64,000 bases of DNA from assembly GCF_003334385.1 (NCBI RefSeq), contig NZ_QOWN01000019.1; one strand, 5' to 3'. The notes below the pieces were generated by a model. The model saw nothing but the letters and a program-made list of their open reading frames with translations. It made no database searches and had not been told where the DNA came from. How positions within the stretch are numbered: position 1 is the first letter of the stretch; every line of letters starts with the position of its first letter. Positions 1 through 64,000 of the stretch are shown one piece after another. Both the position numbers and the translations under genes were made by a program. Origin of the DNA: Escherichia coli. Its GTDB lineage: Bacteria; Pseudomonadota; Gammaproteobacteria; Enterobacterales; Enterobacteriaceae.

Positions 1-11123: not shown

Positions 11124-11152
11124 TAAAAAAATCCCCGCCAAATGGCAGGGAT
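11124..11152 (-). terminator. Rho-independent terminator of cspA
   Basis: On the minus strand ATCCCTGCC-ATTT-GGCGGGGAT followed by TTTTTTT. Confidence 0.85.
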
Positions 11153-11179
11153 CTTAGATTCTGTGCTTTTAAGCAGAGA

Positions 11180-11392
11180 TTACAGGCTGGTTACGTTACC
11201 AGCTGCCGGGCCTTTAGCGCCGCTTTCGATGGTGAAGGACACTTTCTGACCTTCGTCCAGAGATTTGTAACCATCGTTCTGGATAGCAGAGAAGTGTACG
11301 AACACATCTTTAGAGCCATCGTCAGGAGTGATGAAGCCGAAGCCTTTGTCAGCGTTGAACCATTTTACGATACCAGTCATTTTACCGGACAT
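11180..11392 (-). CDS. cspA: Major cold shock protein CspA (70 aa)
   Basis: [21 protein letters not shown]... with RNP1/RNP2 cold-shock domain motifs. Confidence 0.97.
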
Positions 11393-11610
11393 AGTGTATT
11401 ACCTTTAATAATTAAGTGTGCCTTTCGGCGATATGGCGTGCTTTACAGATTTTGAAGCGTTAAAGGAATGTGCACTACGAGGGGTATCAACGATAACTCT
11501 TGAAGGGACTTGCCTTACTACACTGCTTTAATGGTCTGTACGTCAAACCGTTGATGTGCATTAAGCCACGCATTGGCGGGTGATGCAACAATTATTTTTC
11601 ATATTTATGA
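11393..11610 (-). promoter_or_regulatory. cspA promoter, AT-rich UP region and ~159-nt 5' UTR with cold-box
   Basis: On the minus strand -35 TTGCAT (11583-11588), 17-bp spacer, -10 CTTAAT (11560-11565); cold-box TGACGTACAGA (~11535-11545). Confidence 0.75.
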
Positions 11611-11672
11611 TTAATCGGTTGGAAAACGGTCCTGTCATCAGGACCGTAAACAGCAATAAAGTGGATAAAAGT

Positions 11673-11963
11673 CTATTCCATCAACTGCTTACTTAATGCC
11701 GGGTTGGCTTGAATCAAACGCATCAATTTTAGTTCGGCACTTGAAGGCTTCACGCGTCTGGATTCCCATTCCTTTACCATGGCGACTGATACGCCCAAAA
11801 CCCGGGCGAAATCATCGATTTTTAATCCTGTCCCTTTTCGTAACTGCTCAATTTCGGTACAGGACGTTGTTCTGTGCGTCAGGGTAATTTTCTGCGTTTC
11901 ATCTTTAAAAACAATCTGTTCCAGGCTGCTCAACAGCTCATGCATTGGATCTTTATATTCCAT
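11673..11963 (-). CDS. yiaG: XRE-family helix-turn-helix transcriptional regulator (96 aa)
   Basis: Track ORF with HTH motif; start codon complement at 11961-11963. Confidence 0.85.
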   Translation of the reverse strand: MEYKDPMHELLSSLEQIVFKDETQKITLTHRTTSCTEIEQLRKGTGLKIDDFARVLGVSVAMVKEWESRRVKPSSAELKLMRLIQANPALSKQLME

Positions 11964-12396
11964 TGAAAACTCCTCAAATCACACTGCGGGATCGTGAATT
12001 GCATCGAAGCTCATTAAGAATAGTCGGGAAAAGCAGACACAGCGGGGTGAAGTCAGGGCATGCTCTGGCTATGATTCGATTCAGCCTGTCATTTAGCGTG
12101 ACTTATAGCCACCTAACGATCTGATAAATGCCGATATATCTCTTACCACTCCTGTTTTGTAAAGATTTCGAAAATCTAACCTTCTGCGAAGGCGTAAATC
12201 TCTGGCTACAAAAAAGGCAACGGCACTATCATTTTTTAACAATGAAACAACAAATTAACCTTGTTTCATTTTCTCCATGATTTTACCAGGAAGATTACGT
12301 AGAAAGGGTATCCTGCAAGCCTGTCCTGGACTATCCTTGTCACGTCAGACACGCGTGTGTCGTTGTGCGCTTTTTTTGGGTGAAAGGAGTAAGAAA

Positions 12397-13107
12397 ATGG
12401 CGACAGGAAAGTCCTGCTCTCGCTGGTTTGCGCCTCTTGCGGCGTTATTAATGGTAGTTAGCCTGAGTGGGTGTTTTGATAAAGAAGGCGATCAGCGTAA
12501 AGCGTTTATCGACTTCCTGCAGAATACAGTGATGCGTAGCGGTGAACGTCTACCAACCCTGACTGCCGATCAGAAAAAACAGTTTGGTCCTTTTGTCTCT
12601 GATTACGCGATTCTGTATGGTTATTCTCAGCAGGTGAATCAGGCGATGGATTCCGGTCTGCGCCCGGTTGTAGACAGCGTTAACGCAATTCGCGTACCGC
12701 AGGATTACGTTACGCAAAGCGGTCCGCTGCGTGAAATGAACGGTTCGCTGGGTGTGCTGGCGCAACAACTGCAAAATGCGAAGTTGCAGGCCGATGCTGC
12801 GCACTCTGCGCTAAAACAGAGCGATGATTTGAAACCGGTCTTTGATCAGGCATTCACCAAAGTGGTAACGACGCCAGCTGATGCATTGCAACCGTTGATT
12901 CCGGCGGCACAAACTTTCACGCAACAACTGGTGATGGTTGGAGACTACATTGCTCAGCAAGGTACTCAGGTGAGCTTTGTCGCAAATGGCATCCAGTTCC
13001 CGACTTCACAGCAGGCAAGTGAATATAACAAACTGATTGCGCCATTACCGGCACAGCATCAGGCGTTTAATCAGGCCTGGACTACAGCAGTTACTGCAAC
13101 CCAATAA
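12397..13107 (+). CDS. yiaF: Lipoprotein YiaF (236 aa)
   Basis: ATG at 12397 preceded by AGGAGT; signal peptide with lipobox LSGC; track ORF N-terminal extension from 12277 is probably not translated. Confidence 0.85.
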   Translation: MATGKSCSRWFAPLAALLMVVSLSGCFDKEGDQRKAFIDFLQNTVMRSGERLPTLTADQKKQFGPFVSDYAILYGYSQQVNQAMDSGLRPVVDSVNAIRVPQDYVTQSGPLREMNGSLGVLAQQLQNAKLQADAAHSALKQSDDLKPVFDQAFTKVVTTPADALQPLIPAAQTFTQQLVMVGDYIAQQGTQVSFVANGIQFPTSQQASEYNKLIAPLPAQHQAFNQAWTTAVTATQ

Positions 13108-13156
13108 AGAGTAAAAGCCCGAGCGATTATCGGGCTTTACTCTACGCAGTCGCGGC

Positions 13157-14131
13157 TTAGTCCGCGACGTGCGGATTCACACAGTTCTTCTCAACCTTTC
13201 CTTGTAACGCATCAATCAAATTATCCACGGCACAGGCGGCCATGCCATAACGCGTCTCATGGGTGGCAGATCCAATATGCGGTACTGCGACGACGTTGGC
13301 CATTGAGAGCAACGGCGAATCTACGGACAGTGGCTCTTGTTCGAAGACATCCAGCCCGGCAGCGTGAATTTCGCCTTTCTGCAATGCTGCGATCAGTGCA
13401 TTTTCGTCAACCACCGGGCCACGTCCGGCATTAATGAAAATGGCGGAGGATTTCATTTTGGCGAATTGTTCTGCGCCAAACAGATGATGCGTCTCATCAG
13501 TTAACGGCAGGATCAGGCAAACGAAATCTGACTCTTGTAACAGAGTATCCAAATCGCAGTAGCGGGCGTTGAAGCGTTCTTCTGCTTCTTTATGGTGGCG
13601 GCGCGCGTTATAGAGGATGGGCATGTTGAAGCCAAAGTGCGCACGTTGTGCCAGCGCCATGCCGATCCGTCCCATCCCGACAATGCCCAGTGTTTTATGG
13701 TGAACGTCAGTGCCGTACCAGTCCGGGCCTATGCTCGCGGTCCATTCGCCTGCTTTTACCCGTTCTGCTACCTCCACAACCCGACGAGCGGTAGACAACA
13801 CCAGCGCCATCAGCGTATCGGCGACGGTTTCTGTTAATACGGTTGGCGTGTGCATCAGCAGAATTTTTCGGGCGGTAAGCGCATCGACATCAAAATTGTC
13901 ATAGCCGACGGAGATCGTTGATGTGGCACGCAGTTTCGGCATTTTTTCCAGCAATGCGGCATTTACATTCTCGTTTGAACCCAGTAAACCTTCAGCTTCG
14001 GCAAAAATTGCTGCATTTTGTTCGACGGTTTGTGGGCTGAGGTTTGCCACCTGGTGAACGGTGAAATGCTCTTGCAGGCGTTGCAGTAAATCATCAGGTA
14101 AGGCTTTGTAGAGGATAACGGACGGCTTCAT
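13157..14131 (-). CDS. ghrB: Glyoxylate/hydroxypyruvate reductase B, D-2-hydroxyacid dehydrogenase (324 aa)
   Basis: [16 protein letters not shown]... with NAD-binding GxGxxG (GIVGMGRIG). Confidence 0.92.
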
Positions 14132-14234
14132 GCTTCTCTCCATTCACTGATAAGGCGATCACCTTAGCCTGAAATATGATGAAGGAAAACTGAAGAATGC
14201 CAGGTGATTTCTGCATCACCTGGCATGAAAGGGA

Positions 14235-14894
14235 TTACAGCGGGCTTAAGGTAATTTCTACACGGCGGTTTTGCGCCTTACCTTCTGCGGTGCTGTTGCT
14301 GGCGATTGGGTTAGCCGGGCCAAGGCCCTGAGTACGGATGCGGCTGGCGTCCACGCCCTGGGTGATCAACGCGCTGGCAACGGAATCCGCACGTTGCTGG
14401 GAGAGACGCATGTTCAGGTCGTGACCACCCGTGCTGTCGGTATAACCAATCACGTTAACCGCCGTTTTCGGATACTCTTTCAGTACCATTGCCACGCCGG
14501 TCAGGGTGTTAGCGCCCGCCGGTTTCAGGGTCGCGCTGCTGCTGTCGAAGGTCACATTGTTCGGCATATTGAGGATAATGTTATCCCCGCTGCGGGTTAC
14601 GCTAACACCAGTGCCGCGCATTTTGTCGCGCAGCTTCGCTTCCTGCACATCCATGTAATAACCAACGCCGCCGCCCAGAGCTGCGCCTGCTGCTGCGCCA
14701 ATCAGCGCGCCTTTACCGCGATCTTTCTTCGAAGAAGAGAGCGCACCAATACCCGCGCCCACGAGAGAGCCCAGACCTGCGCCGATAGCAGATTTACCTG
14801 CTTCGCGTTCGCCGGTGTAAGGGTTAGTTGTGCAGCCAGATACCGCCAGAGCACCACTCACTACGGCGGCAATAAGATAAACACGTTTCTTCAT
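14235..14894 (-). CDS. yiaD: OmpA-domain peptidoglycan-associated lipoprotein (219 aa)
   Basis: Signal peptide with lipobox, Gly-rich linker and C-terminal OmpA-like domain. Confidence 0.9.
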   Translation of the reverse strand: MKKRVYLIAAVVSGALAVSGCTTNPYTGEREAGKSAIGAGLGSLVGAGIGALSSSKKDRGKGALIGAAAGAALGGGVGYYMDVQEAKLRDKMRGTGVSVTRSGDNIILNMPNNVTFDSSSATLKPAGANTLTGVAMVLKEYPKTAVNVIGYTDSTGGHDLNMRLSQQRADSVASALITQGVDASRIRTQGLGPANPIASNSTAEGKAQNRRVEITLSPL

Positions 14895-15046
14895 TGTTAA
14901 TCCTTAATAACCTTTTTATTCTTTGCCACGGGTTCCGTGGCGGGAGATTATGCCGCGTGAACATGAAGATTATTCCTGGGAATACTCGGAAATTTGTAAG
15001 TAATATTTAACTGCTCAATACATCTAACCTTTCAGGAGTCTTCGGT

Positions 15047-17380
15047 TTGGCCAACTCATCCTCACGATATTCCGTTCTGACTGCCGCCCATTGGGGGCCC
15101 ATGCTGGTTGAAACCGACGGCGAAACCGTGTTTAGCTCGCGTGGCGCGTTAGCCACAGGAATGGAAAACTCCTTGCAGAGCGCGGTTCGCGACCAGGTTC
15201 ACAGCAATACGCGGGTACGATTTCCAATGGTGCGAAAAGGCTTTCTTGCGTCACCGGAAAACCCGCAAGGCATTCGTGGGCAGGATGAATTTGTTCGCGT
15301 GAGTTGGGATGAGGCGCTGGATCTTATTCACCAACAACATAAACGCATTCGTGAGGCTTATGGTCCGGCATCGATTTTTGCTGGTTCCTACGGCTGGCGT
15401 TCAAACGGCGTGCTGCATAAGGCCTCGACATTATTACAACGCTATATGGCGCTGGCAGGCGGTTATACCGGGCATCTGGGGGATTATTCGACCGGCGCGG
15501 CACAGGCGATCATGCCGTATGTCGTGGGTGGTAGTGAAGTTTATCAACAGCAGACCAGTTGGCCGCTGGTGCTGGAACATAGCGATGTCGTGGTGCTGTG
15601 GAGTGCTAACCCACTCAATACGCTGAAAATTGCGTGGAATGCATCCGATGAGCAGGGGCTTTCTTACTTTTCTGCACTGCGTGACAGCGGGAAAAAGCTG
15701 ATCTGCATTGATCCAATGCGATCGGAAACCGTCGATTTCTTTGGCGATAAAATGGAGTGGGTGGCACCGCACATGGGCACCGATGTTGCGCTGATGCTGG
15801 GGATCGCCCATACGCTGGTGGAAAATGGTTGGCACGACGAAGCGTTTCTGGCGCGTTGCACCACAGGTTATGCCGTCTTCGCCTCTTATTTGCTGGGCGA
15901 GAGTGACGGAATAGCGAAAACCGCCGAATGGGCAGCAGAGATTTGTGGTGTTGGCGCAGCGAAAATCCGCGAGCTGGCGGCTATTTTCCACCAAAATACC
16001 ACCATGCTGATGGCAGGCTGGGGAATGCAGCGCCAACAGTTTGGTGAGCAAAAACACTGGATGATCGTCACGCTGGCAGCAATGTTGGGGCAAATCGGCA
16101 CACCCGGCGGCGGTTTTGGTCTTTCTTACCATTTTGCCAATGGTGGTAACCCCACGCGGCGTTCTGCGGTGCTCTCTTCCATGCAGGGCAGCTTGCCGGG
16201 TGGCTGCGATGCGGTGGATAAAATCCCTGTTGCCCGCATTGTTGAAGCACTGGAAAACCCTGGTGGCGCATATCAACACAACGGTATGAACCGACATTTC
16301 CCGGATATTCGTTTTATCTGGTGGGCGGGCGGTGCCAACTTTACTCATCATCAGGATACCAATCGCCTGATCCGTGCCTGGCAAAAACCGGAGCTGGTGG
16401 TGATCTCTGAATGCTTCTGGACGGCGGCGGCAAAACACGCGGATATCGTTCTGCCTGCGACTACCTCTTTTGAGCGTAATGATCTCACCATGACCGGTGA
16501 TTACAGTAATCAGCATCTGGTGCCGATGAAGCAAGTGGTGCCGCCACGCTATGAAGCGCGTAATGATTTTGATGTTTTTGCCGAGTTAAGTGAACGCTGG
16601 GAGAAGGGCGGTTATGCACGTTTTACGGAAGGAAAAAGTGAGCTGCAATGGCTGGAAACGTTTTATAACGTTGCCCGACAGCGCGGGGCAAGCCAGCAGG
16701 TTGAATTGCCGCCATTTGCTGAGTTCTGGCAAGCCAACCAGTTAATTGAGATGCCGGAAAACCCGGACAGCGAGCGGTTTATTCGCTTCGCTGATTTTTG
16801 CCGCGATCCGCTGGCGCATCCGTTAAAAACCGCCAGCGGCAAGATTGAAATCTTCTCACAGCGTATTGCCGATTACGGTTACCCGGATTGCCCTGGGCAT
16901 CCAATGTGGCTGGAGCCGGACGAATGGCAGGGCAATGCCGAACCAGAACAGTTGCAGGTACTTTCTGCCCATCCGGCGCACCGCCTGCACAGCCAGCTGA
17001 ATTACAGTTCTCTGCGCGAATTGTACGCGGTGGCAAATCGTGAGCCTGTCACCATTCATCCTGACGATGCCCAGGAGCGCGGCATACAAGATGGCGATAC
17101 TGTTCGGTTGTGGAACGCACGCGGGCAAATTCTTGCCGGAGCGGTCATTAGCGAGGGAATTAAACCTGGCGTGATTTGCATTCACGAAGGGGCATGGCCG
17201 GATCTGGATTTAACCGCTGACGGTATTTGTAAAAACGGCGCAGTGAACGTGCTGACCAAAGATCTCCCCAGCTCGCGGCTGGGGAATGGCTGTGCGGGTA
17301 ATACGGCGCTGGCATGGCTGGAAAAATACAACGGTCCGGAACTGACACTTACAGCGTTTGAACCACCGGCCAGCTCATAA
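15047..17380 (+). CDS. bisC: Biotin sulfoxide reductase, molybdopterin oxidoreductase (777 aa), TTG start
   Basis: Track ORF; codon at 15047-15049 is TTG; DMSO-reductase family sequence. Confidence 0.9.
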
Positions 17381-17789
17381 TCCATGTGGGTAGTTGGGTT
17401 TCATCCTGCCATGCGCAATCGACAATGTGAAAACCCTGTGCCTGGTAAAAATTTATCGCCGGTTGATTTTTTTGATAAACCTCCAGCATCAGGTGGGGAT
17501 GGCGCTGCTGCACATACTGCATCAGCGCCTTACCAATACCGCGCCTGACGGCCTTCGGTGCGACAAACATCGCTGCCAGAAATCGGCCTTCCATAATGCT
17601 GACAAAACCGAGAAGCTTACCGTCTTCTTCCCAGACCCAGTTTTGCGCGTTGGCAAGATAGGCATCCCGCACCAGCGGAATGCAGTCACGCCAGTAATTC
17701 GCTTTTATAAAGGGATGCCCCCAGGTTGTACTTTCCAGCCACAGTTCGAGGATCGCGGGGAGTTCTGAACGTTGCGCTTCCCGAATCAT
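17349..17789 (-). CDS. yiaC: GNAT-family N-acetyltransferase (146 aa)
   Basis: Track ORF; 3' end overlaps the bisC 3' end convergently by 32 bp. Confidence 0.88.
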
Positions 17790-18349
17790 GGTTTATTTCC
17801 CGGATAGCAACAGCAGCCAACCACATGATCATTCACCAGCCCACATGCCTGCATAAAGGAGTAACAGATTGTGGTGCCGACAAACTTAAAACCACGTTTT
17901 TTCAGTGCCTTAGATAGGGCGTCGGAGGCGGACGTAGATGTGGGAATTTCGCTCAACGTTGTGGCTTGTGTCACCTGTGGCTGATGATTTACAAACGACC
18001 AGACAAAGTCGACAAACGGTTCGCCGTTCTGTTCCATTTGCAGGTACGCCCGCGCATTACCAATAATTGCCTGAATTTTCCCTCGATGGCGGATAATCCC
18101 GGCGTCCTGTACCAGTCTTTCGACATCCTCTTCCTGCATTGCTGCGACCTTCACCGGATCGAACTGATGAAAGCAGGCGCGATAGTTTTCGCGTTTTTTG
18201 AGGACGGTGATCCACGATAATCCAGCCTGCTGCCCTTCAAGGCAGATCATTTCGAACAGTTTTTTACTGTCAGTTTCAGGCACGCCCCACTCATTATCAT
18301 GGTAGGCAATATAAAGCGGGTCCTGACTCACCCAGCCGCAACGTTCCAT
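17786..18349 (-). CDS. tag: 3-methyladenine DNA glycosylase I (187 aa)
   Basis: Start MERCGWVSQDPLYIAYHDNEWGVP (complement of 18347-18349); Cys-rich C-terminus; 4-nt overlap with yiaC start; track ORF extension to 18586 rejected. Confidence 0.92.
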   Translation of the reverse strand: MERCGWVSQDPLYIAYHDNEWGVPETDSKKLFEMICLEGQQAGLSWITVLKKRENYRACFHQFDPVKVAAMQEEDVERLVQDAGIIRHRGKIQAIIGNARAYLQMEQNGEPFVDFVWSFVNHQPQVTQATTLSEIPTSTSASDALSKALKKRGFKFVGTTICYSFMQACGLVNDHVVGCCCYPGNKP

Positions 18350-18500
18350 ACTTTCCCTCGCTATGTACCCGATCGTAAAAATTTCAGCCGCTTTTCTTGA
18401 CGCATCGGTGAAAAAGTCAATATTTAATACAGGGCTACTATGCCCGATATCCTTCATACAATGACAATAATATTGCCGAATTCGGCTCTTCCCTGGAGTC

Positions 18501-19205
18501 GTGTTAATGATCATAAAAAAAAGCGGTGGTCGCTGGCAGCTAAGCCTGCTGGCGAGCGTGGTAATCAGTGCCTTTTTTCTCAACACAGCTTACGCCTGGC
18601 AACAAGAATATATCGTTGATACGCAACCCGGACTTTCCACAGAGCGTTACACCTGGGATAGTGATCATCAACCTGATTACAACGATATTTTGTCGCAACG
18701 TATTCAAAGTAGCCAAAGGGCGCTGGGACTGGAAGTCAATCTGGCGGAAGAAACCCCTGTGGATGTGACCAGCAGTATGAGTATGGGCTGGAATTTTCCT
18801 TTATATGAACAGGTTACAACCGGCCCGGTCGCGGCATTACATTACGATGGCACAACCACCTCGATGTATAACGAGTTTGGCGACAGTACTACCACGCTGA
18901 CCGATCCGTTATGGCATGCCAGCGTGAGTACCTTAGGCTGGCGTGTTGACTCCCGGCTTGGCGATCTCCGACCCTGGGCGCAAATCAGCTATAACCAGCA
19001 ATTTGGCGAGAATATCTGGAAGGCGCAATCAGGCCTGAGCCGGATGACGGCGACAAACCAGAACGGCAACTGGCTGGATGTCACCGTAGGCGCTGATATG
19101 TTGCTCAATCAAAATATTGCCGCCTATGCCGCGCTAACTCAGGCAGAAAATACCACTAATAATAGCGACTATCTGTATACGATGGGGGTTAGCGCCAGAT
19201 TTTAA
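18501..19205 (+). CDS. yhjY: Conserved secreted protein YhjY (predicted outer-membrane beta-barrel / autotransporter-like)
   Basis: Track ORF with GTG at 18501 (alternative ATG at 18507); N-terminal signal peptide, C-terminal aromatic residue (…GVSARF). Confidence 0.75.
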   Translation: MLMIIKKSGGRWQLSLLASVVISAFFLNTAYAWQQEYIVDTQPGLSTERYTWDSDHQPDYNDILSQRIQSSQRALGLEVNLAEETPVDVTSSMSMGWNFPLYEQVTTGPVAALHYDGTTTSMYNEFGDSTTTLTDPLWHASVSTLGWRVDSRLGDLRPWAQISYNQQFGENIWKAQSGLSRMTATNQNGNWLDVTVGADMLLNQNIAAYAALTQAENTTNNSDYLYTMGVSARF

Positions 19206-19319
19206 CGTAACAGTCACAATTGAAACCATTAAATAACAATAGTTGTGGCGATAGTGGGTGCTAACTTACCAAATAATAAATTTGGTGAATAATTGTCGCG
19301 TCATTCATTCCTGAACTAA

Positions 19320-19350
19320 GGCATTTCATTCCGTTCTGATGGCATTTCAT
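19320..19350 (+). promoter_or_regulatory. Two direct repeats GGCATTTCAT separated by 11 bp, the YpdB (LytTR response regulator) binding motif of the yhjX promoter
   Basis: GGCATTTCAT at 19320-19329 and 19341-19350, ~85-115 bp upstream of yhjX ATG. Confidence 0.8.
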
Positions 19351-19433
19351 GCCGTTTTTCCCCAGGCATAAAGTGCACTTCGTTATGGTTGTCGGCAGAG
19401 ATTTTTCCTTTTTATTACTGCAGGAATACTGCC

Positions 19434-20642
19434 ATGACACCTTCAAATTATCAGCGTACCCGCTGGCTGACACTCATCGGTACTATCATTACCCAGTTTG
19501 CGCTGGGGTCGGTTTATACCTGGAGCCTGTTTAATGGCGCGCTTTCCGCCAAGCTGGATGCGCCGGTAAGCCAGGTCGCTTTCTCTTTCGGCTTGTTAAG
19601 TCTGGGGCTGGCAATTTCGTCTTCTGTTGCGGGCAAATTACAGGAACGTTTTGGCGTTAAACGCGTCACCATGGCTTCCGGCATTTTGCTGGGATTAGGC
19701 TTCTTCCTGACAGCGCATTCTGACAACCTGATGATGCTGTGGTTAAGCGCCGGTGTGCTGGTGGGACTGGCAGATGGCGCGGGTTATCTGCTGACGCTCT
19801 CTAACTGTGTGAAGTGGTTCCCGGAGCGTAAAGGTCTGATCTCCGCGTTCGCTATCGGTTCTTATGGTCTGGGTAGCCTGGGTTTCAAATTTATCGACAC
19901 GCAGCTGCTGGAAACGGTCGGTCTGGAAAAAACCTTTGTGATTTGGGGAGCGATTGCGCTGTTGATGATTGTTTTCGGCGCAACGTTAATGAAAGACGCA
20001 CCAAAACAGGAAGTGAAAACCAGCAATGGTGTGGTGGAGAAAGATTACACGCTGGCAGAGTCGATGCGTAAACCGCAGTACTGGATGTTAGCGGTAATGT
20101 TCCTGACCGCCTGCATGAGCGGCCTGTACGTGATTGGGGTAGCGAAAGATATCGCCCAAAGTCTGGCACACCTTGATGTGGTTTCCGCAGCCAATGCAGT
20201 CACTGTTATTTCCATCGCCAACCTTTCAGGTCGTCTGGTGCTGGGTATTCTGTCTGACAAAATCGCCCGTATCCGTGTTATTACCATTGGTCAGGTGATA
20301 TCGCTGGTGGGTATGGCGGCCCTGCTGTTTGCACCATTGAATGCAGTGACGTTCTTTGCAGCGATTGCCTGCGTGGCATTTAACTTTGGCGGCACTATTA
20401 CCGTCTTTCCGTCACTGGTCAGTGAGTTCTTTGGCCTCAATAACCTGGCGAAAAACTACGGTGTGATTTATCTCGGTTTCGGTATCGGTAGCATTTGTGG
20501 TTCGATTATCGCCTCACTGTTTGGCGGCTTCTATGTGACCTTCTACGTGATTTTCGCCCTGCTGATTCTGTCATTGGCGCTTTCTACGACGATTCGTCAG
20601 CCAGAGCAGAAAATGTTGCGTGAGGCGCATGGCTCCCTTTAA
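19434..20642 (+). CDS. yhjX: MFS transporter, oxalate/formate antiporter-like, pyruvate-inducible (402 aa)
   Basis: Start MTPSNYQRTRWL at 19434; 12 predicted transmembrane helices. Confidence 0.9.
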   Translation: MTPSNYQRTRWLTLIGTIITQFALGSVYTWSLFNGALSAKLDAPVSQVAFSFGLLSLGLAISSSVAGKLQERFGVKRVTMASGILLGLGFFLTAHSDNLMMLWLSAGVLVGLADGAGYLLTLSNCVKWFPERKGLISAFAIGSYGLGSLGFKFIDTQLLETVGLEKTFVIWGAIALLMIVFGATLMKDAPKQEVKTSNGVVEKDYTLAESMRKPQYWMLAVMFLTACMSGLYVIGVAKDIAQSLAHLDVVSAANAVTVISIANLSGRLVLGILSDKIARIRVITIGQVISLVGMAALLFAPLNAVTFFAAIACVAFNFGGTITVFPSLVSEFFGLNNLAKNYGVIYLGFGIGSICGSIIASLFGGFYVTFYVIFALLILSLALSTTIRQPEQKMLREAHGSL

Positions 20643-20726
20643 TGCTCAGCCGCGAGCTACTGGGCTTCAGCTTCCGTGTGCATCAAACGCATCAACGAAA
20701 TGTATAAACAATGACTCGTAAAATTT

Positions 20727-20750
20727 GGGCCAATTAACTGGCCCTTTTTA
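20727..20750 (+). terminator. Rho-independent terminator of yhjX
   Basis: GGGCCA-ATTAAC-TGGCCC followed by TTTTTA. Confidence 0.7.
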
Positions 20751-20965
20751 CTGCTTTTTGTAACGCTAAAGTCTCTTTTCAAACTTGCATTTTTGTAAAT
20801 TTGTGCTTCATGCACACTCTTTCCCCACACTTTTTCCCTTTGCTGTGGTCTACTTATTCGCGCGTGTAGATTTTACTTATCTGACTACCTCCGCACTTTT
20901 TCCCTGCCGGGCCTGAAAAGCCACTAAGCAGGGTGTTATCACCTGTTTGTCCAGGGTTTGTTTGC

Positions 20966-22657
20966 ATGAGATACATCAAATCGATTACACAGCAGAAGCT
21001 GAGCTTTTTGCTTGCAATCTATATTGGCCTTTTTATGAATGGCGCGGTTTTTTACCGCCGCTTCGGCAGCTATGCGCACGATTTTACCGTCTGGAAAGGC
21101 ATTTCTGCTGTTGTTGAACTGGCCGCCACCGTACTGGTGACCTTCTTTTTACTACGTCTTCTTTCGCTGTTTGGCCGCCGCAGCTGGCGTATTCTGGCAT
21201 CGCTGGTGGTGCTCTTTTCCGCAGGTGCCAGCTATTACATGACCTTCCTTAATGTGGTCATTGGTTATGGCATCATCGCTTCCGTCATGACCACCGATAT
21301 CGACCTGTCAAAAGAAGTTGTTGGTCTGAACTTTATTCTCTGGTTAATCGCCGTTAGTGCATTGCCTCTTATCCTTATCTGGAATAACCGCTGTCGCTAC
21401 ACCTTGCTCCGACAACTGCGAACCCCAGGGCAGCGTATTCGCAGCCTGGCGGTCGTCGTACTGGCGGGTATTATGGTTTGGGCACCGATTCGTTTGCTGG
21501 ATATCCAGCAGAAGAAAGTGGAGAGGGCGACCGGCGTTGATTTGCCGAGTTATGGCGGTGTCGTAGCGAACTCTTATCTGCCATCAAACTGGCTTTCTGC
21601 GTTGGGGCTGTATGCCTGGGCGCGGGTCGATGAATCTTCCGATAATAATTCATTGCTTAATCCGGCGAAGAAATTCACTTATCAGGCACCGCAAAACGTT
21701 GATGACACTTATGTCGTGTTTATCATCGGTGAAACCACGCGTTGGGACCATATGGGTATTTTCGGCTATGAGCGTAATACCACGCCGAAACTGGCCCAGG
21801 AGAAAAATCTGGCGGCGTTCCGTGGTTACTCCTGTGATACCGCAACCAAACTCTCACTGCGTTGCATGTTTGTACGTCAGGGGGGCGCGGAAGATAATCC
21901 GCAGCGCACATTAAAAGAACAGAACATTTTCGCGGTTCTGAAGCAGTTAGGATTCAGTTCTGACCTCTACGCTATGCAGAGCGAAATGTGGTTCTACAGC
22001 AACACGATGGCGGACAACATTGCTTATCGTGAGCAGATTGGTGCGGAGCCACGTAATCGTGGCAAGCCGGTAGATGATATGTTGCTGGTAGACGAAATGC
22101 AGCAATCGCTAGGGCGCAACCCGGATGGTAAGCATCTGATCATTCTGCATACCAAAGGTTCGCATTTTAACTACACCCAGCGTTATCCGCGTAGCTTCGC
22201 GCAGTGGAAGCCGGAATGTATTGGTGTTGATAGCGGCTGTACCAAAGCGCAGATGATCAACTCCTATGACAACTCGGTGACCTATGTGGATCACTTTATC
22301 TCCAGCGTGATTGATCAGGTTCGCGATAAGAAAGCGATTGTGTTCTACGCAGCTGACCACGGTGAGTCAATTAATGAACGCGAGCACCTGCACGGCACGC
22401 CGCGTGAACTGGCACCGCCGGAGCAGTTCCGCGTACCGATGATGGTCTGGATGTCAGATAAATATCTGGAAAATCCGGCCAATGCGCAGGCGTTTGCGCA
22501 GCTGAAAAAAGAAGCCGACATGAAAGTGCCACGCCGTCACGTAGAGCTGTACGATACCATCATGGGTTGTCTTGGCTATACTTCACCGGATGGTGGAATT
22601 AACGAAAACAACAACTGGTGTCACATCCCGCAGGCAAAAGAGGCAGCGGCTAACTAA
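20966..22657 (+). CDS. eptB: Kdo2-lipid A phosphoethanolamine transferase (563 aa)
   Basis: Start [12 protein letters not shown] at 20966; N-terminal membrane domain plus sulfatase-type catalytic domain. Confidence 0.9.
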
Positions 22658-22707
22658 GCGGCCTGCTGACTTTCTCGCCGATCAAAAGGCATTTTGCTAT
22701 TAAGGGA

Positions 22708-22736
22708 TTGACGAGGGCGTATCTGCGCAGTAAGAT
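22708..22736 (+). promoter_or_regulatory. Sigma-70 promoter of tRNA-Pro with GC-rich discriminator
   Basis: -35 TTGACG (22708-22713), 17-bp spacer, -10 TAAGAT (22731-22736), then GCGCCCC before the tRNA 5' end. Confidence 0.75.
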
Positions 22737-22748
22737 GCGCCCCGCATT

Positions 22749-22825
<77 letters not shown>

Positions 22826-22835
22826 AATTCGAAAA

Positions 22836-22860
22836 GCCTGCTCAACGAGCAGGCTTTTTT
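22836..22860 (+). terminator. Rho-independent terminator after tRNA-Pro
   Basis: GCCTGCTC-AACG-AGCAGGC followed by TTTTTT. Confidence 0.85.
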
Positions 22861-22915
22861 GCATCTGCAGCTCATGAGGATGAGAACCTCCGGGGGCAGG
22901 GAGGTTCGACTCGAC

Positions 22916-23002
22916 GTAGGCCTGATAAGACGCGTCAGCGTCGCATCAGGCAAATGTGCCGGCCATTGTCGGATGCGGCGCGACCGCCTTATTCGACCTA
23001 CA
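22916..23002. repeat. REP (repetitive extragenic palindromic) elements
   Basis: GTAGGCCTGATAAGACGCGTCAGCGTCGCATCAGGC and a degenerate GCCGG..GGATGCGGCG..CCTAC unit. Confidence 0.75.
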
Positions 23003-23534
23003 CGACACACATTTCCCTGCCAAATTTGCGCCCCATATCTCACTATCCATTAACGGATTTGTGACAGAAACCATTGTCTTTTTTTATATTTGCTTAAATC
23101 TTTTTTTGCGTTACTTATGGCTGGCCCTGGCATTTTCCGCTGTGCGTTTTAGCGTTCATGGTATTAATCGCTCAGATATCCACCTTTTCCTCAGATTTTT
23201 TTCATTAAATGCATAAAACTTAATCACCAAATGTTGCTAAATATTAAGCTGATTGTTCTGGTCATGTTGGAGTAGCACAAATTTCTCTGCTGCAAATAGC
23301 TGTTTGAAGTTTTTTTAATCTTTGTTTGTGGATTCTCACCGTTGGTGTAAATCCCGGTTGGCTGTATTGACGTTTTCACATTCTGTTGACAGATTGTAGG
23401 TCACGAGGGGCATTTTATGGAGGATCCGCACTGTTACACTGATGTTAATTAGTACGGCATCCCCACCTCATAACGTTGACCCGACCGGGCAAAAAACAAA
23501 AAAGGTCAGGCAGCGACAACCCACTGCAAAGGGT

Positions 23535-23567
23535 TAAAACAACAAACATCACAATTGGAGCAGAATA
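23535..23567 (+). promoter_or_regulatory. dppA 5' UTR CA-rich element (expected GcvB sRNA target) and RBS
   Basis: AAAACAACAAACATCACAATTGGAGC immediately upstream of dppA ATG. Confidence 0.5.
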
Positions 23568-25175
23568 ATGCGTATTTCCTTGAAAAAGTCAGGGATGCTG
23601 AAGCTTGGTCTCAGCCTGGTGGCTATGACCGTCGCAGCAAGTGTTCAGGCTAAAACTCTGGTTTATTGCTCAGAAGGATCTCCGGAAGGGTTTAACCCGC
23701 AGCTGTTTACCTCCGGCACCACCTATGACGCCTCTTCCGTCCCGCTTTATAACCGTCTGGTTGAATTTAAAATCGGCACCACCGAAGTGATCCCGGGCCT
23801 CGCTGAAAAGTGGGAAGTCAGCGAAGACGGTAAAACCTATACCTTCCATCTGCGTAAAGGTGTGAAGTGGCACGACAATAAAGAATTCAAACCGACGCGT
23901 GAACTGAACGCCGATGATGTGGTGTTCTCGTTCGATCGTCAGAAAAACGCGCAAAACCCGTACCATAAAGTTTCTGGCGGCAGCTACGAATACTTCGAAG
24001 GCATGGGCTTGCCAGAGCTGATCAGTGAAGTGAAAAAGGTGGACGACAACACCGTTCAGTTTGTGCTGACTCGCCCGGAAGCGCCGTTCCTCGCTGACCT
24101 GGCAATGGACTTCGCCTCTATTCTGTCAAAAGAATATGCTGATGCGATGATGAAAGCCGGTACACCGGAAAAACTGGACCTCAACCCAATCGGAACCGGT
24201 CCGTTCCAGTTACAGCAGTATCAAAAAGATTCCCGTATCCGCTACAAAGCGTTTGATGGCTACTGGGGCACCAAACCGCAGATCGATACGCTGGTTTTCT
24301 CTATTACCCCTGACGCTTCCGTGCGTTACGCGAAATTGCAGAAGAATGAATGCCAGGTGATGCCGTACCCGAACCCGGCAGATATCGCTCGCATGAAGCA
24401 GGATAAATCCATCAATCTGATGGAAATGCCGGGGCTGAACGTCGGTTATCTCTCGTATAACGTGCAGAAAAAACCACTCGATGACGTGAAAGTTCGCCAG
24501 GCTCTGACCTACGCGGTGAACAAAGACGCGATCATCAAAGCGGTTTATCAGGGCGCGGGCGTATCAGCGAAAAACCTGATCCCGCCAACCATGTGGGGCT
24601 ATAACGACGACGTTCAGGACTACACCTACGATCCTGAAAAAGCGAAAGCCTTGCTGAAAGAAGCGGGTCTGGAAAAAGGTTTCTCCATCGACCTGTGGGC
24701 GATGCCGGTACAACGTCCGTATAACCCGAACGCTCGCCGCATGGCGGAGATGATTCAGGCAGACTGGGCGAAAGTCGGCGTGCAGGCCAAAATTGTCACC
24801 TACGAATGGGGTGAGTACCTCAAGCGTGCGAAAGATGGCGAGCACCAGACGGTAATGATGGGCTGGACTGGCGATAACGGGGATCCGGATAACTTCTTCG
24901 CCACCCTGTTCAGCTGCGCCGCCTCTGAACAAGGCTCCAACTACTCAAAATGGTGCTACAAACCGTTTGAAGATCTGATTCAACCGGCGCGTGCTACCGA
25001 CGACCACAATAAACGCGTTGAACTGTACAAACAAGCGCAGGTGGTGATGCACGATCAGGCTCCGGCACTGATCATCGCTCACTCCACCGTGTTTGAACCG
25101 GTACGTAAAGAAGTTAAAGGCTATGTGGTTGATCCATTAGGCAAACATCACTTCGAAAACGTCTCTATCGAATAA
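23568..25175 (+). CDS. dppA: Dipeptide ABC transporter periplasmic binding protein (535 aa)
   Basis: Track ORF; signal peptide; family-5 solute-binding protein. Confidence 0.95.
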   Translation: MRISLKKSGMLKLGLSLVAMTVAASVQAKTLVYCSEGSPEGFNPQLFTSGTTYDASSVPLYNRLVEFKIGTTEVIPGLAEKWEVSEDGKTYTFHLRKGVKWHDNKEFKPTRELNADDVVFSFDRQKNAQNPYHKVSGGSYEYFEGMGLPELISEVKKVDDNTVQFVLTRPEAPFLADLAMDFASILSKEYADAMMKAGTPEKLDLNPIGTGPFQLQQYQKDSRIRYKAFDGYWGTKPQIDTLVFSITPDASVRYAKLQKNECQVMPYPNPADIARMKQDKSINLMEMPGLNVGYLSYNVQKKPLDDVKVRQALTYAVNKDAIIKAVYQGAGVSAKNLIPPTMWGYNDDVQDYTYDPEKAKALLKEAGLEKGFSIDLWAMPVQRPYNPNARRMAEMIQADWAKVGVQAKIVTYEWGEYLKRAKDGEHQTVMMGWTGDNGDPDNFFATLFSCAASEQGSNYSKWCYKPFEDLIQPARATDDHNKRVELYKQAQVVMHDQAPALIIAHSTVFEPVRKEVKGYVVDPLGKHHFENVSIE

Positions 25176-25212
25176 TTAAAAGCCATACAAGACTGATGGC
25201 AAAGGCAAAAAT

Positions 25213-25310
25213 GCCTGATGCGCTCCTCTTATCAGGCCTACGAAAATTCTGCAATGTATTGAATTTGCACGATTTTGTAGGCCGGATAAGGCGTTAACGC
25301 CGCATCCGGC
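25213..25310. repeat. BIME: two inverted REP elements between dppA and dppB
   Basis: GCCTGATGCGCTCCTCTTATCAGGCCTAC and GTAGGCCGGATAAGGCGTTAACGCCGCATCCGGC. Confidence 0.85.
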
Positions 25311-25482
25311 ATAAACAAAGCGCACTTTGTCAACAATCTGTATACCCGGTGGCGCTGTGCCTCTGCGTGCAGCGCCATCCGGCAGCAATACTTCATTCCC
25401 TGTCCGATAAGGGCGGGAATTGATTTGTGAGCAATACAGACACGCAGTTCCAGGCTGCGGGTCACTATAGAGAATCCGGGTT

Positions 25483-26502
25483 ATGTTGCAGTTTATTCTC
25501 CGACGTTTGGGACTCGTCATCCCCACGTTTATCGGTATTACCCTTCTCACATTTGCCTTTGTCCACATGATCCCGGGCGATCCGGTGATGATCATGGCGG
25601 GCGAACGTGGGATCTCCCCAGAGCGTCACGCGCAGCTGCTGGCTGAACTCGGCTTAGATAAACCGATGTGGCAGCAGTATCTCCATTACATTTGGGGCGT
25701 TATGCATGGCGATCTAGGCATTTCAATGAAAAGCCGCATCCCGGTTTGGGAAGAGTTCGTGCCGCGCTTCCAGGCCACGCTGGAACTTGGCGTCTGCGCG
25801 ATGATTTTTGCTACGGCAGTCGGTATTCCGGTCGGCGTGCTGGCTGCGGTTAAACGCGGTTCCATTTTCGATCACACAGCGGTTGGCCTGGCGCTGACAG
25901 GTTATTCAATGCCTATCTTCTGGTGGGGCATGATGCTGATCATGCTGGTTTCGGTGCACTGGAACCTGACGCCCGTCTCCGGTCGCGTGAGCGATATGGT
26001 GTTCCTCGATGACTCCAATCCGTTAACCGGTTTTATGCTAATCGACACCGCCATCTGGGGTGAAGACGGCAACTTTATCGATGCCGTCGCCCATATGATC
26101 TTGCCTGCCATTGTGCTGGGTACTATTCCGCTGGCGGTCATTGTGCGTATGACACGCTCCTCGATGCTGGAAGTGCTGGGCGAGGATTACATCCGCACCG
26201 CGCGCGCCAAAGGGCTAACCCGCATGCGGGTGATTATCGTCCATGCGCTGCGTAACGCGATGCTGCCGGTGGTGACCGTTATCGGCCTGCAGGTGGGAAC
26301 ATTGCTGGCGGGGGCGATTCTGACCGAAACCATCTTCTCGTGGCCCGGTCTGGGACGCTGGTTGATTGACGCACTGCAACGCCGCGACTATCCGGTAGTG
26401 CAGGGCGGCGTATTGCTGGTGGCGACGATGATTATCCTCGTCAACTTGCTGGTCGATCTGCTGTACGGCGTGGTGAACCCGCGTATTCGTCATAAGAAGT
26501 AA
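25483..26502 (+). CDS. dppB: Dipeptide ABC transporter permease (339 aa)
   Basis: Track ORF; permease EAA-loop region. Confidence 0.95.
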   Translation: MLQFILRRLGLVIPTFIGITLLTFAFVHMIPGDPVMIMAGERGISPERHAQLLAELGLDKPMWQQYLHYIWGVMHGDLGISMKSRIPVWEEFVPRFQATLELGVCAMIFATAVGIPVGVLAAVKRGSIFDHTAVGLALTGYSMPIFWWGMMLIMLVSVHWNLTPVSGRVSDMVFLDDSNPLTGFMLIDTAIWGEDGNFIDAVAHMILPAIVLGTIPLAVIVRMTRSSMLEVLGEDYIRTARAKGLTRMRVIIVHALRNAMLPVVTVIGLQVGTLLAGAILTETIFSWPGLGRWLIDALQRRDYPVVQGGVLLVATMIILVNLLVDLLYGVVNPRIRHKK

Positions 26503-26511
26503 GGGGACATC

Positions 26512-27414
26512 ATGTCACAGGTTACTGAAAATAAAGTGATTAGCGCACCGGTGCCGATGACCCCGTTACAGGAGTTCTGGCACTATTTTAAACGCAACAA
26601 AGGCGCGGTCGTCGGGCTGGTTTACGTCGTCATCGTGCTGTTCATCGCGATCTTTGCCAACTGGATTGCACCCTATAACCCGGCGGAACAGTTCCGCGAT
26701 GCACTGCTCGCCCCGCCAGCCTGGCAGGAAGGCGGCAGCATGGCGCACTTGCTGGGCACCGATGACGTAGGCCGTGATGTGCTGTCGCGCCTGATGTACG
26801 GTGCGCGCCTGTCGCTGCTGGTTGGCTGTCTGGTAGTTGTGTTATCGCTGATTATGGGCGTTATTCTCGGCCTGATCGCCGGTTACTTTGGCGGCCTGGT
26901 CGATAACATCATTATGCGCGTGGTCGATATCATGCTGGCGCTGCCAAGTCTGCTGCTGGCGCTGGTGCTGGTGGCAATTTTCGGCCCGTCGATTGGTAAC
27001 GCCGCGCTGGCACTGACCTTCGTTGCCTTGCCGCACTATGTGCGCTTAACCCGCGCCGCCGTGCTGGTGGAAGTTAACCGCGATTACGTCACCGCGTCTC
27101 GCGTGGCGGGTGCCGGGGCGATGCGTCAGATGTTTATTAACATCTTCCCGAACTGCCTTGCGCCGCTGATTGTTCAGGCGTCGCTCGGTTTCTCTAACGC
27201 CATTCTCGATATGGCTGCTCTTGGTTTCCTCGGCATGGGGGCACAGCCGCCAACGCCTGAGTGGGGCACCATGCTCTCCGACGTGTTGCAGTTCGCGCAA
27301 AGCGCCTGGTGGGTCGTGACCTTCCCGGGTCTGGCGATCCTGCTGACGGTGCTGGCATTTAACCTGATGGGTGACGGTCTGCGTGACGCGCTCGATCCCA
27401 AACTGAAGCAGTAA
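26512..27414 (+). CDS. dppC: Dipeptide ABC transporter permease (300 aa)
   Basis: Track ORF. Confidence 0.95.
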
Positions 27415-27424
27415 GAGGTTCGAG

Positions 27425-28408
27425 ATGGCGTTATTAAATGTAGATAAATTATCGGTGCATTTCGGCGACGAAAGCGCGCCGTTCCGCGCCGTAGACCGCA
27501 TCAGCTACAGCGTAAAACAGGGCGAAGTGGTCGGGATTGTGGGTGAGTCCGGCTCCGGTAAGTCGGTCAGTTCACTGGCGATTATGGGGCTGATTGATTA
27601 TCCGGGCCGCGTAATGGCAGAAAAACTGGAGTTTAACGGCCAGGATTTGCAGCGTATCTCAGAAAAAGAGCGCCGCAACCTGGTGGGTGCCGAAGTGGCG
27701 ATGATCTTCCAGGACCCGATGACCAGCCTTAACCCGTGCTACACCGTGGGTTTCCAGATTATGGAAGCGATTAAGGTGCATCAGGGCGGCAACAAAAGTA
27801 CCCGCCGTCAGCGAGCGATTGACCTGCTGAATCAGGTCGGTATTCCCGATCCGGCATCGCGTCTGGATGTTTACCCGCATCAGCTTTCCGGCGGCATGAG
27901 CCAGCGCGTGATGATCGCCATGGCGATTGCCTGTCGGCCAAAACTGCTGATTGCCGATGAACCGACCACCGCGCTGGACGTGACCATTCAGGCGCAAATC
28001 ATCGAACTACTGCTGGAGCTACAGCAGAAAGAGAACATGGCGCTGGTGTTAATTACCCATGACCTGGCGCTGGTGGCGGAAGCGGCACATAAAATCATCG
28101 TGATGTATGCAGGCCAGGTGGTGGAAACCGGTGATGCGCACGCCATCTTCCATGCGCCGCGTCACCCGTATACTCAGGCATTGCTGCGTGCGCTGCCAGA
28201 ATTTGCTCAGGACAAAGAACGTCTGGCGTCGTTGCCAGGTGTCGTTCCCGGCAAGTACGACCGCCCGAACGGCTGCCTGCTTAACCCGCGCTGCCCCTAT
28301 GCCACTGACAGATGTCGCGCTGAAGAACCGGCGCTGAATATGCTCGCTGACGGGCGTCAGTCCAAATGCCATTACCCACTTGATGATGCCGGGAGGCCGA
28401 CACTATGA
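27425..28408 (+). CDS. dppD: Dipeptide ABC transporter ATPase (327 aa)
   Basis: Walker [12 protein letters not shown] signature LSGGMSQR. Confidence 0.95.
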
Positions 28409-29409
28409 GTACGCAAGAGGCCACCCTGCAACAACCGCTGTTGCAGGCTATCGACCTGAAAAAACATTATCCGGTGAAGAAAGGCATGTTCGCGCCGGAA
28501 CGTCTGGTTAAAGCGCTGGATGGCGTTTCGTTTAACCTTGAACGTGGCAAAACGCTGGCAGTAGTGGGCGAATCTGGCTGCGGTAAATCGACCCTCGGTC
28601 GGTTGCTGACGATGATTGAAATGCCCACCGGTGGCGAGCTGTATTACCAGGGGCAGGATCTGCTTAAGCACGATCCGCAGGCGCAGAAGCTGCGTCGGCA
28701 GAAAATCCAGATCGTCTTCCAGAACCCTTACGGTTCGCTGAATCCGCGTAAAAAAGTCGGGCAAATTCTTGAAGAGCCGCTGCTGATCAACACCAGCTTA
28801 AGCAAAGAACAGCGTCGGGAAAAAGCCCTGTCGATGATGGCGAAAGTCGGCCTGAAAACCGAGCACTATGACCGCTATCCGCATATGTTCTCCGGCGGTC
28901 AGCGTCAGCGTATCGCCATCGCCCGTGGTCTGATGCTCGACCCGGATGTGGTGATTGCCGATGAACCGGTTTCCGCGCTGGATGTTTCAGTGCGCGCGCA
29001 GGTGCTGAATCTGATGATGGATTTGCAGCAGGAGTTGGGGCTGTCTTATGTCTTTATCTCCCACGACCTGTCGGTGGTGGAGCACATTGCTGATGAAGTG
29101 ATGGTGATGTACCTGGGCCGCTGCGTGGAGAAGGGAACGAAAGACCAAATCTTCAATAACCCGCGCCATCCGTACACTCAGGCGCTACTTTCCGCGACGC
29201 CGCGCCTGAACCCGGACGATCGCCGCGAGCGCATCAAGCTCAGCGGTGAACTACCAAGCCCACTGAATCCACCGCCGGGTTGCGCCTTCAACGCCCGCTG
29301 TCGTCGGCGCTTCGGCCCCTGCACCCAGTTGCAGCCGCAGCTAAAAGACTACGGCGGTCAACTGGTAGCTTGTTTTGCTGTTGATCAGGATGAAAATCCG
29401 CAGCGTTAA
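28405..29409 (+). CDS. dppF: Dipeptide ABC transporter ATPase (334 aa)
   Basis: Walker [10 protein letters not shown], signature FSGGQRQR; 4-nt overlap with dppD. Confidence 0.95.
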
Positions 29410-29438
29410 CTCACAAAACCGGGGCCATGCGCTCCGGT

Positions 29439-30710
29439 TTACTCAATCAGCTTCAACAGTGGCGACAAGCATAGCAAAATGCCGTACAGCAGAATCAGCC
29501 AGGCTTTAAATCCGCGAAGTTTTTCCAGTTGTGCGACTTTATAGATCAGGAAAAACGGAATGAGGCACGACACAATACCATATAACGGGCTTCCCAACTG
29601 AAAGAACACCAGCACCGATACACGAAACGAAACCCAAATCGTCAACGTAATGACGATAAAAGCGCAGATCGCCAGAGTCAGCACGCGTGAGTTAATTTTC
29701 TTGGTATCAATAATTCGGCTTAACAGATTGAGAATAATGCCTTTAATGGCCTCGTGGAAACCGAGATAAATGCCAAAGAATGCGGTCAGTACGGCAAAGA
29801 TATTAAGCACCGTAGAGGTGATATGAATGATATGCCCAGGGATCACCTGCGCGGCCAGCGCCAGTGCTGAGATATTTTGTTCAAAGGCAGAAACGGCTTC
29901 TTCGTGGCTAATTGAGAAGGTAAACGAAAAGGCAAAAAACAGGATCACCGCGATGAGCGTGATATAACTAATTCGGTGGGTACGCAGCGCGAGCCGGGTT
30001 GCCAGTACTTTATCCGCTTCCCGTTTACGATAGGCAATATTCATTGGGTTAAGTACCTGAATAAATACTGCAGAAAAGAAGCAAAATGGAATGGTAAGCA
30101 AGACATCGCGGAAAAAGACGGAGGCTTGCGGGAAGGCGGTTATATTGGCGAAATTCCAGTGCGGGATCATCGCAAAACCGAACACGACAATAATCCCTAC
30201 TTTGACCACCACCATTGGCCCGGAAATCTTAAACAGTAATCGTTCACCACCAGACGCAATCGCCACCAGTACGGCGAAAATAGCGACTTTATAAAGTAGA
30301 GATTGTGAAAGATCGGCATCGGTTAAACCGAAGGTTTTCAGGTACGAGGCGCTGTCGAAAACCACGGAGAGAGAGTAGATAAAAATCCCGTGGATAATCA
30401 TCAAAAAGTAGATAACCCCGAGGAAAATTCCCCAGTTCTTCCCCAGGTAATGACTGATAATATCGGTGTAGTCATTACAGGAATCGCTTTCAGAAAGGGT
30501 TTTTAAATAAATGTCCTGCACTACCCAGGTGGCAGGATAAGCAATGATCGCTGCGGTAATAAATACCCAAATTCCCTTCAAGCCAATTTGTACTGGCATC
30601 AGCACGGTTCCGGCACCAATCGCCATGCCTATGCATAATAAAACCCAGCCGAAGTCGTAGCGTGTAAACGGCAATTTCTGATTGTGTTTCGATAGTGTGT
30701 TGTGCTGCAT
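29439..30710 (-). CDS. yhjV: HAAAP-family (hydroxy/aromatic amino acid permease-like) inner membrane transporter (423 aa)
   Basis: Start [13 protein letters not shown] (complement of 30708-30710); polytopic membrane protein. Confidence 0.85.
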
Positions 30711-31070
30711 AAAGTCCTGTCCAGAAAGAAGTCGGCCTCGCAAAAATGAATAAACCCAGTTTCTCTTGCGCAACAGGTGGAGAAGTCGAATACGCAGTAT
30801 GTAAAAAATGAGGCAACAGATTCACTGGGGAGGTCGCGAGGAGGCGCAATTCTACAAAATTGCGCATTTCACTACCAGTCTGGAGTCAGCCCGGATATGA
30901 ACTGCAACTATTGCAAATAAAGAAATTAAGCTGGAAGGCATCGCGCAATGAGGAAGATTGCCGGGTGCTGACAGTAAAAAGCAATCGTAGAATCAGCGGC
31001 AAGCCGGAAAGGTTCCGGTGAGGCGCAATGTTGCGGGGGCTTTATCCCTGGTGGCATTGGTTGCTGGAGA

Positions 31071-31136
31071 GAGAAAACCCCCGCACGTTGCAGGTATGCA
31101 CCTGACAACACCACGGGGGCTAATCTTGACTCTAGA
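31071..31136 (-). ncRNA. rdlD: Rdl antisense sRNA (antitoxin of LdrD), overlapping the ldrD leader
   Basis: Minus strand reads GTCTAGAGTCAAGATTAGCCCCCGTGGTGTTGTCAGGTGCATACCTGCAACGTGCGGGGGTTTTCTCTC, ending in a GC-stem plus U-run; boundaries approximate. Confidence 0.6.
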
Positions 31137-31185
31137 CCACTCAAGAATAGCCGCGAAACGTTGTCATTACAACACAGGCGGCTAT

Positions 31186-31293
31186 ATGACGTTCGCAGAG
31201 CTGGGCATGGCCTTCTGGCATGATTTAGCGGCTCCGGTCATTGCTGGCATTCTTGCCAGTATGATCGTGAACTGGCTGAACAAGCGGAAGTAA
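31186..31293 (+). CDS. ldrD: Ldr-family type I toxin peptide (35 aa)
   Basis: MTFAELGMAFWHDLAAPVIAGILASMIVNWLNKRK; it is the C-terminal part of track ORF 31018-31293. Confidence 0.85.
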   Translation: MTFAELGMAFWHDLAAPVIAGILASMIVNWLNKRK

Positions 31294-31343
31294 CGTGTCA
31301 TGCGGGCGTCAGGCTGCCGTAATGGCAATTTGCGCCCGGACCA

Positions 31344-31374
31344 GGCCGCAGGGGGGAAACTCTGCGGCCTTTTT
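31344..31374 (+). terminator. Hairpin terminator between ldrD and the convergent bcsG end
   Basis: GGCCGCAG-(GGGGGAAACT)-CTGCGGCC followed by TTTTT. Confidence 0.75.
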
Positions 31375-31379
31375 CGTTC

Positions 31380-33059
31380 TTACTGCGGGTAAGGCACCCA
31401 GTCGCCGCCGTTCAGGCGAACGTACGGTTTATCCTGGTATTGAATAACTACTGCATTTGAGTTCTCGGAGACCGGTGCTGTTTGTGGCAACCCACTGGTG
31501 AGTTTTTTCCAGTCAACATTGTCTTCGGTGAAAATCTTGCCATCGAGAACGCGAACCACCAGATCGGAGATAGCCAGGAAGCTGCTCGGTTGTTCGATGA
31601 CAATCGGTGCCCCCTGATGCGGTGCCTTCATGCCGAAGAATTTCACCCCAACGGGGACGTCGGTGATAGACGGGCTAGGGATATCACGTAGGCCAGATAC
31701 CTGCATTCTGTCGCCCTTCAGCGCGCCGCCGTGTTCCGGCACCACGACCACCATCACTTTACGACCCGATTTCTCAAGTTCAGTAAAGAAGGCGTCCAGT
31801 TCATCAAAGAATTTCTGCGCCCGCGCTTTGTAATCCGCTGTTTTGCTGACCCCCGGATAATGGTTGCCGTCATGCAGTGGAAGCGTGTTGTAGAACGTGG
31901 CACTACGGCTGTTTTTATCTTTTTCGGTAACGTCCAGCCAGCGGTTAAGCACAGCGGTATCGTCATAAACCGGCGAACCATCAAAGCCCAGCAAAATAAC
32001 CGGCAGATTTGTTTGATCCATCAATTCGCTCTGCATGCCGCCATTTTCGCGAACTTCTTTCAAAAAACCGCCGAACTGGCCGTTATGTCCCATCATCAGG
32101 TGCTGGGTAAAGCCCAGTTTCGAAAGGTTATCAAACAGATAGCAGTCGTTATTTGCCGGTTGATACAGATTAGTGTGCGAAGTCTGCCCGCAGCTGGCGC
32201 GCAGTAAACGGATCGCCGCCGGGCCACTGTAGGAGGTGGCGGAGTTAAAGTTCTTGAACTCAATATCGAAATGCGACCACAGTGGATGCGACATCAACCC
32301 GGCGGCTTCTATATCCGACCAGGAAAGCGAACAGATGTTAATCACCAGTAGTTCAAATGGCTGAGCATCAGCGGGCAGCGAAGACGGGAAGGTCGATTTA
32401 CGTTTCGCCTCCGCGTTATAGAAATTATTCAGCCAGGCGTTAAGGTTCGCCGTTGTTGGCGGTGCAGTTTGTGCGGGCATATCACCCACTACCGGTGCGC
32501 CACCCGTCGCCGCAACGGTTGCCGCTGCGTTACCACCCGTCGTTGTTACAGTGGTCGTCGGTTGTCCGGCTGGCCACAAGGAGAAACTTGGTCCCGCCAG
32601 GGTAAGTACGTTCAGCCATAGCAGTATGGCAACCACAAAAACGGTAATGCGAATCCATTGTGACAGGAATAACCAGGCCACTAATAAAACAAAAATGGCC
32701 CCAATCATCTGCCAGTTAATAAAGCGTGTGACAAGGTCGATTAAATAATCGGTACTGAACCCCGCCACCTGCGAACCCTGGCTCATTATGCTTTCCGGGC
32801 CAGGCAACCAGGTGTCATGCCAGAACAAAGCAAAGCCGATCGGCAGGGCAATCCAGTGGCGCAAGCGATGCAGGCTGTAGCGCGGAAGGGGCATCAGCAG
32901 AAACGCGGCAAACACCAAATTGAGGAGCGGATGGAAGTTAAGATATCCCGCCCACAACAGGCCGAACTTAACCAGAAAATAGAAGTTCCAGCCGGAAAGG
33001 CCGCGCCAGTATTGCCAGAGGGAAGAAGGCATGGCGGTATTTTGCGTAAATTGAGTCAT
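31380..33059 (-). CDS. bcsG: Cellulose phosphoethanolamine transferase (559 aa)
   Basis: N-terminal membrane domain plus periplasmic alkaline-phosphatase-like domain; last gene of bcsEFG. Confidence 0.92.
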
Positions 33060-45100: not shown

Positions 45101-45567
45101 TGAACAACATGATCTGGCATTACGACAAAGATCTGAGTGGCTACTCACTCGGTCAGGGCGGTTACTACAGTCCGCAGGAATACCTGTCGTTTGCCATACC
45201 GGTGATGTGGCGGGAGCGCACGGAAAACTGGTCGTGGGAGCTGGGTGCGTCTGGCTCGTGGTCGCATTCACGCACCAAAACCATGCCGCGTTATCCGCTG
45301 ATGAATCTGATCCCGACCGACTGGCAGGAAGAAGCTGCGCGGCAATCCAACGATGGCGGCAGCAGTCAGGGCTTCGGCTACACGGCGCGGGCATTACTTG
45401 AACGACGTGTTACTTCCAACTGGTTTGTTGGCACGGCAATTGATATCCAGCAGGCGAAAGATTACGCACCCAGCCATTTCCTGCTCTACGTACGTTATTC
45501 CGCCGCCGGATGGCAGGGTGACATGGATTTACCGCCGCAGCCGCTGATACCTTACGCCGACTGGTAA
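42094..45567 (+). CDS. bcsC: Cellulose synthase outer-membrane export subunit, TPR repeats plus C-terminal beta-barrel (1157 aa)
   Basis: Track ORF; overlaps bcsZ 3' end by 19 nt; C-terminal aromatic residue. Confidence 0.93.
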
Positions 45568-45648
45568 GTTTTCAGATAGCGCCTCTCTTAATGCCGCTGC
45601 GATCGGGTATACTCGGGCGGCAATCTGGGATTTCCGGGGGGAGACAAT

Positions 45649-47637
45649 TTGCGCGTAAGTCGCTCGTTAACAATCAAGCAGATGGCAATGGTGGCAGCCG
45701 TTGTCCTGGTGTTCGTTTTTATTTTTTGCACCGTTTTGCTGTTCCATCTGGTCCAGCAGAATCGCTATAACACGGCTACGCAACTGGAAAGCATTGCTCG
45801 CTCTGTCCGCGAACCCTTATCTTCAGCTATTTTGAAAGGCGATATTCCCGAAGCGGAAGCTATTCTTGCCAGCATTAAACCGGCAGGCGTGGTCAGCCGT
45901 GCCGATGTAGTGCTGCCTAACCAGTTCCAGGCGCTGCGTAAAAGTTTTATTCCAGAGCGCCCGGTGCCGGTAATGGTTACTCGCCTGTTTGAGCTACCGG
46001 TTCAAATCTCGCTGGGCGTTTACTCGCTCGAACGTCCGGCAAACCCGCAGCCAATTGCCTATCTGGTACTACAGGCGGATTCCTTCCGTATGTATAAGTT
46101 CGTGATGAGCACCCTCTCAACGTTAGTGAGCATTTACTTACTTTTGTCGCTTATCCTGACCGTCGCCATCAGCTGGTGCATTAACCGCCTGATTTTGCAT
46201 CCGTTACGCAATATTGCTCGCGAACTTAACGCCATCCCAGCCAAGGAGCTTGTTGGTCACCAACTGGCATTACCGCGTCTGCATCAGGACGATGAAATCG
46301 GTATGTTGGTGCGCAGTTACAACCTCAACCAGCAATTGCTGCAGCGCCATTATGAAGAACAGAACGAAAATGCGATGCGCTTCCCGGTGTCGGATTTGCC
46401 GAACAAAGCCTTGCTGATGGAGATGCTGGAGCAGGTTGTCGCGCGTAAACAAACCACCGCGCTGATGATCATCACCTGTGAAACCCTGCGTGATACTGCG
46501 GGCGTGCTGAAAGAGGCGCAACGAGAAATTCTGCTGCTGACGCTGGTGGAAAAACTCAAATCGGTACTGTCGCCACGTATGATCCTCGCGCAGATTAGCG
46601 GTTATGACTTTGCTGTCATTGCCAACGGTGTACAGGAACCGTGGCACGCAATCACCTTAGGTCAGCAAGTGCTCACTATCATGAGCGAGCGCCTGCCGAT
46701 TGAACGTATTCAACTCCGTCCGCACTGTAGCATTGGCGTGGCGATGTTCTACGGCGATCTCACCGCCGAACAGCTTTACAGTCGTGCTATTTCTGCGGCA
46801 TTTACCGCTCGCCATAAAGGCAAGAATCAGATTCAGTTCTTTGATCCGCAGCAGATGGAAGCCGCCCAGAAGCGGTTGACGGAAGAGAGCGATATCCTTA
46901 ATGCACTGGAAAATCATCAGTTTGCTATTTGGTTACAGCCACAGGTCGAGATGACCAGCGGTAAACTGGTCAGTGCGGAAGTGTTACTGCGTATCCAGCA
47001 ACCGGATGGCAGTTGGGACCTGCCGGATGGCTTAATCGATCGCATTGAGTGCTGTGGGCTGATGGTTACCGTCGGTCACTGGGTGCTGGAAGAGTCCTGT
47101 CGATTGCTTGCAGCCTGGCAAGAGCGCGGCATTATGCTGCCCTTGTCGGTAAACCTCTCTGCGCTGCAACTGATGCACCCGAATATGGTGGCGGATATGC
47201 TGGAACTGTTAACCCGCTATCGCATTCAGCCGGGAACACTGATTCTGGAAGTGACAGAAAGCCGACGTATTGACGACCCTCATGCTGCGGTGGCAATCCT
47301 CCGTCCGCTGCGCAATGCCGGAGTTCGGGTGGCGCTGGATGATTTCGGCATGGGCTACGCAGGGCTGCGTCAGCTGCAGCATATGAAATCGTTGCCAATC
47401 GACGTACTGAAAATCGACAAAATGTTTGTTGAAGGCTTGCCGGGAGATAGCAGCATGATTGCTGCAATTATCATGCTGGCGCAGAGCCTGAACTTACAAA
47501 TGATTGCCGAAGGCGTGGAGACTGAAGCACAACGCGACTGGCTGGCAAAAGCGGGCGTTGGTATTGCCCAGGGCTTCCTTTTTGCTCGCCCACTCCCTAT
47601 TGAAATCTTCGAAGAGAGTTACCTGGAAGAAAAGTAG
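45649..47637 (+). CDS. pdeK: c-di-GMP phosphodiesterase with transmembrane/HAMP region, degenerate GGDEF and EAL domains, TTG start
   Basis: Track ORF with TTG at 45649; EAL-domain motifs ([22 protein letters not shown]); exact start uncertain. Confidence 0.85.
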
Positions 47638-47783
47638 CTACCCCAAACTGATTACAAAACTTTAAAAAGTGCTGGTTTGTGCGAGCCAGCTCAAACTTTT
47701 TAACCTTTTTGTTTCAATTATGATCCAGGTACATTTCTGTGATGTTGTCTGGGTGTTATTTTAAGGCCGCAGGTACCCCATAA

Positions 47784-49106
<1,323 letters not shown>

Positions 49107-49119
49107 TCTCATCACTTAT

Positions 49120-49207
49120 GCCCGCACTCCCTTCCCCGAGTGCGGGTGTTTGCGCATAATTGACCCCTGTGCCTGAACTTACCACCTGGGTGAGTTCAGG
49201 TTTATTT
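49120..49207 (+). terminator. Two tandem rho-independent terminators after dctA
   Basis: GCCCGCACTC...GAGTGCGGG + TGTTTG (49120-49152) and CCTGAACT...AGTTCAGG + TTTATTT (49172-49207). Confidence 0.75.
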
Positions 49208-49326
49208 CACTTCTTCCGTGACATTTTCATGTTCTTGCGGTCTAACACGAAGTGTTTTTAACGTCATTTAGACTGACCGACAACGGGCAGTTTTTTTATT
49301 ACCAGGATAGTTGATCAGGGGTTCAC

Positions 49327-50823
49327 ATGCAGGGCACAAAAATTCGACTTTTAGCGGGCGGTTTGCTGATGATGGCCACTGCTGGCTATGTGCAGGCAGA
49401 TGCGCTCCAGCCTGATCCAGCATGGCAACAGGGGACGCTTTCCAACGGTTTACAGTGGCAAGTGCTGACCACCCCCCAGCGTCCCAGCGATCGTGTTGAA
49501 ATTCGCCTGCTGGTTAATACCGGTTCGCTCGCCGAAAGTACACAACAGAGCGGTTACAGTCACGCCATCCCTCGTATTGCGCTAACGCAAAGCGGTGGCC
49601 TTGACGCAGCACAGGCGCGTTCATTGTGGCAGCAGGGGATCGACCCTAAACGCCCGATGCCGCCGGTAATTGTCTCTTATGACACCACGCTGTTTAATCT
49701 GAGTTTGCCCAATAACCGTAACGATTTGCTGAAAGAAGCGCTCTCTTATCTGGCAAATGCCACTGGCAAATTGACCATCACACCAGAAACCATCAACCAC
49801 GCGCTGCAAAGTCAGGACATGGTGGCAACCTGGCCTGCCGATACTAAAGAGGGCTGGTGGCGCTATCGTCTGAAAGGGTCAACCTTGTTAGGTCACGATC
49901 CTGCCGATCCGCTGAAACAACCCGTTGAAGCGGAAAAAATTAAAGATTTCTATCAGAAATGGTACACCCCGGATGCAATGACGCTACTGGTGGTGGGAAA
50001 CGTGGATGCGCGCTCGGTTGTCGACCAAATAAACAAAACGTTTGGCGAACTGAAAGGCAAACGTGAAACGCCAGCTCCGGTGCCGACGCTTTCTCCGCTG
50101 CGTGCGGAAGCGGTGAGTATTATGACTGACGCGGTGCGTCAGGACCGGTTATCTATCATGTGGGATACGCCGTGGCAGCCGATTCGTGAATCAGCCGCAC
50201 TGCTGCGCTACTGGCGTGCGGACCTGGCCCGCGAGGCGCTGTTCTGGCATGTTCAGCAAGCGTTAAGTGCCAGTAACAGCAAAGACATCGGTCTTGGATT
50301 TGACTGCCGTGTGCTGTATCTGCGTGCGCAGTGTGCCATCAACATCGAATCACCAAACGACAAGCTGAACAGCAACCTTAATCTGGTGGCGCGTGAACTG
50401 GCGAAGGTTCGCGATAAAGGTCTGCCGGAAGAAGAGTTCAATGCGTTAGTGGCGCAAAAGAAACTGGAGCTGCAGAAACTGTTTGCCGCCTATGCACGAG
50501 CTGATACCGATATTCTGATGGGTCAGCGGATGCGTTCGTTGCAAAATCAGGTTGTCGATATCGCGCCGGAGCAATATCAGAAACTGCGGCAGGATTTCCT
50601 TAATAGCCTGACGGTAGAGATGTTAAATCAGGATCTGCGTCAACAGTTGTCGAATGATATGGCGTTAATACTGCTGCAGCCGAAAGGCGAGCCGGAATTT
50701 AACATGAAAGCGTTGCAGGCGGTCTGGGATCAAATCATGGCCCCATCTACCGCCGCTGCGACCACCTCTGTCGCCACGGATGACGTACATCCTGAAGTGA
50801 CGGATATTCCACCTGCACAGTAA
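49327..50823 (+). CDS. yhjJ: Periplasmic M16-peptidase-like protein, probably non-catalytic (498 aa)
   Basis: Track ORF with signal peptide; M16 fold recalled; no intact HxxEH zinc motif noticed. Confidence 0.85.
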   Translation: MQGTKIRLLAGGLLMMATAGYVQADALQPDPAWQQGTLSNGLQWQVLTTPQRPSDRVEIRLLVNTGSLAESTQQSGYSHAIPRIALTQSGGLDAAQARSLWQQGIDPKRPMPPVIVSYDTTLFNLSLPNNRNDLLKEALSYLANATGKLTITPETINHALQSQDMVATWPADTKEGWWRYRLKGSTLLGHDPADPLKQPVEAEKIKDFYQKWYTPDAMTLLVVGNVDARSVVDQINKTFGELKGKRETPAPVPTLSPLRAEAVSIMTDAVRQDRLSIMWDTPWQPIRESAALLRYWRADLAREALFWHVQQALSASNSKDIGLGFDCRVLYLRAQCAINIESPNDKLNSNLNLVARELAKVRDKGLPEEEFNALVAQKKLELQKLFAAYARADTDILMGQRMRSLQNQVVDIAPEQYQKLRQDFLNSLTVEMLNQDLRQQLSNDMALILLQPKGEPEFNMKALQAVWDQIMAPSTAAATTSVATDDVHPEVTDIPPAQ

Positions 50824-50825
50824 TG

Positions 50826-50863
50826 CCTGATGGTGATGAGTTAGCACAACCATCAGGTATTTA
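50826..50863 (+). terminator. Hairpin terminator after yhjJ
   Basis: CCTGATGGT ... ACCATCAGG followed by TATTTA; a second hairpin GCTGGATA...TATCCAGC + CTTTTG follows at 50871-50906. Confidence 0.6.
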
Positions 50864-50918
50864 TGGATGAGCTGGATAGAGGGGTAACACTTTATCCAGC
50901 CTTTTGCATATGCTGCGT

Positions 50919-51848
50919 TTACGCTGGCATCGCCTCACGCGGGATAATCGCGCCGCGATACTGAATAACGGTACTTGCGGTCAGGTGCCCACGTTTCGCC
51001 GCGTCTTCCGCGCTGCCGCCTGTCAGACGTACCGCCAGATAACCGGCACTGAAAGAGTCGCCAGCTGCGGTGGTATCGATCACTTTTTCTTTCGGCAGTT
51101 TCACCGCCGGAACATCCACTAACCCTTCGCCAGCAATGGACACCAGGCAAGAATCCGCCCCGCGTTTCACCACCACTTCTTTCACGCCCGCGTTATGGGT
51201 GCGCGCAATGACGTCTTCCACCGGCTGTTGACCCCACAGCGCGTCTTCGTCGTCCAGCGTCAGGAAGGCGATATCCGTGCATTCCAGCATTTGTTGGTAC
51301 ACCTGCTGTGTCTCTTCTTTGCTGGCCCACAGGCGCGGACGATAGTTATTGTCGAAAATCACTTTTCCGCCGTTGGCGCGGCATTCGCGCAGCAGGGAAA
51401 GCAGCTTTTCGCGGCTGGTCGGGCTTAAGATCGCCAGGCTAATCCCGCTCAGGTAGAGATAATCGAAATTCGCCAGCTCTTCGCAAATCGCCGCAGACTG
51501 CTCACTCTCCAGCCAGAATTTGGCGGCGGCTTCGTTCCGCCAGTAGTAGAACGTACGCTCGCCGGTGCTGTCGGTTTCAATGTAGTAAAGGCCCGGCAGA
51601 CGGTTTTCCATCCGTTGGGTCAGGGAAGTATCAACGTTCTCGCCGTGCCAGGCGTCCAGCATCTGCTGGCTAAAACTGTCCGTTCCCAGCGCCGTTACGT
51701 AATGAACGGTTAATGCCGCAGGATCGACCTGACGGGCGATATAGACGGAAGTGTTCAGGGTATCGCCGCCGAAACCGCGCTTAACGTCCGCGCCTTTCTC
51801 GGAAAGCTCAATCATGCATTCGCCAATCACGGCAATCTTTTTGGACAT
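50919..51848 (-). CDS. kdgK: 2-dehydro-3-deoxygluconokinase (309 aa)
   Basis: Start MSKKIAVIGECMIEL (complement of 51846-51848); PfkB ribokinase-family motifs; track ORF extension to 52196 rejected. Confidence 0.9.
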   Translation of the reverse strand: MSKKIAVIGECMIELSEKGADVKRGFGGDTLNTSVYIARQVDPAALTVHYVTALGTDSFSQQMLDAWHGENVDTSLTQRMENRLPGLYYIETDSTGERTFYYWRNEAAAKFWLESEQSAAICEELANFDYLYLSGISLAILSPTSREKLLSLLRECRANGGKVIFDNNYRPRLWASKEETQQVYQQMLECTDIAFLTLDDEDALWGQQPVEDVIARTHNAGVKEVVVKRGADSCLVSIAGEGLVDVPAVKLPKEKVIDTTAAGDSFSAGYLAVRLTGGSAEDAAKRGHLTASTVIQYRGAIIPREAMPA

Positions 51849-51914
51849 AGTCGTGAACCTGATCTGTAAAAAATTAGCGTTAGTTTGCGCTGTGGTGGTT
51901 TGCTGGTCAACCAT

Positions 51915-51934
51915 ATTAAAACAGTGTTCCATTA
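51915..51934. promoter_or_regulatory. Candidate KdgR operator in the kdgK / pdeH divergent region
   Basis: Near-palindromic ATTAAAACAGTGTTCCATTA ~70 bp upstream of kdgK start, resembling the KdgR half-sites AAAAC / GTTTC as recalled. Confidence 0.35.
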
Positions 51935-52079
51935 TTTTTTTGAGCCAGAACGTATTCCTGAAAGATTCCGTTGTGGAGTGAGGAAATTTACCCCGGCCAG
52001 GCGGTAAAGTTCTGCCCTTACGCGCCGATAATCTTTGTCGAGTCCGGGCAGCATCACTTTTAAACACAGGACATCTTTG

Positions 52080-52847
52080 ATGATAAGGCAGGTTATCCAG
52101 CGAATAAGCAACCCTGAAGCAAGCATCGAGAGCTTGCAGGAACGGCGTTTTTGGTTGCAGTGTGAGCGTGCTTACACCTGGCAGCCGATCTATCAAACAT
52201 GCGGGCGGTTAATGGCCGTGGAGCTATTAACGGTGGTCACGCATCCCTTGAACCCTTCGCAACGCCTGCCGCCGGATCGCTATTTTACTGAAATCACCGT
52301 CAGCCATCGGATGGAGGTTGTGAAAGAGCAGATTGATTTGCTGGCGCAAAAAGCCGACTTCTTTATAGAGCACGGCCTGCTGGCATCGGTCAATATTGAT
52401 GGCCCTACGCTCATCGCCCTGCGTCAGCAACCAAAAATCCTGCGCCAGATTGAGCGTCTTCCCTGGCTGCGTTTCGAACTGGTGGAGCATATCCGTCTGC
52501 CGAAAGATTCAACCTTTGCCTCGATGTGTGAATTTGGCCCGCTGTGGCTGGATGATTTTGGTACCGGGATGGCAAATTTCTCTGCGCTAAGTGAAGTGCG
52601 TTATGACTACATCAAAATCGCGCGAGAACTGTTTGTGATGCTGCGTCAGTCGCCGGAAGGACGCACACTCTTTTCTCAGCTTTTACATCTAATGAATCGC
52701 TATTGTCGCGGGGTGATTGTCGAGGGCGTAGAAACGCCGGAAGAGTGGCGTGATGTTCAGAACTCGCCCGCATTCGCCGCACAAGGCTGGTTTCTTTCAC
52801 GCCCGGCACCGATAGAAACGCTGAATACGGCGGTTCTGGCGCTATAA
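52080..52847 (+). CDS. pdeH: EAL-domain c-di-GMP phosphodiesterase (255 aa)
   Basis: Start MIRQVIQRISNPEASIESLQ at 52080; stand-alone EAL domain. Confidence 0.9.
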   Translation: MIRQVIQRISNPEASIESLQERRFWLQCERAYTWQPIYQTCGRLMAVELLTVVTHPLNPSQRLPPDRYFTEITVSHRMEVVKEQIDLLAQKADFFIEHGLLASVNIDGPTLIALRQQPKILRQIERLPWLRFELVEHIRLPKDSTFASMCEFGPLWLDDFGTGMANFSALSEVRYDYIKIARELFVMLRQSPEGRTLFSQLLHLMNRYCRGVIVEGVETPEEWRDVQNSPAFAAQGWFLSRPAPIETLNTAVLAL

Positions 52848-52901
52848 GCTGCCTCATTTTCCGCCTGGCTGGACTATCTTTAGGACTGGCACAGGAAGAA
52901 T

Positions 52902-54971
52902 ATGAGGAAGCGAACGATGAGCAAGGCAGGCAAAATAACCGCTGCGATTTCAGGGGCTTTCTTGTTGTTGATTGTCGTGGCGATCATTTTGATTGCAACT
53001 TTTGACTGGAATCGACTCAAACCGACTATCAACCAGAAAGTCTCTGCGGAGTTGAATCGTCCGTTCGCTATCCGTGGCGATCTGGGCGTGGTGTGGGAGC
53101 GGCAAAAACAAGAAACTGGCTGGCGCAGCTGGGTGCCGTGGCCCCATGTACACGCGGAAGACATCATTCTTGGCAATCCACCGGATATTCCCGAAGTCAC
53201 GATGGTGCATTTGCCACGCGTAGAGGCAACGCTGGCCCCGCTGGCGCTGCTGACCAAAACGGTCTGGCTGCCGTGGATCAAGCTCGAAAAGCCCGACGCG
53301 CGCCTGATTCGCCTCTCTGAAAAGAACAATAACTGGACGTTTAATCTTGCCAACGATGATAACAAAGACGCGAATGCAAAGCCGTCGGCATGGTCGTTTC
53401 GGCTGGATAATATTCTTTTCGATCAAGGGCGGATCGCCATTGATGACAAAGTAAGCAAAGCGGATCTGGAGATTTTTGTTGATCCCTTAGGCAAGCCGCT
53501 GCCGTTCAGCGAAGTTACTGGATCGAAAGGTAAAGCGGATAAAGAAAAGGTGGGCGATTACGTTTTTGGCCTGAAGGCGCAGGGACGATATAACGGTGAA
53601 CCGCTCACGGGTACGGGAAAAATAGGCGGTATGCTGGCGCTGCGTGGCGAAGGGACGCCGTTTCCGGTACAGGCTGATTTCCGCTCTGGTAACACCCGTG
53701 TTGCTTTTGATGGCGTCGTGAATGACCCAATGGGCGGTGTCGATTTACGGCTTAAATTTTCTGGCGATTCACTGGGTGATCTCTATGAACTGACGGGCGT
53801 TCTGCTGCCCGATACCCCGCCGTTTGAAACGGATGGTCGGCTGGTAGCGAAAATCGACACTGAAAAATCGTCGGTCTTTGATTATCGCGGTTTTAATGGG
53901 CGAATTGGTGATAGCGATATCCACGGTTCTCTGGTCTACACCACCGGAAAGCCACGACCAAAACTGGAAGGTGATGTCGAGTCGCGGCAATTGCGGCTGG
54001 CGGACCTGGGACCGTTGATTGGCGTTGATTCCGGGAAAGGGGCAGAAAAGTCGAAACGGTCTGAACAGAAGAAGGGCGAAAAAAGCGTTCAGCCTGCGGG
54101 CAAAGTGCTGCCTTATGACCGCTTCGAAACCGATAAATGGGACGTTATGGATGCCGATGTTCGCTTCAAAGGGCGGCGCATTGAGCATGGCAGTAGCCTG
54201 CCGATTAGCGATCTTTCTACTCATATCATCCTCAAAAATGCTGACCTGCGCCTGCAACCGCTGAAATTTGGCATGGCGGGCGGCAGCATTGCGGCGAATA
54301 TTCATCTGGAAGGCGATAAAAAGCCGATGCAGGGGCGGGCAGATATTCAGGCTCGTCGACTGAAACTGAAAGAACTGATGCCCGATGTGGAACTGATGCA
54401 GAAGACGCTGGGGGAAATGAACGGTGACGCGGAACTACGCGGTAGCGGTAACTCGGTGGCGGCACTTTTAGGCAACAGTAACGGCAACCTGAAACTGTTG
54501 ATGAATGACGGGCTGGTGAGCCGCAACCTGATGGAGATTGTTGGGCTGAATGTCGGCAACTACATTGTCGGTGCGATATTTGGTGATGATGAGGTGCGGG
54601 TGAACTGCGCGGCGGCGAATCTGAATATTGCCAACGGCGTGGCGCGCCCGCAGATTTTTGCTTTCGATACTGAGAACGCGTTGATTAATGTTACCGGCAC
54701 GGCAAGTTTTGCTTCGGAACAGCTGGATTTGACTATTGATCCGGAGAGTAAAGGAATTCGGATTATCACACTGCGTTCGCCGCTGTATGTGCGGGGGACG
54801 TTTAAAAATCCGCAGGCTGGGGTGAAAGCCGGACCGCTGATTGCCCGTGGTGCTGTTGCTGCGGCACTGGCAACGCTGGTAACACCGGCGGCGGCGTTAC
54901 TGGCACTGATCTCACCTTCCGAAGGGGAGGCTAATCAGTGTCGGACGATTTTGTCGCAGATGAAGAAGTGA
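52902..54971 (+). CDS. yhjG: AsmA-family protein (N-terminal membrane anchor, large periplasmic domain)
   Basis: Track ORF; alternative ATG at 52917 (MSKAGKITAAI...). Confidence 0.85.
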   Translation: MRKRTMSKAGKITAAISGAFLLLIVVAIILIATFDWNRLKPTINQKVSAELNRPFAIRGDLGVVWERQKQETGWRSWVPWPHVHAEDIILGNPPDIPEVTMVHLPRVEATLAPLALLTKTVWLPWIKLEKPDARLIRLSEKNNNWTFNLANDDNKDANAKPSAWSFRLDNILFDQGRIAIDDKVSKADLEIFVDPLGKPLPFSEVTGSKGKADKEKVGDYVFGLKAQGRYNGEPLTGTGKIGGMLALRGEGTPFPVQADFRSGNTRVAFDGVVNDPMGGVDLRLKFSGDSLGDLYELTGVLLPDTPPFETDGRLVAKIDTEKSSVFDYRGFNGRIGDSDIHGSLVYTTGKPRPKLEGDVESRQLRLADLGPLIGVDSGKGAEKSKRSEQKKGEKSVQPAGKVLPYDRFETDKWDVMDADVRFKGRRIEHGSSLPISDLSTHIILKNADLRLQPLKFGMAGGSIAANIHLEGDKKPMQGRADIQARRLKLKELMPDVELMQKTLGEMNGDAELRGSGNSVAALLGNSNGNLKLLMNDGLVSRNLMEIVGLNVGNYIVGAIFGDDEVRVNCAAANLNIANGVARPQIFAFDTENALINVTGTASFASEQLDLTIDPESKGIRIITLRSPLYVRGTFKNPQAGVKAGPLIARGAVAAALATLVTPAAALLALISPSEGEANQCRTILSQMKK

Positions 54972-55043
54972 TGATAATTGCCGGATGTCTGACATCCGGC
55001 AATTAAACAGATTTAGATTGTTGGCAAAGTGTGCTTTGTTCAT

Positions 55044-55140
55044 GCCGGATGCGGCGTGAACGCCTTATCCGGCCTACAAATCCTTGCGAATTCAATATAT
55101 TGTATGGAAATTCAGGCCTGATAAGCGTAGCGCATCAGGC
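55044..55140. repeat. BIME / REP cluster between yhjG and yhjE
   Basis: GCCGGATGCGGCGTGAACGCCTTATCCGGCCTAC and GCCTGATAAGCGTAGCGCATCAGGC; preceded by palindrome GCCGGATGTC/TGACATCCGGC at 54980-55000. Confidence 0.85.
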
Positions 55141-55152
55141 TTTTCACTCTTA

Positions 55153-56475
55153 TTACAACGACTGATGTCGCGTCTCATGGGTCAGCAGCAGGGCGATTAA
55201 CGTCAAGCCAGCCATCGCCGCCAGATATAACCCCACCGCACCTAGCCCGTAGTTAGTCTGCAACCAGGCTGCGATATATGGCGCAACGGAAGCCCCGAGA
55301 ATCGACGCTACGTTGTAAGAGAACGATGCTCCGGTGTAACGCACTTCTGTCGGAAACAGCTCTGGTAACAGCGCACCCATTGGCCCGAAGGTCAGACCCA
55401 TCAGACTTAACCCCAGCAGCAGGAAGGCAAAAACCAGAATCGGGTTGCCAGAACCGAGCAGTGGGTTAAAGGCGAACAGCGCGAACAGGATGATCAGCGT
55501 GGTGATGATTACCATGCTTTTACGGCGACCAAAGGCATCAGCCAGTAATCCAGCGACTGGCACCATCACGCCAAAACCAATAACTGCCATCATCAACATC
55601 CACAACACTTCGTTACGCGGCAGGCCAAGCCCAACTGGCGCGGCGGCGGTACTAAAGGTCATAGAGTAGACCGTCATGATGTAAAACAGCGTATAGGTTG
55701 CCAGCATAATGAACGTACCCAGTACGGTTACGCGAACATGTTTGGTCAGCAGCGTACCCAGCGGGATCTTCACCTGTTTTTTCGCTTTAGCGACTTTCTC
55801 AAACACCGGCGACTCATGCAGCGACACGCGAACATACAGGCCGATAATGACCAGCACCGCCGAGAAGATAAATGGCACACGCCAGCCCCAGCTCATAAAC
55901 TGCTCGTCGGTCAGTAGCCAGGAAAGCAGCAAGAAAGTGCCATTGGCAAAGAAGAAGCCAATCGGTGCGCCCAGCTGCGGAAAGGAGCCATACAGTGCAC
56001 GTTTGCGCGGTGGGGCGTTTTCAGTCGCCAGCAGCGCCGCGCCGCCCCATTCACCGCCTAAGCCCAGACCCTGACCAAATCGAGCCAGCGCCAGCAGCAG
56101 CGGGGCGAAAATACCAATCGTGGCATAGCCCGGCAGCAGACCAATCACCACGGTCGAAATCCCCATCGTTAGCAACGAGGCGACCAGCGTCGCTTTACGC
56201 CCAACGCGATCGCCAAAATGACCAAAAACGGCAGAGCCAATGGGGCGCGCGACGAAGGCGATGGCGAAGGTGGCGAGCGACTGTAGCGTTGCTGCCGTAG
56301 GATCGCCCTGCGGGAAGAAGATATGCGGAAACACAATAACGGCCGCAGTGGCGTAAATGTAAAAGTCGAAGAACTCAATGGCTGTGCCAATGAGAGAGGC
56401 GACAAGGACTTTATTACGCGAGTTGATCGGCGTGTATTCTTGCTCGTGGTCGAGTGTTGTGGCTGTTGCTTGCAT
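55153..56475 (-). CDS. yhjE: MFS metabolite:H+ symporter-family transporter (440 aa)
   Basis: Track ORF; 12 predicted transmembrane helices. Confidence 0.88.
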   Translation of the reverse strand: MQATATTLDHEQEYTPINSRNKVLVASLIGTAIEFFDFYIYATAAVIVFPHIFFPQGDPTAATLQSLATFAIAFVARPIGSAVFGHFGDRVGRKATLVASLLTMGISTVVIGLLPGYATIGIFAPLLLALARFGQGLGLGGEWGGAALLATENAPPRKRALYGSFPQLGAPIGFFFANGTFLLLSWLLTDEQFMSWGWRVPFIFSAVLVIIGLYVRVSLHESPVFEKVAKAKKQVKIPLGTLLTKHVRVTVLGTFIMLATYTLFYIMTVYSMTFSTAAAPVGLGLPRNEVLWMLMMAVIGFGVMVPVAGLLADAFGRRKSMVIITTLIILFALFAFNPLLGSGNPILVFAFLLLGLSLMGLTFGPMGALLPELFPTEVRYTGASFSYNVASILGASVAPYIAAWLQTNYGLGAVGLYLAAMAGLTLIALLLTHETRHQSL

Positions 56476-56788
56476 AATCTTTTCTTATTTTTTGGCTAAC
56501 GAATAGCCATATTACGCACAGCAAAAGTGATATTTCAATGTGTAACAAATCGCGGAAATGGTCAAAAATCAGGCAAAAAGGGGATAATGTTTAGGCCAGT
56601 GATTTTTCTTCTATGAAATGCTTCACATAATTTTATAAATAGTGGATAAAACTGGTTTCAGGTTAAATAAAAGTTACCAACTGGATTTATATGCTGGGGT
56701 TATGAGTTGGAATGAAATTGTTTGCTCCCAAATAGATGGCTGAAGAGGCTCTGGGGACGAGTTTCAAGAGGTTATGTGCGCATTATAG

Positions 56789-56884
56789 CCGGATGCGATG
56801 CTGGCGCATCTTATCCGGCCTACGGGGAGCCAGGCCGAATAAAATCGTATGCCGGATAAGGCGTTTACGCCGCATCCGGCCTAT
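56789..56884. repeat. BIME: two REP elements between yhjE and yhjD
   Basis: GCCGGATGCGATGCTGGCGCATCTTATCCGGCCTAC and GCCGGATAAGGCGTTTACGCCGCATCCGGCCTAT. Confidence 0.85.
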
Positions 56885-56885
56885 T

Positions 56886-64000: not shown

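Follow-up and report, generated by a model that had tools for sequence, protein, structure and literature searches.

The question raised by this locus is whether the minus-strand DNA at 11393-11610 is the ordinary control region of cspA or a non-canonical copy in which the nearby hokA and IS150 alter the leader or the promoter. Throughout the text, the window means the whole stretch of 64,000 nucleotides of Escherichia coli DNA that was analysed (contig NZ_QOWN01000019.1). The analysis confirmed that 11393-11610 is the ordinary promoter and long 5' UTR of E. coli cspA, and according to the coordinates of the motifs on the minus strand the interval consists of exactly the cspA leader, the core promoter and the A+T-rich block upstream of it. 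The whole canonical account of the region, that is, a sigma-70 promoter with an UP element, a 428-nt mRNA and mainly post-transcriptional control, is in our view very nearly certain.

In an Rfam scan of the whole window, RF01766 (cspA thermoregulator) was aligned without indels over model positions 1-428 of 428 at 11552-11125 on the minus strand. The match is full length with neither end missing, and its score of 500.8 bits (E = 3e-141) can be compared with the gathering score of 78 bits. The 601 bases from 11100 to 11700 were 100% identical to E. coli K-12 MG1655, and because of this identity and the E value the feature is far beyond what chance would produce. The same segment was found in 5423 of the 5426 complete E. 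coli genomes, in 4845 of them at an identity of at least 99%. The window runs collinear with positions 3718500-3723500 of NC_000913.3, which annotates the gene as b3556 cspA. Only two differences from MG1655 were seen in these 5 kb, one synonymous SNP within hokA and the loss of 12 bp from insK, both of them outside the cspA feature; from the yiaG stop to the cspA terminator the sequence is the same as in MG1655. The surroundings of the RF01766 match are likewise those of the orthologous locus, with a 70-aa CspA ORF, yiaG upstream, and ysaE, hokA and glyS downstream. Compared with E. coli K-12 cspA (b3556) and RF01766, the promoter, the leader, the mRNA and the flanking genes are the same here, with no difference inside the feature. 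The initial annotation had proposed a comparison with the canonical cspA 5' UTR, and this comparison bore it out, as the leader was 100% identical to that of MG1655 b3556, gap-free against RF01766 and showed no divergence. The coordinates of the features are collected in Table 1.

Table 1. Features of the cspA locus and its neighbours in window coordinates.
Feature	Position	Strand	Basis
Hairpin ACGGTCCTG-ATGA-CAGGACCGT, then TTTTCC	11621..11647	-	read from sequence
A+T-rich block (UP element region) TCATAAATATGAAAAATAATTG	11589..11610	-	sequence composition
UP-region core AAAAATAA, -47 to -40	11599-11592	-	read from sequence
-35 hexamer TTGCAT	11583..11588	-	read from sequence
Extended -10: TG 11568-11567, G, CTTAAT 11565-11560	11560..11568	-	read from sequence
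cspA 5' untranslated leader	11393..11552	-	RF01766 position 1 = 11552
Cold-box hairpin GGTTTG-ACGTA-CAGACC, mRNA nt 4-20	11533..11549	-	Rfam helix 1
Cold box TGACGTACAGA, mRNA nt 8-18	11545-11535	-	exact 11-mer match
GCC/GGC hairpin GCCGAAAGGCACA, mRNA nt 124-136	11417..11429	-	read from sequence; Rfam helix 11
Shine-Dalgarno (SD) AAGG, 9 nt before AUG	11402..11405	-	read from sequence
cspA CDS, 70 aa + stop, ATG at 11392	11180..11392	-	ORF; b3556 in NC_000913.3
cspA 3' UTR and intrinsic terminator (hairpin 11155-11128, then T-run)	11125..11179	-	terminator scan; RF01766 end
hokA ORF, 50 aa, intact	10841..10993	+	ORF list
IS150, end 585 bp from cspA leader	9378-10808		

Other Rfam matches in the window, each above its gathering score, were rdlD antitoxin RNA (31072-31137, minus strand, 87 bits), naRNA4 (22919-22998, minus strand, 69 bits), ES036 sRNA (25234-25276, minus strand, 56.7 bits) and a tRNA (22749-22822, plus strand, 60.7 bits).

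A simple sigma-70 consensus scan did not call the cspA promoter, which fell below the threshold because the -35 hexamer agrees with TTGACA at only 3/6 positions and the -10 hexamer has a T at position 2 (CTTAAT agrees with its consensus at 4/6; the spacer is 17 nt). The missed call is not evidence against the promoter, since its key bases are invariant across genera. An alignment of 46 Enterobacteriaceae sequences, which represent at least 11 genera, showed no variation in TTGC of the -35 element or in the TG and TTAAT bases of the extended -10, while in the core of the UP region A38 and A40 were invariant and A36 was conserved in at least 90% of the sequences. The block at 11610-11589 is 86% A+T, compared with 49% in the whole window, and the cspA promoter has a TGn motif as well as this A+T-rich DNA upstream of the -35 element. 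Read from the sequence, this would be a sigma-70 promoter in which the weak TTGCAT/CTTAAT hexamers may be offset by the TGn extended -10 and the A+T-rich UP element. The title of Mitta, Fang and Inouye 1997, as it is cited in PMC6386945, states that an UP element is required for the cspA promoter. CspA amounts to as much as 50 uM at 37 C during early growth (PMC9947658), and going by the literature the cspA promoter would support high transcription at every temperature. The initial annotation had called the promoter strong. The elements that it listed are present, but strength is not readable from weak hexamers, and support for the word therefore comes from the TGn motif, the UP element and published work.

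Upstream of the A+T-rich block, the yiaG stop (11673) is followed by the hairpin at 11621..11647, which is likely to be the terminator of yiaG, and would thereby form the upstream boundary of the cspA control region. The terminator scan did not call this hairpin because its T tail has only 4 T.

As position 1 of RF01766 falls at 11552, the leader is 160 nt long, matching the 160 nt given in PMC6386945. The often-quoted 159 nt is obtained when transcription starts at the next A, 11551, so that the leader of about 159 nt that had been placed on the minus strand from the letters holds with either +1 A. The promoter elements, the A+T-rich upstream block and the cold box were also all found where they had been placed on that strand. 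The cold-box sequence UGACGUACAGA was present as an exact match near the 5' end of the leader of about 160 nt; for a search that allows at most one mismatch, the chance expectation is 0.47 per window. The cold-box hairpin, helix 1 of the Rfam structure, is 98.6% paired across the 46 sequences, though it is nearly invariant. In the literature from the Inouye laboratory, the cold box has a role in the shut-off of cspA expression. Helix 11 was paired in 100% of the 46 sequences, and this hairpin (11417..11429) we take to be the 'upstream box' of cspA-type leaders. The AAAGGTA around the Shine-Dalgarno sequence was invariant in the same alignment.

The loci behind this comparison were collected from one genome per species, and only the first 35 bases of the CDS were used as the query. 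The leader and the promoter thus played no part in the choice of the loci. The 49 loci came from Escherichia, Salmonella, Citrobacter, Klebsiella, Raoultella and Kluyvera, and in addition from Enterobacter, Pseudocitrobacter, Superficieibacter, Intestinirhabdus and Trabulsiella; the alignment holds the 46 sequences, from at least 11 Enterobacteriaceae genera. Across the genera the leader was 65-100% identical to the window, whereas the DNA upstream of -59 was only 3-86% identical, and 44% of the leader columns were invariant. The most conserved blocks of the leader were the cold-box hairpin, AAAUCUGUAA (nt 101-110), the GCCGAAAGGC hairpin and the SD block, of which the cold-box hairpin and the SD block were invariant in the 46 sequences. 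Full-length RF01766 matches with 352-445 bits were obtained in 8/8 genera tested, and yiaG was directly upstream of cspA in at least 34/49 related loci. Within the species, the most divergent E. coli genome found (CUPF09) was 95.7% identical over the query, and its leader differs by two substitutions, one deleted nucleotide and one inserted nucleotide. The 11 substitutions that seemed to cluster at nt 83-99 of the CUPF09 leader were discarded as an alignment artefact of that deletion and insertion.

A cold box with one mismatch (TGACGCACAGA) lies inside yiaG at 11881-11871 on the minus strand, 326 bp upstream of the real cold box. This variant is what Pseudocitrobacter cspA has as its actual cold box. 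The copy in yiaG was rejected as a functional element, being present in only 3/6 loci of the Escherichia lineage and in no other genus, and it is probably there by chance.

The structure of the mRNA is not confined to the leader. The early codons at 11380-11366 (the 'downstream box' region) and nt 192-229 participate in it, and in the RF01766 structure leader nt 26-70 are paired with nt 192-229. The third codon positions of cspA were 79-99% identical to the window across genera and 54% of them were invariant, which fits strong codon bias, a constraint from mRNA structure, or both.

The full mRNA was folded with ViennaRNA (MFE and partition function) at 10-42 C, and no opening of the SD in the cold was seen; the unpaired probability of the SD was 0.19-0.25 at all temperatures. 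The pairing between leader and CDS was kept at 10-42 C in the 428-nt RNA, and fragments of 160 and 187 nt were self-folded. Equilibrium folding is unable to decide on the switch because the published switch is kinetic, and the absence of an equilibrium switch in these models appears to agree with the kinetically trapped cold form that has been published. When the Rfam structure was laid on the 46-sequence alignment, 90.7% of the cells were paired, compared with 33-49% when the partners were slid. Pairs changed on both sides numbered 7/124, a value that 120/500 shuffles also reach, and most of the pairs are invariant; with the leader alone, RNAalifold gave 1-3 compensatory pairs. Covariation favours no particular structure, because the sequences are too conserved.

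In the RNAalifold predictions for the leader alone, the 160-nt RNA adopted a long-range pairing and the 187-nt RNA a local hairpin. One could imagine that cold-box nt 13-18 (ACAGAC) take part either in the local hairpin of nt 4-20 or in a pairing with AUCUGU at nt 103-108, and that these mutually exclusive helices form the core of the folding decision. ACAGAC at nt 13-18 and AUCUGU at nt 103-108 are both invariant across genera. We consider the idea, which comes from the folding models, decidedly doubtful; if it were true, and absent from the original probing paper, it would be a small refinement of the thermosensor model.

The thermosensor mechanism of cspA is literature-based for exactly this sequence, and our own folding and covariation results neither add to it nor contradict it. 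The published cspA transcript is 428 nt (PMC9947658), the same as the model length of RF01766, and the gene would be expressed from a monocistronic mRNA of 428 nt with a leader of 159/160 nt, with regulation that, in published work, appears to be mostly post-transcriptional. The mRNA has a cold form and a 37 C form, the SD being exposed in the cold form (PMC9947658). The UTR and the CDS associate with each other at 37 C (PMC6386945), and the transcript would then be in a closed form, with its leader paired with the coding region, that would be degraded in seconds, a process in which RNase E takes part. In the cold, by the same sources, the mRNA retains the fold of transcriptional intermediates and its initiation region is more accessible (PMC6386945; PMC9947658). 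According to the published work, the message would there be stabilised about 100-fold and would keep the intermediate fold acquired during transcription, in which the self-folded leader leaves the SD exposed and 30S binding would be better. Fragments of the cspA RNA below about 190 nt do not differ in structure between 10, 20 and 37 C (PMC6386945). CspA itself binds the cspA leader (PMC6386945; PMC9947658), and, according to the published work, the protein also aids the progress of ribosomes on the closed form.

Heat-sensing RNA thermometers such as ROSE, fourU and the prfA 5' UTR are like cspA in that the structure of the mRNA sets the access to the ribosome-binding site by temperature. They act by reversible melting on warming, as an equilibrium zipper. 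Unlike them, cspA mRNA is reported to be translated more readily in the cold, owing to a folding pathway that is fixed during transcription (PMC6386945). That no equilibrium switch was found in the modelled cspA folds seems to agree with this difference from the zipper thermometers.

A competing view is that the leader is mainly an element of mRNA stability, a target of RNase E at 37 C that is protected in the cold, with thermosensing by refolding in a minor role. The half-life of cspA mRNA rises from 12 s to 20 min upon cold shock (PMC9947658, citing Goldenberg 1996 and Fang 1997), which points in this direction. RNase E cuts the cspA mRNA just upstream of the terminator; when the enzyme is inactivated the mRNA accumulates, and when the first 71 nt are deleted the cleavage in vitro is slower (PMC2948425). 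Equilibrium folds in which the SD does not open with temperature are also in line with it. However, 30S subunits bind the cold form about 2.5-fold better, and this form is also better translated in purified systems, in which decay plays no part (PMC9947658). In addition, translation at 15 C requires the 5' UTR and the first 9 codons, and these also confer it on a heterologous mRNA (PMC6386945). We consider it somewhat unlikely that stability is the main function of the leader. The stability and the translational mechanisms are both established and they are compatible, and the matter is one of weighting within known biology. The canonical account, with control that is mainly post-transcriptional, includes both.

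Another possibility is that hokA/sokA or IS150 alters the cspA leader or promoter through read-through, antisense transcription or an outward promoter of the IS element, which would make this a non-canonical copy. The initial annotation had found the region worth attention since it lies only about 390 bp from a hokA remnant and the IS150 end. For hokA this distance is close to the actual one, as 399 bp separate its stop (10993) from the 3' end of the leader, but it does not hold for the IS150 end (see Table 1). Nor is hokA a remnant: its ORF is intact, and the parts broken by IS150 are mokA, which the element interrupts, and sokA, which it separates, with the Rfam sok match (9299-9438) on the other side of IS150. 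In favour of an influence it can be said that hokA and cspA are convergent, with the end of hokA 131 bp past that of the cspA transcript, that IS150 ends at 10808, and that the two differences between the window and MG1655 fall in hokA and insK. On the other hand, hokA and IS150 both lie downstream of the cspA terminator (11155-11128), so that the whole CDS and the terminator part them from the leader and the promoter, and the stretch from the yiaG stop to that terminator is the one that is identical to MG1655.

The arrangement is also recurrent. In about 15/49 loci, which belong to Escherichia, Pseudocitrobacter, Kluyvera, Klebsiella and Citrobacter sedlakii, a convergent hok homologue was found between cspA and glyS; its distance from the cspA ATG was 0.4-2.7 kb. 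The same IS150-hokA junction occurs in 1651/5426 complete E. coli genomes, among them the K-12 strains that served to define the regulation of cspA. A functional link of hokA or IS150 to cspA was rejected on the geometry and on this recurrence in other genomes, and we regard it as very unlikely. The proximity reflects a gene neighbourhood that recurs, and an effect of it on the leader is not plausible; the closeness of hokA and IS150 is thus no reason for interest in the region.

Several observations were made on the neighbours themselves. The single SNP in hokA is at 10948, where the codon GAG of MG1655 is GAA, and window positions 10600-11010 had no 100% match among the complete E. coli genomes in the collection, the best being 99.8%. 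In insK, at about 9719, the 12-bp deletion relative to the IS150 of MG1655 is in frame, changes FKKLNPHEHP to FNHEHP and removes an AAGCTT site; this variant is rare, being found at an identity of at least 99% in 13/3395 matching records (best SCU-104, 100%). In strain S13 (L004, 2462-3602) the IS150 by hokA is reversed and starts about 20 bp further away, which suggests an independent insertion or an inversion of IS150. Pseudocitrobacter faecalis (L015, 949-2006) has three tandem hok/sok loci between cspA and glyS, with sok Rfam matches of 111-114 bits and HokA homologues that are 72-74% identical, and Klebsiella oxytoca (L041, 660-811) has one hok locus in the same place; a hok locus beside cspA is therefore found outside Escherichia as well. 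E. coli CUPF09 (L003, 2074-2756) carries a 372-bp gene annotated yidD between cspA and hokA, and in this strain hokA is frameshifted and IS150 is absent. Just 3' of the cspA terminator lies ysaE (10970-11041, minus strand; b4793 in NC_000913.3), which encodes 23 aa (MRNAVSKAGIISRRRLLLFQFAG) and, on the strand opposite to hokA, overlaps that gene's 3' end.

That the leader belongs to a paralogue of the cspB, cspG or cspI type, which also have a cold box and a long 5' UTR, is hardly conceivable even though PGAP names the gene at 11180-11392 'cspE' in most E. coli genomes: the reading was ruled out by identity and synteny, as the region is 100% identical to b3556 with yiaG, ysaE, hokA, IS150 and glyS in the order of NC_000913.3, the product is the 70-aa CspA, and the 'cspE' label sits on WP_000014594.1, a protein called CspA elsewhere. 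The leaders of cspB, cspG and cspI have a long 5' UTR with a cold box near the 5' end and a conserved block before the SD, and these genes are cold-induced by post-transcriptional means. They are other loci with other sequences, and none of them is within the window.

The RefSeq PGAP label in most complete E. coli genomes reads 'cspE: transcription antiterminator/RNA stability regulator CspE', and WP_000014594.1 is the same protein under 'cspE' and, in newer records, under 'cspA: RNA chaperone/antiterminator CspA'. The label 'cspE' on b3556 cspA is a naming artefact, and could mislead automated readers.

The cspA control region described here is already known, and there is nothing unusual in this copy. 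The value of the finding is in correct annotation, in that the window carries an intact wild-type control region, and it brings no new biology. The region so annotated is an element of the cold-inducible vectors of the pCold type and a paradigm of cold-responsive mRNA folding.

Follow-up and report, generated by a model that had tools for sequence, protein, structure and literature searches.

The bisC and yiaC genes of Escherichia coli converge and share their 3' ends on opposite strands. In the 64,000-nucleotide stretch of DNA analyzed here (contig NZ_QOWN01000019.1 of assembly GCF_003334385.1, hereafter the window), the bisC stop is a TAA at 17378-17380 on the + strand and the yiaC stop is a TAA read from 17351 down to 17349 on the - strand, such that both the sequence and the table of open reading frames (ORFs) place 17349-17380, or 32 bp, in both genes. 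The features of the locus are as follows.

15034..15049, + strand: bisC ribosome-binding site and start, with AGGAG at 15034-15038 and TTG at 15047-15049
15047..17380, + strand: bisC coding sequence, biotin/methionine sulfoxide reductase, 777 aa (ORF table, RefSeq)
17070..17348, - strand: untranslated 3' extension of the tag-yiaC transcript, antisense to bisC, C-rich and G-poor (rut-like), with a Rho peak at ~17097
17264..17286, either strand: hairpin A, a 9-bp G+C-rich palindromic stem UUCCCCAGC/GCUGGGGAG in bisC codons L740-N747
17349..17380, both strands: the dual-coding overlap, + strand BisC from L767 (part), - strand YiaC from I137 (part)
17349..17789, - strand: yiaC coding sequence, GNAT lysine acetyltransferase, 146 aa, second gene of tag-yiaC (ORF table, RefSeq)
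17496..17534, either strand: hairpin B, a 17-nt inverted repeat with core GGCGCUG.CUGCA / UGCAU.CAGCGCC in yiaC codons 86-98
17786..18349, - strand: tag, 3-methyladenine DNA glycosylase I, upstream gene of the tag-yiaC operon (annotation); its stop overlaps the yiaC start by 4 bp

Is the overlap real? In principle one of the two stops could be wrong: databases contain many long overlaps that stem from misannotation, among them convergent pairs with a wrongly extended 3' end (PMC2478687). The 32-bp convergent overlap described in the first-pass annotation is borne out by the RefSeq records: the coordinates of both genes are identical in strain 300709, which is 100% identical to the window, and the ends are the same in MG1655 (yiaC 3713652-3714092 on +, bisC 3714061-3716394 on -), from which the window differs at the locus by 1 of 6501 bases with no indels and at the junction itself by none. 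A 91-nt junction at ≥95% identity, with both genes annotated across it, is present in 5421 of 5426 complete E. coli genomes. Both stop codons, which the first-pass annotation had proposed to confirm in other strains, are kept across genera, and no moved stop that would abolish the overlap was found. Additionally, the protein lengths are typical of their families: full-length YiaC homologues outside E. coli have 146-148 aa, the YiaC paralogue YjaB (PDB 2KCW) has 147 aa, and the C-terminal tail of BisC (..EKYxGxxPxLTAFxPPxxx) lies within ~3 residues of a common end point in every aligned homologue but one, even at 42% identity. Both stops are thus genuine, with no 3'-extension artefact, and the two reading frames are both under purifying selection (see below). 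By these comparative data the artefact reading is refuted; we leave it a vanishingly small chance.

The other end of bisC is equally well defined. The claim that the gene starts with TTG holds, with AGGAG lying 8 nt upstream, an in-frame TAA at 15026 and the same start in RefSeq; the TTG and its Shine-Dalgarno AGGAG are kept in 10 of 10 taxa compared, and in these taxa no ATG stands ahead of the conserved HWG motif of BisC. The annotated bisC and yiaC ends and the bisC TTG start are therefore confirmed as correct, a result of little importance beyond housekeeping.

The overlap is also deeply conserved. All 59 related loci have it, with a length of 32 bp in 33 and 38 bp in 26, although the metagenomic loci among them were retrieved by a DNA pattern inside the overlap, so that lineages with a diverged junction would be missed. 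These loci span Escherichia species (5 other lineages), Salmonella, Citrobacter, Enterobacter, Kosakonia, Lelliottia, Pseudescherichia and metagenomic relatives; those outside Escherichia were reached via protein matches and their contigs and by the DNA-pattern scan of metagenomes, and strict YiaC peptide patterns run over the genome collection returned 5 loci, all Escherichia. The two lengths have a simple explanation, which can be read from the sequences. The yiaC stop is the complement of BisC Leu-Thr codons, CTT or CTC followed by A reading as TAA or TGA on the opposite strand; when the BisC leucine is instead encoded by CTG, CTA or TTA, the yiaC stop disappears and the gene runs on for 6 nt to the next complementary TAA, resulting in the 38-bp variant. 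As judged from these sequences, the overlap is older than the divergence of Escherichia, Salmonella and Enterobacter. Among the loci examined there was no outgroup in which bisC and yiaC are adjacent yet non-overlapping, and the relatives listed by a full-length BisC search all have at least 82% identity. Three low-identity BisC fragments (P0182, P0152 and P0178) were considered as outgroups and dropped as uninformative; at their loci bisC, tag and the genes next to them are each broken up into several short ORFs, and we interpret these loci as probable frameshift-ridden assemblies of the same locus.

What keeps the overlap in place? Each strand of it encodes residues that the respective family conserves. 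The + strand encodes the C-terminal motif LTAF-D/E-PPA of the BisC family, and the - strand encodes the end of the last conserved segment of YiaC, TWIMxW, which would correspond to the final beta-strand of the protein, and a short tail in which W140, Q144 and T145 are conserved. In the phase of this overlap, codon position 1 faces position 1, position 2 faces position 3 and position 3 faces position 2. The effect on synonymous variation is pronounced: third-position entropy falls from 1.10 bits outside to 0.62 bits inside the overlap for bisC and from 1.16 to 0.18 for yiaC, and the overlap is the strongest minimum of synonymous diversity in both genes. Among BisC codons whose amino acid is invariant, the third base is frozen in 3 of 7 inside the overlap versus 0 of 56 outside (Fisher p = 0.0009), and these frozen sites coincide with the second positions of YiaC W140, Q144 and T145. 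At the level of DNA, only 8 of 598 sliding 32-nt segments in the surrounding 630 nt equal or exceed the conservation of the overlap, and the most conserved 32-nt segment starts at 17351, almost wholly within it. The alignments indicate that within the overlap purifying selection acts on both frames. We propose that 17349-17380, an ancient dual-coding junction of two unrelated housekeeping genes, is kept since both proteins need the residues encoded there and not as a regulatory device. We consider it highly probable that the overlap is retained for its protein residues, with each mRNA running untranslated into the antisense of its partner. For genome engineers, this stretch is to be treated as dual-coding: deleting or recoding one gene alters the other. 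The locus also provides a clean, deeply conserved teaching example of constraint that alternates between two antisense reading frames, and it shows one gene 'borrowing' its stop codon from the strand opposite the Leu-Thr codons of the other.

With coding-sequence 3' ends shared on opposite strands, bisC and yiaC are a convergent overlapping gene pair, of which E. coli has 75 (PMC4161906); 7% of prokaryotic overlaps are convergent (PMC2478687). The length, 2 modulo 3, corresponds to the commonest phase, 'phase 1', which is reported as favoured in nature and accounts for about half of convergent overlaps when 4-nt overlaps are excluded (bioRxiv 10.1101/2025.11.07.687268). In the earlier literature (Rogozin et al. 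2002 as cited in PMC2478687; PMC2478687; PMC4161906), such pairs resemble bisC/yiaC in having shared 3' ends, overlaps of <60 bp, the favoured phase, conservation in relatives and reduced synonymous variation. Two differences stand out: most long convergent overlaps are described as shared only between very closely related species (PMC2478687), whereas that of bisC/yiaC is conserved across several enterobacterial genera, and neither BisC nor YiaC is visibly extended relative to its family. All in all, the overlap is real, conserved, ordinary and already known; it is an already annotated case of a common overlap kind, without sign of a special regulatory role.

The geometry has consequences for transcription. 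There is no spacer, so each mRNA would run on untranslated into the antisense of its partner. The inference of the first-pass annotation that the transcripts must overlap antisense is upheld, there being no intergenic DNA and the full-length mRNAs being complementary over at least 32 nt. Its further statement that there is no room for terminators stands with respect to intergenic space but not with respect to termination signals, since termination takes place inside the partner gene, at a Rho region ~250 nt into bisC; a conserved terminator-like hairpin also lies 63 nt past the yiaC stop. Published data locate the Rho region. Adams et al. 2021 (PMC7815308, supplementary file 2) list a Rho-dependent termination region on the tag-yiaC strand, antisense to bisC, at MG1655 3714344 (+), which by coordinate mapping is window position ~17097, ~250 nt into bisC. 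Reads upstream/downstream of this site number 90/23 without bicyclomycin (BCM) and 60/112 with BCM (Rho score 7.3, p = 5.5e-14; PMC7815308). The RNA in question is untranslated, C-rich and G-poor, with a C/G ratio of 1.4-1.7 over the greater part of the ~280 nt that follow the yiaC stop, and together with the bicyclomycin data this identifies the tag-yiaC 3' end as Rho-dependent. On the published data, tag-yiaC read-through is ended by Rho ~250 nt into bisC, and we infer that Rho may likewise end the bisC transcript within a C-rich stretch that lies 120-320 nt downstream of the bisC stop. On the + strand, a scan of ~1 kb downstream of the bisC stop found no terminator-like site. A T-run at 17466-17476 was considered as an intrinsic terminator of bisC and rejected, no G+C-rich stem preceding it. 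The Term-seq tables of PMC7815308 have no bisC or yiaC entry besides the Rho region, and no curated Term-seq 3' end falls between MG1655 3712900 and 3714699, where expression is low.

Could the antisense overlap itself be what selection maintains? As a functional excludon, the overlap would be kept since the complementary 3' regions make expression of bisC exclude that of tag-yiaC and vice versa, by collision of RNA polymerases and/or cleavage of the mRNA duplex by RNase III. The transcripts do overlap, by the shared coding sequence and by two published data sets: the yiaC-bisC pair is among the 165 convergent 'excludons' of MG1655 compiled from RNA-seq by ExcludonFinder, with transcript overlap in at least 50% of 58 samples (PMC12288877), and tag-yiaC transcription demonstrably enters bisC antisense (PMC7815308). 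The overlap is, moreover, conserved across genera; this conservation, however, is fully accounted for by the two-frame constraint, and any pair with overlapping coding sequences enters the excludome automatically. Classical excludons share antisense transcript overlap of two units with this pair, which is explicitly in the E. coli excludome, but they overlap via long UTRs and have demonstrated reciprocal regulation, whereas the bisC/yiaC overlap follows from coding-sequence geometry. A sulfoxide reductase and an operon for DNA repair and acetylation also have no apparent connection in function, and the cited data contain few reads (90 per 800 nt), implying that collisions are rare. Furthermore, the read-through is generic. 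PMC7815308 reports the same Rho-limited read-through at the neighbouring convergent pairs yhjV>dppF and ghrB>yiaF, which do not overlap and have spacers of 29-49 nt; the overlap of coding sequences therefore adds nothing obviously special to the coupling of the two operons that the first-pass annotation put forward as a possibility. Compared with Rho-dependent suppression at convergent genes as described there (PMC7815308), the bisC/yiaC locus has the same BCM-sensitive region antisense within the downstream convergent gene and the same C-rich, G-poor RNA; its read-through begins inside the partner coding sequence instead of a spacer, which is not a difference in kind. A literature search on yiaC and antisense turned up nothing beyond the excludome listing and the Rho region. 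We judge a functional excludon quite improbable; antisense interference between two weakly expressed units is physically possible and probably incidental.

Two conserved hairpins, one in the coding sequence of each partner, are new in this analysis. Hairpin A, inside bisC, lies 63 nt past the yiaC stop, and on the - strand its stem is followed by AUCUUUGGU. The - strand fold has a free energy of -18.5 kcal/mol (z = -2.85), 6 of the 9 pairs in the stem are G-C, and with its tail AUCUUUGGUC (5 U in 8) it passes a simple terminator scan. The stem is the second most synonymously constrained stretch of the whole 777-codon bisC gene, and it pairs codons CCC and GGG with each other. Both are rare codons in E. 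coli. Hairpin B, inside yiaC, lies 116-154 nt past the bisC stop and folds on both strands (minimum free energy -23.9 and z = -3.5 on +, -23.5 and z = -3.3 on -). RNAalifold returned no consensus structure for hairpin B because loop size and register vary; pair counting was used in its place. Across 50 distinct sequences, the 13-bp helix is paired in 79% of cells, double-change cells number 41 versus 14.8 in shuffles, 5 of 13 pairs are changed on both sides, and covariation is 0.156, above every slid control (at most 0.106). Synonymous sites in valine and leucine codons track non-synonymous changes on the opposite arm. An Rfam search of 16800-18000 on both strands gave no match at E ≤ 1.

Are these hairpins the 'missing' terminators, moved into the coding sequence of the partner? 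On this account, which is compatible with the dual-coding explanation and extends it, hairpins A and B would be selected stem-loops that terminate the tag-yiaC and bisC mRNAs or protect their 3' ends after Rho termination and exonuclease trimming. Both lie 60-150 nt past the partner's stop codon, and the fold stability, rare-codon pairing and synonymous constraint of A and the double changes and covariation of B are what one would expect of such elements. For hairpin A, however, the pairing, kept in 86% of cells over 36 distinct sequences, is accompanied by weak covariation no better than slid controls, 4 of the 9 pairs are forced by the amino-acid sequence, and the U-rich tail is dictated by Thr-Lys-Asp codons. 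Neither hairpin has a good U-tract or a listed Term-seq 3' end, and bicyclomycin raises read-through beyond hairpin A, which argues that A is not an efficient intrinsic terminator in E. coli, expression at the locus being low. Nor was a bidirectional intrinsic terminator found. Palindromic G+C-rich hairpins near the junction could likewise form on both strands, but those of bisC/yiaC are embedded in coding sequence at distances of 63 and 116 nt from the stops, without flanking A/U tracts and without a coinciding mapped 3' end, and the locus has neither intergenic DNA nor a + strand site within ~1 kb. The asymmetry of G.U versus A.C points to the bisC-sense strand for both hairpins, which for A is the translated strand, with a slight + strand preference for B; this effect is slight, the individual results disagree and the sequences compared lack independence. 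Finally, in the paralogue yjaB the codons homologous to B also form a hairpin, one that is more stable on the mRNA strand, and hairpin B may be a feature of yiaC/yjaB mRNA unrelated to bisC. We regard a 3'-end role for the two hairpins as possible but doubtful. The fuller proposal, that the spacer was lost and the 3'-end-forming or -protecting stem-loops of both units were written into the partner coding sequence by synonymous and co-varying codon choice (bisC 740-747, yiaC 86-98), strikes us as rather unlikely. If true, it would make the locus a compact, evolutionarily stable case of triple-use DNA, serving as protein code, antisense untranslated region and RNA structure; it would inform us about how bacteria cope with a lost intergenic terminator region only if the hairpins turned out to work as 3'-end elements. 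Whatever their role, the conserved pair of hairpins near the junction reveals a constraint additional to that of protein coding, which a purely incidental view leaves unexplained.

The overlap of the bisC and yiaC 3' ends reported by the first-pass annotation is borne out by the open reading frame (ORF) list, by the sequence and by RefSeq, in which strain 300709 and MG1655 have identical gene ends, and it is already in public annotation. The window is E. coli chromosomal DNA; positions 14900-18000 show 100% identity to strain 300709, and MG1655 (K-12) differs from the window by 1 base in 6.5 kb, with 0 indels. MG1655 coordinates (x) convert to window coordinates (w) as w = 3731441 - x. The genes are placed as follows:

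15047-17380, + strand: bisC (biotin/methionine sulfoxide reductase), 777 aa, TTG start, stop TAA at 17378-17380 (ORF list and sequence)
17349-17789, - strand: yiaC (GNAT lysine acetyltransferase), 146 aa, ATG start, stop TAA read 17351 to 17349
17349-17380, both strands: stretch shared by bisC and yiaC, 32 bp
MG1655 RefSeq 3713652-3714092, + strand: yiaC
MG1655 RefSeq 3714061-3716394, - strand: bisC

The annotated TTG start of bisC, also remarked on in the first pass, is well supported; an in-frame TAA lies at 15026, AGGAG at 15034-15038 is 8 nt 5' of the TTG at 15047, and the next ATG (codon 19) falls beyond the conserved N-terminal HWG motif of the enzyme. The (C)AGGAG followed by TTG is kept in ten taxa, from E. 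coli through Kosakonia. On the other strand, yiaC follows tag as the second gene of the unit tag-yiaC, and the tag stop and the yiaC start overlap by 4 bp.

Are the two proteins of normal length? We aligned about 95 columns of the BisC C-terminus from 29 homologues, down to 42% identity and named BisC or TorA in their sources; they share the tail ..EKYxGxxPx(L/V)TAFxPPxxx, and all but one finish no more than about three residues from the E. coli end. The bisC stop is thus ancestral, with no extension. Full-length YiaC homologues outside E. coli have 146 or 148 aa, and YjaB, the E. coli paralogue of YiaC (structure 2KCW), has 147 aa. Both proteins are therefore normal in length.

Both stops hold in other strains, a check that the first-pass annotation had proposed. 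Their positions are unchanged in five further Escherichia lineages, and the same stops and 32 bp are found in Salmonella, Citrobacter amalonaticus, Enterobacter ludwigii, a Pseudescherichia-like contig and one metagenomic relative; in Kosakonia, Lelliottia and a further metagenomic relative the overlap is 38 bp. A scan of metagenome contigs supplied about 45 extra loci and brought the number with yiaC convergent with bisC to 59; the genes overlap in every one, by 32 bp in 33 and by 38 bp in 26, the extra loci having been retrieved by a search pattern that itself lies inside the overlap. Of 5426 complete E. coli genomes, 5421 carry the junction with an identity of at least 95%, and the gene order eptB-yhjX-yhjY-tag-yiaC><bisC-yiaD is likewise conserved. 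Low-identity BisC/YiaC relatives at three loci (L018, L019, L020) were set aside as outgroups; there each of bisC, tag and the neighbouring genes appears as several short ORFs, most simply explained as frameshift errors in the assemblies.

Two further observations concern this neighborhood. E. coli strain BE104 (NZ_CP040643.1, host 'not applicable') is without bisC; its match to the junction starts 8 nt past the yiaC stop, at window 17341, which leaves yiaC whole and the dual-coding region outside any bisC context. Additionally, the tag/yiaC junction varies by genus, with a 4-bp ATGA overlap (window 17786-17789) and a Tag of 187 aa in Escherichia and a 23-bp overlap and a Tag of 193 aa in Salmonella, Citrobacter and Enterobacter (positions 4001-4023 of loci L007-L009); the tag stop has thus shifted while the yiaC and bisC stops stayed fixed.

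Inside the overlap, codon position 1 lies opposite 1, 2 opposite 3 and 3 opposite 2. A length of 2 modulo 3 defines the 'phase 1' class, which according to one source is favoured in nature and makes up about half of convergent overlaps when 4-nt overlaps are excluded (bioRxiv 10.1101/2025.11.07.687268). Constraint alternates along the stretch: 17349-17371 is ruled by the conserved L-T-A-F-(D/E)-P-P-A of BisC, and 17370-17381 by the conserved T-W-I-M-x-W segment of YiaC, where the final two BisC residues are variable. The complement of the BisC Leu-Thr codons supplies the yiaC stop, CTT-A giving TAA and CTC-A giving TGA (Enterobacter); with Leu as CTG, CTA or TTA the stop is lost. In the 38-bp lineages YiaC ends at a complementary TAA six bases further on, for a protein of 148 aa, and in most of them this replacement again lies over CTT-AC (Leu-Thr).

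The third positions carry the mark of this double duty. In a comparison of 11 diverse taxa, the third positions of bisC have an entropy of 1.10 bits outside the overlap and 0.62 inside it; for those of yiaC the values are 1.16 and 0.18 bits. Among BisC codons with an invariant amino acid, the third base is invariant in 3 of 7 inside (GCG, TTT, GCC) and 0 of 56 outside (Fisher p = 0.0009). In the YiaC frame these frozen bases stand second in the codons of T145, Q144 and W140, so the YiaC tail is translated and partly constrained. In an unbiased scan of both full genes in 7-codon windows (49 and 55 sequences), the overlap is the absolute minimum of synonymous diversity in each.

The same scan picked out other stretches. 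Synonymous diversity is low at bisC codons 169-176 (window ~15551-15575; normalised entropy 0.30 vs a mean of 0.65, 49 sequences), and the second-lowest value in yiaC is at codons 122-131 (window 17397-17426; 0.31-0.36 vs a mean of 0.58), which sit 17-46 nt 3' of the bisC stop and contain an invariant CTCCTGCC at 17404-17411. The latter constraint could reflect the bisC 3' untranslated region or mere Trp/Cys-rich coding.

Such overlaps form a well-described class. E. coli has 75 convergent overlapping pairs (Huvet & Stumpf, PMC4161906); convergent pairs are 7% of overlaps between well-characterised genes and the sole orientation where a long overlap is sometimes genuine (Palleja et al., PMC2478687). 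Of ten annotated convergent pairs in the 64-kb window, eight have spacers of 29-278 nt; the overlapping two are yiaC/bisC (32 bp) and ysaE/hokA (24 bp). The bisC/yiaC pair is a real, deeply conserved, dual-coding convergent overlap in the commonest phase. The ysaE/hokA pair (a small protein gene and a type I toxin gene, window ~43000-43150; L016 20960-21160) is likewise in the published list of MG1655 excludons, i.e. neighbouring opposite-strand genes with overlapping transcription.

The earlier argument that the transcripts must overlap antisense stands; intergenic DNA is absent, and each mRNA must therefore carry 32 nt or more of complementarity to the other. A catalogue of 165 convergent MG1655 excludons, called where transcripts overlap in 50% or more of 58 RNA-seq data sets (PMC12288877), includes the pair, an entry that is close to automatic because the coding sequences overlap. 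How, then, do the transcripts end? A Rho-termination region at MG1655 3714344 (+), classed antisense to bisC, has upstream/downstream reads of 90/23 without bicyclomycin and 60/112 with it (Rho score 7.3, p = 5.5e-14; Adams et al. 2021, PMC7815308, supplementary file 2). In window coordinates this is ~17097, which puts it 252 nt beyond the yiaC stop; the intervening RNA is C-rich and G-poor (C/G 1.4-1.7 for the most part), the composition that a Rho loading region should have. Termination of tag-yiaC, at least, is thus done by Rho within the partner gene bisC. For bisC, the terminator scan gave no terminator-like site on the + strand within about 1 kb past the stop, the + strand turns C-rich 120-320 nt downstream, and we infer Rho-dependent termination within that stretch. 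Published Term-seq tables list no 3' ends on either strand in MG1655 3712900-3714699. Further Rho regions lie antisense to dppF (3702288 (+), window ~29153) and yiaF (3718677 (+), window ~12764) (PMC7815308), which converge with yhjV and ghrB in the same window; read-through that Rho then terminates is thus usual in this neighborhood rather than specific to the overlap. Coupled expression of bisC and tag-yiaC, which the first-pass annotation had raised, is possible but unsupported.

The only part of the locus that might repay work is a pair of conserved hairpins within the partners' coding sequences:

17264-17286: hairpin A, 9-bp G+C-rich palindrome in bisC codons L740-N747, 63 nt past the yiaC stop
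17496-17534: hairpin B, inverted repeat in yiaC codons 86-98, 116-154 nt past the bisC stop

Both are probably selected nucleic-acid structures, and the most attractive idea is that they are candidate stems for terminating or protecting 3' ends. No mapped 3' end in published data coincides with either, and neither matches an Rfam family. The asymmetry of G.U vs A.C leans mildly to the bisC-sense strand for both, which for hairpin A is the translated strand.

Hairpin A looks terminator-like on the yiaC-sense strand, where the terminator scan finds the stem followed by AUCUUUGGU, and it folds at -18.5 kcal/mol (z = -2.85). Among 36 distinct sequences, related to each other and protein-coding, it is kept in most with little variation (86% of cells paired), and its covariation score is no better than that of slid controls. 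The amino-acid sequence fixes 4 of 9 pairs and the U-rich tail. BisC residues 735-746 are the second most constrained synonymously in the 777-codon gene (0.29-0.36 vs a mean of 0.65, sd 0.11), and in the stem a CCC codon pairs with a GGG codon, both rare in E. coli.

Hairpin B folds on either strand (+, -23.9 kcal/mol, z = -3.5; -, -23.5, z = -3.3), and most of 50 distinct enterobacterial sequences, again related and coding, have a stem at this site. Its inner stems differ (UGCA/UGCA, UGAAC/GUUCA, UUGAC/GUCAA, CUGGA/UCCAG), and changes across the roughly 50 sequences are apparently compensatory: the 13-bp helix is 79% paired with both-side changes in five pairs, double-change cells number 41 vs 14.8 in shuffles (0 of 500 reach 41), and covariation is 0.156 vs at most 0.106 in slid controls. 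Part of the stem comes free, since the Ala-Leu codons GCG-CTG, read as their reverse complement, are exactly CAG-CGC (Gln-Arg), and RNAalifold returned no consensus structure for hairpin B. In the paralogue yjaB, too, the homologous codons form a hairpin; it lies about 255-305 nt from the yjaB start codon (L141, yjaB CDS 2681-3124) and is more stable on the mRNA strand.

Follow-up and report, generated by a model that had tools for sequence, protein, structure and literature searches.

The direct repeat that lies upstream of yhjX is almost certainly the published operator of YpdB (PyrR), from which this regulator activates the gene. It consists of two copies of GGCATTTCAT on the + strand, located at positions 19320–19329 and 19341–19350 of the 64,000-nucleotide stretch of DNA analysed here (the window), with a spacer of 11 nt at 19330–19340. 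These coordinates, obtained by direct search and with a script, reproduce exactly those of a preliminary description, which had read the repeat and its spacer as a LytTR-type operator through which YpdB controls a pyruvate-inducible transporter. That interpretation holds, and it concerns a previously described element (Fried, Behr and Jung 2013, J Bacteriol 195:807; Behr, Heermann and Jung 2016, PMC4847170), as follows from its identity to a published binding oligonucleotide at 57 of 57 positions, from published SPR data and from the fit to the LytTR layout. No evidence contradicting the assignment of the two boxes, site A and site B, was found. The case is best regarded as a positive control, in which a reading from sequence only recovered an experimentally characterised operator at its exact coordinates. 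Biologically the two-box site by itself is nothing new, and the small gain is a conserved footprint wider than two 10-mers.

The window is Escherichia coli K-12-type DNA. The region 19150–19500 is 100% identical to strain BW25113 and is found in 5423 of 5426 complete E. coli genomes. In the RefSeq annotation of BW25113 the repeat is flanked by yhjY, which ends at 19205, and yhjX, whose coding sequence occupies 19434–20642 on the + strand with its ATG at 19434. The intergenic region between them is 228 bp in length (19206–19433), and sites A and B start 114 and 93 nt 5' of the yhjX ATG. The regulated gene had therefore been named correctly from the start, and it is pyruvate-induced according to the published papers. 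YhjX is an MFS transporter of the oxalate/formate-antiporter (OFA) family (TIGR00890, 478.5 bits; NF049980, 342.1 bits; both above their cut-offs). The RefSeq/NCBIfam label for the protein is 'L-lactate MFS transporter' (NF049980, 342 bits against a cut-off of 320). The ypdAB genes are not next to yhjX in the annotated 12-kb neighbourhood, and their location elsewhere in the E. coli K-12 genome is established.

Site A, the high-affinity YpdB site, is taken here as GGCATTTCATTCC (19320–19332, + strand) and site B, the lower-affinity cooperative site, as GGCATTTCATGCC (19341–19353, + strand); both assignments combine the published 10-mers with SPR and conservation. The repeat can be extended to 16 nt, GGCATTTCAT[T/G]CCGTT, with 15 of the 16 positions identical, and site B is in addition quasi-palindromic (GGCAT-TTC-ATGCC). 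A repeat of 10 nt (12–13 nt conserved) with an 11-nt spacer and a 21-nt period falls inside the norm for LytTR regulators, namely repeats of 9–11 nt and spacers of 11–13 nt (PMC4847170). No copies of GGCATTTCAT other than these two exist on either strand of the 64 kb, where shuffled windows contain a mean of 0.30 copies and reach two in 3 of 100 shuffles. With up to two mismatches allowed, the motif shows no enrichment in the window (85 found, 81.5 expected). Of 100 shuffled windows, 31 contain some exact 10-mer pair with a start-to-start distance of 19–24 nt (on average 0.43 pairs per 64 kb), a frequency that our own arithmetic scales to ~0.0015 for the 228-bp intergenic region. The repetition by itself is weak evidence; what gives it weight is its location in a promoter and its conservation between genera. 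Only one more exact direct repeat with a 21-nt spacing exists in the window, an unrelated pair at 26933–26964 (TGCTGGCGCTG). An off-register pair with a 25-nt spacing (19301/19326), returned by an automated repeat search that did not list A and B, was set aside in favour of the direct search and the script.

The published YpdB-binding fragment of the yhjX promoter, the core of the oligonucleotide used for SPR (Table 1 of PMC4847170), matches the window at 19297–19353 on the + strand in all 57 positions. This oligonucleotide was designed from the footprint that Fried et al. 2013 obtained with DNase I and is said to cover every protected nucleotide (PMC4847170). Transversion of site A abolishes binding of YpdB-D53E, the phosphomimetic form, in SPR, and after transversion of site B one binding event remains, with a KD of 23 nM (PMC4847170). 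The authors of that study inferred that monomers bind sequentially and cooperatively, first to A and then to B, and that B requires A to be occupied first (PMC4847170). The gene yhjX is reported to be the sole direct target of YpdB and to be induced several-hundred-fold by pyruvate (PMC4847170 and other papers); one study reports a 678-fold increase with extracellular pyruvate at 3 mM. For binding by YpdB and its requirement for pyruvate induction, the sources are this published SPR and Fried et al. 2013, as the latter is cited by others. Taken with the oligonucleotide match, the SPR data and the single-target status of yhjX bear out the proposed control of a pyruvate-inducible transporter by YpdB.

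Conservation was assessed in 80 yhjX loci from ~25 enterobacterial genera, drawn from contigs of one genome per species and aligned over positions −170 to +6. The sampled genera include Escherichia, Citrobacter, Enterobacter, Buttiauxella, Kluyvera, Lelliottia and Kosakonia, and Klebsiella oxytoca is also represented. Site A (19321–19332) retains 1.94 bits per column and site B (19342–19353) 1.80 bits, and a third box upstream of A, referred to here as box 0, retains 1.77 bits at 19300–19311, with a 95% majority. The spacers between the boxes (19312–19319 and 19333–19340) carry 0.46 and 0.67 bits per column and the DNA 5' of box 0 (19264–19296) 0.30 bits. Since the spacers are drawn from the same sequences, they provide an internal control for relatedness. 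All three direct boxes are kept in every one of the 80 loci, and of the 111 distances between consecutive + strand matches to a weight matrix derived from A and B (the A+B matrix), 99 measure 21 nt across the loci. Conservation of the operator together with yhjX in other Enterobacteriaceae agrees with Behr 2017. Within the species, the 62-bp operator is present at ≥95% identity in 5396 of 5426 E. coli genomes, and the adjoining upstream 62 bp in 3993.

The conserved unit differs somewhat from the published 10-mer. Over the 80 loci it is the 12-mer GCAnTTCATkCC, and the three bases 3' of the 10-mer are invariant. At position 19320, the first G of site A, 28 of the 80 loci have T; because this base varies, the exact 10-mer repeat is not universal, and GCATTTCATTCC is. 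The same position is polymorphic within E. coli, where strains E166 and Ecol_AZ146 carry TGCATTTCAT. In site B all 80 loci have G at position 11. On its promoter side, site B is flanked by a [G/T]TTTT tract (19354–19358, + strand) in which TTTT (19355–19358) is at least 95% conserved; this tract could contribute to DNA bending or to a contact with the flank. One E. coli strain, DX6 (NZ_CP126345, positions 3199–3215 of the extracted locus), carries an IS1 element between yhjY and yhjX, with the junction inside site B after GGCATTTC, equivalent to position 19348 of the window. In DX6 the insertion has presumably removed yhjX from control by YpdB.

The preliminary description had also noted a third, degenerate copy of the repeat further upstream. 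The copy is present (TCATTCATTC, 19301–19310) and stands in the 21-bp register of the other two, but the word degenerate does not hold, since at 1.77 bits per column it is conserved like A and B and matches them better than had been implied. Box 0 is taken as CGTCATTCATTCC (19299–19311, + strand), a conserved repeat in 21-bp register with A and B. Aligned without gaps, the 13-mers that begin at 19299, 19320 and 19341 have in common a G at position 2, which is invariant, TTCAT (positions 6–10) and CC (positions 12–13), and TTCATKCC recurs at 19304, 19325 and 19346, in exact 21-nt steps. In the window the arrangement TTCATKCC-N13-TTCATKCC, with up to two mismatches, occurs only here, twice in tandem (0.23 expected). 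The TTCAT of box 0 is invariant in 80 of 80 loci. A gapped reading is also available, in which GTCATT-CATTCC equals site A (GGCATTTCATTCC) minus one T. Judged by this conservation, box 0 is a strongly conserved phased box and no decayed remnant.

What box 0 is conserved for is a separate matter. The most likely reading of the conserved register is that it provides a weak third YpdB contact that would depend on cooperativity, or a DNA-shape element that would support site A. However, it is quite possible, if somewhat less probable, that the box is kept for a reason other than YpdB, as the site of a second protein or as a DNA-shape or alpha-CTD-contact element whose likeness to the repeat is coincidental. 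A fragment mutated in site A shows no binding of YpdB-D53E up to 50 nM, so box 0 binds neither independently nor in combination with B only, and the B-mutant fragment shows a single binding event and not two, so box 0 is not visibly paired with A in SPR (PMC4847170). Its score on the A+B matrix is only 2.0 bits, since box 0 has T/C at position 3 and C at position 4 where A and B have C and A; these deviating bases are themselves conserved (T/C in 61/18 loci at position 3, C in 77 of 80 at position 4). Against a function separate from YpdB stand the exact 21-bp register and the 8 or 9 informative positions common to box 0, A and B, as well as the location of box 0 inside the fragment that is said to cover all DNase I-protected nucleotides (PMC4847170). 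The operator oligonucleotide of the paralogous regulator BtsR, moreover, has a third upstream copy as well, at the same offset. The SPR result also carries less weight than it would elsewhere, since box 0 starts 8 nt from the biotin–streptavidin anchor of the oligonucleotide; the geometry disfavours binding there and makes SPR a poor test of cooperativity between box 0 and A.

For sites A and B themselves the alternatives fare much worse. Recognition of the boxes by another regulator of pyruvate control, such as the paralogous LytTR protein BtsR (YehT) or the global regulator CRP, is very unlikely. A search for the BtsR motif as CC[G/A/T]CT[C/T]A finds no copy on either strand between yhjY and yhjX (19206–19433), and TTCAT is absent from the yjiY oligonucleotide. 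In uropathogenic E. coli (UPEC) the non-cognate kinase BtsS can drive YpdB, but this cross-talk passes through YpdB as the DNA-binding partner, and deletion of ypdB with btsR intact abolishes yhjX induction according to the cited papers. Purified YpdB-D53E also binds this very DNA, with site A required. Chance duplication of a functionless 10-mer in AT-rich DNA between genes, for which the shuffled windows, the unrelated pair at 26933 and the lack of enrichment of mismatched copies might speak, has a negligible probability and is ruled out by conservation and by the published SPR data, as both boxes keep their place and their 21-nt spacing over ~25 genera while the spacers diverge, and published binding and mutagenesis cover exactly this sequence.

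The core promoter lies directly downstream of the operator. A TAnnnT element at 19384–19389 (TATGGT in the window, + strand) is likely to be the −10 hexamer, as T-A-n-n-n-T is found in essentially all 80 loci; the variants are TATCGT (27), TATGGT (19), TATTGT (10), TACTCT (7) and others. The transcription start would fall in a CAG at 19396–19398 (+ strand), which is at least 95% conserved and places A19397 8 nt past the −10. No mapped yhjX start was found in the accessible papers. With +1 at 19397, site B would occupy −56 to −44, site A −77 to −65 and box 0 −98 to −86, and an inverted box further downstream (box 4) −32 to −20. No recognisable −35 is present at this promoter when the conserved TAnnnT is taken as −10, and site B would then sit at approximately −56 to −44. 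Such a placement, together with the absent −35, would be as expected of an activator-dependent promoter. Three other promoter readings were considered and rejected. The octamer CATAAAGT (19367–19374), as a candidate −10, has 46 variants across the loci against the invariant TAnnnT. A consensus promoter scan gave a single match, TTACCA-16-AATAAT at 19266–19293, where 1.0 is expected by chance, and the DNA there is not conserved from one genus to another. A sigma-54 reading of TGGCA...TGCA at 19364–19377 fails on inspection, as the distance from GG to GC is 10 nt and 12 are required.

Box 4 is an inverted box resembling site B, located on the − strand at 19365–19377 (GGCATAAAGTGCA on the + strand, TGCACTTTATGCC on the − strand). 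It scores 13.1 bits against the A+B matrix (P = 4.3e-6 per position) and lies 11 nt 3' of B in the core promoter, between the inferred −35 and −10 positions; such a box recurs in many of the genera sampled. The box is only partly conserved, with 0.79 bits per column over 19359–19376, and the aligned position reaches at least 6 bits in 30 of 77 loci. Nine loci score between 19.6 and 23 bits there with GGCATGAAATGC, a near-perfect reverse complement of the site B core. Box 4 falls outside the published footprint-based binding fragment, and in the accessible papers neither box 0 nor box 4 is named as a site. Both could be YpdB contacts or DNA-shape elements, or could be bound by another factor. 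Elsewhere the window contains no second phased pair and no strong matrix match; the best are single matches at 3774 (12.0 bits) and 57456 (13.3 bits), which are at chance level.

The leader 3' of the promoter contains a conserved GCAG-GAAUA-CUGC sequence at 19420–19432, which could fold into a hairpin of 4 bp that covers the Shine-Dalgarno AGGA and, with GGA at its stem–loop junction, resembles a CsrA site. This hairpin is no more stable than those of shuffled sequences (z = −0.42), and its pairs are invariant, with no covariation. An Rfam search gave no match at the locus. Elsewhere in the window, matches above the gathering threshold occur at 9299–9438, 11125–11552, 22749–22822, 22919–22998, 25234–25276 and 31072–31137. 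The families concerned (sok antitoxin, cspA thermoregulator, tRNA, naRNA4, ES036 and rdlD) are ordinary K-12 features.

Combining these features with what others have reported, activation of yhjX most likely proceeds as follows. According to published reports, extracellular pyruvate activates the kinase YpdA, whose part is played in UPEC by the non-cognate BtsS. Phosphorylated YpdB then occupies the high-affinity site A as a monomer, as reported by others, and a second monomer binds cooperatively at site B, two helical turns downstream and on the same face of the DNA. Site B would end ~8 nt 5' of the would-be −35. As B adjoins the −35 position, and the promoter has a conserved −10 but lacks a recognisable −35, it is probably the protomer on B that recruits RNA polymerase. 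The operator may also comprise more than two boxes, with box 0 one further 21-bp step upstream. A more speculative extension, which we put forward tentatively and consider rather doubtful, is that the operator is not a two-site switch but a four-element array, formed by box 0, A and B with a 21-bp period and by the inverted box at 19365–19377. Box 0 would in that case serve as a cooperative contact that sets affinity or bending, and the inverted box as a low-affinity shut-off at high concentrations of phosphorylated YpdB. If true, such an array would offer a sequence-level basis for the pulsed 'AB-BA' expression, and a function for the extra boxes would call for a refinement of the kinetic 'AB-BA' model of LytTR activation.

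Operators of other LytTR regulators (AgrA P2/P3, VirR boxes, PlnC/PlnD, ComE) are likewise built from paired repeats of 9–11 nt with spacers of 11–13 nt, bind cooperative monomers and are located just upstream of an activator-dependent promoter, a position that the yhjX repeats may share if the −10 and start region are placed as above. The members of the family share no common consensus sequence. DNA bending induced by AgrA is reported in the cited literature. The closest parallel is the operator of BtsR (YehT) in the yjiY (btsT) promoter, which belongs to a paralogous LytS/LytTR pyruvate system; there too, direct repeats spaced by approximately two helical turns precede a single transporter gene. 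The YehT oligonucleotide from the yjiY promoter (Table 1 of PMC4847170) contains three phased copies of its motif, GCCGCTCA, ACCGCTTA and ACCACTCA, at positions 7, 27 and 48; the boxes in the published yhjX oligonucleotide are at 8, 28 and 49. The two systems differ in regulator and, according to the literature, in pyruvate affinity, and the BtsR motif CC[G/A]CT[C/T]A is unrelated to the TTCATKCC of yhjX. The three phased copies suggest that the upstream part of the proposed four-element array may be shared by the BtsR system. Compared with the published description of the yhjX promoter of E. coli and its sites A and B, the operator examined here has the same sequence, gene context, motif (GGCATTTCAT), 11-nt spacer and orientation, and what is added to that description is the longer, shifted unit GCAnTTCATkCC, the phased box 0 and the inverted box 4.

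Follow-up and report, generated by a model that had tools for sequence, protein, structure and literature searches.

The spacer between yhjX and eptB, the gene for Kdo2-lipid A phosphoethanolamine transferase, holds a short motif that occurs twice close to the start of eptB. The question raised by this locus is whether the two copies represent one regulatory element that is used twice. A preliminary description of this DNA had proposed a repeated site for a protein or an sRNA, or a promoter duplication. We examined the spacer within a 64,000-nt stretch of Escherichia coli DNA, referred to here as the window. Our conclusion, to which we assign a probability of roughly 85%, is that the copies represent two distinct eptB elements, both already characterised, and that the 12 bases they share in the K-12-type allele coincide by chance. 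The positions, geometry, conservation, covariation, absence of sRNA complementarity and population frequencies given below were computed here; the literature supplied the start of transcription, its dependence on sigma-E and what Hfq does at AU2.

Identity of the repeat and its chance expectation

The bases around the repeat are the same as those of E. coli K-12 MG1655, so that positions can be converted (window coordinate = 3731441 - MG1655 coordinate). RefSeq annotation of identical DNA agrees that the gene is eptB, and the motif does lie in its promoter and leader region. The features of the region are collected in Table 1.

The direct repeats 66 bp apart upstream of eptB were borne out, at the coordinates originally given, as an exact 12-mer, CACTTTTTCCCT, which is present in the spacer at 20828-20839 and again at 20894-20905 (66 bp from start to start). 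The 15-nt forms around this shared 12-mer are CCACACTTTTTCCCT (20825-20839, copy 1) and CCGCACTTTTTCCCT (20891-20905, copy 2). The related copy noticed just before them also exists, as the degenerate CACACTCTTTCCCC at 20813-20826, and a repeat search included it in a 20-nt repeat family (D1) with an identity of 75%.

No other exact direct repeat of at least 12 nt within 100 nt occurs in the whole 64-kb window. At least one such 12-mer pair was found in 25% of first-order Markov simulations of the window, and the probability of such a pair inside the 323-nt spacer by itself was approximately 0.0055. The repeat is locally unusual, yet it is unremarkable, and not beyond chance, for a scan of 64 kb. 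When up to two mismatches were allowed, the motif had 13 matches in the window compared to 5.8 expected.

Table 1. Coordinates of features in the yhjX-eptB region of the window
Feature	Position	Strand	Basis
yhjX CDS, upstream neighbour	19434-20642	+	RefSeq annotation of identical E. coli DNA
Terminator-like hairpin GGGCCAATTAACTGGCCC and T run, 3' of yhjX	20727-20749	+	Terminator scan
Conserved block ATGCACACTC, E. coli version of GATCACAYTC, about -50 to -41	20810-20819	+	71-sequence alignment
Copy 1, CCACACTTTTTCCCT, -35 to -21, promoter DNA outside the mapped transcript	20825-20839	+	Sequence and published start
Sigma-E-type -35, CACACTTTT (consensus GGAACTTTT)	20826-20834	+	Rhodius 2006 consensus; conservation
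Sigma-E-type -10, TGGTCTACT (consensus (T/C)GGTCAAAA)	20846-20854	+	Consensus; conservation
eptB transcription start	20860-20862	+	Kwiatkowska 2018 numbering; Adams 2021 oligonucleotide
AU1, AUUUUACUUAUCU, uridine-rich SL1 loop, +11 to +23	20870-20882	+	Kwiatkowska 2018
Copy 2, CCGCACUUUUUCCCU, +32 to +46 of the eptB 5' UTR	20891-20905	+	Sequence and published start
AU2, ACUUUUU, single-stranded Hfq-binding tract, +36 to +42	20895-20901	+	Published probing and mutagenesis; MFE fold
SL2 hairpin; outer stem 20903-07 with 20928-32	20903-20932	+	RNAalifold; MFE fold; published probing
MgrR base-pairing region over the AUG (20966-68)	20954-20975	+	16-nt duplex windows; published site
eptB CDS, Kdo2-lipid A phosphoethanolamine transferase	20966-22657	+	ATG at 20966; annotation
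3' end of a stable eptB 5' fragment, by Term-seq	20977	+	Adams 2021 supplement; MG1655 3710464

The transcription start separates the two copies

Kwiatkowska et al. 2018 (PMC6239178) worked with eptB133, which comprises the 133 nt at the 5' end of the mRNA and in which AU1 spans +11 to +23 and AU2 spans +36 to +42. As the AU1 string is found at 20870-82 and AU2 at 20895-901, +1 corresponds to 20860. The oligonucleotide JW10412, used by Adams et al. 2021 for cloning the eptB 5' UTR, begins at 20862. Whether the start is 20860 or 20862, copy 1 is in promoter DNA and copy 2 is in leader RNA. The copies thus straddle the mapped start, with copy 1 upstream and copy 2 downstream of it, and the leader is 106 nt long.

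The 3' end detected by Term-seq for a stable 5' fragment of eptB is located 11 nt inside the open reading frame, immediately after the MgrR pairing site. This fragment of about 116-118 nt (Adams 2021) holds copy 2, AU1, AU2 and SL2.

Copy 1 and the proposed -35 element of a sigma-E promoter

Rhodius et al. 2006 described sigma-E promoters by the motifs GGAACTTTT and (T/C)GGTCAAAA, with a preferred spacer of 16 nt, a discriminator of 5 or 6 nt and a purine start; the -10 element follows the -35 at a distance of 15-19 nt, mostly 16. In the eptB promoter, CACACTTTT (20826-34) agrees with the -35 consensus at 6 of 9 positions, and TGGTCTACT (20846-54) agrees with the -10 consensus at the same number, with TGGTC matching exactly. 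The spacer, counted from the equivalent of GGAACTT, is 16 nt, the preferred sigma-E length. The TCTAC core of the -10 (20849-20853) ends 6 nt before G20860 and 8 nt before G20862, both of which are purines.

Conservation was assessed with eptB loci from 80 Enterobacteriaceae species representatives, 70 of which have this promoter and were aligned with the window, giving 71 sequences. In this alignment both ACTTTT (20829-34) and T.TGGTCTACT (20844-54) were invariant or at least 90% conserved, and GGTCTACT of the -10 region was invariant or nearly so. The TCCCT tail of copy 1 varied freely and remained pyrimidine-rich, CCCT being unconstrained spacer.

The likeness to the sigma-E promoter model of Rhodius 2006 thus covers the ACTTTT part of the -35, the 16-nt spacer, TGGTC in the -10, a 6-nt discriminator and a purine start, and eptB is a published member of the sigma-E regulon. 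Differences are that the eptB -35 starts with CAC rather than GGA, that its -10 has TCTAC instead of TCAAA or TCTGA, and that the CCCT part of the repeat belongs to no promoter motif. That eptB transcription depends on sigma-E is established in the literature and is stated in reviews, with citation of Moon 2013 and Klein 2011. A literature search for yhjW together with sigma E gave no paper, and Rhodius 2006 does not mention yhjW. Taken together, the consensus and geometry, the published start, the conservation and the published sigma-E dependence suggest that these hexamers are the sigma-E contacts.

Copy 2, the Hfq site AU2 and the SL2 stem

By structure probing, AU2 is single-stranded and lies between SL1 and SL2 (Kwiatkowska 2018). 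Mutations in AU2 lower the Hfq-dependent formation of the MgrR-Hfq-eptB ternary complex (Kwiatkowska 2018), and mutations in both AU1 and AU2 weaken repression by MgrR in vivo (Kwiatkowska 2018, citing Schu 2015). AU1 is dispensable for Hfq-assisted annealing in published data.

In the MFE fold calculated here, +36 to +43 was unpaired and 20903-07 was paired with 20928-32. RNAalifold also recovered SL2 from 21 leaders of Escherichia, Citrobacter, Salmonella and Intestinirhabdus, and 5 of the 10 pairs in the hairpin show compensatory changes. The last CCU of copy 2 forms the 5' side of the SL2 outer stem. Since this CCU is in the SL2 stem and the U-run is at the Hfq site, the former is constrained by structure and the latter by Hfq. 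Across the 71 sequences, conservation in this part of the leader was confined to G20893 and to 20905-06, the T and the G in the CCUG at the start of the stem, and the stretch between G20893 and 20905 was U/A-rich and not conserved in sequence.

Copy 2 can be compared with the U-rich Hfq sites of class II sRNA targets, such as eptB AU2 and ygdQ AU2 (Schu 2015, Kwiatkowska 2018). It holds the published AU2 itself, in a tract that is single-stranded, 5' of the MgrR site and beside a stable hairpin. It differs in that the repeat runs past AU2 into the linker (CCGC) and the SL2 stem (CCU), and in that the same letters in copy 1 are outside the mapped transcript. A single-stranded, U/A-rich tract 5' of the MgrR pairing site is what copy 2 provides; copy 1 does not fit, being upstream of the start.

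A model for the two copies

In the model that we favour, ACTTTT of copy 1 would serve as the -35 element for sigma-E (RpoE), 16 nt upstream of the -10 TGGTCTACT, and the following CCCT would be pyrimidine-rich spacer. In copy 2, AU2 is bound by Hfq, which keeps the mRNA in place during annealing of the class II sRNA MgrR over the start codon, and translation is repressed by MgrR; the CCU of this copy is the first strand of the conserved SL2. The copies would resemble each other because both functions need an A-C-T/U run followed by pyrimidines, and the match is exact in the K-12-type allele because of a single base at 20901 (C versus T). We infer that the exact identity itself has no function.

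The suggestion that sigma-E and MgrR act through the motif holds to the extent that sigma-E would use ACTTTT in copy 1 and the MgrR/Hfq pathway uses ACUUUUU in copy 2; it does not hold as a proposal of one common site.

Conservation of the repeat among relatives and E. coli strains

For each species, the 12-mer at the copy-1 position was matched against that species' own leader and the best match was taken. Among the 71 sequences, only the window allele gave a match of 12/12. The other Escherichia had 10/12 at the same position and two Citrobacter had 9-10/12. In the remaining species the best match was 7-9/12 and was mostly elsewhere in the UTR, for example in the pyrimidine-rich stretch before the start codon. 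Local similarity between promoter and UTR was at the level of chance over the 71 sequences (median p 0.46), and a gapped 46-nt promoter/UTR alignment with p of about 0.02-0.03 was obtained for the K-12 allele only.

Within the species, copy 2 was CACTTTTTCCCT in 1,658 of 5,426 complete E. coli genomes and CACTTTTCCCCT in 3,683. Copy 1 ended in TCCCT in 3,817 of these genomes and in TCGCT (CGCT) in 1,502. The 12/12 identity can be present in no more than 31% of these complete genomes; ACUUUUC is found in copy 2 of 68% and CGCT in copy 1 of 28%. The polymorphic sites are 20901 (T/C, in AU2) and 20837 (C/G, in the copy 1 spacer). Sampled strains carried CCCT with U4C, CGCT with U4C, or the K-12 type, and the two variants did not always occur together. 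From this frequency and the mixed haplotypes it follows that the exact repeat is a minority state that hinges on one polymorphic base, 20901. Strain GN4738 has a divergent allele in which the -35 and -10 are kept and the repeat is absent. The repeat is thus not conserved in the relatives represented by the 71 sequences and is a minority state even within E. coli.

The published AU2, ACU5, is the K-12-type allele and therefore a minority form in the species. We also considered that the identity is more than mere coincidence, either because copy 1 is transcribed in some condition and acts as a second Hfq site, or because the U5 (31%) and U4C (68%) alleles of AU2 set different levels of repression by MgrR and Hfq. 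We regard this as unlikely. In the second case, U5 and U4C would constitute a natural polymorphism in the regulation of LPS modification.

The window EptB (20966-22654) shares 89-90% identity with the Citrobacter amalonaticus and Salmonella proteins. Its identity is only 78-80% to the proteins from E. albertii, E. whittamii, Escherichia sp. E1V33 and a species representative labelled 'E. coli' (L041, L049, L060 and L078; 1501-3189). The promoter and 5' UTR are nearly identical to those of the window in L041, L049 and L078, and visibly more diverged in E. albertii (L060). In GN4738 the whole promoter and leader are diverged and the EptB protein is 99.6% identical to that of the window. This discordance between protein and leader identity, in the sister Escherichia and in GN4738, suggests that the eptB locus is a mosaic with a recombination breakpoint near the start codon.

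Recent duplication or conversion as a possible source of the identity

The repeat might instead go back to a small tandem duplication or gene conversion that took place recently in the lineage of E. coli and covered about 66 bp, part of the promoter included; as a repeat it would then have no present function. Two of the probabilities given above speak against coincidence, namely the value of about 0.0055 for the spacer by itself and that of about 0.02-0.03 for the K-12 alignment. The latter, against Markov-1 nulls, belongs to a gapped local alignment of 20793-20839 with 20864-20905 that has a score of 16, and the 75% identity of the 20-nt family (D1) points in the same direction. However, an equal alignment score is attained by about 1% of neighbouring segment pairs across the window. 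In the sister Escherichia, whose promoter and UTR are almost the same as those of the window, promoter and UTR do not resemble each other significantly (p 0.3-0.8). Each element is conserved in its own right, at a fixed position, in 71 species and is on this evidence older than E. coli, and the exact match rests on the single polymorphic T/C at 20901. A recent micro-duplication or conversion accordingly retains only a small share of the probability. An ancient duplication was rejected on the basis of the promoter-versus-UTR alignment in the 71 species, in which similarity was at chance.

Pairing with sRNAs

Whether the motif could be a pairing target for MgrR, ArcZ or another sRNA was assessed with the MG1655 sequences of MgrR and ArcZ. 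Duplexes were evaluated in 178 windows of 16 nt, unrestricted RNAduplex having given unrealistically long ones. The best duplexes with MgrR (-17 to -19 kcal/mol) were at +94 to +116, across the AUG, in agreement with the published site. Copy 1 ranked 158th and copy 2 ranked 42nd of the 178 windows for MgrR, and the corresponding ranks for processed ArcZ were 166th and 133rd. The longest exact complement to the motif in MgrR or ArcZ was 6 nt, short of the 7-8 contiguous bases of an sRNA seed target. With complements of at most 6 nt and duplex ranks of 42 to 166 of 178, the proposal of an sRNA binding site is not upheld for MgrR and ArcZ.

Some observations are compatible with such a target, or with copy 1 being transcribed, from an upstream start or by read-through from yhjX, as an extra Hfq site. 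The mRNA whose leader contains copy 2 is regulated by sRNAs, MgrR and the 5' portion of ArcZ have a 6-nt complement (GGAAAA or GAAAAA), and a genomic-SELEX peak for the RpoS holoenzyme has been reported in the eptB/yhjX spacer (Shimada et al. 2017). Against them stand the position of the best MgrR duplexes over the AUG and the low ranks of the copies. In addition, a terminator-like hairpin follows yhjX, and from there to copy 1 we found no sigma-70-like promoter; a simple sigma-70 promoter scan found no site in the whole yhjX-eptB spacer. We consider pairing or an additional Hfq site very unlikely.

A possible second promoter at copy 2

Copy 2 could also be the -35 of a second, downstream sigma-E-like promoter, which would produce a leader of about 40 nt that escapes control by Hfq and AU2. 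The candidate elements are CGCACTTTT and GCCTGAAAA with a 15-nt spacer. In a naive consensus count, copy 2 combined with CTGAAAA scores 12/18, the same as the mapped promoter, but this score is reached at 166 places in the window. In the candidate -10 a G replaces the C of the consensus TCAAA; the element also lacks GGTC and lies within the variable, non-conserved loop of SL2. The starts used by the two independent studies are 20860 or 20862 only. As no conserved sigma-E -10 follows copy 2, we consider a promoter duplication with a second promoter here very unlikely.

Possible direct-repeat sites for a single transcription factor

Finally, both copies, perhaps with the degenerate third one, could be direct-repeat DNA sites for one transcription factor of eptB. 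Three related pyrimidine-rich copies are indeed present in 90 bp, and a conserved block lies just upstream of the -35. Operators of response regulators, for example PhoP boxes, are likewise short direct repeats upstream of an envelope-modification gene. Unlike operators of the PhoP-box type, the eptB repeats have no helical-phase spacing, the second copy is not conserved, and the copies straddle the start. The copies are spaced irregularly, by 13 and 66 bp, and vary independently within E. coli, and conservation of copy 2 at the DNA level is limited to Escherichia and some Citrobacter. The literature reviewed on eptB regulation gives no such regulator. The earlier proposal of a repeated site for one protein is not supported by these comparisons, since one copy is present only as DNA and the other as RNA, with 6-7 nt constrained in each for different reasons, and we judge a single shared factor highly improbable.

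Other features of the spacer

Most of the 71 species share two conserved blocks 5' of the -35: TTTGTAAAT at 20792-20800 (about -68 to -60) and GATCACAYTC at 20810-20819. The E. coli version of the latter, ATGCACACTC, overlaps the degenerate third copy CACACTCTTTCCCC, and in E. coli an inverted repeat, TGTGC-N5-GCACA, is present at 20803-20817. The conserved blocks could be UP-like elements or a regulator site.

TTTTTGTAA forms an exact 9-nt direct repeat (20755-20763 and 20790-20798, 35 bp apart; family D3) between the yhjX terminator and the eptB promoter, which is possibly due to chance. A 43-codon open reading frame at 20785-20916 contains both copies in one frame; it was rejected as a candidate, as its first codon precedes the start of the transcript and the region shows no conservation of a coding sequence. 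An Rfam scan of 20000-21500 returned nothing relevant, its single match being isrG within yhjX (E = 0.48).

In some E. coli, the genes for long polar fimbriae, lpfC, lpfD and lpfE, are directly upstream of eptB in place of yhjX (loci L084, 1-2252, and L085, 1-2487; window about 20700-20727). Strain F200 keeps the terminator-like hairpin though lpf genes replace yhjX upstream, and its junction is just 5' of the hairpin at 20727-44.

Implications for eptB regulation

The regulation of eptB, which involves sigma-E, Hfq, MgrR and ArcZ, has been studied in depth, each half of the repeat corresponds to an element already described, and nothing new is added here. The outcome is a clear negative, with no new repeated operator or sRNA site, together with precise coordinates for the elements that control eptB. 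As the AU2 of K-12 (ACU5) is the minority allele of the species, this could matter when Hfq-binding measurements are extrapolated to other strains.

Follow-up and report, generated by a model that had tools for sequence, protein, structure and literature searches.

Does the intergenic stretch between yhjV and the bcs locus, in a 64,000-nucleotide piece of an Escherichia coli contig (NZ_QOWN01000019.1; hereafter the window), hold a type I toxin-antitoxin pair and, if so, how would a small antisense RNA silence a toxin gene that it does not overlap? A first-pass annotation, made from the letters alone, had proposed the pair ldrD/rdlD at this place. Comparison with E. coli K-12 MG1655 answers the first part of the question directly. 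The bases around the locus are identical (4,001 of 4,001) to MG1655 positions 3,698,000-3,702,000 in reverse orientation, window position p corresponding to MG1655 position 3,731,273 - p. The MG1655 annotation mapped onto the window gives ldrD (b4453) and rdlD (b4454) flanked by yhjV and bcsG (Table 1), which bears out the proposed pair and its surroundings. The locus is the well-known LDR-D, the ldrD/rdlD of K-12 MG1655 itself and not a mere relative. It is also a locus already known, having been annotated in K-12 for more than two decades and being represented by Pfam and Rfam families, a solved structure and a dedicated literature.

The "long direct repeat" (LDR) family of type I toxin-antitoxin elements, with LDR-D among them, was reportedly described by Kawano et al. 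in 2002 (Mol Microbiol 45:333). An LDR element is a repeat of about 400-500 bp that occurs in several copies per genome, each copy with one ldr and one rdl gene, and this is what we found for the locus analyzed here. RefSeq annotates ldrD at the same place in E. coli genomes; in the RefSeq record of XL1-Blue ldrD is listed and rdlD is missing, a reminder that the RNA half is still left out by automatic annotation.

Table 1. Features of the LDR-D locus and its flanks, in window coordinates
Feature	Position	Strand	Details and source
yhjV	29439..30710	-	Flanking gene; MG1655 annotation
Putative ldrD -10 box	30988..30993	+	TAGAAT; suggested by conservation
Predicted ldrD mRNA	31000..31376	+	Leader, ORF, 3' UTR and terminator; putative 5' end
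5'-terminal leader hairpin	31003..31019	+	GCCGGAA-AGG-TTCCGGT; RNAalifold helix 2
rdlD (b4454)	31074..31137 (Rfam match 31072..31137)	-	MG1655 annotation; Rfam RF01813
Best candidate "ldrX" start (putative)	31126..31128	+	TTG under the RdlD 5' tail; GGGGG 6 nt upstream
Putative rdlD promoter	31144..31172	-	-35 TTGTAA 31172..31167, 17-nt spacer, -10 TATTCT 31149..31144, predicted start 31137
Hairpin over the ldrD ribosome-binding site	31147..31185	+	ATAGCCGC (31147-31154) pairs with GCGGCTAT (31178-31185)
ldrD (b4453)	31186..31293	+	MG1655 annotation
3' UTR hairpin	31303..31338	+	CGGGCGT...GCGCCCG, apical TGCC/GGCA; RNAalifold helices 13 and 14
ldrD intrinsic terminator	31343..31375 (stem 31343..31370)	+	11-bp stem, 6-nt loop, T run; terminator scan
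bcsG	31380..33059	-	Flanking gene; MG1655 annotation

For comparison we relied on an alignment of 22 homologous units from five genera (Escherichia, Citrobacter, Pseudocitrobacter, Klebsiella and Salmonella). Scanning one genome per species for an exact pattern contributed units from Escherichia sp. E1V33, E. whittamii, another E. coli, Citrobacter sedlakii and two Pseudocitrobacter species, and a BLAST search of a plasmid collection gave further copies from Klebsiella aerogenes, Salmonella and E. coli records. All collected units carry Rfam-positive rdl RNAs. K-12 itself has three other copies, ldrA/rdlA, ldrB/rdlB and ldrC/rdlC (LDR-A, -B and -C), located between kdsA and chaA; they share with LDR-D the same cassette of about 390 bp at about 80% identity, with the 35-codon ORF and the leader elements, and their rdl RNAs score 86-92 bits. 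Mean column identity across the four K-12 copies is 88% in the alignment. The differences lie in the peptide, LdrD being 57% identical to LdrA-C (PMC8309996), in the 5' tail, bulge and apical loop of RdlD compared with RdlA-C, and in the reported mode of action, which is ATP depletion for LdrA and nucleoid condensation for LdrD (PMC8309996).

A match was present in all complete E. coli genomes (5,426 of 5,426), at a median of four places per genome, and a copy at least 95% identical to LDR-D (D-type) was found in 5,398 of the 5,439 matching records. In K. aerogenes two copies sit between dppF and bcsG, that is, at the LDR-D position but without yhjV. Published reports of Ldr are confined to Enterobacteriaceae and include no mobile element (PMC5367252), and our sample agrees. 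We also obtained 27 "plasmid" places in E. coli genomes and 21 PLSDB records, which at first seemed to contradict this: four of the five examined have chromosomal neighbourhoods (chaA-ldr-kdsA, dppF-ldr-ldr-bcsG and yajD-ldr-tsx among them), and these four records are pieces of chromosome labelled as plasmids.

The toxin gene starts at ATG 31186 and runs for 35 codons to a TAA stop at 31291-31293 on the plus strand, with the translation MTFAELGMAFWHDLAAPVIAGILASMIVNWLNKRK. As the first-pass annotation had warned, a mechanical ORF caller mis-sizes it: what is reported instead is a 91-codon, GTG-initiated ORF (31018..31293), of which ldrD is the 3' end. The family search that had been suggested for the peptide gave a full-length match to Pfam PF13940 (Ldr_toxin; E 6.9e-27, 93.7 bits; residues 1-35 align with all 35 positions of the model), and the sequence is identical to chain A of PDB 5LBJ, "Small toxic polypeptide LdrD". 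That entry is an NMR structure in micelles, of an alpha-helical membrane peptide (PMC8309996). The signature of the Fst/Ldr superfamily, which combines PXXXG within a hydrophobic helix with a conserved Trp ahead of a charged C-terminus (PMC7472228), can be read in LdrD as P17-V-I-A-G21, W30 and the C-terminal NKRK. A scan against NCBIfam found no family at E <= 0.01; at E <= 10 the only hit was Fst, with 13.8 bits against a cutoff of 26, a sub-threshold score that fits a superfamily relation and not Fst membership.

Conservation of the peptide in related genomes, one of two points on which the first-pass annotation had staked its reading, is clear. No unit has an indel within the ldrD ORF (22 of 22), which is intact at exactly 35 codons in 21 of them, and the homologues retain the WHDLAAP core as well as PXXXG, the Trp close to the C-terminus and the basic tail. 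Pairwise dN/dS of the ldr ORF ranged from 0.10 to 0.64 in the eight pairs with an estimable dS, a ninth pair being saturated. At the nucleotide level the leader is more conserved than the ORF (mean pairwise identity of 85% vs 78% over the 22 units), which fits a leader that is constrained as RNA on both strands.

Could the real gene nevertheless be the 91-codon ORF, or another N-terminally extended form, the 35-codon reading being a truncation of it? In LDR-D, and likewise in the D-type units of Escherichia sp. E1V33 and E. whittamii, no stop interrupts this frame between 31018 and the end of the ORF at 31293, and the frame offers starts at GTG 31018, ATG 31096 and TTG 31126. We consider this very improbable, since the short form matches the 35 positions of the Pfam model end to end, the solved peptide is a 35-mer, and the 35-codon ORF is the one annotated both in RefSeq and, by curation, in MG1655. 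Moreover, indels of 1, 2 and 4 nt shift or close the upstream frame in LDR-A, -B and -C and in other homologues, a type of change that the 35 codons never carry. The Shine-Dalgarno sequence (SD) AGGCGG, at 31176-31181, lies 4 nt before ATG 31186, a start that is invariant in the 22 units, and most of the extension is simply the complement of rdlD and of its promoter. The 35-codon peptide at the end of a longer, spurious ORF is thus the reading that we retain.

Overproduction of LdrD is toxic and is relieved by co-expression of RdlD (PMC4147584, PMC8309996, PMC8406316); in the literature its effects are a rapid growth arrest and nucleoid condensation. A strain deleted for ldrD/rdlD is viable, and RdlD gives no rescue once LdrD has been made (PMC8406316).

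On the opposite strand, the covariance-model search matched Rfam RF01813 (rdlD) at 31137..31072 over the whole model (positions 1-66 of 66), scoring 87 bits where the gathering threshold is 50, with an E value of 5.1e-17. The antisense RNA that the first-pass annotation had placed at 31071-31136 is therefore there, and its coordinates were one base off. The predicted fold has a minimum free energy (MFE) of -29.5 kcal/mol (z = -3.98; none of 200 shuffled sequences was as good) and consists of a single-stranded 5' tail, a long interrupted G+C-rich stem (GCCCCCG/CGGGGG) and a 3' UUUUCU, just as the GC-rich stem and U run had been described. The architecture is the same in 12 folded homologues, and a compensatory change from C-G to U-A was observed in K. 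aerogenes. MAFFT mis-registers the apical stem, and covariation there was judged from the individual folds, as a qualitative statement.

The rdlD gene lies wholly inside the ldrD 5' leader, with its 5' end (31137) 49 nt upstream of ATG 31186. In all 22 units it is located upstream of the ORF and antisense to the leader, with no overlap with the ORF. The small RNA had been called convergent; it is indeed on the opposite strand and upstream, and the wording was loose in that rdlD stands head-to-head (divergent) to the ldrD ORF, inside the ldrD leader, while the two transcription units face each other. The title of a 2012 review by Kawano calls this arrangement "divergently overlapping". A candidate promoter for rdlD can be read from the sequence, its -35 TTG and -10 TA...T being kept in 22 of 22 units; matching the consensus at 8 positions out of 12, it did not reach the 9/12 threshold of our scan.

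Detection of an antisense transcript was the second point on which the earlier reading depended. The RNase III product of the ldrD/rdlD duplex, about 21 nt long, we tentatively place at about 31097-31130 of the window, by conversion from the older K-12 numbering in which it was published. Published northern blots detect both the ldrD and the rdlD RNAs, and double-stranded RNA capture revealed a peak of about 21 nt, generated by RNase III, inside the overlap (PMC7373196). That chance alone put a short hydrophobic ORF next to a hairpin in this intergenic region, both being generally common, can be dismissed given the Pfam and Rfam E values above, the joint conservation of the whole cassette in 22 copies spread over five genera, and the experiments published on this exact locus (PMC4147584, PMC7373196, PMC8406316). 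We are all but certain of the whole reading, namely that the locus is the LDR-D type I toxin-antitoxin cassette, in which the ldrD mRNA is structured and RdlD blocks LdrD synthesis post-transcriptionally. The value of the check is one of calibration, in that a 35-codon gene and a 66-nt RNA had been recognised from raw sequence.

The limits of the ldrD transcript can be predicted from comparative data. Homology among the four K-12 LDR copies extends from about 30985 to about 31378 and begins at a -10-like box; TAG(A/T)AT is found there in all 22 units, with T4, A5, G6, A8 and T9 invariant. We infer that the LDR-D unit begins near 30985-31000, about 40-55 bases upstream of 31040, and that transcription probably starts near 31000, which would give an mRNA of about 375 nt ending near 31375. 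The length of the ldrD mRNA is reportedly about 370 nt according to Kawano (2002), in agreement with this prediction. The span given in the first-pass annotation, 31040-31374, was right in ending at the terminator, and its start fell inside the leader, leaving out the promoter and the first 40 nt or so. A scan for consensus sigma-70 promoters between 30780 and 31420 found none, and both putative promoters were read from conservation; the one of ldrD was missed by the scan because its -35 is weak.

The predicted ldrD mRNA is highly structured, with a minimum free energy of -181.6 kcal/mol (z = -7.2, 100 shuffles). The consensus structure of the 22 homologues, which was derived from the same 22 sequences used to test it, contains 16 compensatory pairs, compared with 7.0 +/- 1.6 in shuffled alignments and 0-5 in slid controls. 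Along the leader we found, in this order, the 5'-terminal hairpin, a near-invariant stretch, the mirror of the RdlD hairpin, a TCTTGA/TCAAGA hairpin and a hairpin over the SD. All 22 units keep the stem of the 5'-terminal hairpin, with covariation at its innermost pair (A-U in 10, G-C in 6). Downstream of the ORF, the apical pair of the 3' UTR hairpin also covaries (C-G in 19, U-A in 2). The terminator, 5 nt from the stop codon of bcsG, is 100% paired (helix 15), three of its pairs showing compensatory changes in Salmonella. As regards a hok-like fold-back inhibition, in which 3' processing activates a full-length mRNA that is otherwise inactive, the single-sequence minimum free energy fold additionally pairs GGCGCAA (31022-31028) with UUGCGCC (31331-31337), a pairing that the consensus fold does not keep; both segments are near-invariant, with one G-U wobble change in the 22 units, so covariation cannot decide on it.

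How, then, would RdlD silence ldrD? The RNA is perfectly complementary to the leader between 49 and 114 nt upstream of the ldrD start codon, as expected because it is cis-encoded. It overlaps the 5' UTR of ldrD and not its ribosome-binding site (PMC4147584, PMC8167048); its mode is listed as "inhibit protein synthesis" (PMC8309996), and translation is reported to be inhibited (PMC4147584). Since the pairing site does not cover the ribosome-binding site, repression must be indirect. In the consensus fold the SD AGGCGG lies within the 3' arm of the hairpin at 31147-31185. This hairpin (RNAalifold helix 8) has eight pairs, with 98.3% of cells paired over the 22 units and five invariant pairs, and showed no compensatory change among the 22 units; the rdlD -10 box shares sequence with its 5' arm, which leaves two possible causes for its conservation, one of them a constraint at the DNA level. 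In the inner hairpin (helix 9) a single pair covaries, being U-A in 15 units and C-G in 4.

The best-supported reading of these data is that the SD hairpin would be the default off state of ldrD, and that RdlD would block whatever opens it. A weak-to-moderate promoter (-10 at 30988-30993) would drive a stable and highly structured mRNA of about 375 nt, the last third of which encodes LdrD, the 35-residue alpha-helical peptide of the inner membrane. By the fold of the mRNA itself the SD would be hidden in the conserved hairpin, and the gene would be off by default. RdlD, an unstable RNA of 64-66 nt made from the opposite strand within the leader, pairs with the leader and blocks LdrD synthesis after transcription, most likely by preventing the event that opens the SD hairpin. 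This event may be the entry of ribosomes at a start further upstream that RdlD covers, as in the published "ldrX" model, with its parallel in the mok of hok/sok, or it may be a refolding or processing of the leader. The duplex is a substrate for RNase III, whose cleavage would be a secondary, clearing step.

Alternatively, RNase III cleavage and decay of the ldrD mRNA could be the main route of RdlD action, in place of a translational block through a leader ORF or refolding; we think this unlikely. The ldrD mRNA is reportedly stable although RdlD is constitutively expressed (Kawano 2002), which argues against decay as the main route. The published RNase III data point both ways: the product of about 21 nt lies inside the overlap, full-length ldrD and rdlD are slightly more abundant and longer-lived when rnc is mutated, and only then does a shorter ldrD fragment build up (PMC7373196), all of which suggests decay, yet the effect of rnc on full-length ldrD is described as slight (PMC7373196), and reviews report inhibition of translation by RdlD (PMC4147584, PMC8309996).

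Among the ways in which the SD hairpin might be opened, coupling to an ldrX leader ORF is a model that has been proposed and is unconfirmed (PMC4147584, PMC8167048). Our best candidate for its start is TTG 31126, located opposite the single-stranded 5' tail of RdlD; no other start codon within the region that RdlD covers is conserved in copies that are not of the D type. TTG 31126 is found in 20 of the 22 units, being absent from the two K. aerogenes copies, and its frame is open to the ldr ATG in 20 of 20; a second leader frame is also open in 16 of the 22 units, so that the open frame is not striking. The frame relative to ldr varies: 13 units, LDR-D included, have it in frame, five (LDR-A, -B and -C, one Escherichia sp. 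E1V33 and one E. coli O145) have an ATGA overlap, and two have a +20 overlap. A 1-nt indel before the SD separates the K-12 copies in this respect, the candidate leader frame being in frame with ldrD in LDR-D whereas in LDR-A, -B and -C it stops at the ATGA overlap. With TTG 31126 in frame and no stop in between, LDR-D could produce an extended LdrD of 55 residues. In the consensus fold both the GGGGG and TTG 31126 are base-paired. That RdlD gates ribosome entry at TTG 31126, with the transit of ribosomes melting the SD hairpin and possibly giving the 55-residue extended LdrD, seems to us doubtful.

Two other leader starts were rejected, and a third was set aside. A 25-codon ORF at 31028..31105 has an SD (GAGG) and a conserved ATG; it ends 80 nt before the ldr start and carries indels in homologues, with a 1-nt deletion in LDR-C, a 4-nt insertion in K. 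aerogenes, a 1-nt deletion in Salmonella and, in C. sedlakii, a 2-nt insertion together with a change of the ATG to ACG. ATG 31096, as a general leader start, is found in D-type copies only, and its AGG is immediately adjacent to the ATG. Finally, TTG 31161 would open an ORF of 20 codons that runs across the start of ldrD; it lacks an SD and is not within the stretch that RdlD pairs with.

The arrangement invites comparison with two known systems. In hok/sok (mok) of plasmid R1 and its chromosomal homologues, as in ldrD/rdlD, a small antisense RNA lies wholly in a long 5' leader; in both, the toxin mRNA is stable, the antisense RNA pairs upstream of the toxin ribosome-binding site without overlapping it, RNase III cleaves the duplex, and a leader ORF has been proposed. 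The two systems have no sequence homology, however, and Hok, of about 50 residues, is from another family. Coupling to a leader ORF has been demonstrated for hok and not for ldr, as has 3' processing (PMC4147584), and, unlike hok/sok, ldr/rdl gave no post-segregational killing (PMC5367252). Apart from the locus analyzed here, the Rfam scan located a sok-family RNA elsewhere in the window (9299..9438). The second system, Fst (par of pAD1), resembles LdrD in the toxin: the two peptides share the PXXXG in the transmembrane helix, the Trp (W30) and the charged C-terminus (KRK) (PMC7472228), and nucleoid condensation after overproduction is common to both. The regulation of Fst differs, in that the pairing sites of RNAII are the 3' end and the initiation region, and that of Rdl is the 5' leader.

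If ribosome entry at TTG 31126 did turn out to be what RdlD gates, the leader would work solely through the transit of ribosomes, the peptide encoded there being irrelevant, and the paralogues would differ in the product made upon derepression. The comparative data single out the SD hairpin, and the candidate upstream start with its variable frame, as the places at which the action of RdlD may be probed.

In the consensus fold of 22 aligned homologous ldr cassettes, the leader segment GUUGCUGG (window 31060-31067) pairs with the segment UUAGCGGC inside the ldrD ORF (31228-31235), which codes for D-L-A-A. The helix was 100% paired in 22/22 units, and both of its sides were changed in two sequences. 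Such a pairing would close off a single long-range domain containing the entire RdlD target and the site of ldr initiation; however, because the ORF side is also under coding constraint, the fold only tentatively suggests this arrangement.

The RNA half of the ldrD/rdlD cassette routinely goes unannotated. Of two K-12 records compared with each other, only the curated MG1655 record carries an rdlD annotation; in the PGAP annotation of the derivative XL1-Blue (NZ_CP132550), identical in sequence, ldrD is listed and the rdlD ncRNA is absent. For yhjV (window 29439..30773, minus strand), a mechanical ORF caller runs to a TTG start at 30773, giving 444 codons; the annotated gene, starting at 30710, is 21 codons shorter. 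This over-extension is the same type of mis-sizing that the first-pass annotation had described for ldrD.

Five further RNA families were matched in the window, all above their Rfam gathering scores. The sok match should be the chromosomal hokA/sokA locus, given that its position adjoins cspA, which would give the window another type I toxin-antitoxin cassette besides ldrD/rdlD.

Further Rfam matches in the window
Feature	Position	Strand	Match
sok antitoxin (RF01794)	9299..9438	+	70.1 bits (gathering score 59), low alignment confidence in the 3' half
cspA thermoregulator	11125..11552	-	500.8 bits
tRNA	22749..22822	+	
naRNA4	22919..22998	-	69 bits
ES036	25234..25276	-	56.7 bits

A 503-bp contig (coverage 0.66) of the Bacillus sp. 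EB106-08-02-XG196 assembly (L007) shares 96-98% identity with the E. coli LDR-D cassette, and is almost certainly a contaminant. Four PLSDB records of 150-790 kb, labelled as "non-mobilizable" plasmids (NZ_CP031350, LR134124, CP082688 and NZ_CP141085; L014, L015, L016 and L018), have core chromosomal ldr neighbourhoods (chaA-ldr-kdsA-sirB1-prmC, dppF-ldr-ldr-bcsG and secF-yajD-ldr-tsx), and look like chromosome fragments wrongly assigned as plasmids. The PLSDB match list for ldr also holds several multi-megabase "plasmids". The Pseudocitrobacter vendiensis copy (L010 1244-1634) has a premature stop at codon 31 (TGG to TAG) that removes the basic C-terminus, with no loss in its leader or in rdl, which scores 85 bits; here the toxin was probably inactivated and the antitoxin retained.

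Possibly the sole ldr-type copy on a genuine plasmid, among those examined, is an LDR-like cassette on the 107-kb plasmid NZ_CP141607 of Lelliottia sp. JS-SCA-14 (L017 1499-1880). It keeps the conserved -10 box, 5' hairpin, SD hairpin and ATGACGTTC start, and its rdl RNA scores 50.5 bits in Rfam against a gathering score of 50. In place of the ldr ORF, we found an unannotated 30-codon hydrophobic peptide that differs from Ldr (MTFKEALLLAVVTSVVGPVLVALIRHFFKF; 1697..1789), for which searches of Pfam and NCBIfam returned 0 matches. This cassette may represent a swapped toxin on an Ldr regulatory chassis.

Follow-up and report, generated by a model that had tools for sequence, protein, structure and literature searches.

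A probable KdgR operator upstream of kdgK in the kdgK–pdeH divergent spacer of Escherichia coli and other Enterobacteriaceae

The window, a stretch of 64,000 nucleotides of the Escherichia coli chromosome, carries kdgK and pdeH in divergent orientation. The kdgK coding sequence (50919–51848, minus strand; start codon 51846–51848), the gene under regulation, encodes the 309-residue 2-dehydro-3-deoxygluconokinase, and pdeH (yhjH; 52080–52847, plus strand; ATG at 52080) encodes an EAL-domain c-di-GMP phosphodiesterase of 255 residues. The spacer between them (51849–52079, 231 bp) is base-for-base that of K-12 MG1655 at 3679188–3679418, where the MG1655 position is 3731267 minus the window position. 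Many E. coli genomes match a 1-kb piece around the element described below at 100% identity and have both kdgK and pdeH annotated there. The mechanical list of open reading frames gives kdgK as a 425-residue minus-strand frame (50919–52196) that runs through the spacer to a TTG inside pdeH; the true start is the ATG at 51848, which yields the 309-residue protein and is the same as in MG1655.

The initial annotation had placed a near-palindrome, ATTAAAACAGTGTTCCATTA, between the two divergent starts. Its location (exactly 51915–51934) and its sequence hold, but its 20-nt register does not, with only 1 of 10 base pairs complementary. The symmetric unit is instead the 21-mer at 51914–51934 (TATTAAAACAGTGTTCCATTA; TAATGGAACACTGTTTTAATA in the kdgK sense), an imperfect palindrome centred on G51924, 76 bp upstream of the kdgK ATG, in which 7 of 10 pairs are complementary. 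It is composed of a left half-site, TATTAAAAC (51914–51922), a central triplet (51923–51925), and a right half-site, GTTCCATTA (51926–51934). A pairing of 7 out of 10 is also reached by 278 other 21-mers in the window, and an automated repeat search of the window did not return the element; palindromicity was therefore dropped as evidence. That this box is not a random sequence follows from its match to a known motif (25.2 bits, against 9.9 bits for the runner-up) and from its conservation across genera, rather than from its symmetry.

The KdgR consensus is AAATGAAACAnTGTTTCATTT (Rodionov et al. 2000/2004, as cited in PMC5559549), and the kdgK box matches 15 of its 20 specified positions. Both arms depart from the consensus, with GGAAC in place of GAAAC and GTTTTAAT in place of GTTTCATT, and these deviations are lineage-wide. 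To score the match, we built a symmetrised weight matrix from six MG1655 boxes (kdgT, two from kduI, tabA, ygjV, and eda), none of them from kdgK. The kdgK box scores 25.2 bits on this matrix, whose training boxes come from the upstream regions of reported KdgR or PlaR targets and were themselves picked by consensus search. The score ranks first among the approximately 64,000 positions of the window, is not attained when the window is Markov-shuffled (0 of 30 shuffles), and falls inside the range of the training sites (20–30 bits), far from the poor score that would have spoken against KdgR. Taken separately, the left and right half-sites score 12.9 and 11.5 bits on the half-site matrix. The scan finds one full KdgR site and one pair of half-sites in the spacer, both of them the kdgK box; a tandem second box at a distance of 18–22 bp was sought in the spacer and none was found.

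Conservation of the box was examined in a scan with one genome per species, which covered 80 Enterobacteriaceae kdgK loci at 86–100% protein identity. When the 450 bp upstream of kdgK are scored with the matrix, the orthologous box comes out on top at all 80 loci, its centre 74–84 bp before the ATG. In an alignment of 73 distinct kdgK–pdeH spacers, with identity measured against the window base, the left and right half-sites have mean identities of 0.99 and 0.95 and the whole spacer (51849–52079) one of 0.66. The central triplet, at 0.26, is unconstrained and takes 11 different forms. It is polymorphic even within Escherichia (loci L007, L008, L010, and L011), where the arms are fixed: in the kdgK sense it reads ACT in K-12, AGC in strain E69, GGC in SCPM-O-B-8794, and AGT in E. 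whittamii. A dimeric helix-turn-helix protein is expected to leave just such a footprint, with an invariant arm on either side of a free, 3-nt centre of symmetry. At the level of sequence, the box has the motif, the location near a gene of the KDG pathway, and the orthologous conservation of a KdgR box. Within E. coli, 5422 of 5426 complete genomes contain an 81-bp module surrounding the box, which carries no annotation in RefSeq.

The box is also found where kdgK has a different neighbor. Seven complete loci lack pdeH, five of them from Klebsiella (L056, L062, L064, L078, and L082; positions ~2300–2500), and retain the box and its flanks. The Klebsiella loci lack the σ28 promoter of pdeH as well, in line with their non-flagellate state. 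At one of them, L056, which was read directly, the box is kept together with the A-tract and the hexamers TTGACC and CACACT described below; kdgK there faces a long divergent gene (~700 residues) in place of pdeH, probably one of the yhjG/AsmA family. The A-tract is a conserved block directly upstream of the box (51935–51945, minus strand; GCTCAAAAAAA in the kdgK sense) with an identity of 0.85–1.0, and it too is retained in Klebsiella. It might represent a flank of the KdgR footprint or a UP-like element.

Published expression data connect kdgK with kdgR. The gene has been called a known KdgR target, and its mRNA is increased in an E. coli kdgR mutant as judged by Northern blot (PMC6958661). 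An i-modulon analysis of laboratory-evolved E. coli that had lost kdgR showed over-expression of kdgK, kdgT, kduI, and kduD (PMC6892915). In Salmonella, whose locus (L029) carries the same box, Northern blots detect no kdgK mRNA in M9 minimal medium; KDG induces it strongly, and deletion of kdgR makes its expression constitutive (PMC4784465). Shimada et al., citing Rodionov et al. 2000/2004, list kduI, kduD, and eda as carrying a KdgR box (PMC6958661). Our literature search for an EMSA, footprint, or ChIP of KdgR on the E. coli kdgK box found none; contact of KdgR with exactly these bases is what we infer from the motif and its conservation. The proposal in the initial annotation that the element is a candidate operator, possibly for KdgR, is borne out by the matrix score, by the dimer-type footprint at every locus of the scan, and by the published kdgR-dependent, KDG-inducible expression of kdgK. 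We consider it very likely that KdgR, a repressor of the IclR family, controls kdgK by binding the box at 51914–51934 as its operator.

The conserved sequence downstream of the box contains a candidate σ70 promoter for kdgK. A putative –35 hexamer, TTGACC (51905–51910, minus strand), lies 3 bp downstream of the box and has an identity of 0.998 in the 73 spacers; a putative –10 hexamer, CAAACT (51882–51887, minus strand), follows 17 bp after it and reads CACACT in most genera. The A at position 2 and the T at position 6 of this –10 candidate are kept across the spacers, and the 17 nt between the two hexamers are nearly fixed in length and variable in sequence over the first ~12 nt. TTGACC-N17-CA(A/C)ACT appears to be the best σ70 candidate for kdgK. 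It predicts a transcription start near 51875, which would place the box at about –39 to –59, adjoining the –35 element. A σ70 consensus scan of the spacer gave 0 matches, the kdgK promoter candidates falling below threshold, and it is therefore conservation on which the assignment of the promoter rests. No kdgK start appears among the entries listed in PMC4782308, PMC3415461, PMC7132871, PMC6131387, and bioRxiv 2020.07.18.207399. A by-eye search of the spacer for a CRP site gave nothing convincing.

Two weaker –10-like hexamers, TTTAAT and TAATAT, are situated inside the box. The first is part of an extended –10 sequence, TGtTTTAAT, which was demoted as the main promoter because it has no A at position 2 and its TG is present in only about two-thirds of the genomes; TAATAT has no usable –35. 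A further conserved block (51882–51895; CACAGCGCAAACT on the minus strand) reaches 5′ of the candidate –10 and contains a CAGCG that is nearly invariant in the 73 spacers. This block could be a site for another factor or a discriminator-like element.

The presence of TTTAAT and TAATAT in the box, and the fact that the box occupies the place of a UP element relative to TTGACC-N17-CAAACT, raise the question of whether promoter architecture alone, such as an A/T-rich UP element or hexamers of the –10 type, accounts for its conservation without any repressor site. We regard this explanation as extremely improbable. Conserved symmetric arms around a free 3-nt centre are the signature of a dimeric protein, not of a promoter, and the matrix that gives the 25-bit match was trained on other genes under KdgR control. 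In addition, kdgR-dependent regulation requires a site in cis, for which the box is the sole candidate in the spacer.

A second question is which protein acts at the box. PlaR (YiaJ) alone has direct evidence of binding to this spacer, namely a genomic SELEX peak that survives six cycles and a positive gel shift (PMC6958661). The gel-shift probe, named pdeH/kdgK by its authors, was amplified with primers that map to 51861–52087 of the window (PMC6958661). The reported PlaR box, ATnTGAAACnnnGTTCAnTT, resembles the kdgK site and is almost the KdgR box (PMC6958661); by eye, the kdgK box matches ~12 of the 17 specified positions of the PlaR consensus. The possibility that PlaR, rather than KdgR, is the physiologically relevant protein is nonetheless unlikely in our view. 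The kdgK mRNA is increased in the kdgR mutant, whereas no such increase is listed for kdgK in the plaR mutant (PMC6958661), the PlaR gel shift required 1–5 μM protein, and deletion of kdgR alone makes Salmonella kdgK fully constitutive (PMC4784465). The two readings are not exclusive, and binding of both proteins is likely.

Comparison with characterized systems places the box among the KdgR operators. Like the boxes of E. coli and Dickeya dadantii (kdgT, kduI, tabA/yjgK, ygjV, and eda; pel, ogl, and kdgT in Dickeya), it is a 21-bp A/T-rich imperfect palindrome. With the boxes of the KdgR regulon it also shares a GAAAC…GTTTC core, a position upstream of a KDG-pathway gene, derepression in the absence of kdgR, and induction by KDG; it differs from them in the GGAAC and GTTTTAAT deviations of its arms. 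The number of boxes also varies, with a single one at kdgK, tandem boxes 20–22 bp apart at kdgT and ygjV, and two boxes 67 bp apart at kduI. The core and the 3-nt spacer are common to the PlaR box as well (PMC6958661), and the kdgK spacer is both recovered in PlaR genomic SELEX and shifted by PlaR. The PlaR system differs in that its primary target is plaR-yiaK and in that derepression of kdgK in a plaR mutant is not reported (PMC6958661). Among the operators of the IclR family more broadly, such as those of IclR on aceBAK and of AllR (PMC8222616), an A/T-rich palindrome and release of the repressor by a small-molecule effector are shared features, and the kdgK box has its centre 76 bp before the start of the gene (–76), inside the zone of –20 to –80 that is typical of the family (PMC8222616). 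Unlike these operators, the kdgK box has no detectable tandem second site at 18–22 bp.

The preferred reading, control of kdgK by KdgR through this box, suggests a simple mechanism. KdgR, as a dimer or as a pair of dimers, would touch the two half-sites (TAATGGAAC and GTTTTAATA in the kdgK sense) across the free 3-nt centre. Because the box abuts the –35 element and overlaps the –10-like hexamers within it, bound KdgR would block RNA polymerase and exclude it from the kdgK promoter, whether the candidate promoter or the in-box hexamers are used. Accumulating 2-keto-3-deoxygluconate (KDG), produced for example from hexuronates or pectin products, would bind KdgR; the KDG-bound repressor would leave the box, and kdgK would be transcribed. 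The IclR-family paralogue PlaR recognises a very similar box and can bind the same spacer in vitro.

The pdeH side of the spacer has a promoter of its own, which is independent of the box. A σ28 (FliA) class-3 promoter, TAAAGTTC-N11-GCCGATAA, is located at 52005–52031 on the plus strand. Compared with the class-3 flagellar consensus TAAAGTTT-N11-GCCGATAA, its –10 element is perfect, its –35 element matches at 7 of 8 positions, and its spacer is 11 bp; this likeness is confined to the pdeH side, outside the palindrome. Both σ28 hexamers are 100% conserved in all 73 spacers, with an identity of 0.45 for the sequence between them. Exactly this sequence has been reported as the motif at yhjH in FliA ChIP-seq, where the gene has a peak; without fliA, yhjH RNA drops from 511 to 2 (PMC4183435). 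This FliA-dependent promoter is sufficient for pdeH, which is transcribed separately from kdgK. Two inverted repeats flank or overlap this promoter (52012–52024/52039–52051, 13 nt, 77%; 51983–51992/52003–52012, 10 nt, 90% complementarity). They are probably due to chance, as their bases outside the promoter hexamers are poorly conserved.

RNA ends have been reported at MG1655 3679019(–), within pdeH, and 3680134(–), antisense to kdgK, among those given by Adams et al. (bioRxiv 10.1101/2020.07.18.207399). In window terms these correspond to ~52248 (inside pdeH) and ~51133 (antisense to kdgK). They suggest that the pdeH-sense strand gives rise to read-through or antisense RNA extending across kdgK.

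The location of the box within a divergent spacer, and the name that its authors gave to the gel-shift probe, invite the idea of a shared operator, at which KdgR or PlaR would control both genes and couple the sensing of KDG and plant sugars to pdeH, c-di-GMP, and motility. A fairly constant distance also separates the box centre from the σ28 –10 element, 105–111 bp in 69 of the 73 spacers, but this spread exceeds half a helical turn and there are outliers at 78 and 117. The end of the box lies 71 bp upstream of the σ28 –35 element, and the predicted pdeH start is ~115 bp distant, a separation too great for steric repression. Conservation within the spacer is lowest (0.45) in the intervening DNA (51946–52004). 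Almost all yhjH RNA is lost without FliA (PMC4183435); the i-modulon analysis assigns yhjH to the flagellar set, and the set of the kdgR deletion does not contain it (PMC6892915); and pdeH is not named among the PlaR targets by Shimada et al. (PMC6958661). Moreover, the box remains with kdgK at the loci that have no pdeH. Neither an abutment of the box to both promoters nor a response of both genes, either of which would mark a shared bidirectional operator, is seen here, and we judge a shared operator to be very unlikely.

Distant PdeH orthologues encoded away from kdgK were also sought. The sequence search returned only relatives of at least 67% identity, and a representative search gave one usable locus (L088). 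There, an EAL protein of 51% identity (P0122; 3532–4000) is encoded downstream of rnc-era-recO-pdxJ-acpS in an Enterobacterales-like assembly and is a candidate pdeH relative. Upstream of P0122 lies a GCCGATGA element and no KdgR box, the best score being 6.3 bits; as a single case, this absence of the box from a pdeH relative away from kdgK carries little weight against a shared operator.

The further suggestion of the initial annotation, that the element might also influence pdeH, thus finds no support, given the distant FliA-dependent promoter, the unconserved DNA in between, the retention of the box without pdeH, and the lack of pdeH in the kdgR-deletion set. The operator belongs to kdgK; that it also acts on pdeH is a suggestion without support, though not one that has been refuted. 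There is at best a slim chance that occupancy by KdgR or PlaR, or the burst of divergent kdgK transcription after release by KDG, modulates the pdeH promoter at a distance of ~115 bp, by a route such as local supercoiling or bending of the DNA. If such cross-talk were real, plant-derived sugar acids would tune c-di-GMP and motility in the Enterobacteriaceae that carry kdgK and pdeH back to back. On current evidence, the fixed adjacency of the two genes has no regulatory meaning.

kdgK is a founding member of the kdg regulon, and the kdgK box as a KdgR operator is already known, a long-recognized and ordinary regulatory element. Beyond confirmation, the significance of the present findings is small. 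What they add is a dimer-type phylogenetic footprint over 80 genomes, a candidate kdgK promoter in TTGACC-N17-CA(A/C)ACT, and the observation that the operator travels with kdgK and not with pdeH.
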